This document shows positions 1-64,000 of a DNA stretch of 64,000 bases, piece by piece (positions within the stretch are counted from its first letter, which is position 1; every line of letters begins with the position of its first letter). The DNA lies in NCBI RefSeq assembly GCF_043778355.1, contig NZ_JAYWHI010000031.1:60202-124201 (forward strand), given 5' to 3'. This DNA is from Polaromonas sp. (GTDB taxonomy: Bacteria > Pseudomonadota > Gammaproteobacteria > Burkholderiales > Burkholderiaceae_C). Below the pieces are notes generated by a model, which ran no database searches, was not told where the DNA came from, and saw nothing but the letters and a program-made list of their open reading frames with translations. The position numbers and the translations under genes were made by a program.

Positions 1-117
1 CAAAAGAGGTGGAAAAACAGGTGGTGATCATCAGACCGGGCATGACCCCGCTTGCAAAAATCAGTTTATCCCAGCTGCAAAGCTGCAGCGCAAACCGCTT
101 TCATGCAGTCTCGGATA

Positions 118-891
118 TCAATGCTCGACCGGAAACCGCCGTGACGCAATCTCCAGCAAACCATCAAAAATCAGGCCTTCCACCAACTCGAACTTCACCG
201 ACATGCTGGGCCCCATCTTCCATCCCGCGCCGCCGGTCATGATGCATTCGGGCGCCTCGCCGCAATGCCGCGTGACGTTCTCCACCATGCGTTGAACGGC
301 GCCAGCAATGGCAAAGGTGCCGCCACTGGTCAGCGCGTCGCTGGTGTTGGTAGGGAAATCTTTCACGTCACCGGTCGGGACATGCAGACCGGCGGTGCCG
401 GACTCCAGCGCGCGCAGCATGATGCCGTGGCCGGGCAGAATGATGCCGCCAAGAAATTTTCCTGACGCATCAATGGCCTCGACCGTGACTGCGGTGCCCA
501 CCATCACCACCACGCAGGGCTTTTGAATGTCCCGTGCCAGCAGGCGGTGCCGGGCACCTATCATGGCCACCCAGCGGTCGGCACCGAGGCGCGCCGGGTG
601 GTCATACCCATTGGTCACGCCGGCTTCCTGGGCACTCGGGATGACCCAGCGCGGAGCCACATCCCAGAGTTCCATCTGTTCGATGACACGCCGCTTGACC
701 GCGTCGCCGGCCACGATACAGCCGAGGATGCGCGACGGCGGGGGCAGACCGCTCCACTCGTCGTCGGCAAGTTTGTCGATATTCTCGAGAAATACGGCGC
801 CGTGGGCCAGCACCCGCGCTCCCGAAACCGGGGCCTCGTACTGGGCCCACTTCAGGCGGGTATTGCCCACGTCAAGTGCTAGAAAAGTCAT
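118..891 (-). CDS. coaX: Type III pantothenate kinase
   Basis: N-terminal [24 protein letters not shown] and FLGGIILPG motifs typical of type III PanK; 257 aa. Confidence 0.92.
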
Positions 892-956
892 GTGACAGGA
901 TTATGAACAGGTTCTGGCCTGTCAACGGGAAGGGCTTACCTGAAGGACCCTGTCAC

Positions 957-2399
957 TCAGTGCGGCGTCACCGGCCGCGCAAAGTCCACCGTGCCAGCTC
1001 GTGCAGCTTCATAGGCCCGCGAGGCCCGCAGCACCAGTGCATCACCAAACATGGGGCCGACAAACTGCAGGCCGATCGGCAAACCATCGGTGGTCATCCC
1101 GCAAGGCACGGTGCTGGCGGGTTGCTGGGTCAGGTTGAAGGGGTAGGAAAACGGCGTCCAGCCCAGCATGGTCACCGGGTCCATGGGGGAGTGCCCGGCC
1201 GGCCGCGCCTCAAAGGCCGGCACCGCCACGCTGGGCGTGACCAGCAGGTCGAAGCGCTGCATGAACTGGCGCATCTGCGAGCCCAGCGCGCCGCGCTGCA
1301 AATGCAGGCGCTGGATATCGAGCAGGCTGAGCTTTTCGCCCAGCAGCGCCTCAGCGCGGAAGTCCGGGTCGGTCAGCGCCTGCTGCGCTGGGCTCAAGGT
1401 GTTCCAGACGGTCCAGGCGCCCGCAAACCACAGGCCAGTGGTGATCTCCAGCGGATCGTCGAAACCGGGGTCGATCTGTTCAACGTGCGCGCCCAGCTCC
1501 GACAGTTGCGCAACGGCCTGCGCGACTGAACGCGCCACCTCGGGATGCACGTTTTTGGCAAAGCCCAGTGTCGGCGACCAGGCGATGCGCAAGCCGCGGA
1601 TGCCGTCTTCCAGTCCCAGCAGGTAGTCGCTGCTGTCCGGCGGCAACGAGGTCCAGTCGCGCGCGTCGGGCTTTTTCAGCACGTTCATCATCAGCGCCGC
1701 ATCTGGCACGCTGCGGCTGTGTGGCCCCAGGTGCGCGACCGATCCAAACGGTGACAGCGGATAGGCCGGCACCCGGCCGAAACTCGGCTTGAGGCCCACG
1801 TTCCCGCAAAAGGCCGCCGGGATGCGCACCGAACCGGCGCCGTCGGTGCCCACGGCGAGCGGCCCCATGCCGGAGGCCACAGCGGCGGCAGCGCCACCCG
1901 AGGACCCGCCCGGTGTTTTTGACAGATCCCACGGATTGCGCGTGATGCCGGTACGCGGTGAGTTGGTCTCGCCCTTGCACCCAAACTCTGGCGTGTTGGT
2001 CTTGCCGAGGATGACGGCGCCGGCTTCACGCAGGCGCGCCGTGGCCGGCGCATCCACGTCCCAGGGCTGGTCGGGATCAACCGTCTGGCTGCCACGCAGC
2101 GTGGGCATGCCGCGCGTCAGGATGATGTCCTTGATGGATACGGGCACACCGTCGAGTTCACCGCAGGGGGCGCCGCCTTTGCGAAATTTCTGCCAGCGCG
2201 TTTCGCTGCCACGGGCAGCCTGCAGCGCCGTCTCGTGCGCCACCAGGCAAAACGCATTGAGTTGTGGATTCAGCGCGTCAATCCGGGCCAGCACCGCACG
2301 GGTGGCGTCCACTGGTGAGGCCTCACCTGTTTGATAAAGCTGCAGCAGTTCAGTGGCGGTGTAGTCGGAAAGATCGGTGCGGGGGGCGGAGAGCGTCAT
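957..2399 (-). CDS. Amidase signature (AS) family amidase
   Basis: GVPVSIKD, TPGGSSGG and GTDGAGSVRIPAAFCG motifs; start trimmed to ATG 2399 (MTLSAPR) because the track start overlaps the upstream gene. Confidence 0.9.
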   Translation of the reverse strand: MTLSAPRTDLSDYTATELLQLYQTGEASPVDATRAVLARIDALNPQLNAFCLVAHETALQAARGSETRWQKFRKGGAPCGELDGVPVSIKDIILTRGMPTLRGSQTVDPDQPWDVDAPATARLREAGAVILGKTNTPEFGCKGETNSPRTGITRNPWDLSKTPGGSSGGAAAAVASGMGPLAVGTDGAGSVRIPAAFCGNVGLKPSFGRVPAYPLSPFGSVAHLGPHSRSVPDAALMMNVLKKPDARDWTSLPPDSSDYLLGLEDGIRGLRIAWSPTLGFAKNVHPEVARSVAQAVAQLSELGAHVEQIDPGFDDPLEITTGLWFAGAWTVWNTLSPAQQALTDPDFRAEALLGEKLSLLDIQRLHLQRGALGSQMRQFMQRFDLLVTPSVAVPAFEARPAGHSPMDPVTMLGWTPFSYPFNLTQQPASTVPCGMTTDGLPIGLQFVGPMFGDALVLRASRAYEAARAGTVDFARPVTPH

Positions 2400-2427
2400 C
2401 GGATACTCCAAAAACTGGAATTTCGAG

Positions 2428-3927
2428 CTAAGGCTTGCGCCGCATCGAAGCAGGCAAGTTCTTCCACGGCAAATCGGCCGGATCGGCCGCCATCGGGCCA
2501 GCGGCCTTGGCCACAATGATGTCGGTTTTTGCATCAGCCACCAGCGGCGTAAAGTCCGCGCGGAAGTGGTTGGAGCTTTTGACCACGATGATTTTCATGG
2601 CTTCGGGTGTTATGCCGACCATGCGGAACAATTCTCGGTCCAGCATCTGCATCTGGCCACTGGCCACGGCCACCAGCACACCGTCGATCTCAAGGCAGGC
2701 GCAAGGCCCGAGCGTCGCGGCCATGCCGGTCATCATCGGGCCCTTGAGAGTCACCTGGCCGTCGCAAAGTGCGCGCACCCGGAAATCGCCGGTCACCGGC
2801 GGATCGCTGCGCTGGCCGGTGAAGGTCGGCACCGCCTGCCCCAGGCTGAGCGACACGGTCGCGCCCACGCCAGCAGCAAACGCGGCTTGCGCAGCGGCGG
2901 GGTCAAACATCAATCCCAACGCCACCTGACCGGGGAACTGCCGGCCTGCGCCTTGCGCGAGCAGCGCATGCAAGAGGCCGGTGGTGTTGCTGCTGCCGCC
3001 GGCGCCGGGATTGTCCTGGGTGTCGGCGATCACCAGCGGCGTGTGCATGGATGCCGCGCGAGTCAGCACATGCGCGACCGCATCTCGCGCCGGCAAAAAA
3101 TCCAGCGTCCATTGGCTGGGCTCGGCGACGCGCGCATACAGGTGCTCCAACGCCTCCTGCGCACGTTCGCCATGGGCCCAGACCATGGGGCCGCACTCGT
3201 CGAAATCCGAGGCCGGAAAACCCATGCAAAAACTCAGTCGGACATTGAACTCTTCATCTGCCGCCGTCAGCGCCTCGTACAGCCCCTGCGCAGGCGCCAT
3301 CCAGGTGCTTTGTGCGTTGAGCGGGATCAGAAAAGGCAGGCGCCGGAACTGGACCTCTTCCTTGCGGCCTCCTGCTATCCTGCGCGCCAGCAATTCGGCG
3401 GCCAGCGCACCGGTCGACGCCATGTCAACGTGCGGGTAGGTGCGGTAGGCGACCAGGGCGTCCGCTTGCGTCAGCATGGTTTTGGTCACATTGGCGTGCA
3501 GGTCCAGGCTGGCGACAATCGGAAGGTCTGGTCCGACCAGCTTGCGAATGCGGTCTATCAGTTCACCTTCGGTATCGGCCACGTGTTCCGCCACACCGGC
3601 GCCGTGCAGGTCAAGATAGACCGCATCAAAACCGCCCCTGGCGACATCGGCCAACACGGCAGCGCTGATCCGTTCAAAAGCATCCTGCGTCACGTAGGAA
3701 GATGGCGAGGCCCCGCACCAGCTTCCCGGCAGCACCTGCCAGCCGCGCGCCCGGGCTGCGACGATAAAGCCGCTGGCCGGCAGGTTCACGCCGCTGAGCT
3801 GGTCCAGCATGGCCTGGCCTTGCATGAAGGCCGGAAACACATCACCGCGGTTGAACGCGTCCCAGTCGGCTTTCAGGGGTGCAAAGGTGTTGGTTTCGTG
3901 CTGGTAGCCGGCGACAAGGATTTTCAA
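2428..3927 (-). CDS. M81 family metallopeptidase (MlrC-like)
   Basis: MKILVAGYQHETNTF, LDLHGA, LDLHAN, RTYPHVD, DTQDNPGAG and VKSSNHFRADF motifs; TTG start overlaps the ABC ATPase stop. Confidence 0.88.
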   Translation of the reverse strand: MKILVAGYQHETNTFAPLKADWDAFNRGDVFPAFMQGQAMLDQLSGVNLPASGFIVAARARGWQVLPGSWCGASPSSYVTQDAFERISAAVLADVARGGFDAVYLDLHGAGVAEHVADTEGELIDRIRKLVGPDLPIVASLDLHANVTKTMLTQADALVAYRTYPHVDMASTGALAAELLARRIAGGRKEEVQFRRLPFLIPLNAQSTWMAPAQGLYEALTAADEEFNVRLSFCMGFPASDFDECGPMVWAHGERAQEALEHLYARVAEPSQWTLDFLPARDAVAHVLTRAASMHTPLVIADTQDNPGAGGSSNTTGLLHALLAQGAGRQFPGQVALGLMFDPAAAQAAFAAGVGATVSLSLGQAVPTFTGQRSDPPVTGDFRVRALCDGQVTLKGPMMTGMAATLGPCACLEIDGVLVAVASGQMQMLDRELFRMVGITPEAMKIIVVKSSNHFRADFTPLVADAKTDIIVAKAAGPMAADPADLPWKNLPASMRRKP

Positions 3928-5570
3928 AAAGCAGCTCCGGGCGCGGCAGCCAGCAGCCGGCGCGTGTAGTCATGTTGGGGGTGGGCATAGAGCTCGGTCG
4001 TCGGCCCTTCTTCGACAATTTGTCCCTGGTGCATCACGATGACCCGGTCGCACAACTGGGCAGCGACACGCAGGTCATGGGTAATGAACAGTAGACCCAG
4101 GCCGAGCTCGGCCTGGATCTCACGCAGCAGGCTCAGAATTTGTGCCTGTACGCTGACGTCAAGCGCACTGACGGCCTCGTCCGCCACCAGCACACGCGGC
4201 CGGCAGGCCAGCGCGCGCGCGATCGCGATGCGCTGGCGCTGGCCGCCCGAGAACTGGCTGGGGTAGCGCTGCAAGCCTTCGACAGGCAAACGCACCTTGT
4301 CCATCAGGCTGGCGGCCAGCGCCAGGGCCTCCGCGCGGCTGGCCCCGAAATTGATCGCGCCTTCAATGATGGAATCGCCCACTTTGCGGCGCGGATTGAG
4401 CGAACGGTTCGGGTCCTGGAACACCACCTGGACCTGGCTGCGCAGTGGCCGGAGCCGACCTTCGGTGAAACTGGCGACATCGGTCAGCGCGCCGTCCGCA
4501 TCCTTGCCAGGGGCGCGCCACAACACCTGGCCGGCGGTCGGGTCGATCAGGCGGATCAGGCAACGCGCCAGCGTCGATTTGCCGGACCCGGACTCGCCGA
4601 CCACCCCCACCGTTTCGCCGGCCGACACCGCCACCGAGGCAGCCTGCAAGGCCTGCGTGAGGCGCTGGCGGCCCAGCCAGTCGCGCGCGACATAGGTCTT
4701 GCTGACGTCCTGCCCGCGCAGCAACGGCGGCCCCTGAGGCGCCGGGCGCGCCGGCGGTGGTGTCATGCCAGGCACTGCGGCAAGAAGCATTTTTGTGTAG
4801 TCAGCCTGCGGGTTGCGCAGCACGGCGTCACGCGTGCCGTACTCCACGGCCCGCCCCTGGTTCATCACCAGCACCTCGTCGGCAATGTCGGCCACCACAC
4901 CCATGTCGTGCGTGATGAACAACACGGCGCAGCGGTGGCCGCCCGACAGGTCGGCCTGCAACTCCTCGATCAACTTGAGGATTTCCTTTTGCGTGGTGAC
5001 ATCGAGCGCCGTGGTCGGCTCGTCGCAGATCAGCAGGGCCGGCTGCAGGATCACCGCCATGGCGATCACGATGCGCTGACGCTGGCCGCCCGAGAGCTGA
5101 TGCGGGTAGCTGCGCAGCATGCGCTCCGGCTCGGGCAGTTTGACCCGCTGCAGGATGTTCAGCACCGCTTCGCCGCGCCGCCTGGCGTTCCAGTCGGTGT
5201 GCTGCCTGAGCAGCTCGTCAATCTGGTCGCCGCAGCGCATCACCGGATTCAGCGCCGTCATCGGCTCCTGGAACACCATGCCCATGGCCTGGCCGCGCAA
5301 GGCGCGCAGGCGCTGCGGGCTGGCATCGAGCAGGGATTCCCCCTGCAGCACGATACCGCCCGGACCAGGTTTGAGCTCGCGCGCCAGCAGGCCCATGACA
5401 GCCGTAGCCATGACTGATTTCCCAGATCCCGATTCGCCGACCACACACAGGGTCTGGCCGGCGTGGATGCGCAAGCTGATGTCTTCCACCGCATACGCGC
5501 GGTCGCTGCCGCTTGGGAGGGCCACATGCAGCTTGTCGATGACGAGAACGGGTGCGACAGCTGTGCTCAT
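3924..5570 (-). CDS. Peptide/nickel ABC transporter, fused double ATPase (DppD/DppF-like)
   Basis: Two Walker A GESGSGKS motifs and two LSGGQRQR/FSGGQRQR signatures; start trimmed to ATG 5570 (MSTAVAP), overlapping the upstream permease stop. Confidence 0.9.
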   Translation of the reverse strand: MSTAVAPVLVIDKLHVALPSGSDRAYAVEDISLRIHAGQTLCVVGESGSGKSVMATAVMGLLARELKPGPGGIVLQGESLLDASPQRLRALRGQAMGMVFQEPMTALNPVMRCGDQIDELLRQHTDWNARRRGEAVLNILQRVKLPEPERMLRSYPHQLSGGQRQRIVIAMAVILQPALLICDEPTTALDVTTQKEILKLIEELQADLSGGHRCAVLFITHDMGVVADIADEVLVMNQGRAVEYGTRDAVLRNPQADYTKMLLAAVPGMTPPPARPAPQGPPLLRGQDVSKTYVARDWLGRQRLTQALQAASVAVSAGETVGVVGESGSGKSTLARCLIRLIDPTAGQVLWRAPGKDADGALTDVASFTEGRLRPLRSQVQVVFQDPNRSLNPRRKVGDSIIEGAINFGASRAEALALAASLMDKVRLPVEGLQRYPSQFSGGQRQRIAIARALACRPRVLVADEAVSALDVSVQAQILSLLREIQAELGLGLLFITHDLRVAAQLCDRVIVMHQGQIVEEGPTTELYAHPQHDYTRRLLAAAPGAAF

Positions 5571-6454
5571 GGACTGCGCTTTGAAAACTTCGGATCGAGC
5601 ACATCGCGCAGCCCATCGCCCAGCAGGTTGATGGCCAGTACGGTGGGCACCAGGAACAGCGCCGGGAACAGCACATTGCCAGGGTACTGGGTGAACTGCA
5701 CCCGGCCCTCGGCCATGATGTTGCCCCAGGTCGGGATGTCGGCGGGCAGCCCCAAACCGAGAAAACTCAGGATCGCCTCGGTCAACACGGCCGATGCGGC
5801 CACAAACGTGCCCTGGACAATCAGTGGCGCCATGGCGTTCGGCAGGATGTGCCGCCACAGAATCACCGGGGTCGGCGTCGCCAGCGCGCGTGCGGCTTCC
5901 ACAAACGGCTCCTCACGCAGCGTCAGCACCATCGAACGCACCAGGCGCGTGACACGCGGAATCTCCGGGATCGCGATCGCCACCACCACGGTCCAAAGTT
6001 GCGCGCCCAACGCGGCCACCAGCGCGATCGCCAGCAGGATCGCCGGAATCGCCATCAGCCCGTCCATGAAACGCATCAGCACGGCGTCGACAATACGAAA
6101 GTAACCCGCCAGCATGCCCAGCAGAGCGCCGACCCCAATCGCCACAACAGCGGTGAAAGCCGCCACCAGCAGCGACGTGCGCGTGCCGTAGATCACCCGG
6201 CTGAAAATGTCGCGGCCAAAGTTGTCGGCGCCCATCCAGAAAGTGTGTGGGACCACCGTGCCGTCGCGTTGCGCAAAGTCGCCGCGCACGCCTGCAGCGG
6301 TATTGATGTGGGCCGAATCCATGGCAGCAGGGTCTACCGTCCCCAGCACTGGCGCCAGCGCGGCCAGCAGCAATAGCACGCCAATCACACCGGCGCCGAA
6401 GCGAAACGCACTGTTGCCCCAGAGCCTTCGCCAGAGAAGTAGCCCGGCGCCCAT
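5567..6454 (-). CDS. Peptide ABC transporter permease (DppC/OppC-like)
   Basis: WMGADNFGRDIFSR, EAARALA (EAA loop), ILPNAMAP; start trimmed to ATG 6454. Confidence 0.9.
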   Translation of the reverse strand: MGAGLLLWRRLWGNSAFRFGAGVIGVLLLLAALAPVLGTVDPAAMDSAHINTAAGVRGDFAQRDGTVVPHTFWMGADNFGRDIFSRVIYGTRTSLLVAAFTAVVAIGVGALLGMLAGYFRIVDAVLMRFMDGLMAIPAILLAIALVAALGAQLWTVVVAIAIPEIPRVTRLVRSMVLTLREEPFVEAARALATPTPVILWRHILPNAMAPLIVQGTFVAASAVLTEAILSFLGLGLPADIPTWGNIMAEGRVQFTQYPGNVLFPALFLVPTVLAINLLGDGLRDVLDPKFSKRSP

Positions 6455-7407
6455 CAGTAACGGATCCTCGGGTCCAGAAACAGGTAACTGACGTCCACCA
6501 GCAGATTCACCCCGACATACAGCAAGCTGAAAAACAGCACCAGCCCCTGGATCACCGGAAAGTCGCGGTTCAGCACCGCGTCGACGGTCAGAGAGCCCAG
6601 GCCGGGAATCGAATAAACCGTCTCGGTCACCACCACGCCCCCGATCAGCAGAGCCACACCGATACCGACCACCGTGACGATGGGCACCGCCGCATTGGCC
6701 AGCGCATGGCGCATCAGCACCGCTGATTCGGCCAGGCCTTTGGCGCGCGCGGTGCGGATGTAGTCTTCCGTCAGAGCCTCCGACACGCTGGCGCGCGTGA
6801 CACGGGCAATCAGCGCCACATAAATCATGGCCAGCGTGATCCAGGGCAGCACCAGCTGGCGCGCCCAGGCCCAGATCCCCTGCCCGTCGCCACCGAACAG
6901 ACGCCGGTAGCCTTGCACCGGAAACCACTCCAACTGCACGGCAAACACGTAAATCAGAAGGTAGCCGGTAACAAACACCGGAATCGAGAAACCCGCCACT
7001 GAAAAACCCGACAGCAGCCGGTCCAGCCAGCCGCCCATGCGCCAGGCAGCGATGGTGCCCAGCGGCACCGCCACCAGCACCGCCATCACCAGGGTGCCGG
7101 CAGCCAGGCTCAGCGTGGGCTCCAAGCGCTGCGTGATCAATTCGGTGACGGGGCGATTCAGGTAGAAGGAGTACCCGAGATCGCCCTGCAATACACCGCC
7201 GAACCAGATCCAGAACTGGGTCAGCAGCGGCTTGCTCAACCCCAGGGTCTCACGGATTCTTTCGATGTCTTCATTGGTCGAGTTGTTACCGGCAATCACA
7301 GCCGCAGGATCACCCGGCGTGAGCCGCAGGATCAGGAACACGACGATGGCCACCACCAGCAACACCGGGATGGTCGCCAGCAGGCGTTGCAGCAGGAATC
7401 TCAGCAT
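6454..7407 (-). CDS. Peptide ABC transporter permease (DppB/OppB-like)
   Basis: PGDPAA, GDLGYS, DYIRTARAKGL, VVVTETVYSIPGLG motifs; start trimmed to ATG 7407 (MLRFLLQR). Confidence 0.9.
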   Translation of the reverse strand: MLRFLLQRLLATIPVLLVVAIVVFLILRLTPGDPAAVIAGNNSTNEDIERIRETLGLSKPLLTQFWIWFGGVLQGDLGYSFYLNRPVTELITQRLEPTLSLAAGTLVMAVLVAVPLGTIAAWRMGGWLDRLLSGFSVAGFSIPVFVTGYLLIYVFAVQLEWFPVQGYRRLFGGDGQGIWAWARQLVLPWITLAMIYVALIARVTRASVSEALTEDYIRTARAKGLAESAVLMRHALANAAVPIVTVVGIGVALLIGGVVVTETVYSIPGLGSLTVDAVLNRDFPVIQGLVLFFSLLYVGVNLLVDVSYLFLDPRIRY

Positions 7408-7435
7408 GGGGATTTGTTGGCGGACGGTATCTTGG

Positions 7436-7506
7436 TTGTCATGCCGGATCTGATCCGGCATCGATGACGCGCGAGCCTAGATTGCAGGTCAAGCCCGCAA
7501 TGACAA
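7436..7506. repeat. Composite palindromic REP-like element (GTCATGCCGG..CCGGCATC / GATTGC..GCAATGAC)
   Basis: TTGTCAT...ATGACAA terminal inverted repeat enclosing two internal hairpins; a related half element lies at 25782-25810. Confidence 0.75.
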
Positions 7507-7524
7507 TTCAACCAGCCCACAGGC

Positions 7525-9108
7525 TTAGTTCTTCTTAATATTCCAGTACACCTGCGCGCCGCCTGGCACCAGGCCGGAGATGTTGCTGCGCAGTGCCGCC
7601 GGATTGTTGTACTGGCCCAGATGTACATGCGAGGCGGTTTCAATCGCGCGTGTCTGCAGTTGCTCTGCAAGCTTCTTCTTCTCGGCCTCGGTGCCGGCCT
7701 GGGCGAATTTGACCTTCAGTTCCTCGATGACCTTGTCATCCTGCCAGCCAAACCAGCCCTTGTCGCCGGTGGCATTGAGCATGGCCATGGTCAGCGGGTT
7801 CTGGATGTCGCCGGCGGTCCAGGCTGTCATGAAGGCGTTCCAGCCACCCTTGTCCGGCGCATCTTTCTTGGCGCGGCGTGCCAGCAGCGTGGCCCAGTCG
7901 GACTGCTGCATGTCCACCTTGAAGCCAGCGGCTTCAAGCTGCTGCTTGGCCACCAGCGGCAGCTTGGCGATCGAGGCCAGGTCGGTCGGCCGCATCAGCA
8001 CAATCGGCTCACCCTTGTAACCGGCATCGGCCAGCATCTGCTTGGCCTTGACCGGATTGGCCATGCCGGTATAAATACCGGTGTTGTCACTGGCGTAAGG
8101 CGTGCCGCAAGGAAAAATGCTTTTGCAGTACTTGTACATGCCGGGTGCGCCGACCTGGGTTTTCAGGAAGGCCTCCTGACCCATGGCCACCATGGCGGCC
8201 TGGCGGATCTTCACATTGTCAAACGGCGCGTGCAGGTGGTTGAAGCGGAAGATGTATTGCAGACCGGCTGGCTGCGCATCGACAATCTGCACATCCTTGG
8301 CGGCCTTGAGGGAGGCGTACTGCTCAAAAGCTGGCTGCTCAATGATGTCCACCTCCCCGGCGATCAGCGCATTGAACTGGGTCTGCGGATCACGGATGAT
8401 GATCCACTCGACCCGGTCCAGATAGACGTTTTTGCCGCCGGTTGTACCGTTGGGCGCTTCGCTGCGCGGCTTGTATTTGTCGTTCTTGACATAGACCAGT
8501 TTTTCACCGGGCTTGTACTCGGCCGTGACAAACTTGTAGGGGCCCGAGCCGATGTTCTCCTTGATCTGCTCACTGCCAGGCGTGGCCGCGATACGCGCCG
8601 GCATGATGAAGGGCACATTTGACGAAGGTTTGCCGAGTGCTTCGAGCATCACACCAAACGGCTGGTTGAATTTGATGATGAAGGTCTTCGCATTGGGCGT
8701 CTCATAACTGGCCAGACTTTTGGCCATGACGCCGCCAAAACTGTCGCGGCTGGCCCAGCGCTTGAGCGAGGCCACCACATCCTCGCTGGTGACCGGTTTT
8801 CCATCATGGAACTCAAGCCCGTCGCGCAGGGTAAAGGACCAGACCTTGTTGTCCTTGGACGCGCTGTAGGTGTCCACCATCTGCGGCTTGACCTTGCCTT
8901 CCAGATCGGTGCCGAACAAGGTGTCGTAAATCATGTAACCGTGGTTGCGGGTCACAAACGCCGTGGTCCAGACCGGGTCCAGAATGGTGATGTTCGCGTG
9001 CGGCACCACTTTGAGGGTTTTGGCCTGGGCCTGGACGGCAGCGGGCAGCAGCAAGGAGGACAGCAGCGCGGCAGAAGTGGCCAGAGCGACAAGGGAACGA
9101 CGTTTCAT
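7525..9108 (-). CDS. ABC transporter substrate-binding protein, family 5
   Basis: Signal peptide, IYDTLFG, FTLRDGLEFHDGKPVTSEDVVASLKRW, GSGPYKF. Confidence 0.92.
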   Translation of the reverse strand: MKRRSLVALATSAALLSSLLLPAAVQAQAKTLKVVPHANITILDPVWTTAFVTRNHGYMIYDTLFGTDLEGKVKPQMVDTYSASKDNKVWSFTLRDGLEFHDGKPVTSEDVVASLKRWASRDSFGGVMAKSLASYETPNAKTFIIKFNQPFGVMLEALGKPSSNVPFIMPARIAATPGSEQIKENIGSGPYKFVTAEYKPGEKLVYVKNDKYKPRSEAPNGTTGGKNVYLDRVEWIIIRDPQTQFNALIAGEVDIIEQPAFEQYASLKAAKDVQIVDAQPAGLQYIFRFNHLHAPFDNVKIRQAAMVAMGQEAFLKTQVGAPGMYKYCKSIFPCGTPYASDNTGIYTGMANPVKAKQMLADAGYKGEPIVLMRPTDLASIAKLPLVAKQQLEAAGFKVDMQQSDWATLLARRAKKDAPDKGGWNAFMTAWTAGDIQNPLTMAMLNATGDKGWFGWQDDKVIEELKVKFAQAGTEAEKKKLAEQLQTRAIETASHVHLGQYNNPAALRSNISGLVPGGAQVYWNIKKN

Positions 9109-9240
9109 GACAAATTTTCCTTAGAAACAAGGGGTGGAACAGTCAGGCCGGAAGCACTGGGGCCCCCTGGGTAATGTAACCATAGTTCAGATGCAATATT
9201 CAAGCCACCGGGAAACCACCGTGACAGCGTCCGGTCGGCC

Positions 9241-9954
9241 TCAGATCACACCCAGCCAGCAGGCGCGTTGAATCGCCGACATCTTGTTGTCCACTCTGAG
9301 TTTGGCCATGGCGTTGGCCATGTGGTAATTGACCGTGCGCTCGGTGCAGCGCAGGCGCTCGCCGGTCTGTCGGGCGGTCAGGCCTTCGAAAGCAAGCGCC
9401 AGGCATTCGCTCTCGCGCGGACTGAGCGGACTGCTGGCAGCGGCCAAGGTGCGTTTGAACAGGGGCCAGATGTTGAGCGCCGACCAGACCAGCGCGGCAG
9501 CTTCAGCCCGGTCATGGAACTGGCGAGGACTGAACATGAAACATTCGAAGGCGCGTCCAGAAGGCAGGGGAAACTCAACCCGCACCACGCTCTGAAACCC
9601 GTGGGCCAGCCACAACAGACGCCAGCGGTCGCCCCCCGTGTCTGAATTGCCAATGTGCTGCCAGGCCACCATCGGTGCATCGGACTCCCGCCAGGGCGCG
9701 CCAAAGTCCTGGCTTTCGGCGAGGGCCAGCGCTGGCTCCTGCAGGCGCGGGGGGTGGACCGCTGCCACCACCCGGTCCTGGCGCTGCCCGAAAGGGTCAG
9801 GCCCCAGGACAACGACGGCCTCGACCGCATAGTCGCGCAGGGCAGAAATCCAGTCGGCCAGCATGCTGTCCAGCGCAAGACTGTCAAAGTTGACAGGTTG
9901 GCGCACTTTCAGTTTTCCCCCAGAATTGCGCCCATGTGTGGAGAACTGTCCCAA
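9241..9954 (-). CDS. LuxR-family transcriptional regulator with divergent autoinducer-binding-like N-domain
   Basis: C-terminal HTH LSPRESECLALAFEG...TERTVNYHMANAMAKL; N-domain retains P-x-x-W and HG; start uncertain (9954 TTG, 9906 GTG or 9864 ATG). Confidence 0.85.
   Translation of the reverse strand: MGQFSTHGRNSGGKLKVRQPVNFDSLALDSMLADWISALRDYAVEAVVVLGPDPFGQRQDRVVAAVHPPRLQEPALALAESQDFGAPWRESDAPMVAWQHIGNSDTGGDRWRLLWLAHGFQSVVRVEFPLPSGRAFECFMFSPRQFHDRAEAAALVWSALNIWPLFKRTLAAASSPLSPRESECLALAFEGLTARQTGERLRCTERTVNYHMANAMAKLRVDNKMSAIQRACWLGVI
9879..9898. promoter_or_regulatory. lux-box-like palindrome at luxR 5' end
   Basis: Minus strand ACCTGTCAACTTTGACAGTC, CTGT-N8-ACAG spacing; 15/20 identical to the site upstream of cqsA. 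Confidence 0.5.
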
Positions 9955-10201
9955 AATTTATTCATGATCCAGAATTTCAGATTGCCGGGCAGAACCAGAT
10001 GACAAATTCATTGGCCTTGGCGCTTGACGGACATAGTGACGCGAGGAAAGGGCCGGTTTACAGCTTGACCCCATCGGAAACAAGCGCGTCCTATTTTGCA
10101 CCCGCCACAGTATCGTCGCCGGTAGCCGAAACAGAAACGCTGCATGCATTCGCGAAAGCGGGTGTTCGTACAAGATTGATCATTGACCGAGCGTCCGTGC
10201 C

Positions 10202-11638
10202 GTGGTCTCGGCGAAGGGGATGCCGGGCGGGCAGCGCCCCCACAACGATGACAATTCGCCAGCAAAGCCTAGCCCGACCGCCTGTGTGAACAAACCCGCA
10301 TCCTCCTGCCCCGGCACCACCCATACTCTGCGGGAGGTCCAGACGTCAACGACGCTGCGGGGATCGGCCTGGAGCCGCGTCGTGCGCTGGCTCAGGGAAG
10401 AAGTCATCACCTCGCCGCTGGTGCCGGTACTTCATCCCACGCCCCTGCGTATCAAGGGTCTGGGCTTGTTCACATTGATCGGGCACCCGCTGTTCTGGTG
10501 GGTCTGGTCCGTGTTGCTGCCCCAGCCCTATGAAAATCTGGGTCTCCGGATTTTTACGAGCTCATTGGGACTGCTTTTAATCAGCAACCGGATCAGCCGC
10601 CAGCCGTCGAGTGCTCTTGCCGGCCATGTCTTCAGTGCGGTGATCTGGTTTGAGTTGCCATTTCTTTTTTCCTACATGTACCTTTGCAATGGGGGCAACA
10701 CGGCATGGCTGTCGAGCATGGCGGCAATGATCCTGATCTACTATTTTGTGACGGACTGGCGCATTGCCACCTTGGGTCTGGCTGCAGCAGCCCTGCTGGC
10801 AGGCGCCGTCTTCTGGTTATGGGGTCCCGCCGTGCCACCCATGACGACAACCACCCTGCTGACTGGCGCGATGGTGATTTTTTTCTGTGTGAGCATGGGC
10901 CTCCTGCTGGGCTTGTCTTCGGCCAACCTCCGGCGCGAGCAGTTGAACCACACGCTGACGACCATGGGTATCATGGCGCACGAATTGCGTACCCCCCTGG
11001 CCACCATGTCGCTGATAGGAGACGCTTTGAGAAATGAAGCCCGGCAGCCCAGGAACGCAGGGAGCGATCAACGGTTTGAGCAACTCGTGATCAGACTGCA
11101 CAGTATGGTGCGTACCATGAACCAGCAAATCGACACTCAAATCGTCAACGCGGGCCTGCAGCGCCTGCCGACCCATAAGGAAACAGTGACGGCCTCTGAA
11201 CTGCTGCGCAATGTGGTCAGGGACTATCCCTACCGCAATTCGCGGGAACGGGACAGCGTCGTGCTGGTGCTTCGCAAGGACTTTTCCTTCGAGTCGTCCG
11301 GTCGGCTTTTTACCCAGGTCATCAACAACCTCCTGAAGAATGCTTTTCGTTCTCTGGCGGCAGGCAGTTCTTCCCCCAATCCGGGCGATTTGCGTATCGA
11401 AGTCGGCGTTCTCAACGGCTCCGGTCGAATTTTCATCGAGGATCAGGGGGTTGGCATCGCACCTGAATTGCAGACCCGGATTTTTGAGCCCTTTTTTTCC
11501 ACCGATTACGGTACCGGTCACGGTCTGGGACTGGCCTTTTGCCAGCAGGTCGTGCAAAGCGCTCATGGGAGCATCCGGGTCAAATCGGAACCCGGCCGCG
11601 GCGCCCTGTTCATCATTGAGCTTCCAGTCCTGACCTAG
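10202..11638 (+). CDS. cqsS: CqsS/LqsS-type membrane sensor histidine kinase (alpha-hydroxyketone receptor, no receiver domain)
   Basis: About 6 hydrophobic segments with PQPYENLGLR (CqsS-type PQxYENLGLR), H-box AHELRTPL, N-box NLLKNA, G-boxes DQGVGI and GHGLGL; start uncertain (10202-10220 or later). Confidence 0.85.
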   Translation: MVSAKGMPGGQRPHNDDNSPAKPSPTACVNKPASSCPGTTHTLREVQTSTTLRGSAWSRVVRWLREEVITSPLVPVLHPTPLRIKGLGLFTLIGHPLFWWVWSVLLPQPYENLGLRIFTSSLGLLLISNRISRQPSSALAGHVFSAVIWFELPFLFSYMYLCNGGNTAWLSSMAAMILIYYFVTDWRIATLGLAAAALLAGAVFWLWGPAVPPMTTTTLLTGAMVIFFCVSMGLLLGLSSANLRREQLNHTLTTMGIMAHELRTPLATMSLIGDALRNEARQPRNAGSDQRFEQLVIRLHSMVRTMNQQIDTQIVNAGLQRLPTHKETVTASELLRNVVRDYPYRNSRERDSVVLVLRKDFSFESSGRLFTQVINNLLKNAFRSLAAGSSSPNPGDLRIEVGVLNGSGRIFIEDQGVGIAPELQTRIFEPFFSTDYGTGHGLGLAFCQQVVQSAHGSIRVKSEPGRGALFIIELPVLT

Positions 11639-11653
11639 AAGAATGCGCTTCCT

Positions 11654-12631
11654 ATGAGTTTTCCTCTTTTTCGCCGTCCGGGGACGGTCGTTTTTCTGGA
11701 TGATGATCAGGCCTATCTGGAAATGCTGGCCATGGTGCTGCCGGAGCAATGGCATATCCGGTTCTATCTGCGGCCACAGGTTTGCATCAACCAGTTGCAG
11801 CAGGAGCCTCCGCTGTGGGAGGCAGACGCCTGGGCGCAGCAGGAGATCATTGACAACTGGCGCGCAGGCAGGCCGCTGATACCGCAAATCCTGCGCTACT
11901 GGGCGACCGAGCCGGGGCGTTTTGGGCTGACCCAGGTATGTGTCTTTGACTACGCGATGCCCGGTATGGACGGCCTGCAGGCACTGGGCGAACTCACCGA
12001 CTGGCCAGGGGGACGGGTGCTGCTGACGGGTCAAGCCGACGAACATGTAGCGGTCAGTGCCTTCAACCGGGGACTGATTGACCAGTTCATCGCCAAGCAG
12101 ACGCCCGATATTTCCCAGTACCTCATCGCGGTGGTCCAACGCATGATTGACAGGCCGCAAATGCGCCATTCCCAAATCTGGCGAACCGCGCTCAGTCAAC
12201 CGCAGCACGCCTTGCTACAGGTGCCCTCGGTCGCGCGACAACTTGGCAGTCTGGCCAGCGCCCACTGGGTGGAGCATGTGGTTATTGGCCAGCCTTTCGG
12301 CATTTTGGGCATGGATGCAGAAGGGCGTGTCAGCTGGCTGCAACTGGAATCTGCTGCAGACCTGGCGGAACTGGCGGAGCTGGCTGAAATCCAGGGCGTG
12401 GGCGCTGCGGAGGCGGCAGATATCCGGGATGGCCGGACACTGGTGGATCTGGAGCTCCAGCAGGCCTTGGGGCAGTTAGGCCCTGCCCGGCGGGCTCAGG
12501 CGTTTTCAATCGGCCATGAAGGTTCGTTGCTGGCCGCATTGTTCCCGGTTGACTCCTCCGCAAACCCACCCGGACTGACAGGCTACGGCCAGTGGCTCAG
12601 ACAACACGGCCACCGCACAGTCCAGGACTAG
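11654..12631 (+). CDS. lqsR: LqsR-like response regulator
   Basis: VVFLDDD, FDYAMPGMDG phospho-acceptor, LLTGQADE, AFNRGLIDQFIAK as in LqsR; no HTH output domain; 15 bp downstream of the kinase. Confidence 0.8.
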   Translation: MSFPLFRRPGTVVFLDDDQAYLEMLAMVLPEQWHIRFYLRPQVCINQLQQEPPLWEADAWAQQEIIDNWRAGRPLIPQILRYWATEPGRFGLTQVCVFDYAMPGMDGLQALGELTDWPGGRVLLTGQADEHVAVSAFNRGLIDQFIAKQTPDISQYLIAVVQRMIDRPQMRHSQIWRTALSQPQHALLQVPSVARQLGSLASAHWVEHVVIGQPFGILGMDAEGRVSWLQLESAADLAELAELAEIQGVGAAEAADIRDGRTLVDLELQQALGQLGPARRAQAFSIGHEGSLLAALFPVDSSANPPGLTGYGQWLRQHGHRTVQD

Positions 12632-13914
12632 GATTTTCTGCCGCCATCCTGATTGCCAGCCACTTCGGCAGCTCGTGCACGTCGGGCGATTGGCCAGTCC
12701 CAGGGCTTCACCACAAGCGCCACCTCACGCGTTGCTGCCTCGACGTGGTCGAGTTCGGCGTCGGTCAGGGCCGCGTGCAGCGTGAGCCGCACCATCGCGC
12801 GGTTGCGGCTGGTGGCGGGCGCGCAGAAGATCGAACCGACCACACCGCGTGATTCCAACTCGTCGCGCAACACCATGGCGGCCGCCTCCGTGCCTGCTTC
12901 GAGCGCAATGATCTGTTCGGTGCCGTGGTGAATGGGAAAACCCGAATCGGCAAGACTCTGGCGCAAACGCGCGGTGTTCGCATGCAGGCGCTGGCGCGCC
13001 TCGTCACTGTCGCGGATCACGCCCAGGGTCGCTGACAAACCCGCGATCTCGTGGGGCAGCAGGGAAGAACTGAAAATATTCGGAAAACTTGAAATGAGCG
13101 TGTAGTAGCGCATGCTGGCCGGCGCCGTAAAAAACCCGGCCCTGCCGGCGAAAGCCTTGGCAAGACTTGCGGTAATGAAGTGCACCCGATGCGTCACGCC
13201 AAGCTCCGCGCACAATCCGGCACCCCGAGGTCCATGCGTGCCCAGCGAATGCGACTCATCGACCACGATCATACTGTGATGACGCTCCACCACCTCCAGG
13301 ATGTCCAGCAACGGGCACAAGGCCCCCGTGGTGCTGTACACCGAGTCGACCACAACAACACCGGGGCCGTGACGCTGCAACATGCGGTCCAGGTGTTCGG
13401 GGTCGTTGTGGCGGAACGCGTGGGCTGGCGCCTTTGCGGCACGGGCGCCTTCCCACAAGGACATGTGCGCCAATCCGTCGAGGTAGACCGGCGTGTCCTC
13501 GTCCGCGATGATCTGCAGCAACCCCATGTTGGCCGTGTAGCCAGACTGGCAGAGGTAGCCGTCCTCCTTGCCAAGCCAATGCGACAGATCAGCCTCAAAC
13601 GCATGCACAGGATGGCCGCCCAGAAGAAATACGCCGGACTGCACAACAGCCTCGCTGTCCTGGCGCAGCGCAGTAATCTGCGCCCCAACAATATCCGGAT
13701 GACCGGTGACGTTGAGGTAGTCGTTTCCGTCCAGACGCACCGCATCAGGTCCCACTGCACGGCCGTGCAGCACAAATTTGCCGCCCCACTGGTGCTCCCA
13801 TCGGGGGGCAAAGTCGCGAGTGATACGTTGCTGCAAATGTGCGGACAACGCGGGCTCGACCGCTGGTTTTATTGAAACATCCTGGGCAGAGTGATCAAGA
13901 AGAGGTGTTGGCAT
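12628..13914 (-). CDS. cqsA: CqsA/LqsA-type alpha-hydroxyketone autoinducer synthase (PLP-dependent, AONS-like fold)
   Basis: CQSGYTAN, FRHND, VVDSVYST, VDESHSLGTHG and PLP-lysine motif TASLAKAF match CqsA rather than BioF; convergent with lqsR. Confidence 0.9.
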   Translation of the reverse strand: MPTPLLDHSAQDVSIKPAVEPALSAHLQQRITRDFAPRWEHQWGGKFVLHGRAVGPDAVRLDGNDYLNVTGHPDIVGAQITALRQDSEAVVQSGVFLLGGHPVHAFEADLSHWLGKEDGYLCQSGYTANMGLLQIIADEDTPVYLDGLAHMSLWEGARAAKAPAHAFRHNDPEHLDRMLQRHGPGVVVVDSVYSTTGALCPLLDILEVVERHHSMIVVDESHSLGTHGPRGAGLCAELGVTHRVHFITASLAKAFAGRAGFFTAPASMRYYTLISSFPNIFSSSLLPHEIAGLSATLGVIRDSDEARQRLHANTARLRQSLADSGFPIHHGTEQIIALEAGTEAAAMVLRDELESRGVVGSIFCAPATSRNRAMVRLTLHAALTDAELDHVEAATREVALVVKPWDWPIARRARAAEVAGNQDGGRKS

Positions 13915-13973
13915 GGTGTTACCGTGTGAAGAAGTAACACCATTGAAAAGGAAATTGACAATTTCGCCTCCGT

Positions 13974-13999
13974 GACCCCTGTCAACATTAACAGGGGTC
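13974..13999. promoter_or_regulatory. lux-box-like palindrome upstream of cqsA
   Basis: GACCCCTGT-CAACATTA-ACAGGGGTC, 9-bp perfect arms, CCTGT-N8-ACAGG geometry, centred about 72 bp upstream of the cqsA ATG. Confidence 0.55.
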
Positions 14000-14061
14000 C
14001 AGCACAGAAATGCAGATCAGAGGCGACTCTTTACCAAATTAAGACCTTTTGTACTACCGCG

Positions 14062-15372
14062 TCAGGCGGTTTGTGTGCCTCGGGTCAGACTCAAAGCGGC
14101 CAACGCCATGATTTTTGCGCTGTCCACCAGTTCCTGTATGCCCACATATTCGTCCGGCTGATGCGCCAGATCCAGGATGCCGGGACCGTAGGCAATACAG
14201 GCGTCAAGCTTACCGGTGCGCACAATGTGTTTCTGATCGTAAGTGCCGGGGCTGGAGATGTAGCTGGCCTCGCGGCCCAGCACGCGGGCAATCGCTCGGG
14301 CAGTCGCCAGCACCACCGGCGCATCCTTTGGCGTGGCGGTTGGCACAAAACTCATGATGTCCTTGATGCCGTAGTTGAAACCCGGCCGACTGCGCTTGAG
14401 CTCTTCGAGCATGGCGACGATTTCAGCTTTCACGGCCTCCAGGTTTTCTTCGGCAATGAAACGCCGATCCAGCACCGCGCGGCAGGAGTGCGCGACCACG
14501 GGTGAGGGCAGGTCGCCGGTTGGTCGGTTCAGGGCGTCCATGGCGAACCGTTGTTCGACCTGGCCACCATGCAGGCTGTTGATGTTAAGTGTGCTGACCC
14601 GAGCGCCGGAGGGCTCCACCGGCTCGGCGGTGTGGCGCTGCGACAGACGCGGCTGCAGTTGCGTTTCCAGCAGATGGATGAAAGCACTCATGTGGTTGAT
14701 GGCGCTGTCGCCCAGAAAAGGCATGGAGCCGTGGGCGATCCGCCCCAGGGTTTCAACCTCGCCCCACCAGACGCCGCGATGGCCCAGGCAGATGCGGTCC
14801 ACACCGAGCGGCTCGGGAATGATCACGTGATGCACACGTGGTTTGGAGAAGTAGCCACGCTCGGCCAGGTAACCGACGCCGGCAAACCCGCCCGACTCCT
14901 CATCCACCGTGCCGGAAATTTCCAGTGCACCGGCAAACGGCAGGCCCTCTTCCAAAATCGCCTCGCAGGCAATCACGCTGGAGGCCAGCCCGCCTTTCAT
15001 GTCGCAGGTGCCGCGTCCAAAGATCTTGCCGTCCCGGATGTCGGCGCCGAAGGGGTCGCTGCTCCAGCCGGAGCCTGCTTCGACCACATCGATGTGGCTG
15101 TTGAAATGCACACACTCGCCGCCGGGCTGGCCTTCATAACGCGCCACCACATTGATGCGTGGGTGCGAATCGCGGTCACCCGGCGCGCCAGTGGCGCGTA
15201 TGTATTCGACGGCAAAGCCGCGCCTGGCAAGCCGTTCACCAAGCAAGCGGGCACAGGCTTCGTAGGCGTCGCCGGGCGGATTCGTTGTAGGGATGCGCAC
15301 CAGGTCTTGCGTGAGGGCCACCACCTCATCGCGTTTGGACTCGATGCGTTTGAGCAGGCTGTCGTTGTTCAT
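14062..15372 (-). CDS. M20 family metallopeptidase (ArgE/DapE-like deacylase)
   Basis: HFNSHIDVV, GRGTCDMKGG, VDEESGG, IIPEP, AHQPDEY metal-binding motifs. Confidence 0.9.
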   Translation of the reverse strand: MNNDSLLKRIESKRDEVVALTQDLVRIPTTNPPGDAYEACARLLGERLARRGFAVEYIRATGAPGDRDSHPRINVVARYEGQPGGECVHFNSHIDVVEAGSGWSSDPFGADIRDGKIFGRGTCDMKGGLASSVIACEAILEEGLPFAGALEISGTVDEESGGFAGVGYLAERGYFSKPRVHHVIIPEPLGVDRICLGHRGVWWGEVETLGRIAHGSMPFLGDSAINHMSAFIHLLETQLQPRLSQRHTAEPVEPSGARVSTLNINSLHGGQVEQRFAMDALNRPTGDLPSPVVAHSCRAVLDRRFIAEENLEAVKAEIVAMLEELKRSRPGFNYGIKDIMSFVPTATPKDAPVVLATARAIARVLGREASYISSPGTYDQKHIVRTGKLDACIAYGPGILDLAHQPDEYVGIQELVDSAKIMALAALSLTRGTQTA

Positions 15373-15436
15373 GCAGTCAGTTTATGTGAACCGCGCTTCG
15401 CTGTCTCGCGGTCTCGGAACTCGTATTTTCAAGCCA

Positions 15437-15603
15437 GGGCCGCAGGTCCGGCTCTGCCGGCCCGCAGGCGCAGCGCCCCATCGGGTGGCAGCGACCACAC
15501 GCAGTGGGGAGCGTGGGGGTTGATGTTTTTTCGCAGGGTGACCCGAGAAAAAATGCGCCCCCTCGGGGGGCAGAGAGCTACACGAGGTGAGCGAACGTGG
15601 GGG
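15437..15603 (+). repeat. Tandem pair of CCCCCTCGGGGGGCAGCG...GTGGGGG palindromic repeats (intergenic)
   Basis: Units at about 15476-15519 and 15555-15603; same family as the copies inside the CDS at 35019-35173. Confidence 0.8.
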
Positions 15604-15605
15604 CT

Positions 15606-16727
15606 CTAACCCTGACGCCACGGCAACCCGCGAAACCGCCAGCCACCGCGCGTGCCGCGATGGGCTTCAGCGTCCGGGTCACCTTCAAAGCCCTCAAGGA
15701 TGTTGTAGGCCTCCAGCCCCAGTTCGGTGGCGCGTTTGGCCGCAGCAATCGAGCGCACCCCGCTTCTGCACAACATCACGGCCTTGCCGCCGGCAGGCAC
15801 GGCGGCCTGCAGGCCTTCGTCGAACTGCGGATTCATGGCCATGCCCGGCCACTGCTTCCAGGCCAGCGCCACCGCACCCGGCACAAAACCGACCCATTCG
15901 CGCTCGGCATCGCTGCGTACGTCAATCAGCACGGCCTGGCCGGCCTGCCACCACTGGCAGGCCAGTTCGGGCGACACATTGCCGGCATAGCCCTGGGCGG
16001 GTTGGACCTGCAGCAAACACGCACCGTCGGCATCCTGACGGCCACTGCCCAGGCCTGAGTTCAGATTCGCCGGCAGCGCCTCGTCGATACGCGCTGGCCG
16101 CGGCAGCTTGAGCTCGGCCATGGTGGCCACGAACTCCGCCAGGCTTTTGCCGGCAATCCGCGGATTGCCGGCCCTCTCCGCAGCGATCGTCGAATGACTC
16201 CGGCCCTGATAATCGTGTCCGGGCCAGACCACGGTGTGGTCTGGCAGTGTGAACAGCCGCTGCGTGATGCTGTGATACAGCGCCTCGGCGCTGCCGGACT
16301 GGAAATCGGTACGGCCACAACCCTTGATGAGCAAGGTGTCGCCGGTAAAAAGATGCTCGCGCCAAAGATAACTGACACTTCCGGCGGTGTGGCCCGGCGT
16401 ATGTATCACCGTGATCTGCTCGCCGCCCACCCGCAGCACGTCGCCCTCCTTGAGCTGACGTGCAGCGCTTGCGATGCCGCAAGCCTCAGGCGCCGCCGTT
16501 TGCGCCCCGGTGTGCTCGGCCAGTTGCCCGGCGCTGGTGATGTGGTCGGCATGGGCGTGGGTTTCAACCGTCCACCGCAGCTTGAGCCCATGGCCTCGAA
16601 GGACGGCGAGATCGCGCTCAAGTTGTTGATCCACCGGGTCGATGATGAGCGCCTCGTGTGTTGCTGGATCGAACAGCACATAGGTGTAGGTGCTGGAAGC
16701 AGGGTCGAAGAGTTGAAGCGGTTTCAT
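15606..16727 (-). CDS. Persulfide dioxygenase (ETHE1-like MBL fold) fused to C-terminal rhodanese
   Basis: ETHAHADH, TPGHT, FTGDTLL, GCGRTDFQ, WPGHDY, then rhodanese DVRS...MLCRSGVRS; start trimmed to ATG 16727. Confidence 0.88.
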   Translation of the reverse strand: MKPLQLFDPASSTYTYVLFDPATHEALIIDPVDQQLERDLAVLRGHGLKLRWTVETHAHADHITSAGQLAEHTGAQTAAPEACGIASAARQLKEGDVLRVGGEQITVIHTPGHTAGSVSYLWREHLFTGDTLLIKGCGRTDFQSGSAEALYHSITQRLFTLPDHTVVWPGHDYQGRSHSTIAAERAGNPRIAGKSLAEFVATMAELKLPRPARIDEALPANLNSGLGSGRQDADGACLLQVQPAQGYAGNVSPELACQWWQAGQAVLIDVRSDAEREWVGFVPGAVALAWKQWPGMAMNPQFDEGLQAAVPAGGKAVMLCRSGVRSIAAAKRATELGLEAYNILEGFEGDPDAEAHRGTRGGWRFRGLPWRQG

Positions 16728-16861
16728 GGCAATTCCGGGTTCGGGCAACGGACACTGACCATCGGCCAATGCATCAGCGCAGCGCCAAGTTTAGACCTGT
16801 GGCACGCGTTCAATCGCAGCGGCTGACCGAGCGCGCAGGTGCAATCACTGAAGCAACAAAT

Positions 16862-16927
16862 TGCTCCTTTTTTTATAGCTGCTCGCCCATGTCGGGCAGG
16901 GGCTAGAGACCAGAAAGGCTGAAAATC
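16862..16927 (+). repeat. ~65-bp dispersed repeat (TGCTAT..ATAGC family), copy 1
   Basis: TGCTCC-T-rich-ATAGCTGCTCGC..GGGCTAGAG..; shares its architecture with six other copies in the window. Confidence 0.7.
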
Positions 16928-17153
16928 AAGGCTGCAGCAACAACCCCGCGCCCTGCCGGGAGGTCAGCATGCGTTTGGGTCGCCGAATCTTGACGAAAAG
17001 CTGACAGCCGCAACGCAAATGGCGCGTTGATAAACAGTTTCACCCCATTTGGGTGCAATCATCGGCATCTCGTTGGTAAAAACCCTCTTTCAAGCCAAGC
17101 GGCAATCGCGAAAGATAGCTTGCTAACTTTCAATCACCATCAGGAGACACGCC

Positions 17154-18275
17154 ATGACAGATATCAAAACACCTCGCCGCCGCAGCCTGCTCAAGGGCGC
17201 CGCTGTCGCAGCGGGCGCCGGAGCCATGTCCGCACCGATGCTGGCCACTGCCCAGACCGCGACCACTCTGCGCTTCCAGAGCACCTGGCCATCGAAAGAC
17301 ATCTTCCATGAGTACGCGTCCGATTTCGCCAAAAAAGTAAATGACATGGCGAGTGGCAAGCTGAAAATCGAGGTGCTGCCTGCGGGCGCTGTTGTGCCTG
17401 CTTTCCAGCTGCTTGAGGCCGTCAACAAGGGCACGCTCGACGGCGGCCACGGCGTGGTGGCTTACCACTACGGCAAGAATTCAGCGCTCGCGCTGTGGGG
17501 TTCCGGTCCGTCCTTCGGCATGGACCCCAACATGCTGCTGGCCTGGCACAACTACGGCGGCGGCAAGGCGCTGCTGGAGGAGATCTACAAATCGATCAAC
17601 ATGGACGTGGTGTCCTACCTGTATGGCCCCATGCCGACCCAGCCGTTCGGCTGGTTCAAGAAACCCATCTCCAAGGTCGAAGACATCAAGGGCATAAAGT
17701 TCCGTACCGTGGGACTGGCCGTTGACATGTACACCGACATGGGCGCGGCGGTGAACCCGCTGCCCGGTGGTGAGATCGTGCCCGCGCTGGACCGCGGCCT
17801 GATCGATGGCGCCGAGTTCAACAACGCTTCGTCGGACAGGTTGCTGGGCTTCCCCGACGTGGTCAAGAACTGCATGCTGCAGAGCTTCCACCAGAGCGGC
17901 GAGCAGTTCGAGATTCTGTTCAACAAAGGCAAGCTCAACGCCCTGCCTGCCGAACTCAAGTCCATCATCGACTACGCCGTTCAGGCGGCCAGCGCCGACA
18001 TGAGCTGGAAGGCCACCGAGCGCAATTCACAAGACTACATCGAGCTCAAAAAGGCTGGCGTCAAGTTTTACAAAACGCCCGACGCGATCCTGCGCGCCCA
18101 GCTCGCGTCCTGGGACAAGATCATGGTCAAGAAGGGCGGAGAGAACGCACTGTTCAAGAAGGTGCTCGACTCGCAAAAAGCCTTTGCCGCACGCGCGGGC
18201 CAGTGGCACAACGATTACACCGTGGACTTCAAGATGGCCTACAACCATTATTTCGGCAAGGGCAAAAAAGCCTGA
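17154..18275 (+). CDS. TRAP transporter substrate-binding protein DctP (TakP-like)
   Basis: Tat-like RRSLLK leader, LRFQSTW, GKLKIEVLPAGAVV, ALDRGLIDGAEF. Confidence 0.9.
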   Translation: MTDIKTPRRRSLLKGAAVAAGAGAMSAPMLATAQTATTLRFQSTWPSKDIFHEYASDFAKKVNDMASGKLKIEVLPAGAVVPAFQLLEAVNKGTLDGGHGVVAYHYGKNSALALWGSGPSFGMDPNMLLAWHNYGGGKALLEEIYKSINMDVVSYLYGPMPTQPFGWFKKPISKVEDIKGIKFRTVGLAVDMYTDMGAAVNPLPGGEIVPALDRGLIDGAEFNNASSDRLLGFPDVVKNCMLQSFHQSGEQFEILFNKGKLNALPAELKSIIDYAVQAASADMSWKATERNSQDYIELKKAGVKFYKTPDAILRAQLASWDKIMVKKGGENALFKKVLDSQKAFAARAGQWHNDYTVDFKMAYNHYFGKGKKA

Positions 18276-18295
18276 GTTGAGCCACGGCCTCTGAG

Positions 18296-18326
18296 GGGCA
18301 CCTGAGGGTGCCCTTTTTGTTTTTTT
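18296..18326 (+). terminator. Intrinsic terminator/attenuator between dctP and dctQ
   Basis: GGGCACC-TGAG-GGTGCCC hairpin followed by a T-tract. Confidence 0.75.
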
Positions 18327-18354
18327 CTGGGACCGCTGGGCGGCGCAAGGAGTT

Positions 18355-18978
18355 GTGATGCAATCGTTTTTACTGGCGGTGGACCGCTTTTCAACCTGGA
18401 TCGGCAAGGCCTGCGCCTGGAGCGTGGTCGTGCTGACTTTGCTGATCAGTTGGGAAGTGTTCAACCGCTACGTACTCAACAATCCACACGCCTGGGTACT
18501 GGATGCGCAGATCATGCTGTATGGCCTGTTGTTCATGATGGCCGGCGCCTACACCCTGAGCAAGAACGGCCATGTGCGCGGTGACGTGCTGTATGGCTTT
18601 CTCCAGCCACGCACGCAGGCGATTGTGGATCTGACGCTCTACATCATCTTCTTCCTGCCGGGCGTGATTGCACTGACCTGGGCCGGTTGGACCTACGCCA
18701 ATGAGTCACTGGCGATCCGGGAGCAGACGTTCAATGCTGATCCGCTCCCGCTGTATCCCTTCAAATTCGTCATCCCGGTGTCGGGATTTATCTTGCTGCT
18801 ACAGGGCATCGTGGAAATCATCCGCTGTATCCAGTGCATACAGACCGGCGCCTGGCCGGCGCGCGAGGGCGATGTGGAGGAAGTGGACGTGGAAAAACTC
18901 AAGGAGATGGTGCACGTGAAAGACGAAGACATGGCCGCGCTGGAGCGCGACCTGGCCCTCAAGGGGAACCAGAAATGA
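18355..18978 (+). CDS. TRAP transporter small permease DctQ
   Basis: 4 TM segments, HVRGDVLY motif, position between dctP and dctM. Confidence 0.88.
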   Translation: MMQSFLLAVDRFSTWIGKACAWSVVVLTLLISWEVFNRYVLNNPHAWVLDAQIMLYGLLFMMAGAYTLSKNGHVRGDVLYGFLQPRTQAIVDLTLYIIFFLPGVIALTWAGWTYANESLAIREQTFNADPLPLYPFKFVIPVSGFILLLQGIVEIIRCIQCIQTGAWPAREGDVEEVDVEKLKEMVHVKDEDMAALERDLALKGNQK

Positions 18979-20945
18979 AGATTCGCAAGGAACTCTGGTT
19001 CGGCCTGTCCTTCATGGCGCTGGTGGTGATTGGCCTCGCCGCACTGCTGCTGAGCGTTGAGAAAATCACCAACGGGCACCTGGGCCTGCTGATGTTGGGC
19101 CTGGTGGTGACGGCCATCATGCTGGGTTTTCCGACGGCTTTCACGCTGATGGGCATGGGCATGATTTTTACCTGGCTGGCCTATGACAGGAACAGCACAA
19201 AAACGCTGGACCTGATGGTCCAGGCCGCCTTCAAGACCATGTCCAGTGACGTGTTGATCGCGATTCCGCTGTTTGTGTTCATGGGTTATCTGGTTGAACG
19301 GGCCAACCTGATCGAAAAACTCTTCAAGAGTCTGCACTTGGCGCTGGCCAGGGTTCCAGGTTCGCTGGCTGTGGCCACGCTGGTGACCTGCGCGATTTTT
19401 GCGACAGCCACCGGTATCGTGGGGGCGGTGGTTACGCTGATGGGCCTGCTGGCGCTGCCAGCCATGCTGCGCGCCGGTTATAGCGTGCCGCTTGCTGCAG
19501 GCGCCATCACGGCGGGCGGCTGCCTGGGCATCCTGATCCCCCCTTCCGTGTTGCTGATTGTTTACGGCGCCACGGCCGGGGTGTCCGTCGTGCAGTTGTA
19601 CGCAGGCGCGTTTTTTCCGGGCCTGATGCTCACGGGTCTTTACATCATTTATGTGATCATCATCGCCAAGATCAAGCCGCAGTGGGCGCCCCCCCTGTCG
19701 GCTGCAGACCGCATGGTGACGCTGCCGCCGCAGACGCAGCAGTTGACCACCAGCACAGCCGCACATGCCCTGACTGGCCTGTTCAACGCGCTCAAGGGCA
19801 AACGCAATGCCGGGGTGCCCTTGGGACACATCCTGCGGCAGTTGGCGGTTGTGATCCTGCCGGGCCTGCTCTTTCTGCTGGTGCTTGTCACCAGCTACCG
19901 GGCGGTCACCACGGTTGAGGCCGATGCTGTCTACGACATCCAGCAGATAGGCGCCTCCAGCGCGTCCGTCGCCCCAGGCGCTGATTCTGGCGGTTTGCAG
20001 GAGCCTCCCCAGGAGGGCAGCTTGAAGGAGCCGCCTGCCGAAGGCGGCCTTCAGGAGCCCCCGTCAGGCGATGTCAAGGAGCCACCACCCGGCGCTGAAA
20101 CTCCCGCTGCGCCCGCAGCCGCAGCTGTGGCAGAACCGCCCGCAGCAGCCACCGCCAGCGCCGACACAACAACTGCTGGCGCAACCACACGCGATGCGCC
20201 GACCTGGTGGTGGGTCTGCTTTGCCATTCTCGGCGCGCTGGTCACCCTCTTCTATCTTTTCCTGAGTTTTGCGCGGCTGGAAATCTTCAAGATGCTCCTG
20301 ACCTCGTTCTTCCCGCTGATGATTCTCATCATCTCGGTGCTTGGGTCCATCGTGATGGGGCTGGCCACACCGACGGAAGCCGCGGCCATGGGCGCCTTGG
20401 GTGGATTTGTTCTGGCCATCGCCTACAAACGCCTGACACTGTCGGTGCTTCAGGAGTCGGTTTTCCTGACTGCCAAGACCTCCGCCATGGTGTGCTGGCT
20501 GTTCGTTGGCTCGGCCATTTTCTCGGCGGCCTTTGCACTGCTGGGCGGCCAGGAACTGGTGGAGACCTGGGTGCTCAGCATGAACCTGAGCAAGACCCAG
20601 TTTCTGGTGTTGAGCCAGGCGATTATTTTCATTCTGGGCTGGCCGCTGGAATGGACCGAAATCATCGTGATCTTCATGCCCATCTTCATCCCGTTGCTCG
20701 ACAACTTCGGGGTCGATCCCTTGTTTTTCGGCCTGCTGGTGGCGCTGAATTTGCAAACGGCTTTCCTGAGCCCGCCGGTGGCCATGGCCGCCTTCTACCT
20801 CAAAGGCGTGGCACCGAAACACGTCACCTTGAACCAGATTTTCCTGGGCATGCTGCCGTTCATGGGCATCCAGATTCTGGCCATCATCCTTCTGTACCAG
20901 TTTCCCGCGATCGGCCTGTGGCTACCGCAACTGCTGTACAAATAA
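18975..20945 (+). CDS. TRAP transporter large permease DctM with low-complexity insertion
   Basis: AIPLFVFMG, GCLGILIPPS, ATPTEAAA, AFLSPP motifs; start trimmed to ATG 18975 overlapping the dctQ stop. Confidence 0.9.
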   Translation: MKIRKELWFGLSFMALVVIGLAALLLSVEKITNGHLGLLMLGLVVTAIMLGFPTAFTLMGMGMIFTWLAYDRNSTKTLDLMVQAAFKTMSSDVLIAIPLFVFMGYLVERANLIEKLFKSLHLALARVPGSLAVATLVTCAIFATATGIVGAVVTLMGLLALPAMLRAGYSVPLAAGAITAGGCLGILIPPSVLLIVYGATAGVSVVQLYAGAFFPGLMLTGLYIIYVIIIAKIKPQWAPPLSAADRMVTLPPQTQQLTTSTAAHALTGLFNALKGKRNAGVPLGHILRQLAVVILPGLLFLLVLVTSYRAVTTVEADAVYDIQQIGASSASVAPGADSGGLQEPPQEGSLKEPPAEGGLQEPPSGDVKEPPPGAETPAAPAAAAVAEPPAAATASADTTTAGATTRDAPTWWWVCFAILGALVTLFYLFLSFARLEIFKMLLTSFFPLMILIISVLGSIVMGLATPTEAAAMGALGGFVLAIAYKRLTLSVLQESVFLTAKTSAMVCWLFVGSAIFSAAFALLGGQELVETWVLSMNLSKTQFLVLSQAIIFILGWPLEWTEIIVIFMPIFIPLLDNFGVDPLFFGLLVALNLQTAFLSPPVAMAAFYLKGVAPKHVTLNQIFLGMLPFMGIQILAIILLYQFPAIGLWLPQLLYK

Positions 20946-20972
20946 GCAGCCTCGTTACCTGTTTCACACATC

Positions 20973-20996
20973 AGGGGCGCGAAAGCGCCCCTTTTT
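20973..20996 (+). terminator. Rho-independent terminator after dctM
   Basis: AGGGGCGC-GAAA-GCGCCCCT followed by TTTT. Confidence 0.85.
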
Positions 20997-21015
20997 CATT
21001 GTCAAACACGCTAAG

Positions 21016-21039
21016 ATTGACGTTTACGTAAACGTCAAT
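21016..21039. promoter_or_regulatory. Perfect 24-bp palindrome, LiuR-like operator upstream of ppk2-icmF
   Basis: ATTGACGTTTACGTAAACGTCAAT; ACGT-N2-ACGT core resembles the LiuR (MerR family) motif; contains the -35-like hexamer TTGACG. Confidence 0.7.
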
Positions 21040-21079
21040 AAGACCGGCAGTCCGTGCTGCCGGCTGAACGGAGACAGTC

Positions 21080-21922
21080 ATGGCGAAAAAAAACCTGTCC
21101 TCACCCCTGCTGGCCAGTTGGCAGCCGCCGGTCGGAAACCGCGCGACGGCCTTTTCGCTGGCCGCGCTGGACCCAGCCGCCAAGCCCTGGTCCAGCGGTG
21201 ACAAGGAAGCCGACAAGGCACGCGTCGATGCGCTGGCCATGGAGCTCGACACGCTGCAGGACCAGTTCTACGCCGACCGGCGCTTCAAGCTGCTGGTGGT
21301 GCTGCAGGGCACGGACACCTCGGGCAAGGACGGCACGCTGCGCAGCGTGTTCAGCCGCACCAGCCCACTCGGCGTGCACACCATCGGCTGGAAAGCGCCC
21401 TCTGCCGCCGACAAGGCCCATGACTACCTGTGGCGCATCCACCAGGCGGTGCCGGGTGCTGGCGAAATGGTGATCTTCAACCGCAGCCACTACGAAGACG
21501 TCCTAGTGCCCGTGGTCAACGGCTGGATCACGCCGGCGCAAACCAGACAGCGTTACCAGCAGATCAACGACTTCGAGCGCATGCTCAGTGAGACCGGCAC
21601 GGTGATCCTGAAGTTCATGCTGCACATCGGCTTTGAGGAGCAGCGCGAGCGCCTGCAGGAGCGCGTCGACGACCCGGCCAAACACTGGAAATTCAGCATG
21701 GACGACCTCACCGTGCGCAAGCAGTGGGGCGACTACCAGAAGGCCTACCAGGCGCTGCTGCGCGCGACCAGCACCGCGCACGCACCCTGGACCATCGTTC
21801 CCGCCAATTCCAAGACACACCGCAACCTGATGATCGCCACCGTCGTGCGCGATACCCTGAAAAAACTCAAGCTGCGTTATCCCCCCAGCGACCCCCGGCT
21901 TGCCGGCCTGAAGATCCGCTGA
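21080..21922 (+). CDS. ppk2: Polyphosphate kinase 2 family, class III-like
   Basis: LQGTDTSGKDG Walker A, FNRSHYEDVL Walker B region, KHWKFS lid. Confidence 0.88.
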   Translation: MAKKNLSSPLLASWQPPVGNRATAFSLAALDPAAKPWSSGDKEADKARVDALAMELDTLQDQFYADRRFKLLVVLQGTDTSGKDGTLRSVFSRTSPLGVHTIGWKAPSAADKAHDYLWRIHQAVPGAGEMVIFNRSHYEDVLVPVVNGWITPAQTRQRYQQINDFERMLSETGTVILKFMLHIGFEEQRERLQERVDDPAKHWKFSMDDLTVRKQWGDYQKAYQALLRATSTAHAPWTIVPANSKTHRNLMIATVVRDTLKKLKLRYPPSDPRLAGLKIR

Positions 21923-21943
21923 AGCCCCCCGAGAAAGAGCACC

Positions 21944-24900
21944 ATGACCGATCTGTCCGCCGAATACAAAGCCCTCGCCAGCTACCGTCCCACGCACAAA
22001 GTGCGTTTTGTCACCGCCGCATCGCTGTTTGACGGGCATGACGCTGCCATCAACATCATGCGGCGCATCTTGCAGGGCATGGGCGCCGAGGTGATTCACC
22101 TGGGGCACAACCGCAGTGTTGACGAGGTCGTGACCGCCGCGCTACAGGAAGACGCGCAGGGCATTGCCATCAGTTCCTACCAGGGCGGCCATGTAGAGTA
22201 CTTCAAGTACATGGTGGACCTGCTCAAAAGCCGCGGCGGCGAACACATCCAGGTCTTTGGCGGTGGCGGCGGCGTGATTGTGCCGCCGGAAATTCGCGAA
22301 CTGCAGGCCTACGGCGTGACGCGCATCTACAGCCCCGAAGACGGCCAGAAAATGGGCCTGGCAGGCATGATCGGCGAGATGGTGATGCGCTGCGACAAGG
22401 ACCTGACCGGCTTTGCGCCGGCGGACATCCAGGCCATCCAGGGCCATGGCGAAATGGCCTGGCGGGCGCTGGCCCAGCTCATCACTGCTCTGGAAAACGG
22501 CCAGGCAGATACGAGCCTGGTGCAAACCTTGGGAATACAGGCCCTGGATAAAAAGATACCGGTGCTTGGCATCACCGGCACCGGCGGCGCCGGCAAGTCC
22601 TCGCTGACCGACGAGCTGATCCGACGCCTGCGGCTGGACCAGAACGACCAGTTGCGCGTGGCCATCATCAGCATCGATCCCTCGCGGCGCAAGAGCGGCG
22701 GCGCGCTGCTCGGCGACCGCATCCGCATGAACGCCATCAATCCGTGGGCTGGCGGACAACGGGTGTTTATGCGATCTCTGGCCACGCGCGACTTCGGCTC
22801 CGAAATCAGCAAGGCACTGCCCGACGTGATCGCTGCCTGCAAGGTCGCGGGCTTCGACCTGATTGTGGTCGAGACCTCGGGCATCGGCCAAGGCGACGCG
22901 GCCATCGTGCCGCATGTGGACGTGCCGCTGTACGTGATGACGCCCGAGTTCGGCGCGGCCAGCCAGCTTGAAAAAATCGACATGCTGGACTTTGCCGAGT
23001 TCATCGCGATCAACAAGTTCGACCGCAAGGGCTCGCTCGACGCCCTGCGCGATGTGGCCAAGCAGGTGCAGCGCAACAAGGAGGCCTGGACCACGCCAGC
23101 CGACCAGATGCCGGTGTTCGGTACCATGGCGGCGCGCTTCAACGATGACGGCGTCACCGCGCTCTACCAGGCGCTGAAACCGCGTCTCGCCGGGCTGGGC
23201 CTGACGCTGTCCGCAGGCACCCTGCCGATGGCCGAGGTGCGCCACAGCACTAACCAGACACCGGTGGTGCCTGCGGCGCGCACGCGTTACCTGGCCGAAA
23301 TCAGCGACACGGTGCGCGGGTACAAGAAGCGCGCCCGCGCCCAGGCACAGCTCGCGCGTGAAGTGCAACAGCTCAAGGCCGCTGCTGCCATGCTCAAGAT
23401 CGACAAACCTGGCCGCGCCCCCGCCGCCGAAGCCGCGCTGGACCTGGCCGGTCACCGCAAGGCGCGCATGGATGGCGACGCGCGTGCCCTGCTGGCCCAG
23501 TGGCCCGACATGCAGGCCGCCTATGCCGGCGATGAATACGTCGTCAAAATTCGCGACAGGGAAATCCGCACGGCACTGACCACCAAATCACTGTCGGGCA
23601 CCACCATCCGCAAGGTGGCGCTGCCGCAGTACGAGGACCACGGCGAAATCCTCAAGTGGCTGATGCTCGACAACGTGCCGGGCAGCTACCCCTACACCGC
23701 CGGCACCTTCGCCTTCAAGCGCGAGGGCGAGGACCCGACCCGCATGTTTGCCGGCGAGGGCGACGCCTTCCGGACCAACACACGTTTCAAGCTGCTGTCC
23801 GAAGGCATGGCCGCCAAGCGCCTGTCCACCGCGTTCGACTCGGTCACGCTGTATGGCAACGACCCGGCCCTGCGGCCCGACATCTACGGCAAGGTCGGCA
23901 ACTCCGGCGTATCGATTGCCACGCTGGACGACATGAAGGTGCTGTACGACGGTTTTGATTTGTGCAACCCGTCGACCTCCGTGTCCATGACCATCAACGG
24001 GCCGGCGCCCAGCATCCTCGCGATGTTCATGAACACCGCCATCGACCAGAATCTCGACAAGTTCAAGAAGGACAATGGCCGGGACCCGACGCCGACCGAG
24101 ACCGAAAAAATCCGCGAGTGGGTGCAGGAAAACGTGCGCGGTACCGTGCAGGCGGACATCCTGAAAGAAGACCAGGGCCAGAACACCTGTATTTTTTCGA
24201 CCGAATTCAGCCTCAAGGTGATGGGGGACATTGCGCAGTATTTTGTGCACAACCGGGTGCGCAACTTCTACAGCGTCTCCATCAGCGGTTATCACATTGC
24301 CGAAGCCGGCGCCAATCCGATCAGCCAGCTGGCTTTCACGCTGTCCAACGGTTTCACCTTTGTCGAAGCCTACCTCGCGCGTGGCATGCACATCGACGAC
24401 TTCGCGCCGAATTTGAGTTTTTTCTTCAGCAACGGCATGGACCCGGAATACACCGTGATGGGCCGCGTCGCGCGCCGTATCTGGGCCGTCGCCATGAAGG
24501 AAAAATACGGCGCGAACGAACGCAGCCAGAAGCTCAAGTACCACATCCAGACCTCGGGCCGCAGCCTGCATGCGCAGGAAATCCAGTTCAACGACATCCG
24601 CACCACCCTGCAGGCGCTGATCGCGATTTACGACAACTGCAACAGCCTGCATACCAACGCCTTTGACGAAGCCATCACCACGCCGACCGAAGAATCGGTG
24701 CGCCGCGCGATGGCAATACAGCTCATCATCAACCGCGAGTGGGGCCTTGCAAAAAACGAGAACCCCTCACAGGGCGCTTTCATCATCGAGGAACTGACTG
24801 AATTGCTCGAAGAAGCCGTGCTGCTGGAGTTCGAACGTATTGCCGAACGCGGCGGCGTGCTGGGCGCCATGGAAACCGGCTACCAGCGCGGCCGCATCCA

Positions 24901-25237
24901 GGACGAGTCCATGCATTACGAGATGCTCAAACACACCGGCGAACTGCCCATCATCGGCGTCAACACCTTTCGCAATCCGCACGGCGACGCGGTGCAGGAC
25001 AAGCTGGAACTGGCCCGCTCCACCGACGAGGAAAAGCAAAATCAGCTCCAGCGCCTGAATGACTTCCGTGCCCAACACGCCGCCGAATCCCCGGCGATGC
25101 TCAAGCGCTTGCAGCAGGCGGTGATTGAAAACGCCAATGTGTTTGAAGTGCTGATGGACGCGGTGCGTGTCTGCTCACTGGGGCAGATCACCAATGCCCT
25201 GTTCGAAGTGGGTGGGCAATACCGGCGGAATATGTAG
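21944..25237 (+). CDS. icmF: Fused isobutyryl-CoA mutase / MeaB-like GTPase (IcmF)
   Basis: N-terminal B12-binding [21 protein letters not shown]-loop, [13 protein letters not shown]-terminal mutase barrel [17 protein letters not shown]; 1097 aa. Confidence 0.96.
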
Positions 25238-25240
25238 AGT

Positions 25241-25306
25241 TGCTATTTATTTGATAGCTGGTGGCGCTTGTTGCATATCGGTCAGAAGCACTTTTTACCA
25301 AAAATC
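25241..25306 (+). repeat. ~65-bp dispersed repeat (TGCTAT..ATAGC family), copy 2
   Basis: TGCTATTTATTTGATAGCTGGTGGCGC...; begins 3 bp after the icmF stop. Confidence 0.75.
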
Positions 25307-25353
25307 CAGCGTCACGCTGCTGCTGTGGCTTGCTACGAGCAGCAGTTTCAACT

Positions 25354-25408
25354 CCCCACTCCCATCCCCCCGCCCTTCCCTCGCCCCGCTGGGCGAGAGA
25401 AGGGAGCC
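25354..25408. repeat. CCCTCTCCC..GGGAGAGGG-type hairpin repeat variant
   Basis: CCCTTCCCTCGCCC-CGCT-GGGCGAGAGAAGGG imperfect stem preceded by a C-rich leader. Confidence 0.5.
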
Positions 25409-25524
25409 TCATTTGGCCGCGTGTGCGGCGCTCACGTGCAGACATGACGGTCTGTTGGGATTCCCGTGCTTAAAGCGCTTCGCGCTTCCTGCACTCCGGA
25501 TTTGGTATTGGTATTCAGCCTTCT

Positions 25525-25755
25525 CTGCCACCCGTCGGGCTGGGCCGAGGAGCGCAGCCGAAAACGGATCAGGACGGGCGATTGTCTGAGTGCAGCGAGT
25601 TCGAGCCCGGCCCCGGTTTCGGCGAGCACCGCAGGTTGCCCCGAAGCGCAGCGCAGGGGACCCAGACCATCGGGTCGCCTTCTCTTTGCTTACTTTCTCT
25701 TGGCGAAGCAAGAGAAAGTGAGTCGCCCGCCGGGGCGAGACCCGGCTTGCTGGCC
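25525..25755 (+). repeat. ~230-bp structured dispersed element (GGGTCGCCTT..TTTGCTTACTTTCTCTTGGCGAAGCAAGAGAAAGTGAGTCGCCCGCCGGGGCGAGACCCGG)
   Basis: Multiple hairpins such as ACTTTCTCTTG-GCGAAG-CAAGAGAAAGT; I recall similar sequence as a recurrent intergenic element of Burkholderiales (not verified here). Confidence 0.6.
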
Positions 25756-25781
25756 TATCCAACTGCACGAGTTGTCCAACA

Positions 25782-25810
25782 TGGATCCCGAATCAAGTCC
25801 GGGATGACAA
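25782..25810. repeat. Half REP-like element TGGATCCCG..CGGGATGAC
   Basis: Related to the right arm of the 7436-7506 element. Confidence 0.6.
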
Positions 25811-25824
25811 GTCCAATCCAACAT

Positions 25825-26550
25825 TCAATTCAGAGCCGTCCACAACAAAGCCACCCCCGAACACAACAACAAACCATCCAGCACATACCCATGTGCCGCA
25901 GCACTCATGCGCAGCACCAGCGCCTTGCCCGCAAAGGTGCCTGCCATCAGCGAGGCGCCAACGATCAGCCCTTGCAGCAGCACGTCGACCGGCAGCGCGC
26001 CAAACTCGCGGAAGGTCAGCGCTTTGCTGATGTAGATGAACAGCGAACTGGCAGCTTCCGTCGCCAGGAAAGCGCCCTTGACCAAACCATAGGCCAGGAA
26101 CACCGGAACACTGAGCGGGCCGGTGGACAACACGACGCCGGTGAGAAACCCGATCACTGCGCCGGCAGTCGCCAGATGCCACAGCCTGGCCTTCCATTGC
26201 AGGCGCATCAACAGGTGGCGGACGGGAATCATGGCCAGAAAAAACACGCCCAGCGAAACTTCAATGAGGCGCGGTGGCAGGGCCAGCAAGGTGCGGGCAC
26301 CCAGGGCCGCTGCCGGCACGCCGGTGACGGCGTAGGCAGCCACCGCTTTCCAGTCCACCTCGCGCCACCAGGCCAGCACCCGCGCCAGGTTGGCCATCAG
26401 CGCAGCTATCGCCATGATGGGCACAGCCTGCTTCGGCCCAAAGCTGTGGACAAGCACCGGCAACAACATGATGGAGGAACCAGCGCCAATGATGCCGCTG
26501 AGGCAGCCGGCGGCAAAACCGGCGAGCAGGACGAAGATGTAGACCGCCAT
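25825..26550 (-). CDS. Sulfite exporter TauE/SafE family membrane protein
   Basis: GCLSGIIGAGSSIMLLP, GFLTGVVLSTGP repeats; about 8 TM segments. Confidence 0.82.
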   Translation of the reverse strand: MAVYIFVLLAGFAAGCLSGIIGAGSSIMLLPVLVHSFGPKQAVPIMAIAALMANLARVLAWWREVDWKAVAAYAVTGVPAAALGARTLLALPPRLIEVSLGVFFLAMIPVRHLLMRLQWKARLWHLATAGAVIGFLTGVVLSTGPLSVPVFLAYGLVKGAFLATEAASSLFIYISKALTFREFGALPVDVLLQGLIVGASLMAGTFAGKALVLRMSAAAHGYVLDGLLLCSGVALLWTALN

Positions 26551-26579
26551 GTGTCAGGCGGGTCCGTCTGACGCGCAGC

Positions 26580-26603
26580 AAAAAGCCCCGCAGGACGGGG
26601 CTT
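26580..26603 (-). terminator. Intrinsic terminator downstream of the 54-aa ORF
   Basis: Minus strand GCCCCG-TCCTG-CGGGGC-TTTTT. Confidence 0.65.
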
Positions 26604-26656
26604 GCTGCAAAGACACCCCCATCAGTCAGTCACGATGGAAGTGGGCGCCTGAGGGC

Positions 26657-26821
26657 TTAACCGCCTTTGTGCGGGCGCTTGCCAGGGTTCTTTTTGCTGC
26701 GGGTCCAGGTGCCACGCTCCAGGCTGACCTTCTGGCCACGGCCAGCGGTGCGGGTCATGCCAGGTGCGGGAACGGGTTTGGGGGCGCAGATGTCGGCTTC
26801 GACGCGGATTTTTTTGGGCAT
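26657..26821 (-). CDS. Small basic protein, 54 aa (absent from ORF track)
   Basis: MPKKIRVEADICAPKPVPAPGMTRTAGRGQKVSLERGTWTRSKKNPGKRPHKGG*; GGAG 6 nt before ATG; downstream terminator. Confidence 0.6.
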   Translation of the reverse strand: MPKKIRVEADICAPKPVPAPGMTRTAGRGQKVSLERGTWTRSKKNPGKRPHKGG

Positions 26822-27075
26822 GGAGGGCTCCGGGTTGGAAAAATGGCAGAACCCGGTATTTTAAGCCACCGGGAGGGCTCCTGGGCCAGGGCTTGATTCG
26901 GCCCATGGGTCTGCCCGGAAATTCAGATCATTTCCAGCGCAGAGGGCCCCAATCGAGGCGGGAGCAGCAGGTCGAGATCAGTCCGTTGCGCCGTATCCAG
27001 CAAAAGATCTGCGGCCGCGACGCCCAGCGCGGAGGAGCGACTCACCGCAAGGCCATCGCACGGTTTTCATGGCAC

Positions 27076-28137
27076 TCACACCGGCGCGCGCAGCGGCAGA
27101 TTGACCAGCAGGTTCTGCGGCTTGACCCGAAGCACCCGGTCGGCATTCATCATCAGGCCCAGGTAGACCGGTTTGCCGGCCACGTCGGCGCGCATCTCCT
27201 GCGGATCGGCGAAATCCAGCCGGAACAGGCTGACCAGGCGCTGCATACGTTCGGGCGCGACGTCGCTGCCTTCGTACAAATCATTGAGCAGCGCGGTCGC
27301 ATCAATGTCCAGACCCACATGCCAGCGCCAGGCCTCGTCATCCACTTTTTGCAGCGGCCGGATGGTGACAGCCACGCCGAGGAAATGCTGCACCCATTTC
27401 TCCAGCACACGGGCCAGCGCCTTCAGACCGGAGCGCGCGCGTGTCAGGGTGAACACCAGGCCGTGGCTCAGGTCGTTGTTGATTTCGTGCGTCAGATCCA
27501 GCAGGAAGCTGTGGCGCTCGCTGTTGGCCCAGTAATCGGGGGCGTTGCTGTCTGACAGCACCTGCATCTCGATGCTGCGCAGCGGCGCCTTGGCTTCCGC
27601 GAGGAAGCGCCCGAAGTCGCCGAGTCCGCCGTGGTCCTTGAGCATGTCGAGCCGGTCGCGGTCGCCCGCCAGCACCTGCCCGTCCTCGGTGGAGATGCGC
27701 TGCGGCCGAAACAACATCTCGGCAGCACGCACTTCATAGGCATCGGTCACGTCGTCGAGCAGGTTGCGGACGATGGCCTGCGCGAGCAGGTCAAGAAACA
27801 GCGGCGGGATGCTGATGCTGCCAGCGCGGAACAGGCCCAGGTAATAGGCCTCCAGGGTGCCGGCGTCCAGCAGCCCATCGCGAAAACGCAGGAACAGGCC
27901 GTAACTCTCACGTGCGTCAGGGTCCTGCAGGGCCTGCAATTCGGCCTCGCTCACCGGCCGCGCCGGAGCGGTCTGCAAGGCTGCATGCAGCGCCTGCTCG
28001 GCCGCGCAGGACTCGGGCAGCAAGGCCAGCTCAGGGCGGCCCAGGAACAGGCGCAGGTAATCGTCGGAGGGCTGCAACCAGCCGCGCGGGTTGCGCTGGA
28101 GCTGGGTGAAACCGCTGGAAGGCCAGAAATCTTGCAT
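27076..28137 (-). CDS. Conserved hypothetical protein (DUF6352-like)
   Basis: MQDFW..LFLGRPEL..PESCAAE, WRWHVGLD, KPVYLGLMM..KPQNLLVNLP recalled from the family; start trimmed to ATG 28137. Confidence 0.6.
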   Translation of the reverse strand: MQDFWPSSGFTQLQRNPRGWLQPSDDYLRLFLGRPELALLPESCAAEQALHAALQTAPARPVSEAELQALQDPDARESYGLFLRFRDGLLDAGTLEAYYLGLFRAGSISIPPLFLDLLAQAIVRNLLDDVTDAYEVRAAEMLFRPQRISTEDGQVLAGDRDRLDMLKDHGGLGDFGRFLAEAKAPLRSIEMQVLSDSNAPDYWANSERHSFLLDLTHEINNDLSHGLVFTLTRARSGLKALARVLEKWVQHFLGVAVTIRPLQKVDDEAWRWHVGLDIDATALLNDLYEGSDVAPERMQRLVSLFRLDFADPQEMRADVAGKPVYLGLMMNADRVLRVKPQNLLVNLPLRAPV

Positions 28138-28172
28138 GGTGCAATCGTCGCATATTGGCAGAGGCATCAATT

Positions 28173-28239
28173 TGCTATGTTTTTAATAGCTGCTTGCGCT
28201 TGCTGGCTATGGGCTGGGGTCCGATTTGATGCTTAAAAC
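28173..28239 (+). repeat. ~65-bp dispersed repeat (TGCTAT..ATAGC family), copy 3
   Basis: TGCTATGTTTTTAATAGCTGCTTGCGCTTGCTGGCTATGGGCTGG..CCGATTTGA; core nearly identical to the copy at 61903-61970. Confidence 0.8.
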
Positions 28240-28345
28240 CCGACGCAGAGGTGGTTTCTGGAGGGAAATCGACCTGCAGCCAATGTCTTCCGCTTTGCGT
28301 ACAGTAAGGCATCGTGCGTTGCCGCGCGCCAGATGGAGAACAGCC

Positions 28346-28864
28346 ATGCACCCCGTCCCGAACATCAATCGCCCCACTTTTGTCACACTGCTGCTCGCCG
28401 GCCTGTCGGCAGGCGTGATGCTGCCGGCCTACGCCCAGTTTCCAACAGTCACCACCCGCACCGAGATCTGGCGCGGCAACGCCCAGCCACTGGATCAGCA
28501 TACGGAGCGTTTGCAATGGGAGCAATGGCAACTGCAGCGCGAACAACAGCGCCGCCAGCTTGAGCTGACGCGCCTGCAAGACACCCAATTGAGCCAGAGC
28601 CAGGAGTCGCTGGGCCAGCGCGCGCTGCGTGAGCAGGCCCAGCGCAACGGCACATGGGCGCCTCCTCCGCCCGGTCTCAGCGACCAGGAGCGTGTCTGGC
28701 GCGACCAGCAGCAATTGCAGCGCGAACAATGGCGCCAGCAACGCGACCAGATCCGCCAGGACGACCAGCGCATCCGCCAGGAAAGCGAATCACCGGGCCA
28801 GCGCGCGCTGCGTGAACAGGCGCAGAACCGGCGTGAGCAGGGCCGCATGGCCACACCCCGCTGA
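28346..28864 (+). CDS. Secreted Gln/Arg-rich coiled-coil hypothetical protein
   Basis: GGAGAA RBS, signal peptide ending AYA, duplicated GQRALREQAQ motif. Confidence 0.65.
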   Translation: MHPVPNINRPTFVTLLLAGLSAGVMLPAYAQFPTVTTRTEIWRGNAQPLDQHTERLQWEQWQLQREQQRRQLELTRLQDTQLSQSQESLGQRALREQAQRNGTWAPPPPGLSDQERVWRDQQQLQREQWRQQRDQIRQDDQRIRQESESPGQRALREQAQNRREQGRMATPR

Positions 28865-28871
28865 ACGCCTC

Positions 28872-29783
28872 TTAACCGGCAGGCGCAGCGCTTCGGTACC
28901 GCAGCGCTTCTTCTTCCAGCCAGGCGCGAAACAGCGCAAGCGCGGTGTTGTCCGACTTCTGCTCTGGATAAATGAAGTAATAACGGCGGTCACTGACGAA
29001 TTCATGTTTCACAAGTTCGACCAGCCGGCCCTGCTTCAAATCGTCCTCGATCAGAAAACGCGGAATCAGCGCCAGCCCCTGGCCATGGATCGCCGCTTCG
29101 GTGGTGATGGAAAACAGCTCCATGCGCGCGCCGGCCAGGTCGCCCTCGACCGTCAGCCCCAGCGAGGTGAACCACTGGCGCCAGGCATAAGGCCGGGTAC
29201 TCATCTGCAGCAAGGGCACGCCGTTCAGGTCGCCAGCCTTCAGCGAGCGCTTTGGTTTGACCAGCGCCGGGCTGCCGACGGCGACGATGCTTTCGTCCAT
29301 CAGGAAGCAGGACTCGGTGCCGGGCCAGCCGGCCTCCACCGCGCAAATGGCCGCATCGAGCGCGGTATCGGCAAACAAAAACGGCCGGGTGCGCGAAGAC
29401 AGATGCACCGTGATGTCGGGATGCCCTTGGTGAAAACGCGCCAGCCGCGGTACCAGCCAGCGCGCAGCAAAAGTCGGCACTACACCAAGTTCCAGCGCAC
29501 CGCCGGCGCCGCCACGCGCCATCATGTCCAGCGTGTCGCGCTCCACATCGTCGAGCCGGGAGCGCACATTGCGCGCATAACTGGCACCGGCCTCGGTCAG
29601 CAACACGCCGCGTTTGGTACGCCGGAACAGCTTGACGCTGAGAAAGTCCTCCAGACCCGCGATTTGCCGGCAGACCGCGCTTTGCGTCACCGAATGCTCC
29701 TCAGCGGCCTGGGTGAAGCTCTGATGGCGCGCGGCGGATTCAAACAAGGCCAATGCCGTGGTAGAAGGGATGTTGCGACGCAT
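28872..29783 (-). CDS. LysR family regulator (GcvA-like; GcdR position divergent from gcdH)
   Basis: FESAARHQSFTQAAEE..TQSAVCRQI HTH; divergent from glutaryl-CoA dehydrogenase. Confidence 0.88.
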   Translation of the reverse strand: MRRNIPSTTALALFESAARHQSFTQAAEEHSVTQSAVCRQIAGLEDFLSVKLFRRTKRGVLLTEAGASYARNVRSRLDDVERDTLDMMARGGAGGALELGVVPTFAARWLVPRLARFHQGHPDITVHLSSRTRPFLFADTALDAAICAVEAGWPGTESCFLMDESIVAVGSPALVKPKRSLKAGDLNGVPLLQMSTRPYAWRQWFTSLGLTVEGDLAGARMELFSITTEAAIHGQGLALIPRFLIEDDLKQGRLVELVKHEFVSDRRYYFIYPEQKSDNTALALFRAWLEEEALRYRSAAPAG

Positions 29784-29955
29784 GGCATCTCCTGGTGTCA
29801 GGTTTCGGAATTCGTTTTAAGCACAGATCTGTGACAAATCATGGTTTGCGCAGACGACCTGCACAACGTATGCTCAGGGCTGCCGCAAAAATAATTGCCC
29901 GCCCGAGTTGCGATTTTCGCACACAGAGCCCCTACCCCCACCTTTGGAGACCTTC

Positions 29956-31146
<1,191 letters not shown>

Positions 31147-31150
31147 AGCC

Positions 31151-32362
31151 ATGAGTAGCACTGACGTGCGCCCGCCGCCGCTGACCGGCGTGCGGGTGCT
31201 CGATCTGTCGCGCGTGCTCGCCGGTCCCTGGGCCGGCCAGTTGCTGGCGGATTTGGGCGCCGACGTGGTCAAGGTCGAAAAACCCGACACCGGCGACGAC
31301 ACCCGCGCCTGGGGCCCGCCCTATTTGAAGGACGCCTCCGGCCGCGACACCAGCGAGGCGACCTATTTCCTCTGCGCCAACCGCAACAAACGCTCGGTTG
31401 CCATCGACATGGGCACAGCCGAAGGCCAGACGCAGATACGCGCACTGGCGCAACAAGCAGACGTTGTTCTGGAGAACTTCAAGGTTGGCGGGCTCAAGCG
31501 TTACGGTCTGGACTACGCGAGCCTGAAACAAGCGAACCCGCGCCTGGTGTATTGCTCGATCACCGGCTTCGGCCAGACCGGGCCCTATGCGGCGCGCGCC
31601 GGTTACGACTTTTTGATCCAGGGCATGGGCGGGCTCATGAGTGTGACCGGCCAGCCCGACGGTGAACCCGGCGCCGGACCGCAAAAGGTCGGCGTCGCGC
31701 TGACCGACATCATGACCGGCCTCTACGCGACGATTGCGGTGCAGGCGGCGCTGGCCGAACGTGAAAAGTCAGGTCTGGGACAACACATCGATCTTGCGCT
31801 GCTCGACGTGCAGATCGCCTGTCTGGCGAATCAGGCCTCTAACTACCTGGCAGGCGGACTGGTGCCGCGCCGCATGGGCAATGCGCATCCGAACATCGTG
31901 CCCTACCAGGCTTTTCCGACGGCTGACGGCGACATCATCCTGGCGGTTGGCAACGACGGCCAGTTCGCGAAATTCTGCGCTGTAGCTGGCCACCCGGAAT
32001 GGTCAAGCGATGCGCGTTTTGCAAGCAACGCCCAGCGTGTATCGAACCGTGCGGTGCTGGTGCCTTTGCTGCGCCAGGCGACAGTGATGCGAACCTCCGC
32101 TGACTGGATTGCGGCGCTGGAGGCCGCCGGTGTCCCCTGCGGCCCGATCAATCGCATCGACAAAGTGTTTGCGGACCCGCAGGTGATTGCACGCGGCCTG
32201 AAGATCGACCTGCCGCACGCGCTGGCGGGCAGCGTGCCGCTGGTGGCAAATCCGATCCGCCTGTCCGGCTCGCCGGTGGCCTACCAGCGCCCGCCGCCAC
32301 TGCTGGGTGAACACACCGACGAAGTGCTGGCGCAGTGGCTGGGTGCGGCAGCCGCGGCCTGA
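31151..32362 (+). CDS. CaiB/BaiF class III CoA-transferase (probable succinyl-CoA:glutarate CoA-transferase)
   Basis: VLDLSRVLAGPWAGQLLADLGADVVKVE, NRNKRS, GYDFLIQ; 4 bp downstream of gcdH. Confidence 0.85.
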   Translation: MSSTDVRPPPLTGVRVLDLSRVLAGPWAGQLLADLGADVVKVEKPDTGDDTRAWGPPYLKDASGRDTSEATYFLCANRNKRSVAIDMGTAEGQTQIRALAQQADVVLENFKVGGLKRYGLDYASLKQANPRLVYCSITGFGQTGPYAARAGYDFLIQGMGGLMSVTGQPDGEPGAGPQKVGVALTDIMTGLYATIAVQAALAEREKSGLGQHIDLALLDVQIACLANQASNYLAGGLVPRRMGNAHPNIVPYQAFPTADGDIILAVGNDGQFAKFCAVAGHPEWSSDARFASNAQRVSNRAVLVPLLRQATVMRTSADWIAALEAAGVPCGPINRIDKVFADPQVIARGLKIDLPHALAGSVPLVANPIRLSGSPVAYQRPPPLLGEHTDEVLAQWLGAAAAA

Positions 32363-32378
32363 TCCGCTGCAGCGGCCC

Positions 32379-32443
32379 GAAGTCAAGCCAAATGCACCTC
32401 TAGCCCATGTCCCACATGGGTAATACGCTATTTATTTAGTAGC
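32379..32443 (-). repeat. ~65-bp dispersed repeat (TGCTAT..ATAGC family), copy 4
   Basis: Minus strand GCTACTAAATAAATAGCG..CCCATGTGGGACATGGGCTAGAGG..; overlaps the last codons and stop of the molybdoenzyme gene. Confidence 0.75.
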
Positions 32444-35400
32444 GTCCTGGCGCAGGCGAGCCACCGCAGCCGGCAGCGCGTCCCAGGCCGCACGCCCCGG
32501 CGCATACCGGCTGCGCATGTAGGCCGCCAACTCGGCGATTTGCGCATCACTGAGGCTGTGGCGAAACGCCGGCATGAACCCCACCTGTGCCGACACTGGC
32601 TCGCGGATGCCGTCCAGAATCACCCGCACCAGGTTGTCGGGCCGCGCACTGTGTAGCTTGCTGTTAAGCGCCAGCGGCACATTGGCGCCCAGCAGCGTCG
32701 GGCCTTCGCCGTCGTGGTGGCAGGAGGCGCAGGCGCCGGTAAACAGGCGCTGGCCGGGGCCCGGCAGGGCCAGGGTGGTTTGCTGCGCAGCGAGTACCGC
32801 CTGGCTGGCGCGCAAGGCACTGTAAGGTTCGGTCAGCGGCTGGTTGTACGAGGCCAGGTAGGTCGCCATGGCGCGGATGTCGGCGTCGGGCAAAGCAGCC
32901 AACTCCTTCACCACCGGCGCCATCGGTCCGGCGGCGATGCCGTGTTGTGGCGAATGGCCGGTACGCAGGTAGCTGTAGAGCTGTTCGCGGGTCCAGGGCA
33001 CCGGCGCACGCGACAGCGCGGTCAGCGCCGGCGCTTCCCAGCCATCGACCATCGCACCGCTTAAAAAGGCCTTGCCGCCACGTTCGGCGCCGACGGCATT
33101 GCGCGGCGTGTGGCAGGCGCCGCAGTGGCCCAGGCCGTTGACCAGGTAGGCGCCGCGGTTCCATTCGACGGTTTGCGTGACATCCGGCTGGTAGGGCGCG
33201 GCATCGTGAAAGAGTGCGTTCCAGCCGGCCATCAATGGCCGCACGCTGAACGGAAAGGCCAACTGTGTGGCCGGAACTTCTGAACGCACCGCTGGCTGCG
33301 CCATAAGGTAGGCATACAGCGCGGTCAGGTCCTCGTCACTGGTTTTGGCAAAGGCTGTGTAGGGAAAGGCCGGGTACAGATGGTGGCCGTCGCGCGAGAT
33401 GCCTTCGCGCATGGCGCGCTGGAAAGCACTGAAGGACCAGAGGCCGATACCGGTCTGGGCATCGGGGGTGATGTTGGTGGTCACTACCTTGCCGAAGGGC
33501 GTGTCCATGGCCAGACCACCCGTATTGGGCACACCGCCGGGGGCGGTGTGGCAAACCACGCAATCACCCGCAGCGGCGAGCTGGCGGCCGCGCTCGATGG
33601 TGGCAGCGGTGTAGATGGCCCCGCTGCTGGCGGCCACCGGCGCGATGGCCGGACGCCAGCCCAGCAGCGCGGTCGCGATGCCAAACACGCTGGCGAGGAC
33701 GGCGCCACCGCGCACCCAGGCTTTGCGCTTGCGTGGCCAGACTGCCGTTGTGGGTAGTGGGTTGTCGATGGGTTCAGGCGTCGACTGCAGACGCGCTGTC
33801 TCGCCGTCCGGCGCCGGGTTCAGCGCCGCGCGAATCACTTCGGGCGTGAACGGCGGCTGGCGGAAACGCACACCGGTTGCATCAAAAATCGCATTCGCAA
33901 TCGCTGCCGTGCCAGGCACCGAGGCCGACTCGCCAGCGCCCAAAGGCGGCTCGCCCGGCCGCGCCATGGTCACCACCTCGATCACAGGCACATCGCGGAA
34001 ATTGAGGATAGGGTAAGCGCCCCATTCAAGCGCAGCGACCGTGTTGTTCACCGGATTCAACGCCACCTGCTCGGTCAGCGCACGGCTGGTGGTTTGCACC
34101 ACGTTGCCGTGGATCTGATGCTGCACACCGGCCGGGTTGATCAGCGTGCCGGCGTCGTGACCGACCACGACGCGCCGCACATGGACTTCGCCAGTTTTAC
34201 GATTGACTTCCACGTCGGCGACCCAGGCGGCCCAGGCGGCGCCAAAACCCGGCCACTTGCTGTGCACATAACGCGCGTAGGCCACGCCCTGGCCTGTCAC
34301 GATGTCCGATGCGCCCTCCCCAGCCGCGTCACGATCCGGCGTCTGTTGCGGCTGGGTGTGTGCCTTCCAGCCGGCGCGCTCGGCGGTCGCGCGCACCAGC
34401 TCGGCGGCACGCGGCTCGCTGAGGTAACGCAGGCGGAACTCAACCGGATCGACACCGGCGGCGGTCGCGAGTTCGTCGATGTAGGACTCGTGCGCGAAGG
34501 AATTGGGCAGGGCCGAGACACCGCGCAGCCAGGACGCGCGCAGCATGGGCGCCATGTCGTTGACGCTGACACGCAGGTTGTCGTAATCGTAGGGCGGCCG
34601 CGCGCTGCGGTCACCCATCTCGTAGGCCTGCGCGACCGGTTCGATGGTGCGGGTCAGCAGCAACGCCAGCGTTGGCGAACCGTTGGAGGGGTAGGAGGTC
34701 TGGAAGTCATAGGCGGCGACCGAACCGTCGGCATTGAGGCCGCCGCGCACCTGCATCAGTTGCGCCGCGCCCTTGGGCTCCCAGGCGTGCTCCTGCTCGC
34801 GCGTGAGCTGCACCCGCACCGGCGCACCAACGGCGCGCGACAGCAGGGCGGCGTCAGCGGCCACGTCGTCGGCGCAATTGCGGCCATAACAACCCGCCGC
34901 TTCCATGCGGACGACGTCGATGGCTACGTCGGCCAGGCCCATCAGGCGCGACAGATCGGCGCGCAGCACATGCGGGTTTTGCGTGCCGGCCCAGACCGTG
35001 AGGTGAGGTCCCGCCGCCGGGCCGTTCCCAAGGCGGGATGCGGCCCCCTCGGGGGGCAGCGACCCACCCTCGGTGGGGGAGTGTGGGGGCACAGGCCGCC
35101 GCGAAGGGCCGCCCCGAGCAAGGCCAGCCCCCTCGGGGGGCAGCGACTCACACGCAGTGGGGGAGCGTGGGGGCCCTTCTTGCCAGTCGGCCAGCGCACA
35201 GGACGGGCCGATGGAGCCATGCATCTGGTAGGGCCAGACATAGTTGCGCGCCAAGGCCTGCGCGGCGCCGGCAATCGCCGCGTCCACATCGCCTTCATCA
35301 ACCAGCCTTCGCTGGGTGGACGGGTTGCTCTTGATCGCCTGTTCGAGGTCGTCGAGCTTCTGCAAACCCGGCCAGGCTTTCCAGGCCACCTTGAGGTCGC

Positions 35401-36247
35401 GCAGGGCCTGCTCGGCAAATTCCTCGCGTTCGGCAACGATGCCGACAAAATCGCGGATCACCACCACCGCGCGGATACCAGGAATATGCGCGATCGACGA
35501 TTCATCGACCGCCTGCAAGGTGTTGCCGATGAAGTCGCCATGGTCCGCGCCGGCATAAGGCGGTCGCACCACACGGCCATGCAGCATGCCGGGCACCCGC
35601 ATGTCATGCACAAAAGTCAGCGCACCGGTGGCCTTGGCGGGAATGTCGACACGCAGCTGGGCGGTGCCGACGATGCGATAGTCTTCGGGCGCCTTGAGTA
35701 AGGTGTCCGGAGCCAATGTCAACTCGACATGCTGGCCGCTGAGCAGCGCGCCATAGGCCAGCGACCGGCCAGCGTTATCGCTGATCACGCCTTCGCGTAC
35801 ACCCAGGGTGGTGAGGTCAGCCGCCAACTCTGCGGCGGCACGGGCCAGCAGCCAGGCACGCGCCTGCGCTGCGGCGGCGCGCAGCGGCGCCGAATGAATC
35901 TGTATCGAGGTGCTGGCTATCGTGGCGCCCTGGTTCGGCACACTGGCCGTGTCGCCCAGCACCATGTGGACTTGATGGAGCGCCACGTCGAGTTCTTCCG
36001 CCACGATCTGGCTAAGGGCCGTGCGTATGCCGGTGCCCAGATCGACATGGCCGTTCAGGGCCGTCACCCTACCGTCATCCCAGACCGCGAGCAGAATCTC
36101 CACGCCTTCGCGCGGGTTGGCGGTAACCAGCGGCGGTTGCCCAGGCGCCGCCGGCGGGGCTGGTGGTGGCGCACGCGTGACCAGCAGCACGCCGGACGCC
36201 GCGTGAAACCCGGCGCGTGTCAGCGACGTAACGGCACGGCGCGTCAT
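32432..36247 (-). CDS. Molybdopterin (MCD) oxidoreductase large subunit fused to tri-haem cytochrome c; NicB-like nicotinate dehydrogenase
   Basis: HVDLGTG, GCYG, SWLRG, LGAGES motifs; three CxxCH (CVVCH, CGACH, CASCH); carries a ~55-aa repeat-derived insertion. Confidence 0.85.
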   Translation of the reverse strand: MTRRAVTSLTRAGFHAASGVLLVTRAPPPAPPAAPGQPPLVTANPREGVEILLAVWDDGRVTALNGHVDLGTGIRTALSQIVAEELDVALHQVHMVLGDTASVPNQGATIASTSIQIHSAPLRAAAAQARAWLLARAAAELAADLTTLGVREGVISDNAGRSLAYGALLSGQHVELTLAPDTLLKAPEDYRIVGTAQLRVDIPAKATGALTFVHDMRVPGMLHGRVVRPPYAGADHGDFIGNTLQAVDESSIAHIPGIRAVVVIRDFVGIVAEREEFAEQALRDLKVAWKAWPGLQKLDDLEQAIKSNPSTQRRLVDEGDVDAAIAGAAQALARNYVWPYQMHGSIGPSCALADWQEGPPRSPTACESLPPEGAGLARGGPSRRPVPPHSPTEGGSLPPEGAASRLGNGPAAGPHLTVWAGTQNPHVLRADLSRLMGLADVAIDVVRMEAAGCYGRNCADDVAADAALLSRAVGAPVRVQLTREQEHAWEPKGAAQLMQVRGGLNADGSVAAYDFQTSYPSNGSPTLALLLTRTIEPVAQAYEMGDRSARPPYDYDNLRVSVNDMAPMLRASWLRGVSALPNSFAHESYIDELATAAGVDPVEFRLRYLSEPRAAELVRATAERAGWKAHTQPQQTPDRDAAGEGASDIVTGQGVAYARYVHSKWPGFGAAWAAWVADVEVNRKTGEVHVRRVVVGHDAGTLINPAGVQHQIHGNVVQTTSRALTEQVALNPVNNTVAALEWGAYPILNFRDVPVIEVVTMARPGEPPLGAGESASVPGTAAIANAIFDATGVRFRQPPFTPEVIRAALNPAPDGETARLQSTPEPIDNPLPTTAVWPRKRKAWVRGGAVLASVFGIATALLGWRPAIAPVAASSGAIYTAATIERGRQLAAAGDCVVCHTAPGGVPNTGGLAMDTPFGKVVTTNITPDAQTGIGLWSFSAFQRAMREGISRDGHHLYPAFPYTAFAKTSDEDLTALYAYLMAQPAVRSEVPATQLAFPFSVRPLMAGWNALFHDAAPYQPDVTQTVEWNRGAYLVNGLGHCGACHTPRNAVGAERGGKAFLSGAMVDGWEAPALTALSRAPVPWTREQLYSYLRTGHSPQHGIAAGPMAPVVKELAALPDADIRAMATYLASYNQPLTEPYSALRASQAVLAAQQTTLALPGPGQRLFTGACASCHHDGEGPTLLGANVPLALNSKLHSARPDNLVRVILDGIREPVSAQVGFMPAFRHSLSDAQIAELAAYMRSRYAPGRAAWDALPAAVARLRQDATK
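35019..35173 (+). repeat. Tandem CCCCCTCGGGGGGCAGCG..GTGGGGG repeats inserted in-frame in the CDS
   Basis: Units at about 35019-35089 and 35106-35173 encode two PPxSP...SLPPEGA peptides on the minus strand. Confidence 0.85.
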
Positions 36248-36735
36248 GCGTCAGCGCCGCCTGCGCTGCGCATCAATTCGGCGGCGCGCCGGACCGCCTT
36301 GAGGATTTCCAGATGGGTGCCGCAGCGGCAGAGGTTGCCGGACAGCTCGCGCCGTATTTCTTCATCCGTTGGATCAGGATTTCGCGCCAGCAGCGCTGCC
36401 GTCATCACCATCATGCCGCTCATGCAGTAGCCACATTGCGCCGCCTGTTCGTCGATGAAAGCCTGCTGCACCGGATGCAGGCGGTCCGCCCCACCCAGCC
36501 CTTCGAGCGTGGTGATGACCCGGCCGCCAGCGTGGACCGCCGGGATCACGCAGGACCTCGCCGCCACACCATCGACCAGCACGGTGCAGGCCCCGCATTC
36601 ACCGAGGCCGCAGCCGTACTTGGGGCTGTTCAGGCACAGGTCGTTGCGCAGCACGGTCAGCAGGCTGGTCTGTTGTGACACAGTCATGTCCCGCAACACG
36701 CCGTTGACGCTGAGAAGGACAGGCTGCAAGGTCAT
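36244..36735 (-). CDS. [2Fe-2S] subunit of the molybdoenzyme (NicA/CoxS-like)
   Basis: KYGCGLGECGACTV and QCGYC..GNLCRCG cysteine motifs; overlaps the large subunit start. Confidence 0.92.
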   Translation of the reverse strand: MTLQPVLLSVNGVLRDMTVSQQTSLLTVLRNDLCLNSPKYGCGLGECGACTVLVDGVAARSCVIPAVHAGGRVITTLEGLGGADRLHPVQQAFIDEQAAQCGYCMSGMMVMTAALLARNPDPTDEEIRRELSGNLCRCGTHLEILKAVRRAAELMRSAGGADA

Positions 36736-36777
36736 GGATGCGCGCGCAAGCCGGATGAAATGACGACAAAAGACGTG

Positions 36778-37508
36778 CTAGACGCTGAGATAGGCACGCC
36801 TGACCTCTTCATTGGCCGACAGGTCGGCCATGGTCCCCTCATAACGGATCTGGCCTTTTTCGAGCACATAGGCCCGGTCCGACACCAGCTCCGCAAAATG
36901 CATGTTCTGTTCGGACAGCAGGATGCTGACGCCCTGCGACTTGAGCTCCAGAATCATCAGTGCCATTTGTTCGACGATGACCGGCGCCACACCTTCGGAG
37001 GGTTCATCGAGCAGCACCAGGTAGGGGTTGCCCATCAGCGTGCGGGCCACCGTCAGCATCTGCTGCTCGCCGCCACTCATGCGACCACCCGGCCGGTCGG
37101 GCATTTCACCGAGATTGGGAAACAGCTTGAACAGTCGCTCGGGCGTCCACACCGGGGCGGCAGCACCGTCCGGCCAGTGCCGCGGGGGCTGCTTGCCGAC
37201 TTCGAGGTTCTCGAGCACCGTGAGGTCGGTGAACACACGTCTGTCCTCAGGCACAAAACCCAGGCCCAGCCGGGCCGCCACATGCGACTCGCTTCTGGAA
37301 ATGTCCTGCCCCAGAAAGCTCACCGCGCCCTTGCGCTTGGCCAGCATGCCGATCAAGGTTTTGAGTGTGGTGGATTTTCCAGCGCCGTTGCGGCCCATCA
37401 GGGCCACCACCTCGCCGCGCCGCACCTGCAGGTCCACATCGTAAAGAATCTGTGCGGCGCCGTACCAGGCACACAGGGCTTTGGCGTCGAGCAAAACAGC
37501 TGTGCTCA

Positions 37509-37509
<1 letters not shown>
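36778..37509 (-). CDS. Liv-type ABC ATPase (LivF-like)
   Basis: GRNGAGKS, MSGGEQQML, LDEPSEG. Confidence 0.92.
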
Positions 37510-38293
<784 letters not shown>

Positions 38294-38297
<4 letters not shown>

Positions 38298-40210
38298 GCT
38301 TTCACCTCGCCAGTGGTTGTGGGGGAGACCTTGTTGCGAAGCCGATCAAACATCAGCTTGGCCGAACCGGCAATGCCTTGCGGGAACAGCAGCACCAGCA
38401 GCAGGATGATGGCGCCGAGCATGGCGCGCCAGTAATCGGTGTTGCGTGCCACGGTGTCATGCAGCCAGGTGAAGGTCACCGCGCCCACCACCGGGCCAGC
38501 CAGGGTCTGGATGCCGCCGAGCAGCACCATGACCAGACCGTCCACCGATTTACCCACACTCAGGCTCTCGGGCGAAATGCTGCCTTTGGAAAACGCGTAA
38601 AGGGATCCAGCCAGACCGGCAGCCGCGCCGGCGATCACAAAAGCCGTCCATTGCATGCGTTTGACATCAATCCCGATCGCGTCGGCGCGCAGCACCGAAT
38701 CGCGTCCGGCACGCAGGGCATAACCGAAGGGCGAAAACAACACGCGGCGAAGCCACAACACGGCGCCGGCCACCAGCACCAGCGTGAGCCAGTAATACAT
38801 GCGTTTGTCAGACAGCCATTCTGACGGCCAGACGCCGGTGAGGCCGTTGCTGCCGCCGGTGAAAGAATCCCACTGGTAGGTGATGGCCCAGGTGATCTGC
38901 GCAAACGCCAGCGTCAGCATCGCGAGATACACGCCCGACAGCCGCACCGCGAACCAGCCATAAACAAACGCGCCCACGGCCGCCACCAGCGGCGCAACAA
39001 CAAGCGCGAGTTCCATCGGCATGCCGCTACTGCGCACCAGCAAAGCCGCTGCGTAGGCACCGAGTCCGAAGTAGGCCGCATGGCCGAAGGAGTGCATGCC
39101 AGCCGGGCCCATGATGAAGTGCAGACTGGCGGCAAACAGCGCAGCGATCAGCAGGTCGATCATCAATACTGTGGTGTAAGGCGAATTGACCGTGAACAAG
39201 GGCATCGCGGCCAGCACCAGACCCAGCACGGCGGCCGCCATGACATAGGTGCGGCTGCTCTTGCGCAGCGGTTCTTCCTGCATGCCCACATAGCGGCTGG
39301 GCGCCTGCGGCCGGCCGAACAGGCCCCAGGGTCGCCACACCAGCACAATGGCCATGACCAGGAAGTCAGCCACCAGCGTGAGTTTTGAAAAGGAGATGCT
39401 GTAGCCGAAGATATCGACCACACCGAGCCAGATACAAATCGCCTTGATTTCGGAGATCAGCAGCGCGGCCGCGTAAGCGCCGGGGATCGATCCCATGCCG
39501 CCTACCACCACCACCACAAAGGCCGAGCCTATGGTGTGCAGGTCCATCTCCAGCGTGGCCGGTTCACGTGGCAGTTGCAGCGCACCGCCCAGACCGGCCA
39601 GCATGGCGCCCAAGGCAAATACGGCAGTGAACAGCCAGGCTTGATTCACACCCAGCGCACTGACCATCTCGCGGTCCTGCGTGGCAGCACGCACCAGCGT
39701 GCCCCAGCGCGTGCGGGTCAGCAGCAACCACAGCAGGCCCAGAACCATCGGGCCCACCACAATCAGGAACAGGTCGTAGCTTGGAAACTGCCGGCCCAGG
39801 ATTTCGACCGCACCCGACAGGCCGGGCGCGCGCGGGCCGAGCAATTCGTCAGGGCCCCACAGATAAAGAACCAGATCCTTGATCACCAGCACCAACGCAA
39901 AGGTGGCCAGCAACTGGAACAGTTCCGGCGCCTTGTAGATGCGGCGCAGCAACACCATTTCAATCAGCGCGCCAATGATGCCGGTCGCCACGGCGGCCAA
40001 CAGCAAAGCGGGCCAGAAGCCCAGGCCGCCGCCCAGCTTCTCGACCAGCGTGTAGGCGATGTAGATGCCGACCATGAAAAACGAGCCGTGGGCAAAGTTG
40101 ACGATACGTGTGACGCCGAAAATCAGCGACAGGCCCGCAGCCACGAGAAACAGCGACGATGCGCCGGCCAGCCCGTTGAGCAACTGAACGATGAAACCGG
40201 AAAAACTCAT
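38294..40210 (-). CDS. Fused LivH/LivM-type ABC permease
   Basis: NFAHGSF in the N-half and SFGHAAYFG in the C-half; 638 aa. Confidence 0.9.
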
Positions 40211-40283
40211 TCAATGATCCTCAGGAGCCCGGCACAACACACCACGCCGCGATGCGGCGCAGTGCCTTGTTGGGCAGGTTTGC

Positions 40284-41489
40284 TCAGTCTGTGGCGCGCG
40301 ACTTCTTGACGTCGGCTGCAGGCGGCTGGAACTTGGCGCCGTCGAAATAGGTGTAGTCCACCATGACGCCCTTGCCGTTGTCGTTTTTGGTCTTGCCGAC
40401 AAACGCGCCCATGGTCGACTGGTGGTCTTCCGGACGGTAGGTGATCTTGCCGAAGGGGGTCGATACCTGCAGGCCCTTGAAGGCGGCCACCATCTTGGCC
40501 GATTCCGTGCTTTTGGCCTTGGCGGCTCCGGCGGCCACAGAATGGATCATGGCGTAACCGACCACCGAACCCAGACGCGGATAGTCCTTGTACTTGGCAT
40601 GGTAGGCGAGGAAAAAGGCCTTGTGCTCGGGCGTCTGGACGCCGTACCAGGGATAACCGGTGACGATCCAGCCGTTGGGCGTTTCTTCCTTGAGCGGGTC
40701 CAGGTATTCGGGTTCACCGGTCAACACACTGACCACGGTGCGGTCCTTGAACAGGCCACGCGTGTTGCCTTCACGCACAAACCTCAACAGGTCGGCGCCA
40801 AACAACACGTTGAAGATCGCATCGGGCTTGGCGTCGGACAGCGCCTGCACCACGCTACCGGCATCGACCCGGCCCAGCGGTGTGGCCTGCTCGGCCACAA
40901 ACTCGACATCGGGTTGCGCCGCCTTCAGCAACTGCTTGAAGGCCGCGACCGCCGACTGGCCATATTCGTAATTGGGGTACACGATGGCCCAGCGCTTTTT
41001 CTTGAGCTTGGCCGCCTCGGGGACCAACATTGCGGCCTGCATGTAGGTGCCGGGACGCAGACGGAAGGTGTACTGGTTGCCGCCCTGCCAGGTCATCTTG
41101 TCGGTCAGCGGCTCACCAGCAAGAAAGAAAAATTTCTTCTGTTTGGCAAAATCGGCCACAGCCAGGCCGGTATTGGACAGGAACGTACCGGTCAGCACAT
41201 CGATTTTTTCGCGCGAGATCAGCTCTTCGGCCACGCGCACCGCATCGCCCGGATTGGCATTGTCGTCACGCGTGATCAGCTCGATCTTCTTGCCGTTGAC
41301 GCCACCGGCCGCATTGATTTCTTCAACCGCCAGTTCCATGCCCTTTTTGTAGGGCTCGAGGAAGGCGGGCTGCGCCTTGTAGCTGTTGACCTCGCCGATT
41401 TTGATCACGCCCTGCGCTTGCGCTGTCACCAGCGAAGCCAGCAGACCCAGATAGGTCATGGTGCCCAGCACTCTGTATTGCATTTTCAT
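40284..41489 (-). CDS. Liv-type ABC substrate-binding protein (probable nicotinate/pyridine uptake)
   Basis: Signal peptide, GMELAVEEINAAGG, RDDNANP; located in the nicotinate cluster. Confidence 0.85.
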   Translation of the reverse strand: MKMQYRVLGTMTYLGLLASLVTAQAQGVIKIGEVNSYKAQPAFLEPYKKGMELAVEEINAAGGVNGKKIELITRDDNANPGDAVRVAEELISREKIDVLTGTFLSNTGLAVADFAKQKKFFFLAGEPLTDKMTWQGGNQYTFRLRPGTYMQAAMLVPEAAKLKKKRWAIVYPNYEYGQSAVAAFKQLLKAAQPDVEFVAEQATPLGRVDAGSVVQALSDAKPDAIFNVLFGADLLRFVREGNTRGLFKDRTVVSVLTGEPEYLDPLKEETPNGWIVTGYPWYGVQTPEHKAFFLAYHAKYKDYPRLGSVVGYAMIHSVAAGAAKAKSTESAKMVAAFKGLQVSTPFGKITYRPEDHQSTMGAFVGKTKNDNGKGVMVDYTYFDGAKFQPPAADVKKSRATD

Positions 41490-41533
41490 AAAAAACTCCT
41501 GTCGTGGATCGATTAAGCTGAAAAAACCCCGGA

Positions 41534-42118
41534 TTAGCGGAGCCCGTCTTCGCCCCTGATTTCGTGGATCTGCAGTCCGCCCACGCGCGGTAGAGGTCGG
41601 CCACTGTCTGTCACAACGACAGCGACCACAATTTCGTTGGCACGCGGCGCATCGGCGACACGGGCCTCCATCGCGTCGAAATGGCTGCGCACAAAAGCCG
41701 CGTCCTTATGCCCCAGGGGCACATCAATCGCGGTGCCCAGTCCACCGCGTTTTTTACTTGAAGGCACCAGGGCCGCGCCTTTTTCCACGGCAAGGCGCAG
41801 CGGCGCGCCCAGCTTGGGATGCAGGATGGCCGCGGCATGTTCGAGCTCGCCGGCCTCGCCAACGATCGCCGCCTTGCCATAACTCTGCGCCCGGCCCGGT
41901 GGGATGCCCAGCGCCTGCACGCATTTTTGCCCGAGCAAGGCACCCAGTTCCTCGCCGATGCTGACCAGTTCGTCCAGGTTTTCCTGGTAAACGCCGGCCA
42001 AGGGGTTCGCGATGACCGCCATGGCCAGCGCCCTGCGCGTCGGCGGGCTCACGGGTTGACCCATTTCCAGATGGATCTCGTCGACCTGAACAATGATTTT
42101 CCGGATGTTGGCTGTCAT
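41534..42118 (-). CDS. DUF1185 (amino acid synthesis family) protein 2
   Basis: ANPLAG, SYGKAAIVGEAGELEHAAA, VPSSKKRG, AFVRSHFD; start trimmed to ATG 42118. Confidence 0.8.
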   Translation of the reverse strand: MTANIRKIIVQVDEIHLEMGQPVSPPTRRALAMAVIANPLAGVYQENLDELVSIGEELGALLGQKCVQALGIPPGRAQSYGKAAIVGEAGELEHAAAILHPKLGAPLRLAVEKGAALVPSSKKRGGLGTAIDVPLGHKDAAFVRSHFDAMEARVADAPRANEIVVAVVVTDSGRPLPRVGGLQIHEIRGEDGLR

Positions 42119-42155
42119 GGATGGTCCTTGTGTTTGTTGCGATGGCGGCGGCGCT

Positions 42156-42797
42156 TCAGCGCAATCCGTCCCATTTGCTGATGGCGGCTGCGGCGAGGCC
42201 GCCGACACGCGCATGAATGCGCGGGCCCGTGCTCATCGCCAGGATAAAAACAATTTCATCGGCCAGCGGTGCGCCGGGAACCCGCACCTCGATCGCGTCA
42301 AAATGGCTGCGCACATAGGCGGCATTGATGTGGGTCATGGGCACGTCGAGTGCCGCGCCGGGTCCGCCCACCTTTTTGGTCGAGGGCACGATGGACAGGG
42401 CATTGCCCGCGCGTCCGGACTTTTCTTCGCCCTTGCCTTTGGCATAGGCCGCCGCATCCCCCTTCCAGCCCAGCAGTTCGCGCATGGCATAACCGCCAGG
42501 CACATGCCAGAGCGCGCCGTGTTCGAGCTCGCCGGCCGCACCGATGATGGCGCCCTTGCCATACCCCTCGATGCGCTCCGTGGGAACATCCATGGCCGCA
42601 AGCAGCTTGCGCGCCATCGTGAGCCCGACCGGGTCCAGCGCCGCCATCATCGGGAGGATCTCGGGCTCGAAGCGCCCGGCAAAGGGATTGGTAAGCACCA
42701 CACCGATGGCGCCACGTAGCAGCGGCACGGGCGCGACGGGCCCGAATTCATGCCGGATCTGCTCCACATGCGTGAAGATGCGTCGTATTTCAATCAT
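42156..42797 (-). CDS. DUF1185 (amino acid synthesis family) protein 1
   Basis: TNPFAG, GYGKGAIIGAAGELEHGA, VPSTKKVG, AYVRSHFD; start trimmed to ATG 42797. Confidence 0.8.
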   Translation of the reverse strand: MIEIRRIFTHVEQIRHEFGPVAPVPLLRGAIGVVLTNPFAGRFEPEILPMMAALDPVGLTMARKLLAAMDVPTERIEGYGKGAIIGAAGELEHGALWHVPGGYAMRELLGWKGDAAAYAKGKGEEKSGRAGNALSIVPSTKKVGGPGAALDVPMTHINAAYVRSHFDAIEVRVPGAPLADEIVFILAMSTGPRIHARVGGLAAAAISKWDGLR

Positions 42798-42819
42798 CGC
42801 TGTGCGTCCATCTGTTTCA

Positions 42820-43728
42820 TTAAGCAAATACCGAACCAGCTTGCTGATTGGCGCGGTGGTTTTCGAGCGTTCCCATGGCCGCAGTATCGGTGCTGGCGAT
42901 CTGATTCTGACAAATCAGCGCCGCCGACCAGATCAGGCGGGCGCCGCGCAGGGCCTGCGCACGTTTCAGACCGGCCCGCAAAGCCTGTTGTACCAGCGCC
43001 GGCTCCAGCGGCGGGACATCCACCGTGACCGCCAGATCTCCCAAGTCGGCGTTGTCTTTGAGCGCACACGCCGGACGGCGCTGAATCCGCGGATCGGTCA
43101 GGTTGACGGCATTGGCAATGACGGTGGCGGCCGCATCGGCCTCGGACGCCGTGCGCGCCAGCACCGTGACGCTGTCGGCGATGCCCAGTGAAAAGCTCCT
43201 GCCGCGCCAGCCGCTGGTGGCGACACCGCGTACCGGCAGCAGGCTGGATATGTCGAACTGCGCGTCCGTACGGATACCGCGTTGCAACTCGTCCAGGTTC
43301 AGACGCGCCAGATCCGCATACAGACCGATATGCACCGATTCGGATGGCGCCAGGTGCAAGGCAATATCGCCGCCGTTGTTGACCCAGGCCCGTGCCACGC
43401 CGCTGATCGAATAACAGGTAATCAGTTCCTGTGCAACGGCGCCGGCCACCGCCGCCATCGGCGTGATGAAACTGCTTTTGTAAGGCTGGCAGGCATGCCA
43501 CATCCGCCGTGCAATCGGGCCCTGCAACGGGCAGTTGCCCTGCACCGGAAGCCGTAACAGGGGGAGTTCTTCCACCAGTTCCCCCAGAATGCCGCGAAAA
43601 CGCAGCCATGCATCCTCGTGGGCACTGTCCACAGAATCGGGATCGCCGTTGGCACCGATCACGATATCTATGGGACCATGCTGCAGATGCCAGCGACCAT
43701 CGGGCAAACGGGTACGTTGAGCGTCCAT
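42820..43728 (-). CDS. UPF0280 family protein (ApbE-like superfamily)
   Basis: LQHGPIDIVI, ITPMAAVAGAVA, NNGGDIA, GVATSGWRGRSFSLGIADSVTV; start trimmed to ATG 43728. Confidence 0.8.
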   Translation of the reverse strand: MDAQRTRLPDGRWHLQHGPIDIVIGANGDPDSVDSAHEDAWLRFRGILGELVEELPLLRLPVQGNCPLQGPIARRMWHACQPYKSSFITPMAAVAGAVAQELITCYSISGVARAWVNNGGDIALHLAPSESVHIGLYADLARLNLDELQRGIRTDAQFDISSLLPVRGVATSGWRGRSFSLGIADSVTVLARTASEADAAATVIANAVNLTDPRIQRRPACALKDNADLGDLAVTVDVPPLEPALVQQALRAGLKRAQALRGARLIWSAALICQNQIASTDTAAMGTLENHRANQQAGSVFA

Positions 43729-43745
43729 ATCGGGGTCGGCCCCAC

Positions 43746-45359
43746 TCAACCAAGCAGGGGAGGACGCGCTAGTGGCCAGGGATTGGCGGCCGGCAAGGCA
43801 GTCCATTGCAGTGACGATGGCGCACCCTCGTTGTGCCAGGCACCGCGCGAGAGCGCTTCTTCCAGCGAGCGCACATGGTCCATGTGCCCGCCCAGAGCGC
43901 GGTAGTCTTCCAGCTTCATGCTGAACTCGATCGGCGCCACAATGGCCGGCGTGGGCACGGTGCCAAAACTGTTGTCGGGCATACGCATGACATCTACCAT
44001 CACCGTGATGCCGCCGCCCGGCCAGACATAGGCCGGCGCACCGCCGCAAGTGACATTGACCAGAGCGCTCTTGATGGCCCGCGTCAGCAGTACCGGGTTT
44101 TCGGTGACCCCGGCGCGCAAGCTGCCGCCGGCGCCGCCAAGGAATAACACCGTGGACAGGGAAGGCTCGCAGTTTTCGCCAATACGCTCGACCACCAGGC
44201 GCACCTCGGCCGGCATGTCCTGCTCGACGGGCACCAGGTCTTCATTGAGCACATACCAGCTCGCATGTTCCCCGGTGGTGGAGGTCATGAGCAGGCGCAA
44301 ACCCGGCCAGGCGGTATCGGGGTCCCAACTCTCGATGATGGACAGCGGTTCTGCGATGTCGGTGCCGCCCCAGCCGGTTCCTGGATTGGCCACCTGAAAA
44401 TAGCGGCCTGGCGTTGATTTGCGTCCGCGCATCTTGATGCCTGAGGAGCGCATGTCCAGGCACCGGCCCGCCTGGTGTTCGGTCAGCACACCCGTGATGT
44501 GGTCATCCACGACCACCACCTCGTCGAGCTTGCCGAACAGTTGTTTTGCAAAAATACCAATGGTCGCCGAGCCACAACCGACACGCATGCGCCGCTCTTC
44601 GACACCGTTGACAATCGGGGCGCGGCCGGCCTGAATCACGATCTGCGAGCCGCCGTCAATGGTGAACTCCACCGCCTTCTTGTTGCCCAGCAACTGCATC
44701 ATGTCCATGGTGACTCGGCCCTCTTTCTTGCTGCCACCGGTCAGGTGGTGCACGCCACCGAGCGAAAGCATCTGCGAGCCGTATTCCGCCGTCGTCACGT
44801 GGCCAACCACCTCGCCCTTGCAGCGCACATTGGCCTGCTCGGCGCCAAGAAAACGGTCGGTATCAATCTTCACCTTGAGGCTGCAGTAGCTGAAGATGCC
44901 TTCGGTGACGACCGTGACCATGTCCACACCGTCCACCTCGGAGGACACGATGAACGGCGCTGGCTTGTAATCGGGGTAAGTGGTCGAGGAACCGACGCCG
45001 GTGACAAAGACCTCGTCGGCCAGCAGCAGATCGCCGCTCCAGGACACCGGCGGAACCTGTCCGGTCGAATCGTCAGCCCCCTGCCGGCCGGCAAACGCGA
45101 GCACCTTTGCTTCACCCTGTGCCAGCGTGCGGCGCAGCAGCAGAACAGGATCCACACGAACCAGGGTGCCGCCACGATTCGCATACCGATCACATGCGCC
45201 GGTGCGGCCATCGGAAATCTGGCACAACACGGGGCAGGCATTGCACTCGATTTTCTCGCTGTTCATGCGGTCGTTACGCGGTCGGGCTTTTTCCAGCACC
45301 TGGCCAAAGGCCGGCGTATCCATGCCTGGCAAGCCGTCCGTTTTGGTGTGTTCCGTCAT
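43746..45359 (-). CDS. 6-hydroxynicotinate reductase-like Fe-S flavoprotein
   Basis: N-terminal CNACPVLC..GACDRY, TEGIFSYC, RVGCGSATIG, GAGGSLRAG; context with enamidase and NicAB; start trimmed to ATG 45359. Confidence 0.8.
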   Translation of the reverse strand: MTEHTKTDGLPGMDTPAFGQVLEKARPRNDRMNSEKIECNACPVLCQISDGRTGACDRYANRGGTLVRVDPVLLLRRTLAQGEAKVLAFAGRQGADDSTGQVPPVSWSGDLLLADEVFVTGVGSSTTYPDYKPAPFIVSSEVDGVDMVTVVTEGIFSYCSLKVKIDTDRFLGAEQANVRCKGEVVGHVTTAEYGSQMLSLGGVHHLTGGSKKEGRVTMDMMQLLGNKKAVEFTIDGGSQIVIQAGRAPIVNGVEERRMRVGCGSATIGIFAKQLFGKLDEVVVVDDHITGVLTEHQAGRCLDMRSSGIKMRGRKSTPGRYFQVANPGTGWGGTDIAEPLSIIESWDPDTAWPGLRLLMTSTTGEHASWYVLNEDLVPVEQDMPAEVRLVVERIGENCEPSLSTVLFLGGAGGSLRAGVTENPVLLTRAIKSALVNVTCGGAPAYVWPGGGITVMVDVMRMPDNSFGTVPTPAIVAPIEFSMKLEDYRALGGHMDHVRSLEEALSRGAWHNEGAPSSLQWTALPAANPWPLARPPLLG

Positions 45360-45437
45360 CGTGTTCGCCTTTTGTCGCCTACCATCGTGGTGCATCAACA
45401 CCAATGTAGTGCGCACTTAATTTAGATGTTGTATCTA

Positions 45438-45458
45438 CTACATTTAAAATCAATGTAG
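45438..45458. promoter_or_regulatory. Candidate operator in the divergent nicotinate promoter region
   Basis: CTACATT-N7-AATGTAG perfect inverted repeat; extra half-sites at 45403-45409 and 45551-45557; AT-rich intergenic. Confidence 0.5.
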
Positions 45459-45619
45459 CGCATGAAAATTCCCAGCGCAATAGCATTTCCACGGCAATAG
45501 CAAAATTATTTAAAAAATGTTGCGATGACTGAATTTTCATGTTGTGTTCACTACATTAGTGTGGCACATTGGCACCTGCATGAAAGATTTTCTCCGGACT
45601 TTCACCGCCAAGGACCGCT

Positions 45620-45787
45620 GTGACCCCCGTCGTAACCAACCCTCGTGTCGAAGATACCGACTGTGTCGAGATCTGCCCCGTAGACTGCTTCCGGGAAAGC
45701 CTCCCTTCCCCGGAGGCGGCACAATGGCAGGGTAAAACCGGTAAGCTTTCAAGCCTGGATCCGGCCCTGCTGGCCTTACCCCACTGA
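45620..45787 (+). pseudogene. fdxA: Internally deleted 7Fe ferredoxin (fdxA) remnant, 55 aa
   Basis: VTPVVTNPRVEDTDCVEICPVDCFRE joined directly to SLPSPEAAQWQGKTGKLSSL; AAGGA RBS; first two Cys and the whole second cluster motif missing; directly upstream of fpr. Confidence 0.75.
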
Positions 45788-45813
45788 TCACCAACTCCCA
45801 ACCTGCAATTACC

Positions 45814-46587
45814 ATGAGCGCTTTCAACGAAGAAACAGTTTTGTCCGTCCACCACTGGACCGACAAGCTGTTCACGTTCACCACCACCCGCGATACCTCC
45901 CTGCGCTTCAGCAATGGTCACTTCACCATGATCGGCCTGCGCGTCAACGACAAACCCCTGCTGCGCGCCTACAGCATCGTGAGCCCGAACCACGAGGAGC
46001 ATCTGGAATTTCTCAGCATCAAGGTCGCTGACGGTCCCCTGACCTCACGCCTGCAGCACATGAAGGTCGGCGACAAGATCATCGTTGGGCGCAAGCCAAC
46101 CGGCACACTGGTGATCGACTATCTGCTGCCGGGCAAACGCCTGTACCTGCTGTCGACCGGCACCGGCCTGGCGCCTTTCATGAGCATCATCCGCGACCCC
46201 GAGACCTACGAGCGTTTCGAGCAGGTGGTGCTGGTGCACGGTGTGCGTCAGGCCGACGAGCTGGCCTACCACGACCTGGTGGTCGAGCACCTGCCCCAGC
46301 ATGAATTTCTCGGCGACCTGATCTCCAAACAATTGCTGTATTACCCCACCGTCACGCGCGAAAGCTACCGCAACATGGGCCGTGTCACCGACCTGATGGA
46401 AACCGGCAAGATGTTTGCCGACCTGAATCTGCCGGCGCTGGACCCGGCCACCGACCGCGTGATGATCTGCGGCAGCCCGGGCATGCTCAAGGATTTGAAA
46501 CACATGCTGGAGCAAAAAGGCTTCCATGAGGGCAACACCTCCAAGCCAGGTGATTTTGTGATCGAACGGGCCTTCGCAGAGCAGTAA
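45814..46587 (+). CDS. fpr: Ferredoxin-NADP+ reductase (bacterial subclass I)
   Basis: RAYSIVS, GPLTSRL, LSTGTGLAPF, MICGSPGML, C-terminal ERAF. Confidence 0.93.
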   Translation: MSAFNEETVLSVHHWTDKLFTFTTTRDTSLRFSNGHFTMIGLRVNDKPLLRAYSIVSPNHEEHLEFLSIKVADGPLTSRLQHMKVGDKIIVGRKPTGTLVIDYLLPGKRLYLLSTGTGLAPFMSIIRDPETYERFEQVVLVHGVRQADELAYHDLVVEHLPQHEFLGDLISKQLLYYPTVTRESYRNMGRVTDLMETGKMFADLNLPALDPATDRVMICGSPGMLKDLKHMLEQKGFHEGNTSKPGDFVIERAFAEQ

Positions 46588-46625
46588 GACGCAGTTTTCC
46601 AGCCCTGGAAACCACTGATCACGCC

Positions 46626-47345
46626 ATGACCGCCAAACCTGCGAAAACCGCCAGCGCCGCCAAAACTGCGAAGGCCACGCGAAACCCCGCAGCCCGCCTC
46701 GCATCCGCCAAACGACCGGGCGTGCGCGAACAGGCGGCGCAGACCACGCGCGACAACATTCTGCGGGCCGCCACCAAGGTGTTTGCACGTTACGGCTACG
46801 AAGGCGGCAGCGTGGAGAAGATCTCCCAGTCGGCCAAGTCTTTCGACCGGATGATTTATTACTACTTCGGCAGCAAGGAAGGCCTGTTCATCGAAGTACT
46901 TGAAGACATGTACCGGCGCATGAACGACGCCGAGCTGGAGCTGACGCTGGACCTGGCGCAGCCGGTGGAGTCACTCAAGGACGTGATCAATTTTGTCGTG
47001 ACCTACTACAGCAAGAACCCTGAGTTCATCACGCTGCTCAACACCGAAAACCTGCACCGCGGCAAACATATCTCCAAGTCGGCGCGTGCCCGTGACTATT
47101 CGTCGCCAGCGATTGCCATCATCCGCCAGTTGCTCGAAAGCGGCGCGGCGCAGGGCGTGTTTCGCGCCGACGTGTCTGCACGCAATGTCTACCTGCTGAT
47201 TGCGGCCACCGGCTACTTCTACATTTCCAACCGCCACACGCTGTCGGCCTTCCTCGGCGAGGACCTGCAGACGCCGGAAGCGCTGGCGCAGTGGCAAGCC
47301 TTCATCATCAGCACCGTGCTGCGCACCGTGATGCTGAACCCCTGA
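46626..47345 (+). CDS. TetR family regulator (RutR/NicS-like)
   Basis: ILRAATKVFARYGYEG..MIYYYFGSKEGLF HTH; ENLHRG. Confidence 0.88.
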   Translation: MTAKPAKTASAAKTAKATRNPAARLASAKRPGVREQAAQTTRDNILRAATKVFARYGYEGGSVEKISQSAKSFDRMIYYYFGSKEGLFIEVLEDMYRRMNDAELELTLDLAQPVESLKDVINFVVTYYSKNPEFITLLNTENLHRGKHISKSARARDYSSPAIAIIRQLLESGAAQGVFRADVSARNVYLLIAATGYFYISNRHTLSAFLGEDLQTPEALAQWQAFIISTVLRTVMLNP

Positions 47346-47365
47346 CGTCTCACACGAAAGAAGCC

Positions 47366-48562
47366 ATGGCAGAAGCAGCAGCAAGCGGCAAGTCCGGCAA
47401 AGTTGTCATCACCAACATCGGCCTGCTCTTGTCGGGCGACGTCGACCGGCCGATTCTGGACGCCGACACCATTGTTGTGAACGACGGGCTGATCGTGGCC
47501 GTGGGCAAGGCCAAGGACTGCGACATGGCGCACGCCCAGACCACCATTGACGCACATCAGACCTGCGTCGCACCTGGCCTGATCGACAGCCATGTGCACC
47601 CGGTGTTTGGCGACTGGACACCACGGCAAAACCAGATCGGCTGGATCGATTCAACCATGCACGGCGGCGTGACCACCATGATTTCGGCCGGCGAGGTGCA
47701 CCTGCCTGGCCGGCCCAAGGACATCGTCGGCCTGAAGGCGCTGGCCATCACCGCCCAGCGCGCCTTCGACAACTTCAGGCCCGGCGGCGTGAAGGTGCTG
47801 GCCGGCGCGCCCATCATTGAAAAAGGCATGGTCGAGCAGGATTTCAAGGAACTGGCCGACGCGGGCGTGGGCTTGCTCGGTGAGGTCGGCCTGGGTTCCG
47901 TGAAAGCCGGCTATGAAGCCCAGCAAATGGTGGCCTGGGCGCGCAAATACGGCATCCAGAGCACCATCCACACGGGCGGCCCCTCGATTCCCGGCTCCGG
48001 CCTGATCGACAAGGATGTGGTGCTGGAGGCCGACGCCGACGTCATCGGCCACATCAACGGCGGGCACACCTCACTGTCGGAACAGCATGTTTGCGAGCTC
48101 TGCGAAAAATCCTCGCGCGCCATTGAAATCGTCCACAACGGCAACGAAAAAGTCGCGATTGCCGCTGCACAGGCCGCGCTGCAGCTTAAATGCCCGCACC
48201 GCGTGATCCTGGGCACCGACGGCCCGGCGGGATCGGGCGTGCAGCCGCTGGGCATGTTGCGCCTGATCTCATTGCTGTCCAGTCTGGGCAATATCCCGGC
48301 AGAGCTGGCCTTTTGTTTCGCCACCGGCAACACAGCACGCATCCGCAAGCTCAATTGCGGCCTGATCGAGGTCGGGCGCGACGCTGATTTTGTTTTCATG
48401 GACAAGGCACAGCACACGGCCGGTCGTGACCTGCTCGACAGCGTGCAGCGCGGCGACATCCCCGGCGTCGGTATGGTGATGATTGACGGCCTCGTGCGCT
48501 GCGGCCGCAGCCGCAACACGCCGCCAGCCACCACCATTCCCAGCGTGTCGGCGCAGGCCTGA
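47366..48562 (+). CDS. Enamidase-like amidohydrolase
   Basis: DSHVH, HGGVTTMISAG, PGRPKD, GEVGLG, HTGGPSIPGS, HINGG, SRNTPPA motifs closely follow Eubacterium barkeri enamidase as I recall it; start trimmed to ATG 47366. Confidence 0.85.
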   Translation: MAEAAASGKSGKVVITNIGLLLSGDVDRPILDADTIVVNDGLIVAVGKAKDCDMAHAQTTIDAHQTCVAPGLIDSHVHPVFGDWTPRQNQIGWIDSTMHGGVTTMISAGEVHLPGRPKDIVGLKALAITAQRAFDNFRPGGVKVLAGAPIIEKGMVEQDFKELADAGVGLLGEVGLGSVKAGYEAQQMVAWARKYGIQSTIHTGGPSIPGSGLIDKDVVLEADADVIGHINGGHTSLSEQHVCELCEKSSRAIEIVHNGNEKVAIAAAQAALQLKCPHRVILGTDGPAGSGVQPLGMLRLISLLSSLGNIPAELAFCFATGNTARIRKLNCGLIEVGRDADFVFMDKAQHTAGRDLLDSVQRGDIPGVGMVMIDGLVRCGRSRNTPPATTIPSVSAQA

Positions 48563-48572
48563 GGCGCAGGCC

Positions 48573-49187
48573 ATGCCGCAGTTTGCGTCACCGACGCGCG
48601 ATGAACTCGCGCTACTCGAGCCGCTGGATCGACTGGGCCCGGCCGATATCGTGCTGGTCGCCACCGAAGCGCAGGCCGAAGACGCCTGGAAGGTTCTGTC
48701 GGGCTGCAGCGTGCTCGGTTTCGACACCGAGTCCAAACCCACTTTTTTCCGCGACCAGGTGTCTGAAGGCCCGCACGTGGTGCAACTGTCCACACTCGAC
48801 AAGGCCTGGGTGTTTCAGCTCTTCGATGCGCGGTGCCGTGAAGTGGTGGCAGCGCTGCTGGAGGCCGAGCACATCACCAAGGTCGGTTTCGGCCTGGCTG
48901 GCGACCACACGCAGATCCGTCGCACCCTGGGCGTGGAGCCGCGCAATGTGCTGGACCTGAACGTGGTGTTCCGCAAAAAAGGGTATGCAAAAGAGATCGG
49001 CGTGCGTGGCGCGGTGGCCGTGCTGTTCAATCGCCGCTTCATGAAATCGAAAAAGGCGACCACCTCCAATTGGGCGAATCGCCAGCTCAGCGAAAGTCAG
49101 CTGGTGTATGCCGCGAACGATGCCTGGGCCGCCGCACTGGTGTTCGACGCGCTGGACTTGCCATCGGGCCGGGCGCGTGAACACTGA
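48573..49187 (+). CDS. 3'-5' exonuclease (DEDDy, RNase D/WRN-like)
   Basis: LGFDTESKP ExoI, VLDL, YAANDA ExoIII; start trimmed to ATG 48573. Confidence 0.85.
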   Translation: MPQFASPTRDELALLEPLDRLGPADIVLVATEAQAEDAWKVLSGCSVLGFDTESKPTFFRDQVSEGPHVVQLSTLDKAWVFQLFDARCREVVAALLEAEHITKVGFGLAGDHTQIRRTLGVEPRNVLDLNVVFRKKGYAKEIGVRGAVAVLFNRRFMKSKKATTSNWANRQLSESQLVYAANDAWAAALVFDALDLPSGRAREH

Positions 49188-49295
49188 GCGATGACGCTCT
49201 GTACCGCAGATAACCGCTTCTCGAGGCTATCGCAGCCAGATTGGCACGCAGGGTCTGCGCACGCAGACCACCACCTGCCGGACCATCAACGGGTG

Positions 49296-49805
49296 TCAGC
49301 CGCCGAACAGGCCCTGGATAATGTCCACGATCAGGTTGTTCTGCTGTTGCACCAATACGATGTCCCCGCCGATGCGGGTATAGCGGTAACCGTAAGGCGC
49401 AGGCGGTAGTTGCACAATAACGGGTTGCGGCACCGCGTAGGTTGTCACACCACGCGGAATCGGCTGTCCAACAGCCCAGTTGCGTGCCTGGCCTGGGGGC
49501 ATGCAGCCATTGTTCTTTTTGGCCAAGCCTGGAGGGCACTTTTTACCGCTCGCGTAATTTTGCGTGTAGTACTGACGCACAACCGTACGTTGCTGATCGT
49601 TGAAGTAGGTGCCAGCCTGGATGTCCTTGCGCTCCCGCTTGTCGGCCTTGGCGTGCTCCTTGGATTCGTGCTTCTGGGCGTATTTGCCCTTGCCTTTGCC
49701 ACCATGATCGTCATCGTCCTTTCCCTTTGACAACGCGGGTCCAGCAAGCATGACGGTAGCGATAGCCAATGTCAGCATGCGGGTTTTGGATAAAAAATGA
49801 GTCAT
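49296..49805 (-). CDS. Secreted RcnB-like protein
   Basis: Signal peptide, [19 protein letters not shown] motif, C-terminal [12 protein letters not shown]. Confidence 0.7.
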
Positions 49806-50015
49806 GGCGTGTTTCCTTAAAAGAAGCCGTGATTGGCTTGTGAACAGCTTGTCACGTTTTCTTACACCCTCTCGTAGGAGGTCAATCCCAGTGGAGGTAG
49901 GTCAGCGACGTCAGCAAATTCCGGGAGGCCATAAAGCAGTCAGCGACAGTCGGTGGCAGAGCATCGCGTCGTTACCCTTGGACGGATGCGTTTTGCCACG
50001 GATGGGCACCGTGTC

Positions 50016-50321
50016 CTAGTCCACGCCAAAACGCTGCCTGAACGCCGAGCAGAAATGGGCGCTGCCGCTGATGGACACAGTCAGCACATGCCAGGGCGGT
50101 GATGCGCCATCGGACTGCTCCTGCAGGTCGACATCCCACTCGCCACCTTCGTCCCGTGGTGCGCACTGTCCGGCAAACGCGGTGTCGGCCCAGCGCAGCA
50201 CTTCCGCGATGTCAGCACGAACCGCGTCAAGCTGTGCTGGCCGCACCGAAGCCATGGCGTCGAAGCTCCCACCACCCTGCGAGTCCTCGCTGTATTCGAA
50301 GTCAAGAAACTGCAGACTCAT
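50016..50321 (-). CDS. Small acidic hypothetical protein
   Basis: Overlaps the upstream stop by 4 bp (translational coupling); YLDFEYSED-like start and GGSFDAMASV. Confidence 0.65.
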   Translation of the reverse strand: MSLQFLDFEYSEDSQGGGSFDAMASVRPAQLDAVRADIAEVLRWADTAFAGQCAPRDEGGEWDVDLQEQSDGASPPWHVLTVSISGSAHFCSAFRQRFGVD

Positions 50322-50668
50322 CCGCCGGGTTCGGGGTCCTGCACGGCCGCCTCGCCGCCCTGTTGTTCCCCGTCCAGCGGGCGCGGTCGATGCGTGCGCC
50401 GGCCCGCTTTGGCCAGCATTTCCAGGTAAAAGGCTTCGGCGCCCTCTTTGGCAGCGGCATCAACCAGCGGCAGGATGGTCGCGAAGTGGACCACCTCGGC
50501 TGTGCCTTCGCTGGTGCCAAAGCGGCAGTCGAAGTCCCAGAAGTCCACGCCCTCGGGCAGCGGCACGCGGCGCTGCCGCTTGACGTATTTGCGGATGTCG
50601 TGTTTGACCGCGTCCAGCACGCGATCCCGGTTTTTGCCTTCGATATTGAGCTTGAATGTCTTTTTCAC
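50318..50668 (-). CDS. DUF6172-like protein
   Basis: MKKTFKL..KHDIRKYVKRQRR..LPEGVDFWDFDCRFG recalled from the family. Confidence 0.7.
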   Translation of the reverse strand: MKKTFKLNIEGKNRDRVLDAVKHDIRKYVKRQRRVPLPEGVDFWDFDCRFGTSEGTAEVVHFATILPLVDAAAKEGAEAFYLEMLAKAGRRTHRPRPLDGEQQGGEAAVQDPEPGG

Positions 50669-50824
50669 GGATGCCTTGAAGTCGATTGTTGACCGGCTCC
50701 TGAAAAGGGCCGGTTCGCCATCTGTCGATTATGCGGCTTGCCCTGCTGGGCGGCGGCGCTGGCGGGCTTAAACTGGGTGCTTGCGCGGCCTGTTCCGGCC
50801 CCTGCACCTCACAAAGCCCTGCTC

Positions 50825-52090
50825 ATGCCATTTTCATCCCTGGGCTTGTCCCCGGCCCTGCTGCGCGCCGTCAGCGCCAGGGATTACCAAACGCCCACCG
50901 CCATCCAGGCGGCCGCCATTCCGGCCGTGCTGCAGGGTCGCGACGTGCTGGCTTCGGCGCAGACCGGCTCGGGCAAAACCGCCGCCTTTGCGCTGCCGCT
51001 GCTGCAACTGCTGCAGCAGACGCCCAGCGACAAACCACGGCGCGTTCGCCTGCTGGTGATGGTGCCAACACGCGAACTGGCTGCGCAGGTCGGCGAAGAA
51101 ATACGCAACCTCGGGCAACACTTGCCGCAGGCGCTCAAGGTCGCCATTGTTTTCGGCGGCGTGTCCATCAACCCGCAGATGATGAATCTGCGCGGCGGCG
51201 CCGACATCGTGGTGGCGACACCGGGCCGGCTGCTGGACCTGGCCGACCACAACGCAGTGGTTCTCTCGGGCGTGGCGGCGCTGGTGCTTGACGAGGCCGA
51301 CCGCCTGCTGGACCTCGGTTTTTCCGAGGAACTGAACCGTATCCTCGTGCTGCTGCCGGCACAGCGGCAAAACCTGTTTTTCTCGGCGACCTTTCCGCTG
51401 GCTGTACAGGCATTGGCGCAGGGCCTGCTGCGCGACCCCGTGCATATCAACGCGCCGGCCGAGCCTGAAGGCGAACCAGACATCGCGCAGCGCGCGATTG
51501 CGGTTGATCCGGGCCGGCGCACACAGTTGCTGCGGCACCTGATCACACAAAACGCCTGGCGCCGGGTGCTGGTGTTTGTGGCCACCAAACACGCCGCCGA
51601 AATCGTCGCCGACAAACTGCGCAAGGCTAGGATTTATGCCGAGCCCTTCCATGGCGAGCTGAGCCAGGGCAAACGCACGCAGGTGCTGGCTGACTTCAAG
51701 GCCTCGCGGCTCAAGGTGGTGGTCGCCACCGATGTCGCCTCACGCGGCATCGACATCGCGCAGTTGCCGGTGGTCATCAACTACGACCTGCCGCGCTCGG
51801 CGCAGGACTACATCCACCGCATCGGCCGCACCGGGCGCGCCGGCGAGAGCGGTCTGGCCGTGAGTTTTGTCAGCGCCGGCACCGAAGCGCATTTCCGGCT
51901 GATCGAAAAACGCCAGGGTGTCAGCCTGCCGCTGGAGCAGGTCGAAGGCTTTGAGCCGCTGCCAACTGCGATCAGCGTGACGCCAGCCAGCGCGGCGTCC
52001 GCCAACGGCGGCATCAAGGGCAAACGCCCGAGCAAAAAGGACAAATTGCGGGCTGCGGCTGCCGCCGCCGGCGACGGCAGCGAAGCCTGA
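50825..52090 (+). CDS. DEAD-box RNA helicase (RhlE-like)
   Basis: Q motif PTAIQ, AQTGSGKT, PTREL, TPGRL, DEAD, SAT, HRIGRTGR; start trimmed to ATG 50825. Confidence 0.92.
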   Translation: MPFSSLGLSPALLRAVSARDYQTPTAIQAAAIPAVLQGRDVLASAQTGSGKTAAFALPLLQLLQQTPSDKPRRVRLLVMVPTRELAAQVGEEIRNLGQHLPQALKVAIVFGGVSINPQMMNLRGGADIVVATPGRLLDLADHNAVVLSGVAALVLDEADRLLDLGFSEELNRILVLLPAQRQNLFFSATFPLAVQALAQGLLRDPVHINAPAEPEGEPDIAQRAIAVDPGRRTQLLRHLITQNAWRRVLVFVATKHAAEIVADKLRKARIYAEPFHGELSQGKRTQVLADFKASRLKVVVATDVASRGIDIAQLPVVINYDLPRSAQDYIHRIGRTGRAGESGLAVSFVSAGTEAHFRLIEKRQGVSLPLEQVEGFEPLPTAISVTPASAASANGGIKGKRPSKKDKLRAAAAAAGDGSEA

Positions 52091-52098
52091 GGGCCTGC

Positions 52099-52344
52099 TC
52101 AGTCGCCAGCGTCCACCCGCGCATGGACACTGGTGATGGCATACCCTTTTTCACCGATCTGCTGCTCCAGTCCGGTGATCGCGTATTTGCCGAGTTGCTC
52201 GGCATGCGCGCCACCTTCGAGTCCACGGGCTTCGGTCTCCCAGTCGGTGTTGGTGGCTTCCTCGGGAATCACCCGACCCTCGGGCACGGCCAGATACGAA
52301 TAACGGTGCCCCGATTCGGCACGGCGGTAAATGTCCAATCGCAT
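52099..52344 (-). CDS. DUF6139-like small protein
   Basis: MRLDIYRRAE..SYLAVPEG..IPEEATNTDW..GYAIT recalled from the family. Confidence 0.65.
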   Translation of the reverse strand: MRLDIYRRAESGHRYSYLAVPEGRVIPEEATNTDWETEARGLEGGAHAEQLGKYAITGLEQQIGEKGYAITSVHARVDAGD

Positions 52345-52463
52345 GCTTGCTCCTTTGCGCTAGCTGGGCAGCCCACCTTAGCGGACTGCGACGCCAGCGC
52401 TGTAGGAGAAACCCGCATTCGCAATTCGAGGCACCTGTGAAGCACCCGTGCCCTGTCACCCTA

Positions 52464-52530
52464 CGCTCTGTTTTTGATAGCTGCCTACCCTTGTGGAACA
52501 TGGGCCACAGGCCATTTTTATCCAGATATT
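52464..52530 (+). repeat. ~65-bp dispersed repeat (TGCTAT..ATAGC family), copy 5
   Basis: ..TTTTTGATAGCTGCCTACCC..GGGCCACAGGCCATTTT. Confidence 0.65.
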
Positions 52531-52655
52531 GACAATACACGGCTCCGCGCACAGCTACCCACCCCAGACGCCCAGGTGACCGCTTGCCCCGGCCGTCCGC
52601 GCTAAGCTGCGCCGCATCGGGCTGAGATCCAGCCCCCCACGACAAGGAGCACAGC

Positions 52656-53420
52656 ATGCAAGATCTTTTTTCCCTGCAGGGCCGCACCGCGTTGATCACC
52701 GGCGGATCGCGCGGCATAGGCCGCATGATTGCCGCGGGTTTTCTGGCGCAGGGCGCTCGCGTTTACATTTCGGCACGTAAAGCGGCCGCTTGCGACCAGA
52801 CCGCCAAAGAACTCTCCAGCCAGGGCCACTGCGTCTCACTTCCATCCGACGTGTCCACCCAGGAAGGCATCGCCGGCCTGGTCGCCGCGTTTTCAAGGCA
52901 TGAAAGTCAGCTCGACATCCTGGTCAACAACGCCGGCGCGGCCTGGGGCGCACCGTTTGCCGAGTTTCCCGAAAGCGGCTGGGACAAGGTCGTGGACCTG
53001 AACCTCAAGACGCCCTTTTTCCTGACCCAGGCGCTGGCACCGCTGCTGCGAAAGGCGGCTGCGCAGCGGCCGGCCAAGGTCATCAACATCGCCTCCATCG
53101 ACGGCATTTCAGTCAATCCGATGGAAACCTATTCCTACGCGGCCAGCAAGGCCGGTCTGATCCAGCTCACGCGCCGCATGGCGCTGCGCCTGATCGAGGA
53201 CAACATTGTCGTGACCGCCATCGCGCCAGGGGCTTTTGCCTCCGACATGAACAAGGACGCGCGCGACCATGGCAAGGCGGTGGCAGCCCGCGTTCCCGCC
53301 GGTCGCGTTGGTGAAGACGCCGACATGGCTGGCGCTGCGATTTACCTGGCCTCGCGTGCCGGCGACTACGTGGTCGGCTCCACGCTGGTGGTTGATGGCG
53401 GGGTCACCCACGCGCGTTGA
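52656..53420 (+). CDS. Short-chain dehydrogenase/reductase
   Basis: TGGSRGIG, NNAG, YAASK. Confidence 0.92.
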   Translation: MQDLFSLQGRTALITGGSRGIGRMIAAGFLAQGARVYISARKAAACDQTAKELSSQGHCVSLPSDVSTQEGIAGLVAAFSRHESQLDILVNNAGAAWGAPFAEFPESGWDKVVDLNLKTPFFLTQALAPLLRKAAAQRPAKVINIASIDGISVNPMETYSYAASKAGLIQLTRRMALRLIEDNIVVTAIAPGAFASDMNKDARDHGKAVAARVPAGRVGEDADMAGAAIYLASRAGDYVVGSTLVVDGGVTHAR

Positions 53421-53590
53421 GCCATCGTTCAGCAGCGCCCAAGGCCGTCATTTTTTGCCCTCAAAACACTGCAAGTAAAACTACCTAAGTCCTAACCCGC
53501 TGGCGCCGGCCATCGCAACTCGTTAGCATCCCCCTTTCTTGTGGCGGACCTGCGCGTTCGCTGATTCGATTTAAATAGCCGGAGAGCAAT

Positions 53591-54364
53591 TTGCCAGCGG
53601 AGTTCATTCTTGAGACGCGGGGTTTGACCAAGGAATTCAAGGGATTCGTGGCCGTCAACCAGGTGGACCTGAAAGTCCAGCGCGGGCACATTCACGCCCT
53701 GATCGGACCCAACGGCGCCGGCAAGACGACTTTCTTCAACTTGCTGACCAAATTTCTGCACCCGACATCGGGCACCATTCTTTTCAACGGCAGCGACATC
53801 ACGACCGAGCAGCCGGCCCAGACGGCGCGGCGCGGCATCGTGCGTTCGTTCCAGATTTCGGCCGTTTTTCCGCACATGACGGTGCTGGAGAACGTGCGTG
53901 CCGCGCTGCAGCGCAACCTCGGCACCTCGTTTCACTTCTGGAAAGCCGAAAGCACGCTGTTTCATCTGCATGCACGGGCGCGCCAGTTGCTGGCCGAGGT
54001 CGATTTGCAGGACTTCGCCGACGAGCTGACCGTCAACCTGCCTTACGGCCGCAAACGCGCGCTGGAGCTCGCCACCACACTGGCACTGGAGCCCGAGCTG
54101 ATGCTGCTGGACGAACCGACCCAGGGCATGGGCCACGAAGACGTGGACCGCGTGACGCAACTGATCAAACAGGTATCGACCGGTCGCACCATCCTGATGG
54201 TGGAGCACAACATGAACGTGGTGGCCTCGATTGCCGACCGCATCACGGTGCTGCAGCGCGGCGCCATCATTGCCGACGGCCCCTATGCCGATGTCTCGAA
54301 AAATCCGCTGGTGATCGAGGCCTACATGGGCACAGCCAACACCGAGTTGCAAGGGGCTCATTGA
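53591..54364 (+). CDS. Branched-chain amino acid ABC ATPase LivG-like
   Basis: GPNGAGKT, LPYGRKR, DEPT; TTG start with GGAGAG RBS. Confidence 0.92.
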   Translation: MPAEFILETRGLTKEFKGFVAVNQVDLKVQRGHIHALIGPNGAGKTTFFNLLTKFLHPTSGTILFNGSDITTEQPAQTARRGIVRSFQISAVFPHMTVLENVRAALQRNLGTSFHFWKAESTLFHLHARARQLLAEVDLQDFADELTVNLPYGRKRALELATTLALEPELMLLDEPTQGMGHEDVDRVTQLIKQVSTGRTILMVEHNMNVVASIADRITVLQRGAIIADGPYADVSKNPLVIEAYMGTANTELQGAH

Positions 54365-55068
54365 TGTCGAAGGAACTCCTGAAAATCGAGGACCTGCACG
54401 CCTGGTATGGTGAATCGCATGTGCTGCACGGCGTCAACCTGACCGTGCACGAAGGCGAAGTCGTCACCCTGCTGGGGCGCAACGGCGCCGGTCGCACCAC
54501 CACCATGCGCGCCATCGTCGGCCTGACCGGCACCCGCAAAGGCTCAATTCGCATCCAGGGCGAAGAAACCATCAAACTGCCGCCGCACAAGGTCGCGCGT
54601 TTGGGCGTCGGCTATTGCCCTGAAGAACGCGGCATCTTCGCCAGCCTGACGGCCGAGGAGAACCTGATGCTGCCGCCGACCATTGGACCGGGGGGCATGA
54701 GCCTGGACGAGATCTACGACATGTTCCCCAACCTGAAGGAGCGCGCGTCCAGCCCCGGCACACGCCTGTCCGGCGGCGAGCAGCAGATGCTGGCGGTCGC
54801 GCGCATCCTGCGCACCGGCGCCCGCCTGCTGCTGCTTGATGAAATTTCTGAAGGCCTGGCGCCAGTCATCGTGCAAAAGCTCGGCGAGATGATTCTCACG
54901 CTCAAGGCCAAGGGTTACACCATCGTGCTGGTCGAGCAGAATTTCCGCTTTGCCGCACCGCTGGCCGACCGTTTTTATGTGATGGAGCACGGCACCATCG
55001 TCAAACAGTTTGCCCAGAATGAGTTGACCCAGAACATGGGCATGCTGCAGGAATACCTGGGTGTCTGA
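54361..55068 (+). CDS. Branched-chain amino acid ABC ATPase LivF-like
   Basis: GRNGAGRT, LSGGEQQML, DEISEG. Confidence 0.92.
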   Translation: MMSKELLKIEDLHAWYGESHVLHGVNLTVHEGEVVTLLGRNGAGRTTTMRAIVGLTGTRKGSIRIQGEETIKLPPHKVARLGVGYCPEERGIFASLTAEENLMLPPTIGPGGMSLDEIYDMFPNLKERASSPGTRLSGGEQQMLAVARILRTGARLLLLDEISEGLAPVIVQKLGEMILTLKAKGYTIVLVEQNFRFAAPLADRFYVMEHGTIVKQFAQNELTQNMGMLQEYLGV

Positions 55069-55129
55069 CAAGCGTCCGCTCCACCCCTCACCCTATTTTC
55101 CGCTTTCGACCACAACCCAAGGAGACCCC

Positions 55130-56323
55130 ATGAAACTCAAGACCCTCGTTGCCGCACTGGCCATAGGCTTCGGCGCCGCTGCTTACGCGCAGAACACCGG
55201 CCCCGTGAAGATAGGCTTCATCACCGACATGTCCAGCCTGTACGCCGATATCGACGGCCCTGCCGGCGGTGAAATGATCAAATGGGCGGCACAGGATTTC
55301 GGCGGCAAGGTGCTGGGCCGTCCGATCGAAGTGCTGACAGCCGACCACCAGAACAAAGCCGACGTCGCCAGCTCCAAGGCCCGCGAATGGATCGACAAGG
55401 ACGGCCTGTCCATGCTGATGGGTGGCACCAGCTCGGGCACTGCACTGGCCATGTCCAAGGTCGCGTCCGAAAAGAAGCGCCCCTTCATCGTGATCGGTGC
55501 CGGTTCGGCCCGTCTGACCAACGAAGACTGCTCGCCTTACACCGTGCATTACGCCTACGACACCGTGGCGCTGGCCAAGGTTGCCGGCAATGCCCTGGTC
55601 AAGGCCGGCAACAAGAACTGGTTTTTCCTGACGGCTGACTATGCCTTCGGTTATTCGCTTGAAGGTGACGCCTCCACCGTGGTCAAGGCCAATGGCGGCA
55701 CCGTCGCCGGCGCCGTGCGGCATCCGCTGAACGCTTCCGACTTCTCGTCCTTCCTGCTGCAGGCGCAGTCGTCCAAAGCCCAGATCCTGGGCCTGGCCAA
55801 CGCCGGCGGCGACTTCACCAACGCGATGAAGGCCGCCAAGGAATTCGGCATCAACAAGACCATGAAGGTCGCCGGCCTGCTGGTGTTCATCAACGACGTG
55901 CACAGCCTGGGTCTGGCCAATACGCAGGGTCTGCAGCTCGCCGACAGCTGGTACTGGAACCAGGACGATGCCTCGCGCAAGTTTGCCAAGCGTTTCTTTG
56001 ACAAGTACAAGCGCATGCCGTCCAGCCTGCAGGCAGCCGACTATTCGGCCGCAACGCAGTACCTGAACGCCGTCAAGACCGCCGGTACGACCGACGCCGA
56101 CAAGGTGATGTCCACGCTCAAGGGCATGAAGATCGACGATTTTTACAACAAGGGCCAGATCCGCGCCGACGGCCGCATGATCCACGACATGTACCTGTTT
56201 GAAGTCAAGTCGAGCAAGGAATCGACCACACCGTGGGACTACTACAAGACAGTCGCCAAGATACCGGGCGACCAGGCCTTCACCACCCTGGCCGACTCCA
56301 AGTGCGCGCTGGTCAAAAAGTAA
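55130..56323 (+). CDS. Liv-type ABC substrate-binding protein
   Basis: Signal peptide, ADHQNKADVA, FLTADYAFG, RADGR; start trimmed to ATG 55130 with GGAG RBS. Confidence 0.92.
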   Translation: MKLKTLVAALAIGFGAAAYAQNTGPVKIGFITDMSSLYADIDGPAGGEMIKWAAQDFGGKVLGRPIEVLTADHQNKADVASSKAREWIDKDGLSMLMGGTSSGTALAMSKVASEKKRPFIVIGAGSARLTNEDCSPYTVHYAYDTVALAKVAGNALVKAGNKNWFFLTADYAFGYSLEGDASTVVKANGGTVAGAVRHPLNASDFSSFLLQAQSSKAQILGLANAGGDFTNAMKAAKEFGINKTMKVAGLLVFINDVHSLGLANTQGLQLADSWYWNQDDASRKFAKRFFDKYKRMPSSLQAADYSAATQYLNAVKTAGTTDADKVMSTLKGMKIDDFYNKGQIRADGRMIHDMYLFEVKSSKESTTPWDYYKTVAKIPGDQAFTTLADSKCALVKK

Positions 56324-56334
56324 GCTAAGCCAAG

Positions 56335-56370
56335 GTGGCCGGTCGCGTTGCGGCCGGCCACTTCTGTTTT
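56335..56370 (+). terminator. Hairpin/terminator after the SBP gene
   Basis: GTGGCCGGTCGC-GTT-GCGGCCGGCCAC followed by a T-rich tract. Confidence 0.6.
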
Positions 56371-56419
56371 ATTCGTTTTTAACGTCCTTATTCTCTCGCG
56401 CGTGAACTGACGGGTCTCC

Positions 56420-57304
56420 ATGGAAATTTTCGGCATTCCCCACCAAGCCTTTCTCGGCCAGCTGATGCTGGGTCTGGTCAACGGCGCGTTCTACGCCATG
56501 CTCAGCCTGGGCCTGGCGGTTATCTTCGGCCTGTTGGACATCGTCAACTTCGCGCATGGCGCGCTCTACATGCTGGGCGCCTTTGCCGCCTGGATCATGC
56601 TCGACAAATGGGGGGTGAACTACTGGTTCGCCTTGATCCTTGCCCCGCTCGTCGTCGGCATTCTCGGCGTCGTGATCGAGCGCCTTTTTTTGAAACACCT
56701 GTACGGGCTGGACCCTTTGTACGGCCTGTTACTGACATTCGGTCTGTCACTGATTCTCGAAGGCATTTTCCGCGAACTGTACGGCGTCTCCGGCCAGTCC
56801 TACAACGTCCCCGAGCTGCTGTCGGGCGCCACCAACCTCGGCTTCATGATCCTGCCCAACTACCGCGCCTGGGTGGTGCTGGTTTCGCTGGTGGTCTGCC
56901 TGGGCACCTGGTACCTGATTGAACGCACCAGGCTGGGCGCCTACCTGCGCGCCGGCACTGAAAATGCCGCCTTGGTGCAGGCCTTCGGCATCAACGTGCC
57001 GCTGATGGTGATGCTGACCTACGGCGCCGGCGCCGCTTTGGCCGGACTGGCTGGCGTGCTGGCCGCGCCCATCATCCAGGTCAACCCGCTGATGGGTTCG
57101 AACCTGATCATCGTGGTGTTTGCCGTCGTGGTCATCGGCGGCATGGGCTCCATCATGGGTTCCATCCTGACCGGCCTCGGACTGGGCATTGTCGAAGGGC
57201 TGACACGGGTGTTCTACCCGGAAGCTTCCAGCATCGTGGTGTTCGTCGTCATGGTGATCGTACTGATGATCCGGCCAGCCGGGCTGTTCGGCAAAGAGGC
57301 ATGA
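56420..57304 (+). CDS. LivH-like permease
   Basis: NFAHGALYM, GGMGS motifs. Confidence 0.9.
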   Translation: MEIFGIPHQAFLGQLMLGLVNGAFYAMLSLGLAVIFGLLDIVNFAHGALYMLGAFAAWIMLDKWGVNYWFALILAPLVVGILGVVIERLFLKHLYGLDPLYGLLLTFGLSLILEGIFRELYGVSGQSYNVPELLSGATNLGFMILPNYRAWVVLVSLVVCLGTWYLIERTRLGAYLRAGTENAALVQAFGINVPLMVMLTYGAGAALAGLAGVLAAPIIQVNPLMGSNLIIVVFAVVVIGGMGSIMGSILTGLGLGIVEGLTRVFYPEASSIVVFVVMVIVLMIRPAGLFGKEA

Positions 57305-58308
57305 CCATGACCACAACCATCCAACCCACCGCCTACGACAAACTGATGACCCGCGCCGCCAAGCTGACACGCATCACCTACATTGCGCTGTTGATCCTCG
57401 CGCTGATCGCGCCCATGCTGGGGCTGTACCCGGTGTTTGTCATGAAGCTGCTGTGCTTCGCGATTTTTGCCTGCGCTTTCAACCTGCTGCTGGGCTTCAC
57501 CGGCCTGCTGTCTTTCGGCCATGCGGCATTTTTCGGTTCGGCCGCCTATGTCACCGGCTGGTTCATCAAGTCGCAGGCATGGACACCCGAACTGGCGATT
57601 GCAGCCGGTGTGCTGGCCTCTGGCCTGCTCGGTCTGATGGTCGGCGCCGTCGCCATCCGTCGTCAGGGGATCTACTTCGCCATGATCACACTGGCGATCG
57701 CGCAGATGATCTACTTTGTCTGCCTGCAGGCGTCCTTTACCGGGGGCGAAGACGGACTGCAGGGCGTACCGCGCGGCGCCTTGTTCGGCATGTTCTCTCT
57801 TGGATCCGACACCGCGATGTATTACCTGGTCGTTGCCGTCTTTGTGGCCTGCTTCCTGTTCATCTCGCGCGTCGTGCACTCGCCCTTCGGCCAGGTACTC
57901 AAGATGATCCGTGAAAACGAGCCGCGCGCCATCTCGCTGGGCTACAACGTCGACCGTTACAAGCTGCTGGCTTTCGTGCTGTCCGCCGCGCTGGCGGGTC
58001 TGGCCGGCTCGCTCAAAACCCTGGTGATGGGTTTTGCCACCCTGTCGGACGTGCACTGGTCCATGTCGGGCGAGGTCATCCTGATGACCCTGCTGGGCGG
58101 CGTCGGCACCTTCTTCGGACCGGTGTTCGGCGCGGGCATCGTGATCTCGCTGCAGAACCTGCTGGCCGACAAGGTCGGCTCCTGGGTCACCGTGATCATC
58201 GGCGTCATTTTCGTGATCTGCGTGCTGGCCTTCCGCAAAGGGGTGGTCGGCGAACTGCAGGCCTGGATGGAGCGGCGTCGGCGCGCTGCGATCACGCCAA
58301 GCGCCTGA
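57301..58308 (+). CDS. LivM-like permease
   Basis: SFGHAAFFG, IRENEPRA..LGY, LLGGVGT. Confidence 0.9.
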   Translation: MTMTTTIQPTAYDKLMTRAAKLTRITYIALLILALIAPMLGLYPVFVMKLLCFAIFACAFNLLLGFTGLLSFGHAAFFGSAAYVTGWFIKSQAWTPELAIAAGVLASGLLGLMVGAVAIRRQGIYFAMITLAIAQMIYFVCLQASFTGGEDGLQGVPRGALFGMFSLGSDTAMYYLVVAVFVACFLFISRVVHSPFGQVLKMIRENEPRAISLGYNVDRYKLLAFVLSAALAGLAGSLKTLVMGFATLSDVHWSMSGEVILMTLLGGVGTFFGPVFGAGIVISLQNLLADKVGSWVTVIIGVIFVICVLAFRKGVVGELQAWMERRRRAAITPSA

Positions 58309-58356
58309 CAACCCGCGCGCCCTTCTCTTGCCCAGCCGGCGCAAAACTGGCTTCGG

Positions 58357-58421
58357 CCTGTCATGAGCTCGTCGAAGGACCGCGCCGCAGGCGCATCCTT
58401 CGAAACGCTCAGAACGAACGG
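58357..58421. repeat. Palindromic repeat of the TGAGC.TGTCGAAGGA..TCCTTCGA.A.GCTCAG.ACGAACGG type
   Basis: Imperfect inverted arms TGAGCTCGTCGAAGGA / TCCTTCGAAACGCTCA between convergent genes. Confidence 0.65.
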
Positions 58422-58446
58422 AAAACTCGGTGAGCCAACGTGGGGC

Positions 58447-59319
58447 CTAATCGTCCACGCCTGCTGTCGACAGCGCTTCGTTGGTATGTTCGGGCAGTAC
58501 CAGGTTACCGCCATCGTCGGGCAGGGCCTCGATGCTGATCACCGGCGCTGAAGAACTGACACCCCCGAACATCGTGGCAAACGCAGCCGACGCTGCGTCG
58601 CGGCCGGTGGCAAACCGGACGAACCCCATGGGAATCGCCGTGCCCGAGGGATCAAACAGGTACCAGCGATGCCCCACATACACCTCCACGTAAGCGTGGA
58701 AGTCGGTCGGGCCCAGCGCCGGGTCGGCGCCGTAGTCGATGCCGCTGACAAAACGCGCCGGGATGTTGACCGCGCGGCACAGCGCAATCATCAGGTGCGC
58801 AAAGTCGCGGCAGACGCCAGCTTCGTCGATCAGCGTGTCCACCGCCGTGGTGTAGCCGGTCGAACTGTTGGAGGTGAAGGTCACGCGCTGGTTGACCCAG
58901 TCGCGAATCGCCAGCACCCGGCTGTAACCCTGGCGCAGGTGGCCGAATTCCTTGACCGCGAGCCGGTGCAGCCGGTCGGACTGGCAATAACGGCTGGGGT
59001 AGAGGTAAGGCAAGACCTGGCCGGGCAGCTGCAACACGCCAATCTCGGACAGGTTGTCTGGCGACTCGCGGAAGTGGTGCACATCCACTGTCGCTGCGTA
59101 GTTCACCGTCAGCGCTCCCGGCGCTGCATGAAAGCGCAGGTAGCGGTTGTGGCTGACAGCGTCGGTATGGATGTCGGGCTGCAACACCTGGCTGATGCCC
59201 AGGGTCTCATACACCACGACCTGCTGGCGCGTCTGCGCCGCGTGGATGTTGAACACAAAGTCGCACCCGGCGTCGGCCACCTGGTATGCGAGTTCAATCG
59301 AAAATTTAAGCCTGACCAT
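58447..59319 (-). CDS. Transglutaminase-like protein
   Basis: YLYPSRYCQSD, GVCRDFAHL (catalytic Cys), DFHAYVEVY, FDPS, GRDA. Confidence 0.9.
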   Translation of the reverse strand: MVRLKFSIELAYQVADAGCDFVFNIHAAQTRQQVVVYETLGISQVLQPDIHTDAVSHNRYLRFHAAPGALTVNYAATVDVHHFRESPDNLSEIGVLQLPGQVLPYLYPSRYCQSDRLHRLAVKEFGHLRQGYSRVLAIRDWVNQRVTFTSNSSTGYTTAVDTLIDEAGVCRDFAHLMIALCRAVNIPARFVSGIDYGADPALGPTDFHAYVEVYVGHRWYLFDPSGTAIPMGFVRFATGRDAASAAFATMFGGVSSSAPVISIEALPDDGGNLVLPEHTNEALSTAGVDD

Positions 59320-59570
59320 GGGGAGCTTCCTGAAAAGGTGCGGCAGCCAGCAGGCGCTGGGTGCAAAAATTGAGAGGGAAAAAGGGTGAGGTGCGAAAAC
59401 GGCAGCAGCCGCCGCGGCCGGGCATCACCGCCCGAGATTGATTGTGAAGACAAACAATGACCCTGCCGCCAACTCGCGGCAGCGCCCCATAAAGGGCTGC
59501 CACCGCGCCTGACACGCGCGCAGCACCTCCGCCTACAGACGGTTGGAGCCCGTCCCGAGGAGCTTCTATT

Positions 59571-59637
59571 TACTCTCTTTTTTATAGCTACCGACTCAAT
59601 CCAGGAAAGGGCTGACGCCCCATCTGGATCAGAATTC
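59571..59637 (+). repeat. ~65-bp dispersed repeat (TGCTAT..ATAGC family), degenerate copy 6
   Basis: ..TTTTTTTATAGCTACCGAC..AAGGGCTGACGCCCCAT..; ends at the SDR stop codon. Confidence 0.5.
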
Positions 59638-60375
59638 TCAAAAAGGCAAGGTCTGCCCGCGGTAGTCCACAAGAGCCCCGGTTGACGCCGGCGCCAGACC
59701 GGCAAGCACCGCCAGCAAATCGCCGGCAGCTTCCTGCGGCGGTCGCACGGTGAGCCCGGTTTTGGCGAAGGGCTGGCTCAGCGGCGTGTCCACCGTGCCG
59801 GGATGCAGCGCCACACAAATGCTTTCCCGGTTGCTGCGCGTGAGCTCGATGGCCGCGGTCTTGACCAGCTGGTTCAGCGCCGCCTTCGATGCGCGGTAGC
59901 CATACCAGCCGCCCAGCGCGTTGTCGCCGATGCTGCCAACCCGTGCCGACACAAAGCCGGCCACGCAGCGCCCCTGCCGCGGCAGCAGCGGGAAGAAATG
60001 TTTGATCAGAAGCGCCGGTCCGACCGTGTTGACCAAAAAAACATGTTGCAGGTAAGCGGCATCAAGGTGACGCCAACCGCGTTCAGGCTGACCCTGCTGC
60101 CCGTGCAGGAAACCGGTCGCAACCAGCAGCAGGCGCAAAGCGAGCCCGGACTCGGCGCAGAGGCCGGCGACGGCCTGGGCGCCAGCGGCGATGCTGCTCT
60201 CGTCTGCGTAGTCGAGGTGGATCTCGCTCGCGCGCCCCAGGCTCACAACCTGGTCGTAACGCCCCGCGTGCTGCAGTTGCGCCACCAAAGCCGCGCCCAG
60301 CCCGCCGCCGGCGCCCACCACCACGGCCAGCCCTGATCGGCCCGGCCCGTCGCTTGTGGCGGGGCTGCCGCTCAC
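59638..60375 (-). CDS. SDR oxidoreductase, C-factor (CsgA)-like
   Basis: GAGGGLG, SARVGSIGDNALGGWYGYRASKAALN, ALHPGTVDT; GTG start at 60375 overlaps the dbpA stop (GTGA). Confidence 0.85.
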   Translation of the reverse strand: MSGSPATSDGPGRSGLAVVVGAGGGLGAALVAQLQHAGRYDQVVSLGRASEIHLDYADESSIAAGAQAVAGLCAESGLALRLLLVATGFLHGQQGQPERGWRHLDAAYLQHVFLVNTVGPALLIKHFFPLLPRQGRCVAGFVSARVGSIGDNALGGWYGYRASKAALNQLVKTAAIELTRSNRESICVALHPGTVDTPLSQPFAKTGLTVRPPQEAAGDLLAVLAGLAPASTGALVDYRGQTLPF

Positions 60376-61811
60376 ACCTCGTCCATGAAACGTACCTTCA
60401 CGCTTTTGCCTTTGACGCCGCCATTGGCGAGCTTTTGCTGCGCCTGGTTGGCCAACGCGCGCTCCACTGCCACATAGGTCGAGAACTCGTTGACATTGAT
60501 CTTGCCGACCTGCTCGCGCGTGAAGGGGGGAATGTTGCCGGCATCCCCGGTCAAGGCGCCCAGCACGTCGCCGGCGCGGATTTTTTCCTTGCGGCCACCA
60601 ACAATCTGCAGGGTCACCATGGGCGGCAGCAGCGGCTCGTTGCTGGCAGAAGTCAGTTCGCCGAGCTTGTGCCACTCGGACTCGGCCTTCTGCAACACCT
60701 CGATTTTTCCGACGTAACCCATCTCGTCCATGCTGGCCAGGCTGATGGCCCAGCCCTCTTCATCAGCCCGGCCGGTGCGACCGATGCGGTGAATGTGCAC
60801 CTCGGCGTCCGGCGTCACGTCGACATTGATCACCATCGCGAGTTGTGCGATGTCCAGCCCGCGTGCCGCCACGTCGGTGGCCACCAGCACCGAGCAACTG
60901 CGGTTGGCAAACTGCACCAGCACCTGGTCGCGCTCACGCTGCTCAAGTTCGCCGAACAGGGCCAGCGCGCTGAAACCCTGTTCCTTCAAATAAGCCACGA
61001 GCGCACGGCACTGCGACTTGGTGTTGCAAAAGGCCAGCGTGCTGGCCGGGCGGAAGTGGCGCAACACCTGGGCGACGGCACCGAGGCGGGCTTCATCATG
61101 GTCGCTGTCGGGCACCTGGTACCAGCGCTGCTGGATTTTGGTTTTTTCATGCTGGGCCTGTACCGTGATGGTCTGCGGCGTTTTCATGAATTGCTGGCTC
61201 AGTTTGGCTATACCTTCCGGGTAGGTCGCCGAGAACAGCAGGGTCTGGCGCTCTTTCGGGCATTGTTTGGCGACGGTGACGATGTCCTCGAAAAAACCCA
61301 TGTCCAGCATGCGGTCGGCCTCGTCAAGCACCAGCGTGTTCATGGCTTCCAGCGTCAGGTGGCCGCGCGCCAGGTGGTCCATGATGCGGCCCGGCGTGCC
61401 GACCACGATGTGCGCGCCGTTTTCCAGGCTGGCGGTCTGGTTGCGCAGTGGCACACCGCCGCACAACACGACCACCTTGATGTTTTCCTCGGCGCGCGCG
61501 AGCCGGCGGATTTCAGTGGCGACCTGGTCGGCCAGTTCGCGCGTTGGGCACAGCACCATGGCCTGCACCGCAAAACGCCGCGCGTTGAGGTTGGCCAGCA
61601 GGGGAATCGCAAAGGCGGCGGTTTTGCCGCTGCCGGTTTTGGCCTGCGCGATGATGTCCTTGCCGGCCAGCGCCAGCGGCAGGCTGGCCGCCTGGATCGG
61701 CGTCATGGCGAGGTAGCCGAGGGTTTGCAGGTTGGCCTGCATCGCAGGGTTGAGCGGGAGCGAATTGAAGTCAGTGCTTGCTGCGCCGGAGGTCGAAGGG
61801 GAAGAAGTCAT
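60372..61811 (-). CDS. dbpA: ATP-dependent RNA helicase DbpA
   Basis: DEAD-box motifs plus C-terminal RNA-binding domain GGRKEKIRAGDVLGALTGD. Confidence 0.92.
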   Translation of the reverse strand: MTSSPSTSGAASTDFNSLPLNPAMQANLQTLGYLAMTPIQAASLPLALAGKDIIAQAKTGSGKTAAFAIPLLANLNARRFAVQAMVLCPTRELADQVATEIRRLARAEENIKVVVLCGGVPLRNQTASLENGAHIVVGTPGRIMDHLARGHLTLEAMNTLVLDEADRMLDMGFFEDIVTVAKQCPKERQTLLFSATYPEGIAKLSQQFMKTPQTITVQAQHEKTKIQQRWYQVPDSDHDEARLGAVAQVLRHFRPASTLAFCNTKSQCRALVAYLKEQGFSALALFGELEQRERDQVLVQFANRSCSVLVATDVAARGLDIAQLAMVINVDVTPDAEVHIHRIGRTGRADEEGWAISLASMDEMGYVGKIEVLQKAESEWHKLGELTSASNEPLLPPMVTLQIVGGRKEKIRAGDVLGALTGDAGNIPPFTREQVGKINVNEFSTYVAVERALANQAQQKLANGGVKGKSVKVRFMDEV

Positions 61812-61902
61812 GGGTCGATTATCGGCGCTGGCGCTTTTTCGCCATCCCGAGGAAGGTCAGGAGACCTTGCACGGCGCCAGCAGCACGCCATCGCCCTGTA
61901 TC

Positions 61903-61970
61903 GAAAATGCAGGTCAAATCGGCACCCAGCCCATAGCCAGCAAGCGCAAGAAGCTACTGTATTGATAGCA
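61903..61970 (-). repeat. ~65-bp dispersed repeat (TGCTAT..ATAGC family), copy 7
   Basis: Minus strand TGCTATCAATACAGTAGCTTCTTGCGCTTGCTGGCTATGGGCTGG..CCGATTTGA. Confidence 0.8.
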
Positions 61971-62083
61971 TTCAGCTCTGGCACAGAGCTCTGCAGCCAC
62001 CGCAAAAGTCGGGTCGGGCTCCCAAGCCTTAAGCTGGGAGCGCAAAACGGCGACACTTTTTGAAACCGCCTGAACCTGCTGCC

Positions 62084-62920
62084 ATGCCTGCTGACGATTT
62101 TTCCACCGCGCTCGTTTCAACCCTGGGCGCCCATGCCCTGCTGCTGTTTGCCGCGCTGCTGGCGCTGCTGCTGCCGCTGACAGCCGCGCTGTGGTGGCTG
62201 GCGCAGCGTTATGCGCTGCCGCGCGAAACCAGCCCCCTGAGCCCCGGCGTCTATCTGTTGATCCGACTCGCAGCAGGCTTTGTGGTACTGGTCGGCGGTG
62301 CAACGCTGTTTGCCGGCATCGCGGAAGAACTGGGCGACGGTGAACGCGCCGGCCAGCTCGACCAGCTGTTTTCAGACGCCGTGCGCGAGCACACCGCAGC
62401 CTGGGCCGTGCAAGCCTTTGCATGGATCACCCGGCTCGGTGACACCGCCACCCTGAGCCTGGTGTGTGTCGTGGTGGCGGCCGCGCTGCTGCTGCGCAGC
62501 CAGCGCTGGCTGGCGCTGGCCTGGTTGCTGGCGGTCGGCGGCAACGCCCTGCTCAACACCACCCTCAAGGCGGTGTTTGCCCGGACCCGGCCGCTGCACG
62601 AGGGCGGCCTGATCCAGGCCGAGGGCTGGAGTTTTCCGAGCGGACACAGCTCCGGCTCGGTTGTCCTCTACGGCATGCTCGCCTATGTGCTGATACGCAG
62701 CCTGCCGCCGGCCTTGGCCTGGCGCGCCAGCCTGCCGCTGGTGCTGCTGGCCGCCGCCATCGCCTTCAGCGTGGGCTGCAGCCGGATCTTCCTGCAGGTG
62801 CATTTCGCCACCGATGTGCTGGCCGGTTTTGCCTCAGGCGCCGCCTGGCTGGCGATTTGTGTCGCCAGCATCGAATGGGCCAGCCACACCCGTCAGTCCC
62901 GGCCCGCTACCTCAAGATAA
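62084..62920 (+). CDS. PAP2 family membrane phosphatase
   Basis: KAVFARTRP, SFPSGH, SRIFLQVHFATDV; start trimmed to ATG 62084. Confidence 0.9.
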   Translation: MPADDFSTALVSTLGAHALLLFAALLALLLPLTAALWWLAQRYALPRETSPLSPGVYLLIRLAAGFVVLVGGATLFAGIAEELGDGERAGQLDQLFSDAVREHTAAWAVQAFAWITRLGDTATLSLVCVVVAAALLLRSQRWLALAWLLAVGGNALLNTTLKAVFARTRPLHEGGLIQAEGWSFPSGHSSGSVVLYGMLAYVLIRSLPPALAWRASLPLVLLAAAIAFSVGCSRIFLQVHFATDVLAGFASGAAWLAICVASIEWASHTRQSRPATSR

Positions 62921-63873
62921 GGCGACAACTCCGCCGGACCCCAGCGCAGCGGCAACGACGCCTCGACGCGGCGCATCGACAGCACCTGCAAGCGCAGCAG
63001 GCGCTGTGCACCCTCGAACTGCTGCAGTTCATGACCGTCCCAGACCATGCTGGCTGTGACCGCCAGGTACAGCAGGTCGCCACTGTCAAAATCAATGAAC
63101 AGCAGCCCGGCACGCGGATTTACCGCGATATTTCCCAGGGTGTTGAAGAAAAAGTTGCCGGCATAGTCCGGCACGGTCAGCGTGCCATCGGCTGCCACGC
63201 GCACAAAGCCGGGGCTGCCACCACGGTGCGACACATCCACCCCGCCGGCGCGGCCGGCCTGCGCGCTGTCACCGGCATAGCCAGTCGCGATGAAAAACGT
63301 ATCGGCACACTTGATGATGCGGCGCGCCGCGTCGTCCAGTTGCGGTGACTCGTGCACAAGCGCAGTGGCGTCGGCGCGGTCGTTCACATACACCGGCTCA
63401 CGCGCCTGGATGTATTTGGGGCAGTTGCCAAAACTCTGGCTGACTTCCACCGAAAACTCAAACGCAAAGACTTGACGCAGCACGCCATTCATTCGGATGC
63501 GCCGCCGTGTCTGCGGCTCCAAACCCAACAAGCCGATGGGCGCGCCATCGGTCAAGCTGTCATTTAAGGGATCGCCTTGCAGCGGCTGCGCCCGCACCAC
63601 CAGGTGCTGCGGGTCCGGCGACGCGATAAATCCTGGTGGATTCGCCAGGACGGAAGCCCAGGGCTGGCCCCGCGCATCAACCGTTCCGGCGATTAAGAAG
63701 GGTAATTGGCTGAAAAATTCACGATGCTGCTCGGACATCAAGTCCCGAATCGCATTGCGTCCCACTGCCGCCAATTGCTCTTGCACGCCAAACCGCTCTT
63801 GCACAGCGCGTTCGCCTTCATGAAACACTTGTGCGTCTGCTGATTCGTCTCGCGATAAGGGCATGGGCGCCAT
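62893..63873 (-). CDS. Pyridoxamine 5'-phosphate oxidase-family FMN-binding protein (tandem split barrel)
   Basis: FHEGE, RRRIRMNG, FGNCPKYIQAR, DVSHRGG, PDYAGN..FNTLGN. Confidence 0.85.
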   Translation of the reverse strand: MAPMPLSRDESADAQVFHEGERAVQERFGVQEQLAAVGRNAIRDLMSEQHREFFSQLPFLIAGTVDARGQPWASVLANPPGFIASPDPQHLVVRAQPLQGDPLNDSLTDGAPIGLLGLEPQTRRRIRMNGVLRQVFAFEFSVEVSQSFGNCPKYIQAREPVYVNDRADATALVHESPQLDDAARRIIKCADTFFIATGYAGDSAQAGRAGGVDVSHRGGSPGFVRVAADGTLTVPDYAGNFFFNTLGNIAVNPRAGLLFIDFDSGDLLYLAVTASMVWDGHELQQFEGAQRLLRLQVLSMRRVEASLPLRWGPAELSPYLEVAGRD

Positions 63874-63874
63874 C

Positions 63875-64000
63875 TCAGTACCCCGCCGCTGCCGGCGTCA
63901 GATGGCGGGTCAGCGCCCAGAACAAGAGAGCCAGTGTACTGATCGCTGCGCCCACCAGGCAGACGCCGTTCCAGCCGGCTAGTGCATAAACAAGCGTCGA
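63875..64000 (-). CDS. MFS transporter, C-terminal fragment (runs off the window)
   Basis: ..STLVYALAGWNGVCLVGAAISTLALLFWALTRH..* typical last MFS helices. Confidence 0.6.
   Translation of the reverse strand, partial: STLVYALAGWNGVCLVGAAISTLALLFWALTRHLTPAAAGY

Follow-up and report, generated by a model that had tools for sequence, protein, structure and literature searches.

A UPF0280 protein with an ApbE-like fold is very probably a dedicated accessory protein of 6-hydroxynicotinate reductase in Polaromonas

In the reductive nicotinate pathway, 6-hydroxynicotinate reductase (Hnr) is the key enzyme that reduces the ring, and the literature searched on this pathway describes the neighbours of hnr only as conserved proteins whose function is unknown. 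The E. barkeri enzyme is reported to carry covalent flavin (Alhapel et al. 2006); no statement supporting this was found in the other literature searched. The closest described relatives of the protein encoded behind hnr here are MA1715, DvMF_0044 and the protein of PDB entry 2o34, members of COG2122 that are genetically tied to a DUF39 homocysteine enzyme. COG2122 is required alongside DUF39, with a cofitness r of 0.98, and low sulfide makes MA1715 necessary; these proteins are currently described as sulfur-trafficking, the authors' view being that COG2122 homology stops short of the region where ApbE binds flavin. The original prediction spoke of an uncharacterised family, a description that has to be withdrawn, as genetic work has shown that homocysteine synthesis requires COG2122 members along with DUF39. 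The residue roles of ApbE and FmnB, including the catalytic triad Ser241-His257-Asp285 (V. cholerae numbering), have been described (PMC12052999), and in ApbE clients it is the last Ser/Thr of the motif D-x-x-[ST]-G-A-[ST] that gets modified.

We analysed a window of 64,000 nucleotides of Polaromonas sp. DNA (the whole stretch studied, whose positions are used throughout), in which hnr and the UPF0280 gene of the Hnr-associated type, hereafter H-type, lie on the minus strand with the following features:

43746..45359, minus strand: hnr, 6-hydroxynicotinate reductase homologue, 537 aa
45192..45245, minus strand: Hnr Cys39-x2-Cys42-x3-Cys46...Cys56, presumed Fe-S site
43729..43745, minus strand: spacer from hnr stop to UPF0280 start, 17 bp
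42820..43728, minus strand: UPF0280 / COG2122 gene, Hnr-associated type, 302 aa
43366..43377, minus strand: UPF0280 N118-G-G-D121, counterpart of the ApbE 'N-x-G-G-D-I' loop by hhalign
43198..43221, minus strand: UPF0280 A170-T-S172-G...G176-R177
43123..43140, minus strand: UPF0280 A197-D198-A-A-A-T202, counterpart of ApbE 'A-D-A-L-S-T'
41534..42797, minus strand: two AA_synth (PF06684) genes of the same operon, after UPF0280

The coordinates bear out the earlier claim that UPF0280 starts 17 bp behind the hnr stop, with the TGA at 43748-43746 and the ATG at 43728-43726 of the minus strand. The same Met begins the close homologues of 302-303 aa in the H-type alignment. The spacer contains a weak purine-rich stretch, GAGTGGGG, and no terminator-like site was found on the minus strand between the two genes; UPF0280 would share its transcript with hnr and probably be translated along with it. 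The surrounding nicotinate cluster comprises a NicAB-like dehydrogenase, an ABC transporter, the two AA_synth genes and an enamidase-like amidohydrolase.

The 537-aa protein is probably Hnr (EC 1.3.7.1), judging from the names of its relatives, with proteins 80-95% identical to it being named 6-hydroxynicotinate reductase by NCBI, and from the nicotinate-cluster context. It shares about 40% identity with Eubacteriaceae homologues (Acetobacterium bakii, Eubacterium aggregans), and for a Bradyrhizobiaceae homologue the identity to E. barkeri Hnr is 42% (PMC3511419). Sequence searches against Pfam, NCBIfam and PDB returned no match. Bacillota and Desulfobacterota homologues carry an N-terminal 2x[4Fe-4S] ferredoxin domain, whereas Hnr here is without it. 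The Cys39/42/46/56 motif is invariant in alignments of 16, 46 and 81 sequences, and across the 81 sequences six Cys are invariant in total. The Hnr model has a pLDDT of 80, exceeding 90 in the core (residues 130-500). With it, Foldseek found neither solved-structure relatives nor a flavin domain at E <= 1e-3, a wide VIA fold search gave a best Z of 4.0 (for a model of more than 400 residues, in which single domains may be missed), and the ESM Atlas search matched Hnr clusters only. An Hnr without a recognisable flavin-binding fold would fit a cofactor that is retained chiefly through a covalent bond.

The UPF0280 protein scores 395.3 bits against the NCBIfam equivalog model NF003322 (cut-off 290), its residues 2-295 covering profile positions 3-291 of 295, and 68-80 bits against NF003321/3/4. 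NF003322 scores are bimodal across the homologues, with H-type proteins at or above 188 bits and a second, D-type group at or below 89 bits. JGI labels the homologues 'ApbE superfamily uncharacterized protein (UPF0280 family)', their precomputed Pfam family is PF27030, and the name 'UPF0280' was not found in the literature searched. Our Pfam scan of the protein itself at E <= 0.01 gave no match, PF02424 (ApbE) included, and relatives linked to Hnr score no more than 20-25 bits with PF02424, at profile positions of about 125-205. No signal peptide is evident and the protein is therefore taken as cytoplasmic.

Next, we investigated the linkage of UPF0280 to hnr across genomes. Among 401 Pseudomonadota genomes, Hnr occurs in 21, and H-type UPF0280 is present in the same 21 of 21, always directly downstream of hnr on the same strand, and in none of the 380 Hnr-negative genomes. 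A sample of 301 genomes from a Bacillota phylum gives the same picture, with H-type UPF0280 in 14/14 Hnr-positive and 0/287 Hnr-negative genomes and with matching copy numbers of the two genes, including two pairs each in genomes G550 and G571. When informative loci from four lineages were considered (n = 77; Desulfobacterota-like, Bacillota, Nitrospinota and Alphaproteobacteria), UPF0280 was found at most 400 bp downstream of hnr in 69. Four genomes show no adjacent copy at their hnr locus, and each carries one NF003322-type gene (two without a copy in the 10-kb flank, one with an incomplete flank, one with the copy 8 kb away). Across 80 hnr loci, UPF0280 is present in 75, the two AA_synth genes, which are also strongly linked, in 66, and the enamidase in 44. 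Three apparent Hnr-UPF0280 fusions (P0248, P0331, P0362) were considered as Rosetta-stone evidence and all three were discounted, because P0248 is a frameshift-riddled chimera. Canonical ApbE (PF02424) is absent from this genome and from 6 of 20 other Hnr genomes. The pairing of Hnr and UPF0280 is far beyond chance. The tie to Hnr in the original prediction, which had been drawn from gene spacing, is supported by operon position and by presence/absence across phyla, and the genome has no canonical ApbE that might stand in.

We also examined the fold and the putative active site. The UPF0280 model (pLDDT 90.6) has the full two-lobed ApbE T-fold-like architecture by VIA over residues 9-301, with Z of 13.7-15.9 against the ApbE/Ftp/FmnB structures 1vrm, 4xdr, 4xgv, 6nxi, 7esa and 5mgy over about 210 aligned residues; hhalign relates it to ApbE at a probability of 96% (E 3.6e-9). 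For the sister protein 2o34, VIA gives Z 20.1 over 215 aligned residues (rmsd 3.5 A, 21% identity), Foldseek an E of 3e-11 and the H-type alignment profile an E of 2e-19. By spacing, Ser172 corresponds to Ser241 of V. cholerae ApbE and Ser257 of FmnB, Arg177 (Ser172 +5) to Arg262 of FmnB, and Asp198 to Asp285/Asp301 of the ApbE/FmnB triad; the spacings Ser to Arg of +5 and Ser to Asp of about 44, after the gap, agree with the numbering of PMC12052999. In the H-type alignment, the NNGGD, ATSG, R177 and ADAAAT elements show little or no variation, and the triad equivalents Ser172 and Asp198 are invariant. The Thr of ApbE 'A-D-A-L-S-T', equivalent to Thr202, has a metal-binding role. The ApbE catalytic (general-base) His is absent, the 17-residue 'HHILDPxTG' loop, which would follow the Arg177 segment, being deleted from UPF0280 in the hhalign alignment. 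A loose regular expression for the ApbE target motif matched 0 of 81 Hnr sequences, and the Hnr 'GCGSAT' ('GSAT') segment was rejected as an ApbE-type target on account of its non-conserved Thr. The proposal of an ApbE-like enzyme is upheld for the fold and the retained motifs, but not for the His loop or for a target motif in Hnr.

Upon closer examination of the sister paralogues, DVU1097 (2o34), DvMF_0044 and MA1715 share with the UPF0280 protein here the motifs TPMAAVAG, NGGD, TS[GS], G[RH]S and ADAAAT. Genomes that contain both DUF39 and Hnr hold two paralogues, with the D-type beside DUF39 in 2 of 4 and the H-type beside Hnr, while E. aggregans, in which DUF39 is absent, has the H-type only. 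No match to DUF39 (PF01837) was found in this genome, which is 94.6% complete, nor in four further Pseudomonadota genomes that carry Hnr. Hnr was also considered as a distant DUF39 homologue and this was rejected: hhalign gave a probability of 0.3% for 81 Hnr against 5 DUF39 sequences, the DUF39 profile being shallow, and PF01837 does not match Hnr in genomes having both. The occurrence of one paralogue per client reductase argues for protein-directed maturation over general sulfide handling.

From these observations, UPF0280 is very probably a cytoplasmic accessory protein dedicated to Hnr. As to how it would act, delivery or covalent fixing of flavin on apo-Hnr is the most likely mechanism, which we put forward tentatively; its ligand, chemistry and target residue are what we infer. 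Each COG2122 paralogue would serve one ferredoxin-dependent reductase, the D-type DUF39/L-ASST and the H-type Hnr. The retained ApbE-like site (NNGGD, Ser172, Arg177, Asp198, Thr202) may take up Mg2+ together with a dinucleotide, for example FAD, after which UPF0280 would deliver a flavin moiety to apo-Hnr or fix it there covalently. The recognition site on Hnr would differ from canonical ApbE targets, and no ApbE catalytic His would be used. Besides the missing His loop, the missing target motif and the published view of the ApbE homology, two points count against flavin attachment by UPF0280, namely that 8-alpha or 6-S flavin linkages are usually self-catalysed, and that the sole experimental data on the COG2122 family concern sulfide assimilation and homocysteine synthesis.

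Among the alternatives, it is rather unlikely that UPF0280 is a stoichiometric partner or chaperone of Hnr without transfer chemistry, either as a structural or regulatory subunit or as an SdhE-like helper that keeps Hnr ready to receive its cofactor, in each case via its T-fold surface. Such a role is consistent with the strict co-inheritance and matching copy numbers, with the loss of the catalytic His, and with an insertion of about 45 residues in the H-type that could be a docking element; however, the invariance of the small polar residues D121, S172, R177, D198 and T202 suggests ligand chemistry rather than an interface alone, and E. barkeri Hnr was reportedly purified as a single polypeptide. 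Improbable, in our assessment, is a sulfur or Fe-S maturation factor with MA1715-like traffic of sulfide or persulfide for building or repairing the unusual Hnr Fe-S site (Cys39/42/46/56, possibly with Cys262/Cys397). The genetics of COG2122 with DUF39, the need for MA1715 at low sulfide with its sulfur-trafficking label, and the six invariant Cys of Hnr point in this direction, but neither the H-type alignment nor the six D-type sequences aligned contain an invariant Cys, leaving no obvious persulfide carrier. Furthermore, the Hnr reaction involves no sulfur, the general Fe-S machineries are normally enough, and the conserved UPF0280 residues are those of the ApbE metal/diphosphate site.

Still less probable is an independent pathway enzyme whose substrate would be a small molecule from the nicotinate route, such as a tautomer of tetrahydro-6-oxonicotinate. 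T-fold proteins bind planar N-heterocycles, the T-fold relatives urate oxidase and GTP cyclohydrolase IB are found at Z of 6-8 to the UPF0280 model, and the gene belongs to a catabolic operon that encodes two further proteins of unassigned role. Against this, the sister paralogues have DUF39 as their partner, an enzyme with an unrelated substrate, the linkage is specific to hnr and tighter than that to the enamidase (75 against 44 of the 80 loci), and no missing step is known between Hnr and the enamidase. Finally, chance adjacency or mere synteny, for which only the general caveat speaks that related genomes share gene order, has a negligible probability, as presence and absence agree in 702/702 genomes of two phyla and the arrangement is kept across four lineages despite the rearranged rest of the cluster.

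Returning to a dedicated accessory protein, an ApbE-fold protein as an obligatory partner would probably explain any lack of activity of heterologous Hnr, and the paralogue-per-client view of COG2122 bears on DUF39/L-ASST and MMP16 enzymology in methanogens. If flavin transfer is confirmed, the reach of post-translational flavinylation would come to include another enzyme class, a new motif and the cytoplasm of aerobes without ApbE. A broader and more doubtful generalisation is that COG2122/UPF0280 constitutes a second, His-less cytoplasmic class of ApbE-like cofactor transferases, both of whose clients, Hnr and the DUF39 homocysteine/CoM-type enzymes, would be ferredoxin-dependent reductases needing, as a one-electron/two-electron switch, a covalent flavin or a related group derived from a dinucleotide. 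On this view, MA1715 would owe its 'sulfur trafficking' phenotype indirectly to a DUF39 enzyme left immature.

Small dedicated proteins that a single client enzyme requires for the covalent attachment of its flavin are known as SdhE/SdhAF2-type factors, to which UPF0280 is presumably alike in concept only, with an unrelated fold and no sequence relationship. Compared with the ApbE/Ftp/FmnB FAD:protein FMN transferases (PF02424), UPF0280 has about 10-16% identity, about 100 fewer aligned residues and no lipoprotein signal; the ApbE/Ftp/FmnB class includes the signal-less, cytoplasmic ApbE of Klebsiella pneumoniae. UPF0280 adjoins its presumed client gene, as apbE often does (PMC12052999). The nearest likeness is to the D-type (COG2122/DUF375), whose partner is DUF39 (COG1900, L-ASST) whereas that of the H-type is Hnr. 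The H-type is longer by its insertion, which follows ADAAAT, and at the position of its Arg177 the D-type mostly carries His. Both types are cytoplasmic, each with a single ferredoxin-dependent reductase as its partner.

The UPF0280 gene of the window, which encodes a 302-aa COG2122 protein, lies directly behind hnr, the gene of a 537-aa 6-hydroxynicotinate reductase homologue (Hnr). The DNA is high-GC and Polaromonas-like Comamonadaceae, with nearest homologues carrying the name Polaromonas, and the gene cluster agrees with that described for Azorhizobium and Bradyrhizobiaceae:

32432-36247, minus strand: NicB-like molybdoenzyme with cytochrome c domains
36244-36735, minus strand: [2Fe-2S] subunit of the NicB-like molybdoenzyme
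36778-41489, minus strand: ABC transporter, Liv/Urt-type
41534-42214 and 42156-42797, minus strand: AA_synth/PF06684 gene pair
42820-43728, minus strand: UPF0280 gene
43746-45359, minus strand: hnr
Divergent to the hnr operon: Fpr-like reductase (45814-46587), TetR regulator and an amidohydrolase in the enamidase position

As originally predicted, exactly 17 bases separate the hnr stop codon from the UPF0280 ATG, and on its coding strand this gap contains nothing that resembles a terminator. Membership of UPF0280 is firm (NF003322, 395 bits; cut-off 290), and both genes are single-copy in the window's genome.

Across three independent samples, the pairing of hnr with UPF0280 exceeds chance; genomes within a lineage are not independent, and the counts are descriptive, not statistical. 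Among 401 Pseudomonadota genomes drawn evenly over the phylum, Hnr is present in 21 (11 genera) and a strong UPF0280 match in exactly those 21, always immediately 3' of hnr on the same strand, with just two marginal matches (E ~1e-3) in the 380 Hnr-less genomes. In 301 genomes from the phylum to which Acetobacterium bakii belongs, the distribution of NF003322 scores is bimodal, with a lower group (at most 89 bits) in about 100 genomes and 16 full-length matches of at least 188 bits spread over 14 genomes, the same 14 that carry Hnr. Copy numbers of the two genes agree, and two Bacillota genomes hold two pairs each, G550 (contigs C20, C53) and G571 (C47, C88), the duplication retaining the pairing. 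On contigs G571:C88 and G533:C36 the partner lies ~3.2 kb downstream of hnr, not adjoining it.

The third sample comprised 80 loci with Hnr, found in Desulfobacterota-like MAGs, Bacillota, one Nitrospinota MAG and Alphaproteobacteria, 77 of them with sufficient downstream DNA. UPF0280 follows on the same strand within 400 bp in 69 of the 77; it lies within 1 kb in three others, at 1.5 and 8 kb in two, and outside the flank in three. Four of the five genomes with exceptional loci that were searched contain one NF003322-type gene each (loci L036 and L039, with none in the flank; L054, with the flank cut short; L062, with the copy 8 kb off), and the genome of L013, also with none in the flank, holds the other paralogue type only. 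In the L039 genome (Acidisphaera sp. L21) AA_synth directly follows hnr, and the sole NF003322-type gene (L110, G411:C119:21624-22460), on a separate contig, has an internal TAG, perhaps through decay into a pseudogene or faulty assembly. UPF0280 is the commonest companion gene of hnr (75/80 loci), followed by AA_synth (66/80) and enamidase (44/80). One or two AA_synth (PF06684) genes come after UPF0280 in 66 of the 80 loci (window 41534-42797; loci L003-L082), making Hnr, UPF0280 and AA_synth a recurring triad in which the role of AA_synth is likewise not known. Of three apparent Hnr-UPF0280 fusions in a metagenome protein library, P0248 proved to be a frameshift-riddled chimera, with identity patches alternating with out-of-frame sequence, and P0331 and P0362 were set aside alongside it as evidence of fusion.

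Next, we examined the protein itself. Its AlphaFold model (27-sequence alignment; pLDDT 90.6, pTM 0.90) matches the solved structure 2o34 (DVU1097), a member of the COG2122/DUF39-linked group, at Z 20.1, and every solved ApbE, Ftp or FmnB (FAD:protein FMN transferases) at Z 13.7-15.9 over residues 9-301, with urate oxidase and other T-fold proteins following at Z 6-8. Profile-profile comparison with three canonical ApbE proteins gave a probability of 96% (E 3.6e-9). The motifs kept invariant or nearly so in four lineages are:

T89-P-M-A-A-V-A-G96
N118-G-G-D121
A170-T-S172-G173
G176-R177-S178
A197-D198-A-A-A-T202

Counting from the TSG Ser in aligned ApbE, position +5 is Arg, +16 is His and about +44 is Asp; FmnB Ser257/Arg262/His273/Asp301 and V. 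cholerae Ser241/His257/Asp285, which are catalytic or FAD-binding residues (PMC12052999), are spaced alike. UPF0280 retains the Ser, Arg and Asp of these, but differs from ApbE by a 17-residue gap that removes 'HHILDPxTG', the loop bearing the general-base His. Since the N-terminus has neither a hydrophobic signal nor a lipobox, the protein should be cytoplasmic.

The core of the Hnr model is confident (residues 130-500 mostly pLDDT >90). For this long multi-domain model, Foldseek found no solved relative at E <= 1e-3, the best Z against 48,161 representative chains (VIA wide) was 4.0, and neither search recognised a flavin-binding fold. Bacillota and Desulfobacterota homologues carry an N-terminal 2x[4Fe-4S] ferredoxin domain, whereas the window's Hnr has in its place a poorly conserved insert (residues 76-117, pLDDT <50; alignments A1, A4), so that electrons would have to reach it from another protein, perhaps one connected with the divergently placed fpr-like gene (45814-46587). 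In two database proteins, P0251 and P0257 (~970-980 aa), a GltD-like NAD(P)H/FAD/[4Fe-4S] module (Fer4_20 + Pyr_redox_2) is fused to the Hnr catalytic core; they may represent a reductase that depends on pyridine nucleotides, and the fusion shows that the core accepts electrons from Fe-S centres. Cys39-x2-Cys42-x3-Cys46...Cys56 is common to all Hnr homologues, and the other invariant residues include Cys262, Cys397, His287, His295, Tyr193, Ser195, Ser315, Ser413, Thr167, Thr362 and Arg415, any of which could attach or bind flavin. The ApbE target motif, even in loose form, occurs in 0 of 81 Hnr sequences, and the Thr of the 'GCGSAT' segment is not conserved. A search with PF02424, the model of canonical ApbE, found nothing in the window's genome or in G304, and of 20 additional Hnr-bearing genomes 6 likewise gave no match, four of which are 100% complete. 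Because the window's genome yields no match, flavinylation of Hnr by a canonical ApbE appears to be ruled out there.

The original prediction took UPF0280 for an uncharacterised family, which is inaccurate, as UPF0280 is COG2122/DUF375 and has published genetics in how homocysteine is synthesised. Desulfovibrio vulgaris Miyazaki F requires the COG2122 gene, DUF39 and a NIL/ferredoxin protein jointly for homocysteine synthesis, with a cofitness between COG2122 and DUF39 of r = 0.98, and MA1715 of Methanosarcina acetivorans is needed when sulfide is low (PMC5764234); a 2025 paper terms MA1715 a sulfur-trafficking protein (PMC12068725). Four genomes with both DUF39 and Hnr (G404-G407) hold two COG2122 paralogues each: a D-type (~250 aa; NF003323, 254-292 bits), adjoining DUF39 in two of the four, and an H-type (~290 aa; NF003322, 175-221 bits), adjoining Hnr and differing from the D-type by ~45 extra residues after ADAAAT. 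Eubacterium aggregans has the H-type only, without DUF39, and DUF39 was found neither in the window's genome nor in four further Hnr-bearing Pseudomonadota genomes tested. This pattern and the absence of DUF39 argue that COG2122 comprises client-specific paralogues, of which the window's copy would serve Hnr. Homology between Hnr and DUF39 is not detectable (hhalign probability 0.3%); what they share is ferredoxin-dependent two-electron reduction and a 2x[4Fe-4S] domain or partner. Another COG2122 paralogue, the third and a divergent one (L113:5107-5865, minus strand; contig G405:C19), with 115 bits to NF003323 and a degenerate ADAAAT motif, heads a same-strand string (neighbours L113:2444-5095) of calcineurin-like phosphoesterase, HIT protein, coiled-coil protein and RibF (FAD synthetase/riboflavin kinase), a single observation that possibly hints at a nucleotide or flavin connection.

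Overall, UPF0280 is very probably a dedicated helper of Hnr, with support as good as comparative genomics allows. As to how it would help, delivery or attachment of flavin to Hnr is tentatively the single most likely mechanism, because the residues conserved in UPF0280 correspond to the metal/diphosphate pocket of ApbE, because E. barkeri Hnr reportedly holds covalent flavin, and because the window's genome has no other ApbE-superfamily protein. Three alternatives stay alive, since the His loop is gone, the target motif is absent and the sister-group genetics are sulfur-related. A non-catalytic partner or chaperone, a role favoured by the lost loop and opposed by the retained pocket, is unlikely. 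Somewhat less probable still is an Fe-S or sulfur maturation factor: the homocysteine genetics point that way, and the lack of an invariant cysteine, both in the H-type alignment and among six aligned D-type sequences, speaks against a persulfide relay. A small-molecule enzyme of the nicotinate pathway, whose genes surround UPF0280, is improbable.

Our literature search found no paper linking UPF0280 to Hnr; the COG2122-DUF39 link and the resemblance to ApbE are already published, so that a role in Hnr maturation would not be the family's first function, as had been claimed, and the UPF0280-Hnr pair is a variant of an already known accessory family in which the client has switched, rather than a new kind of system.
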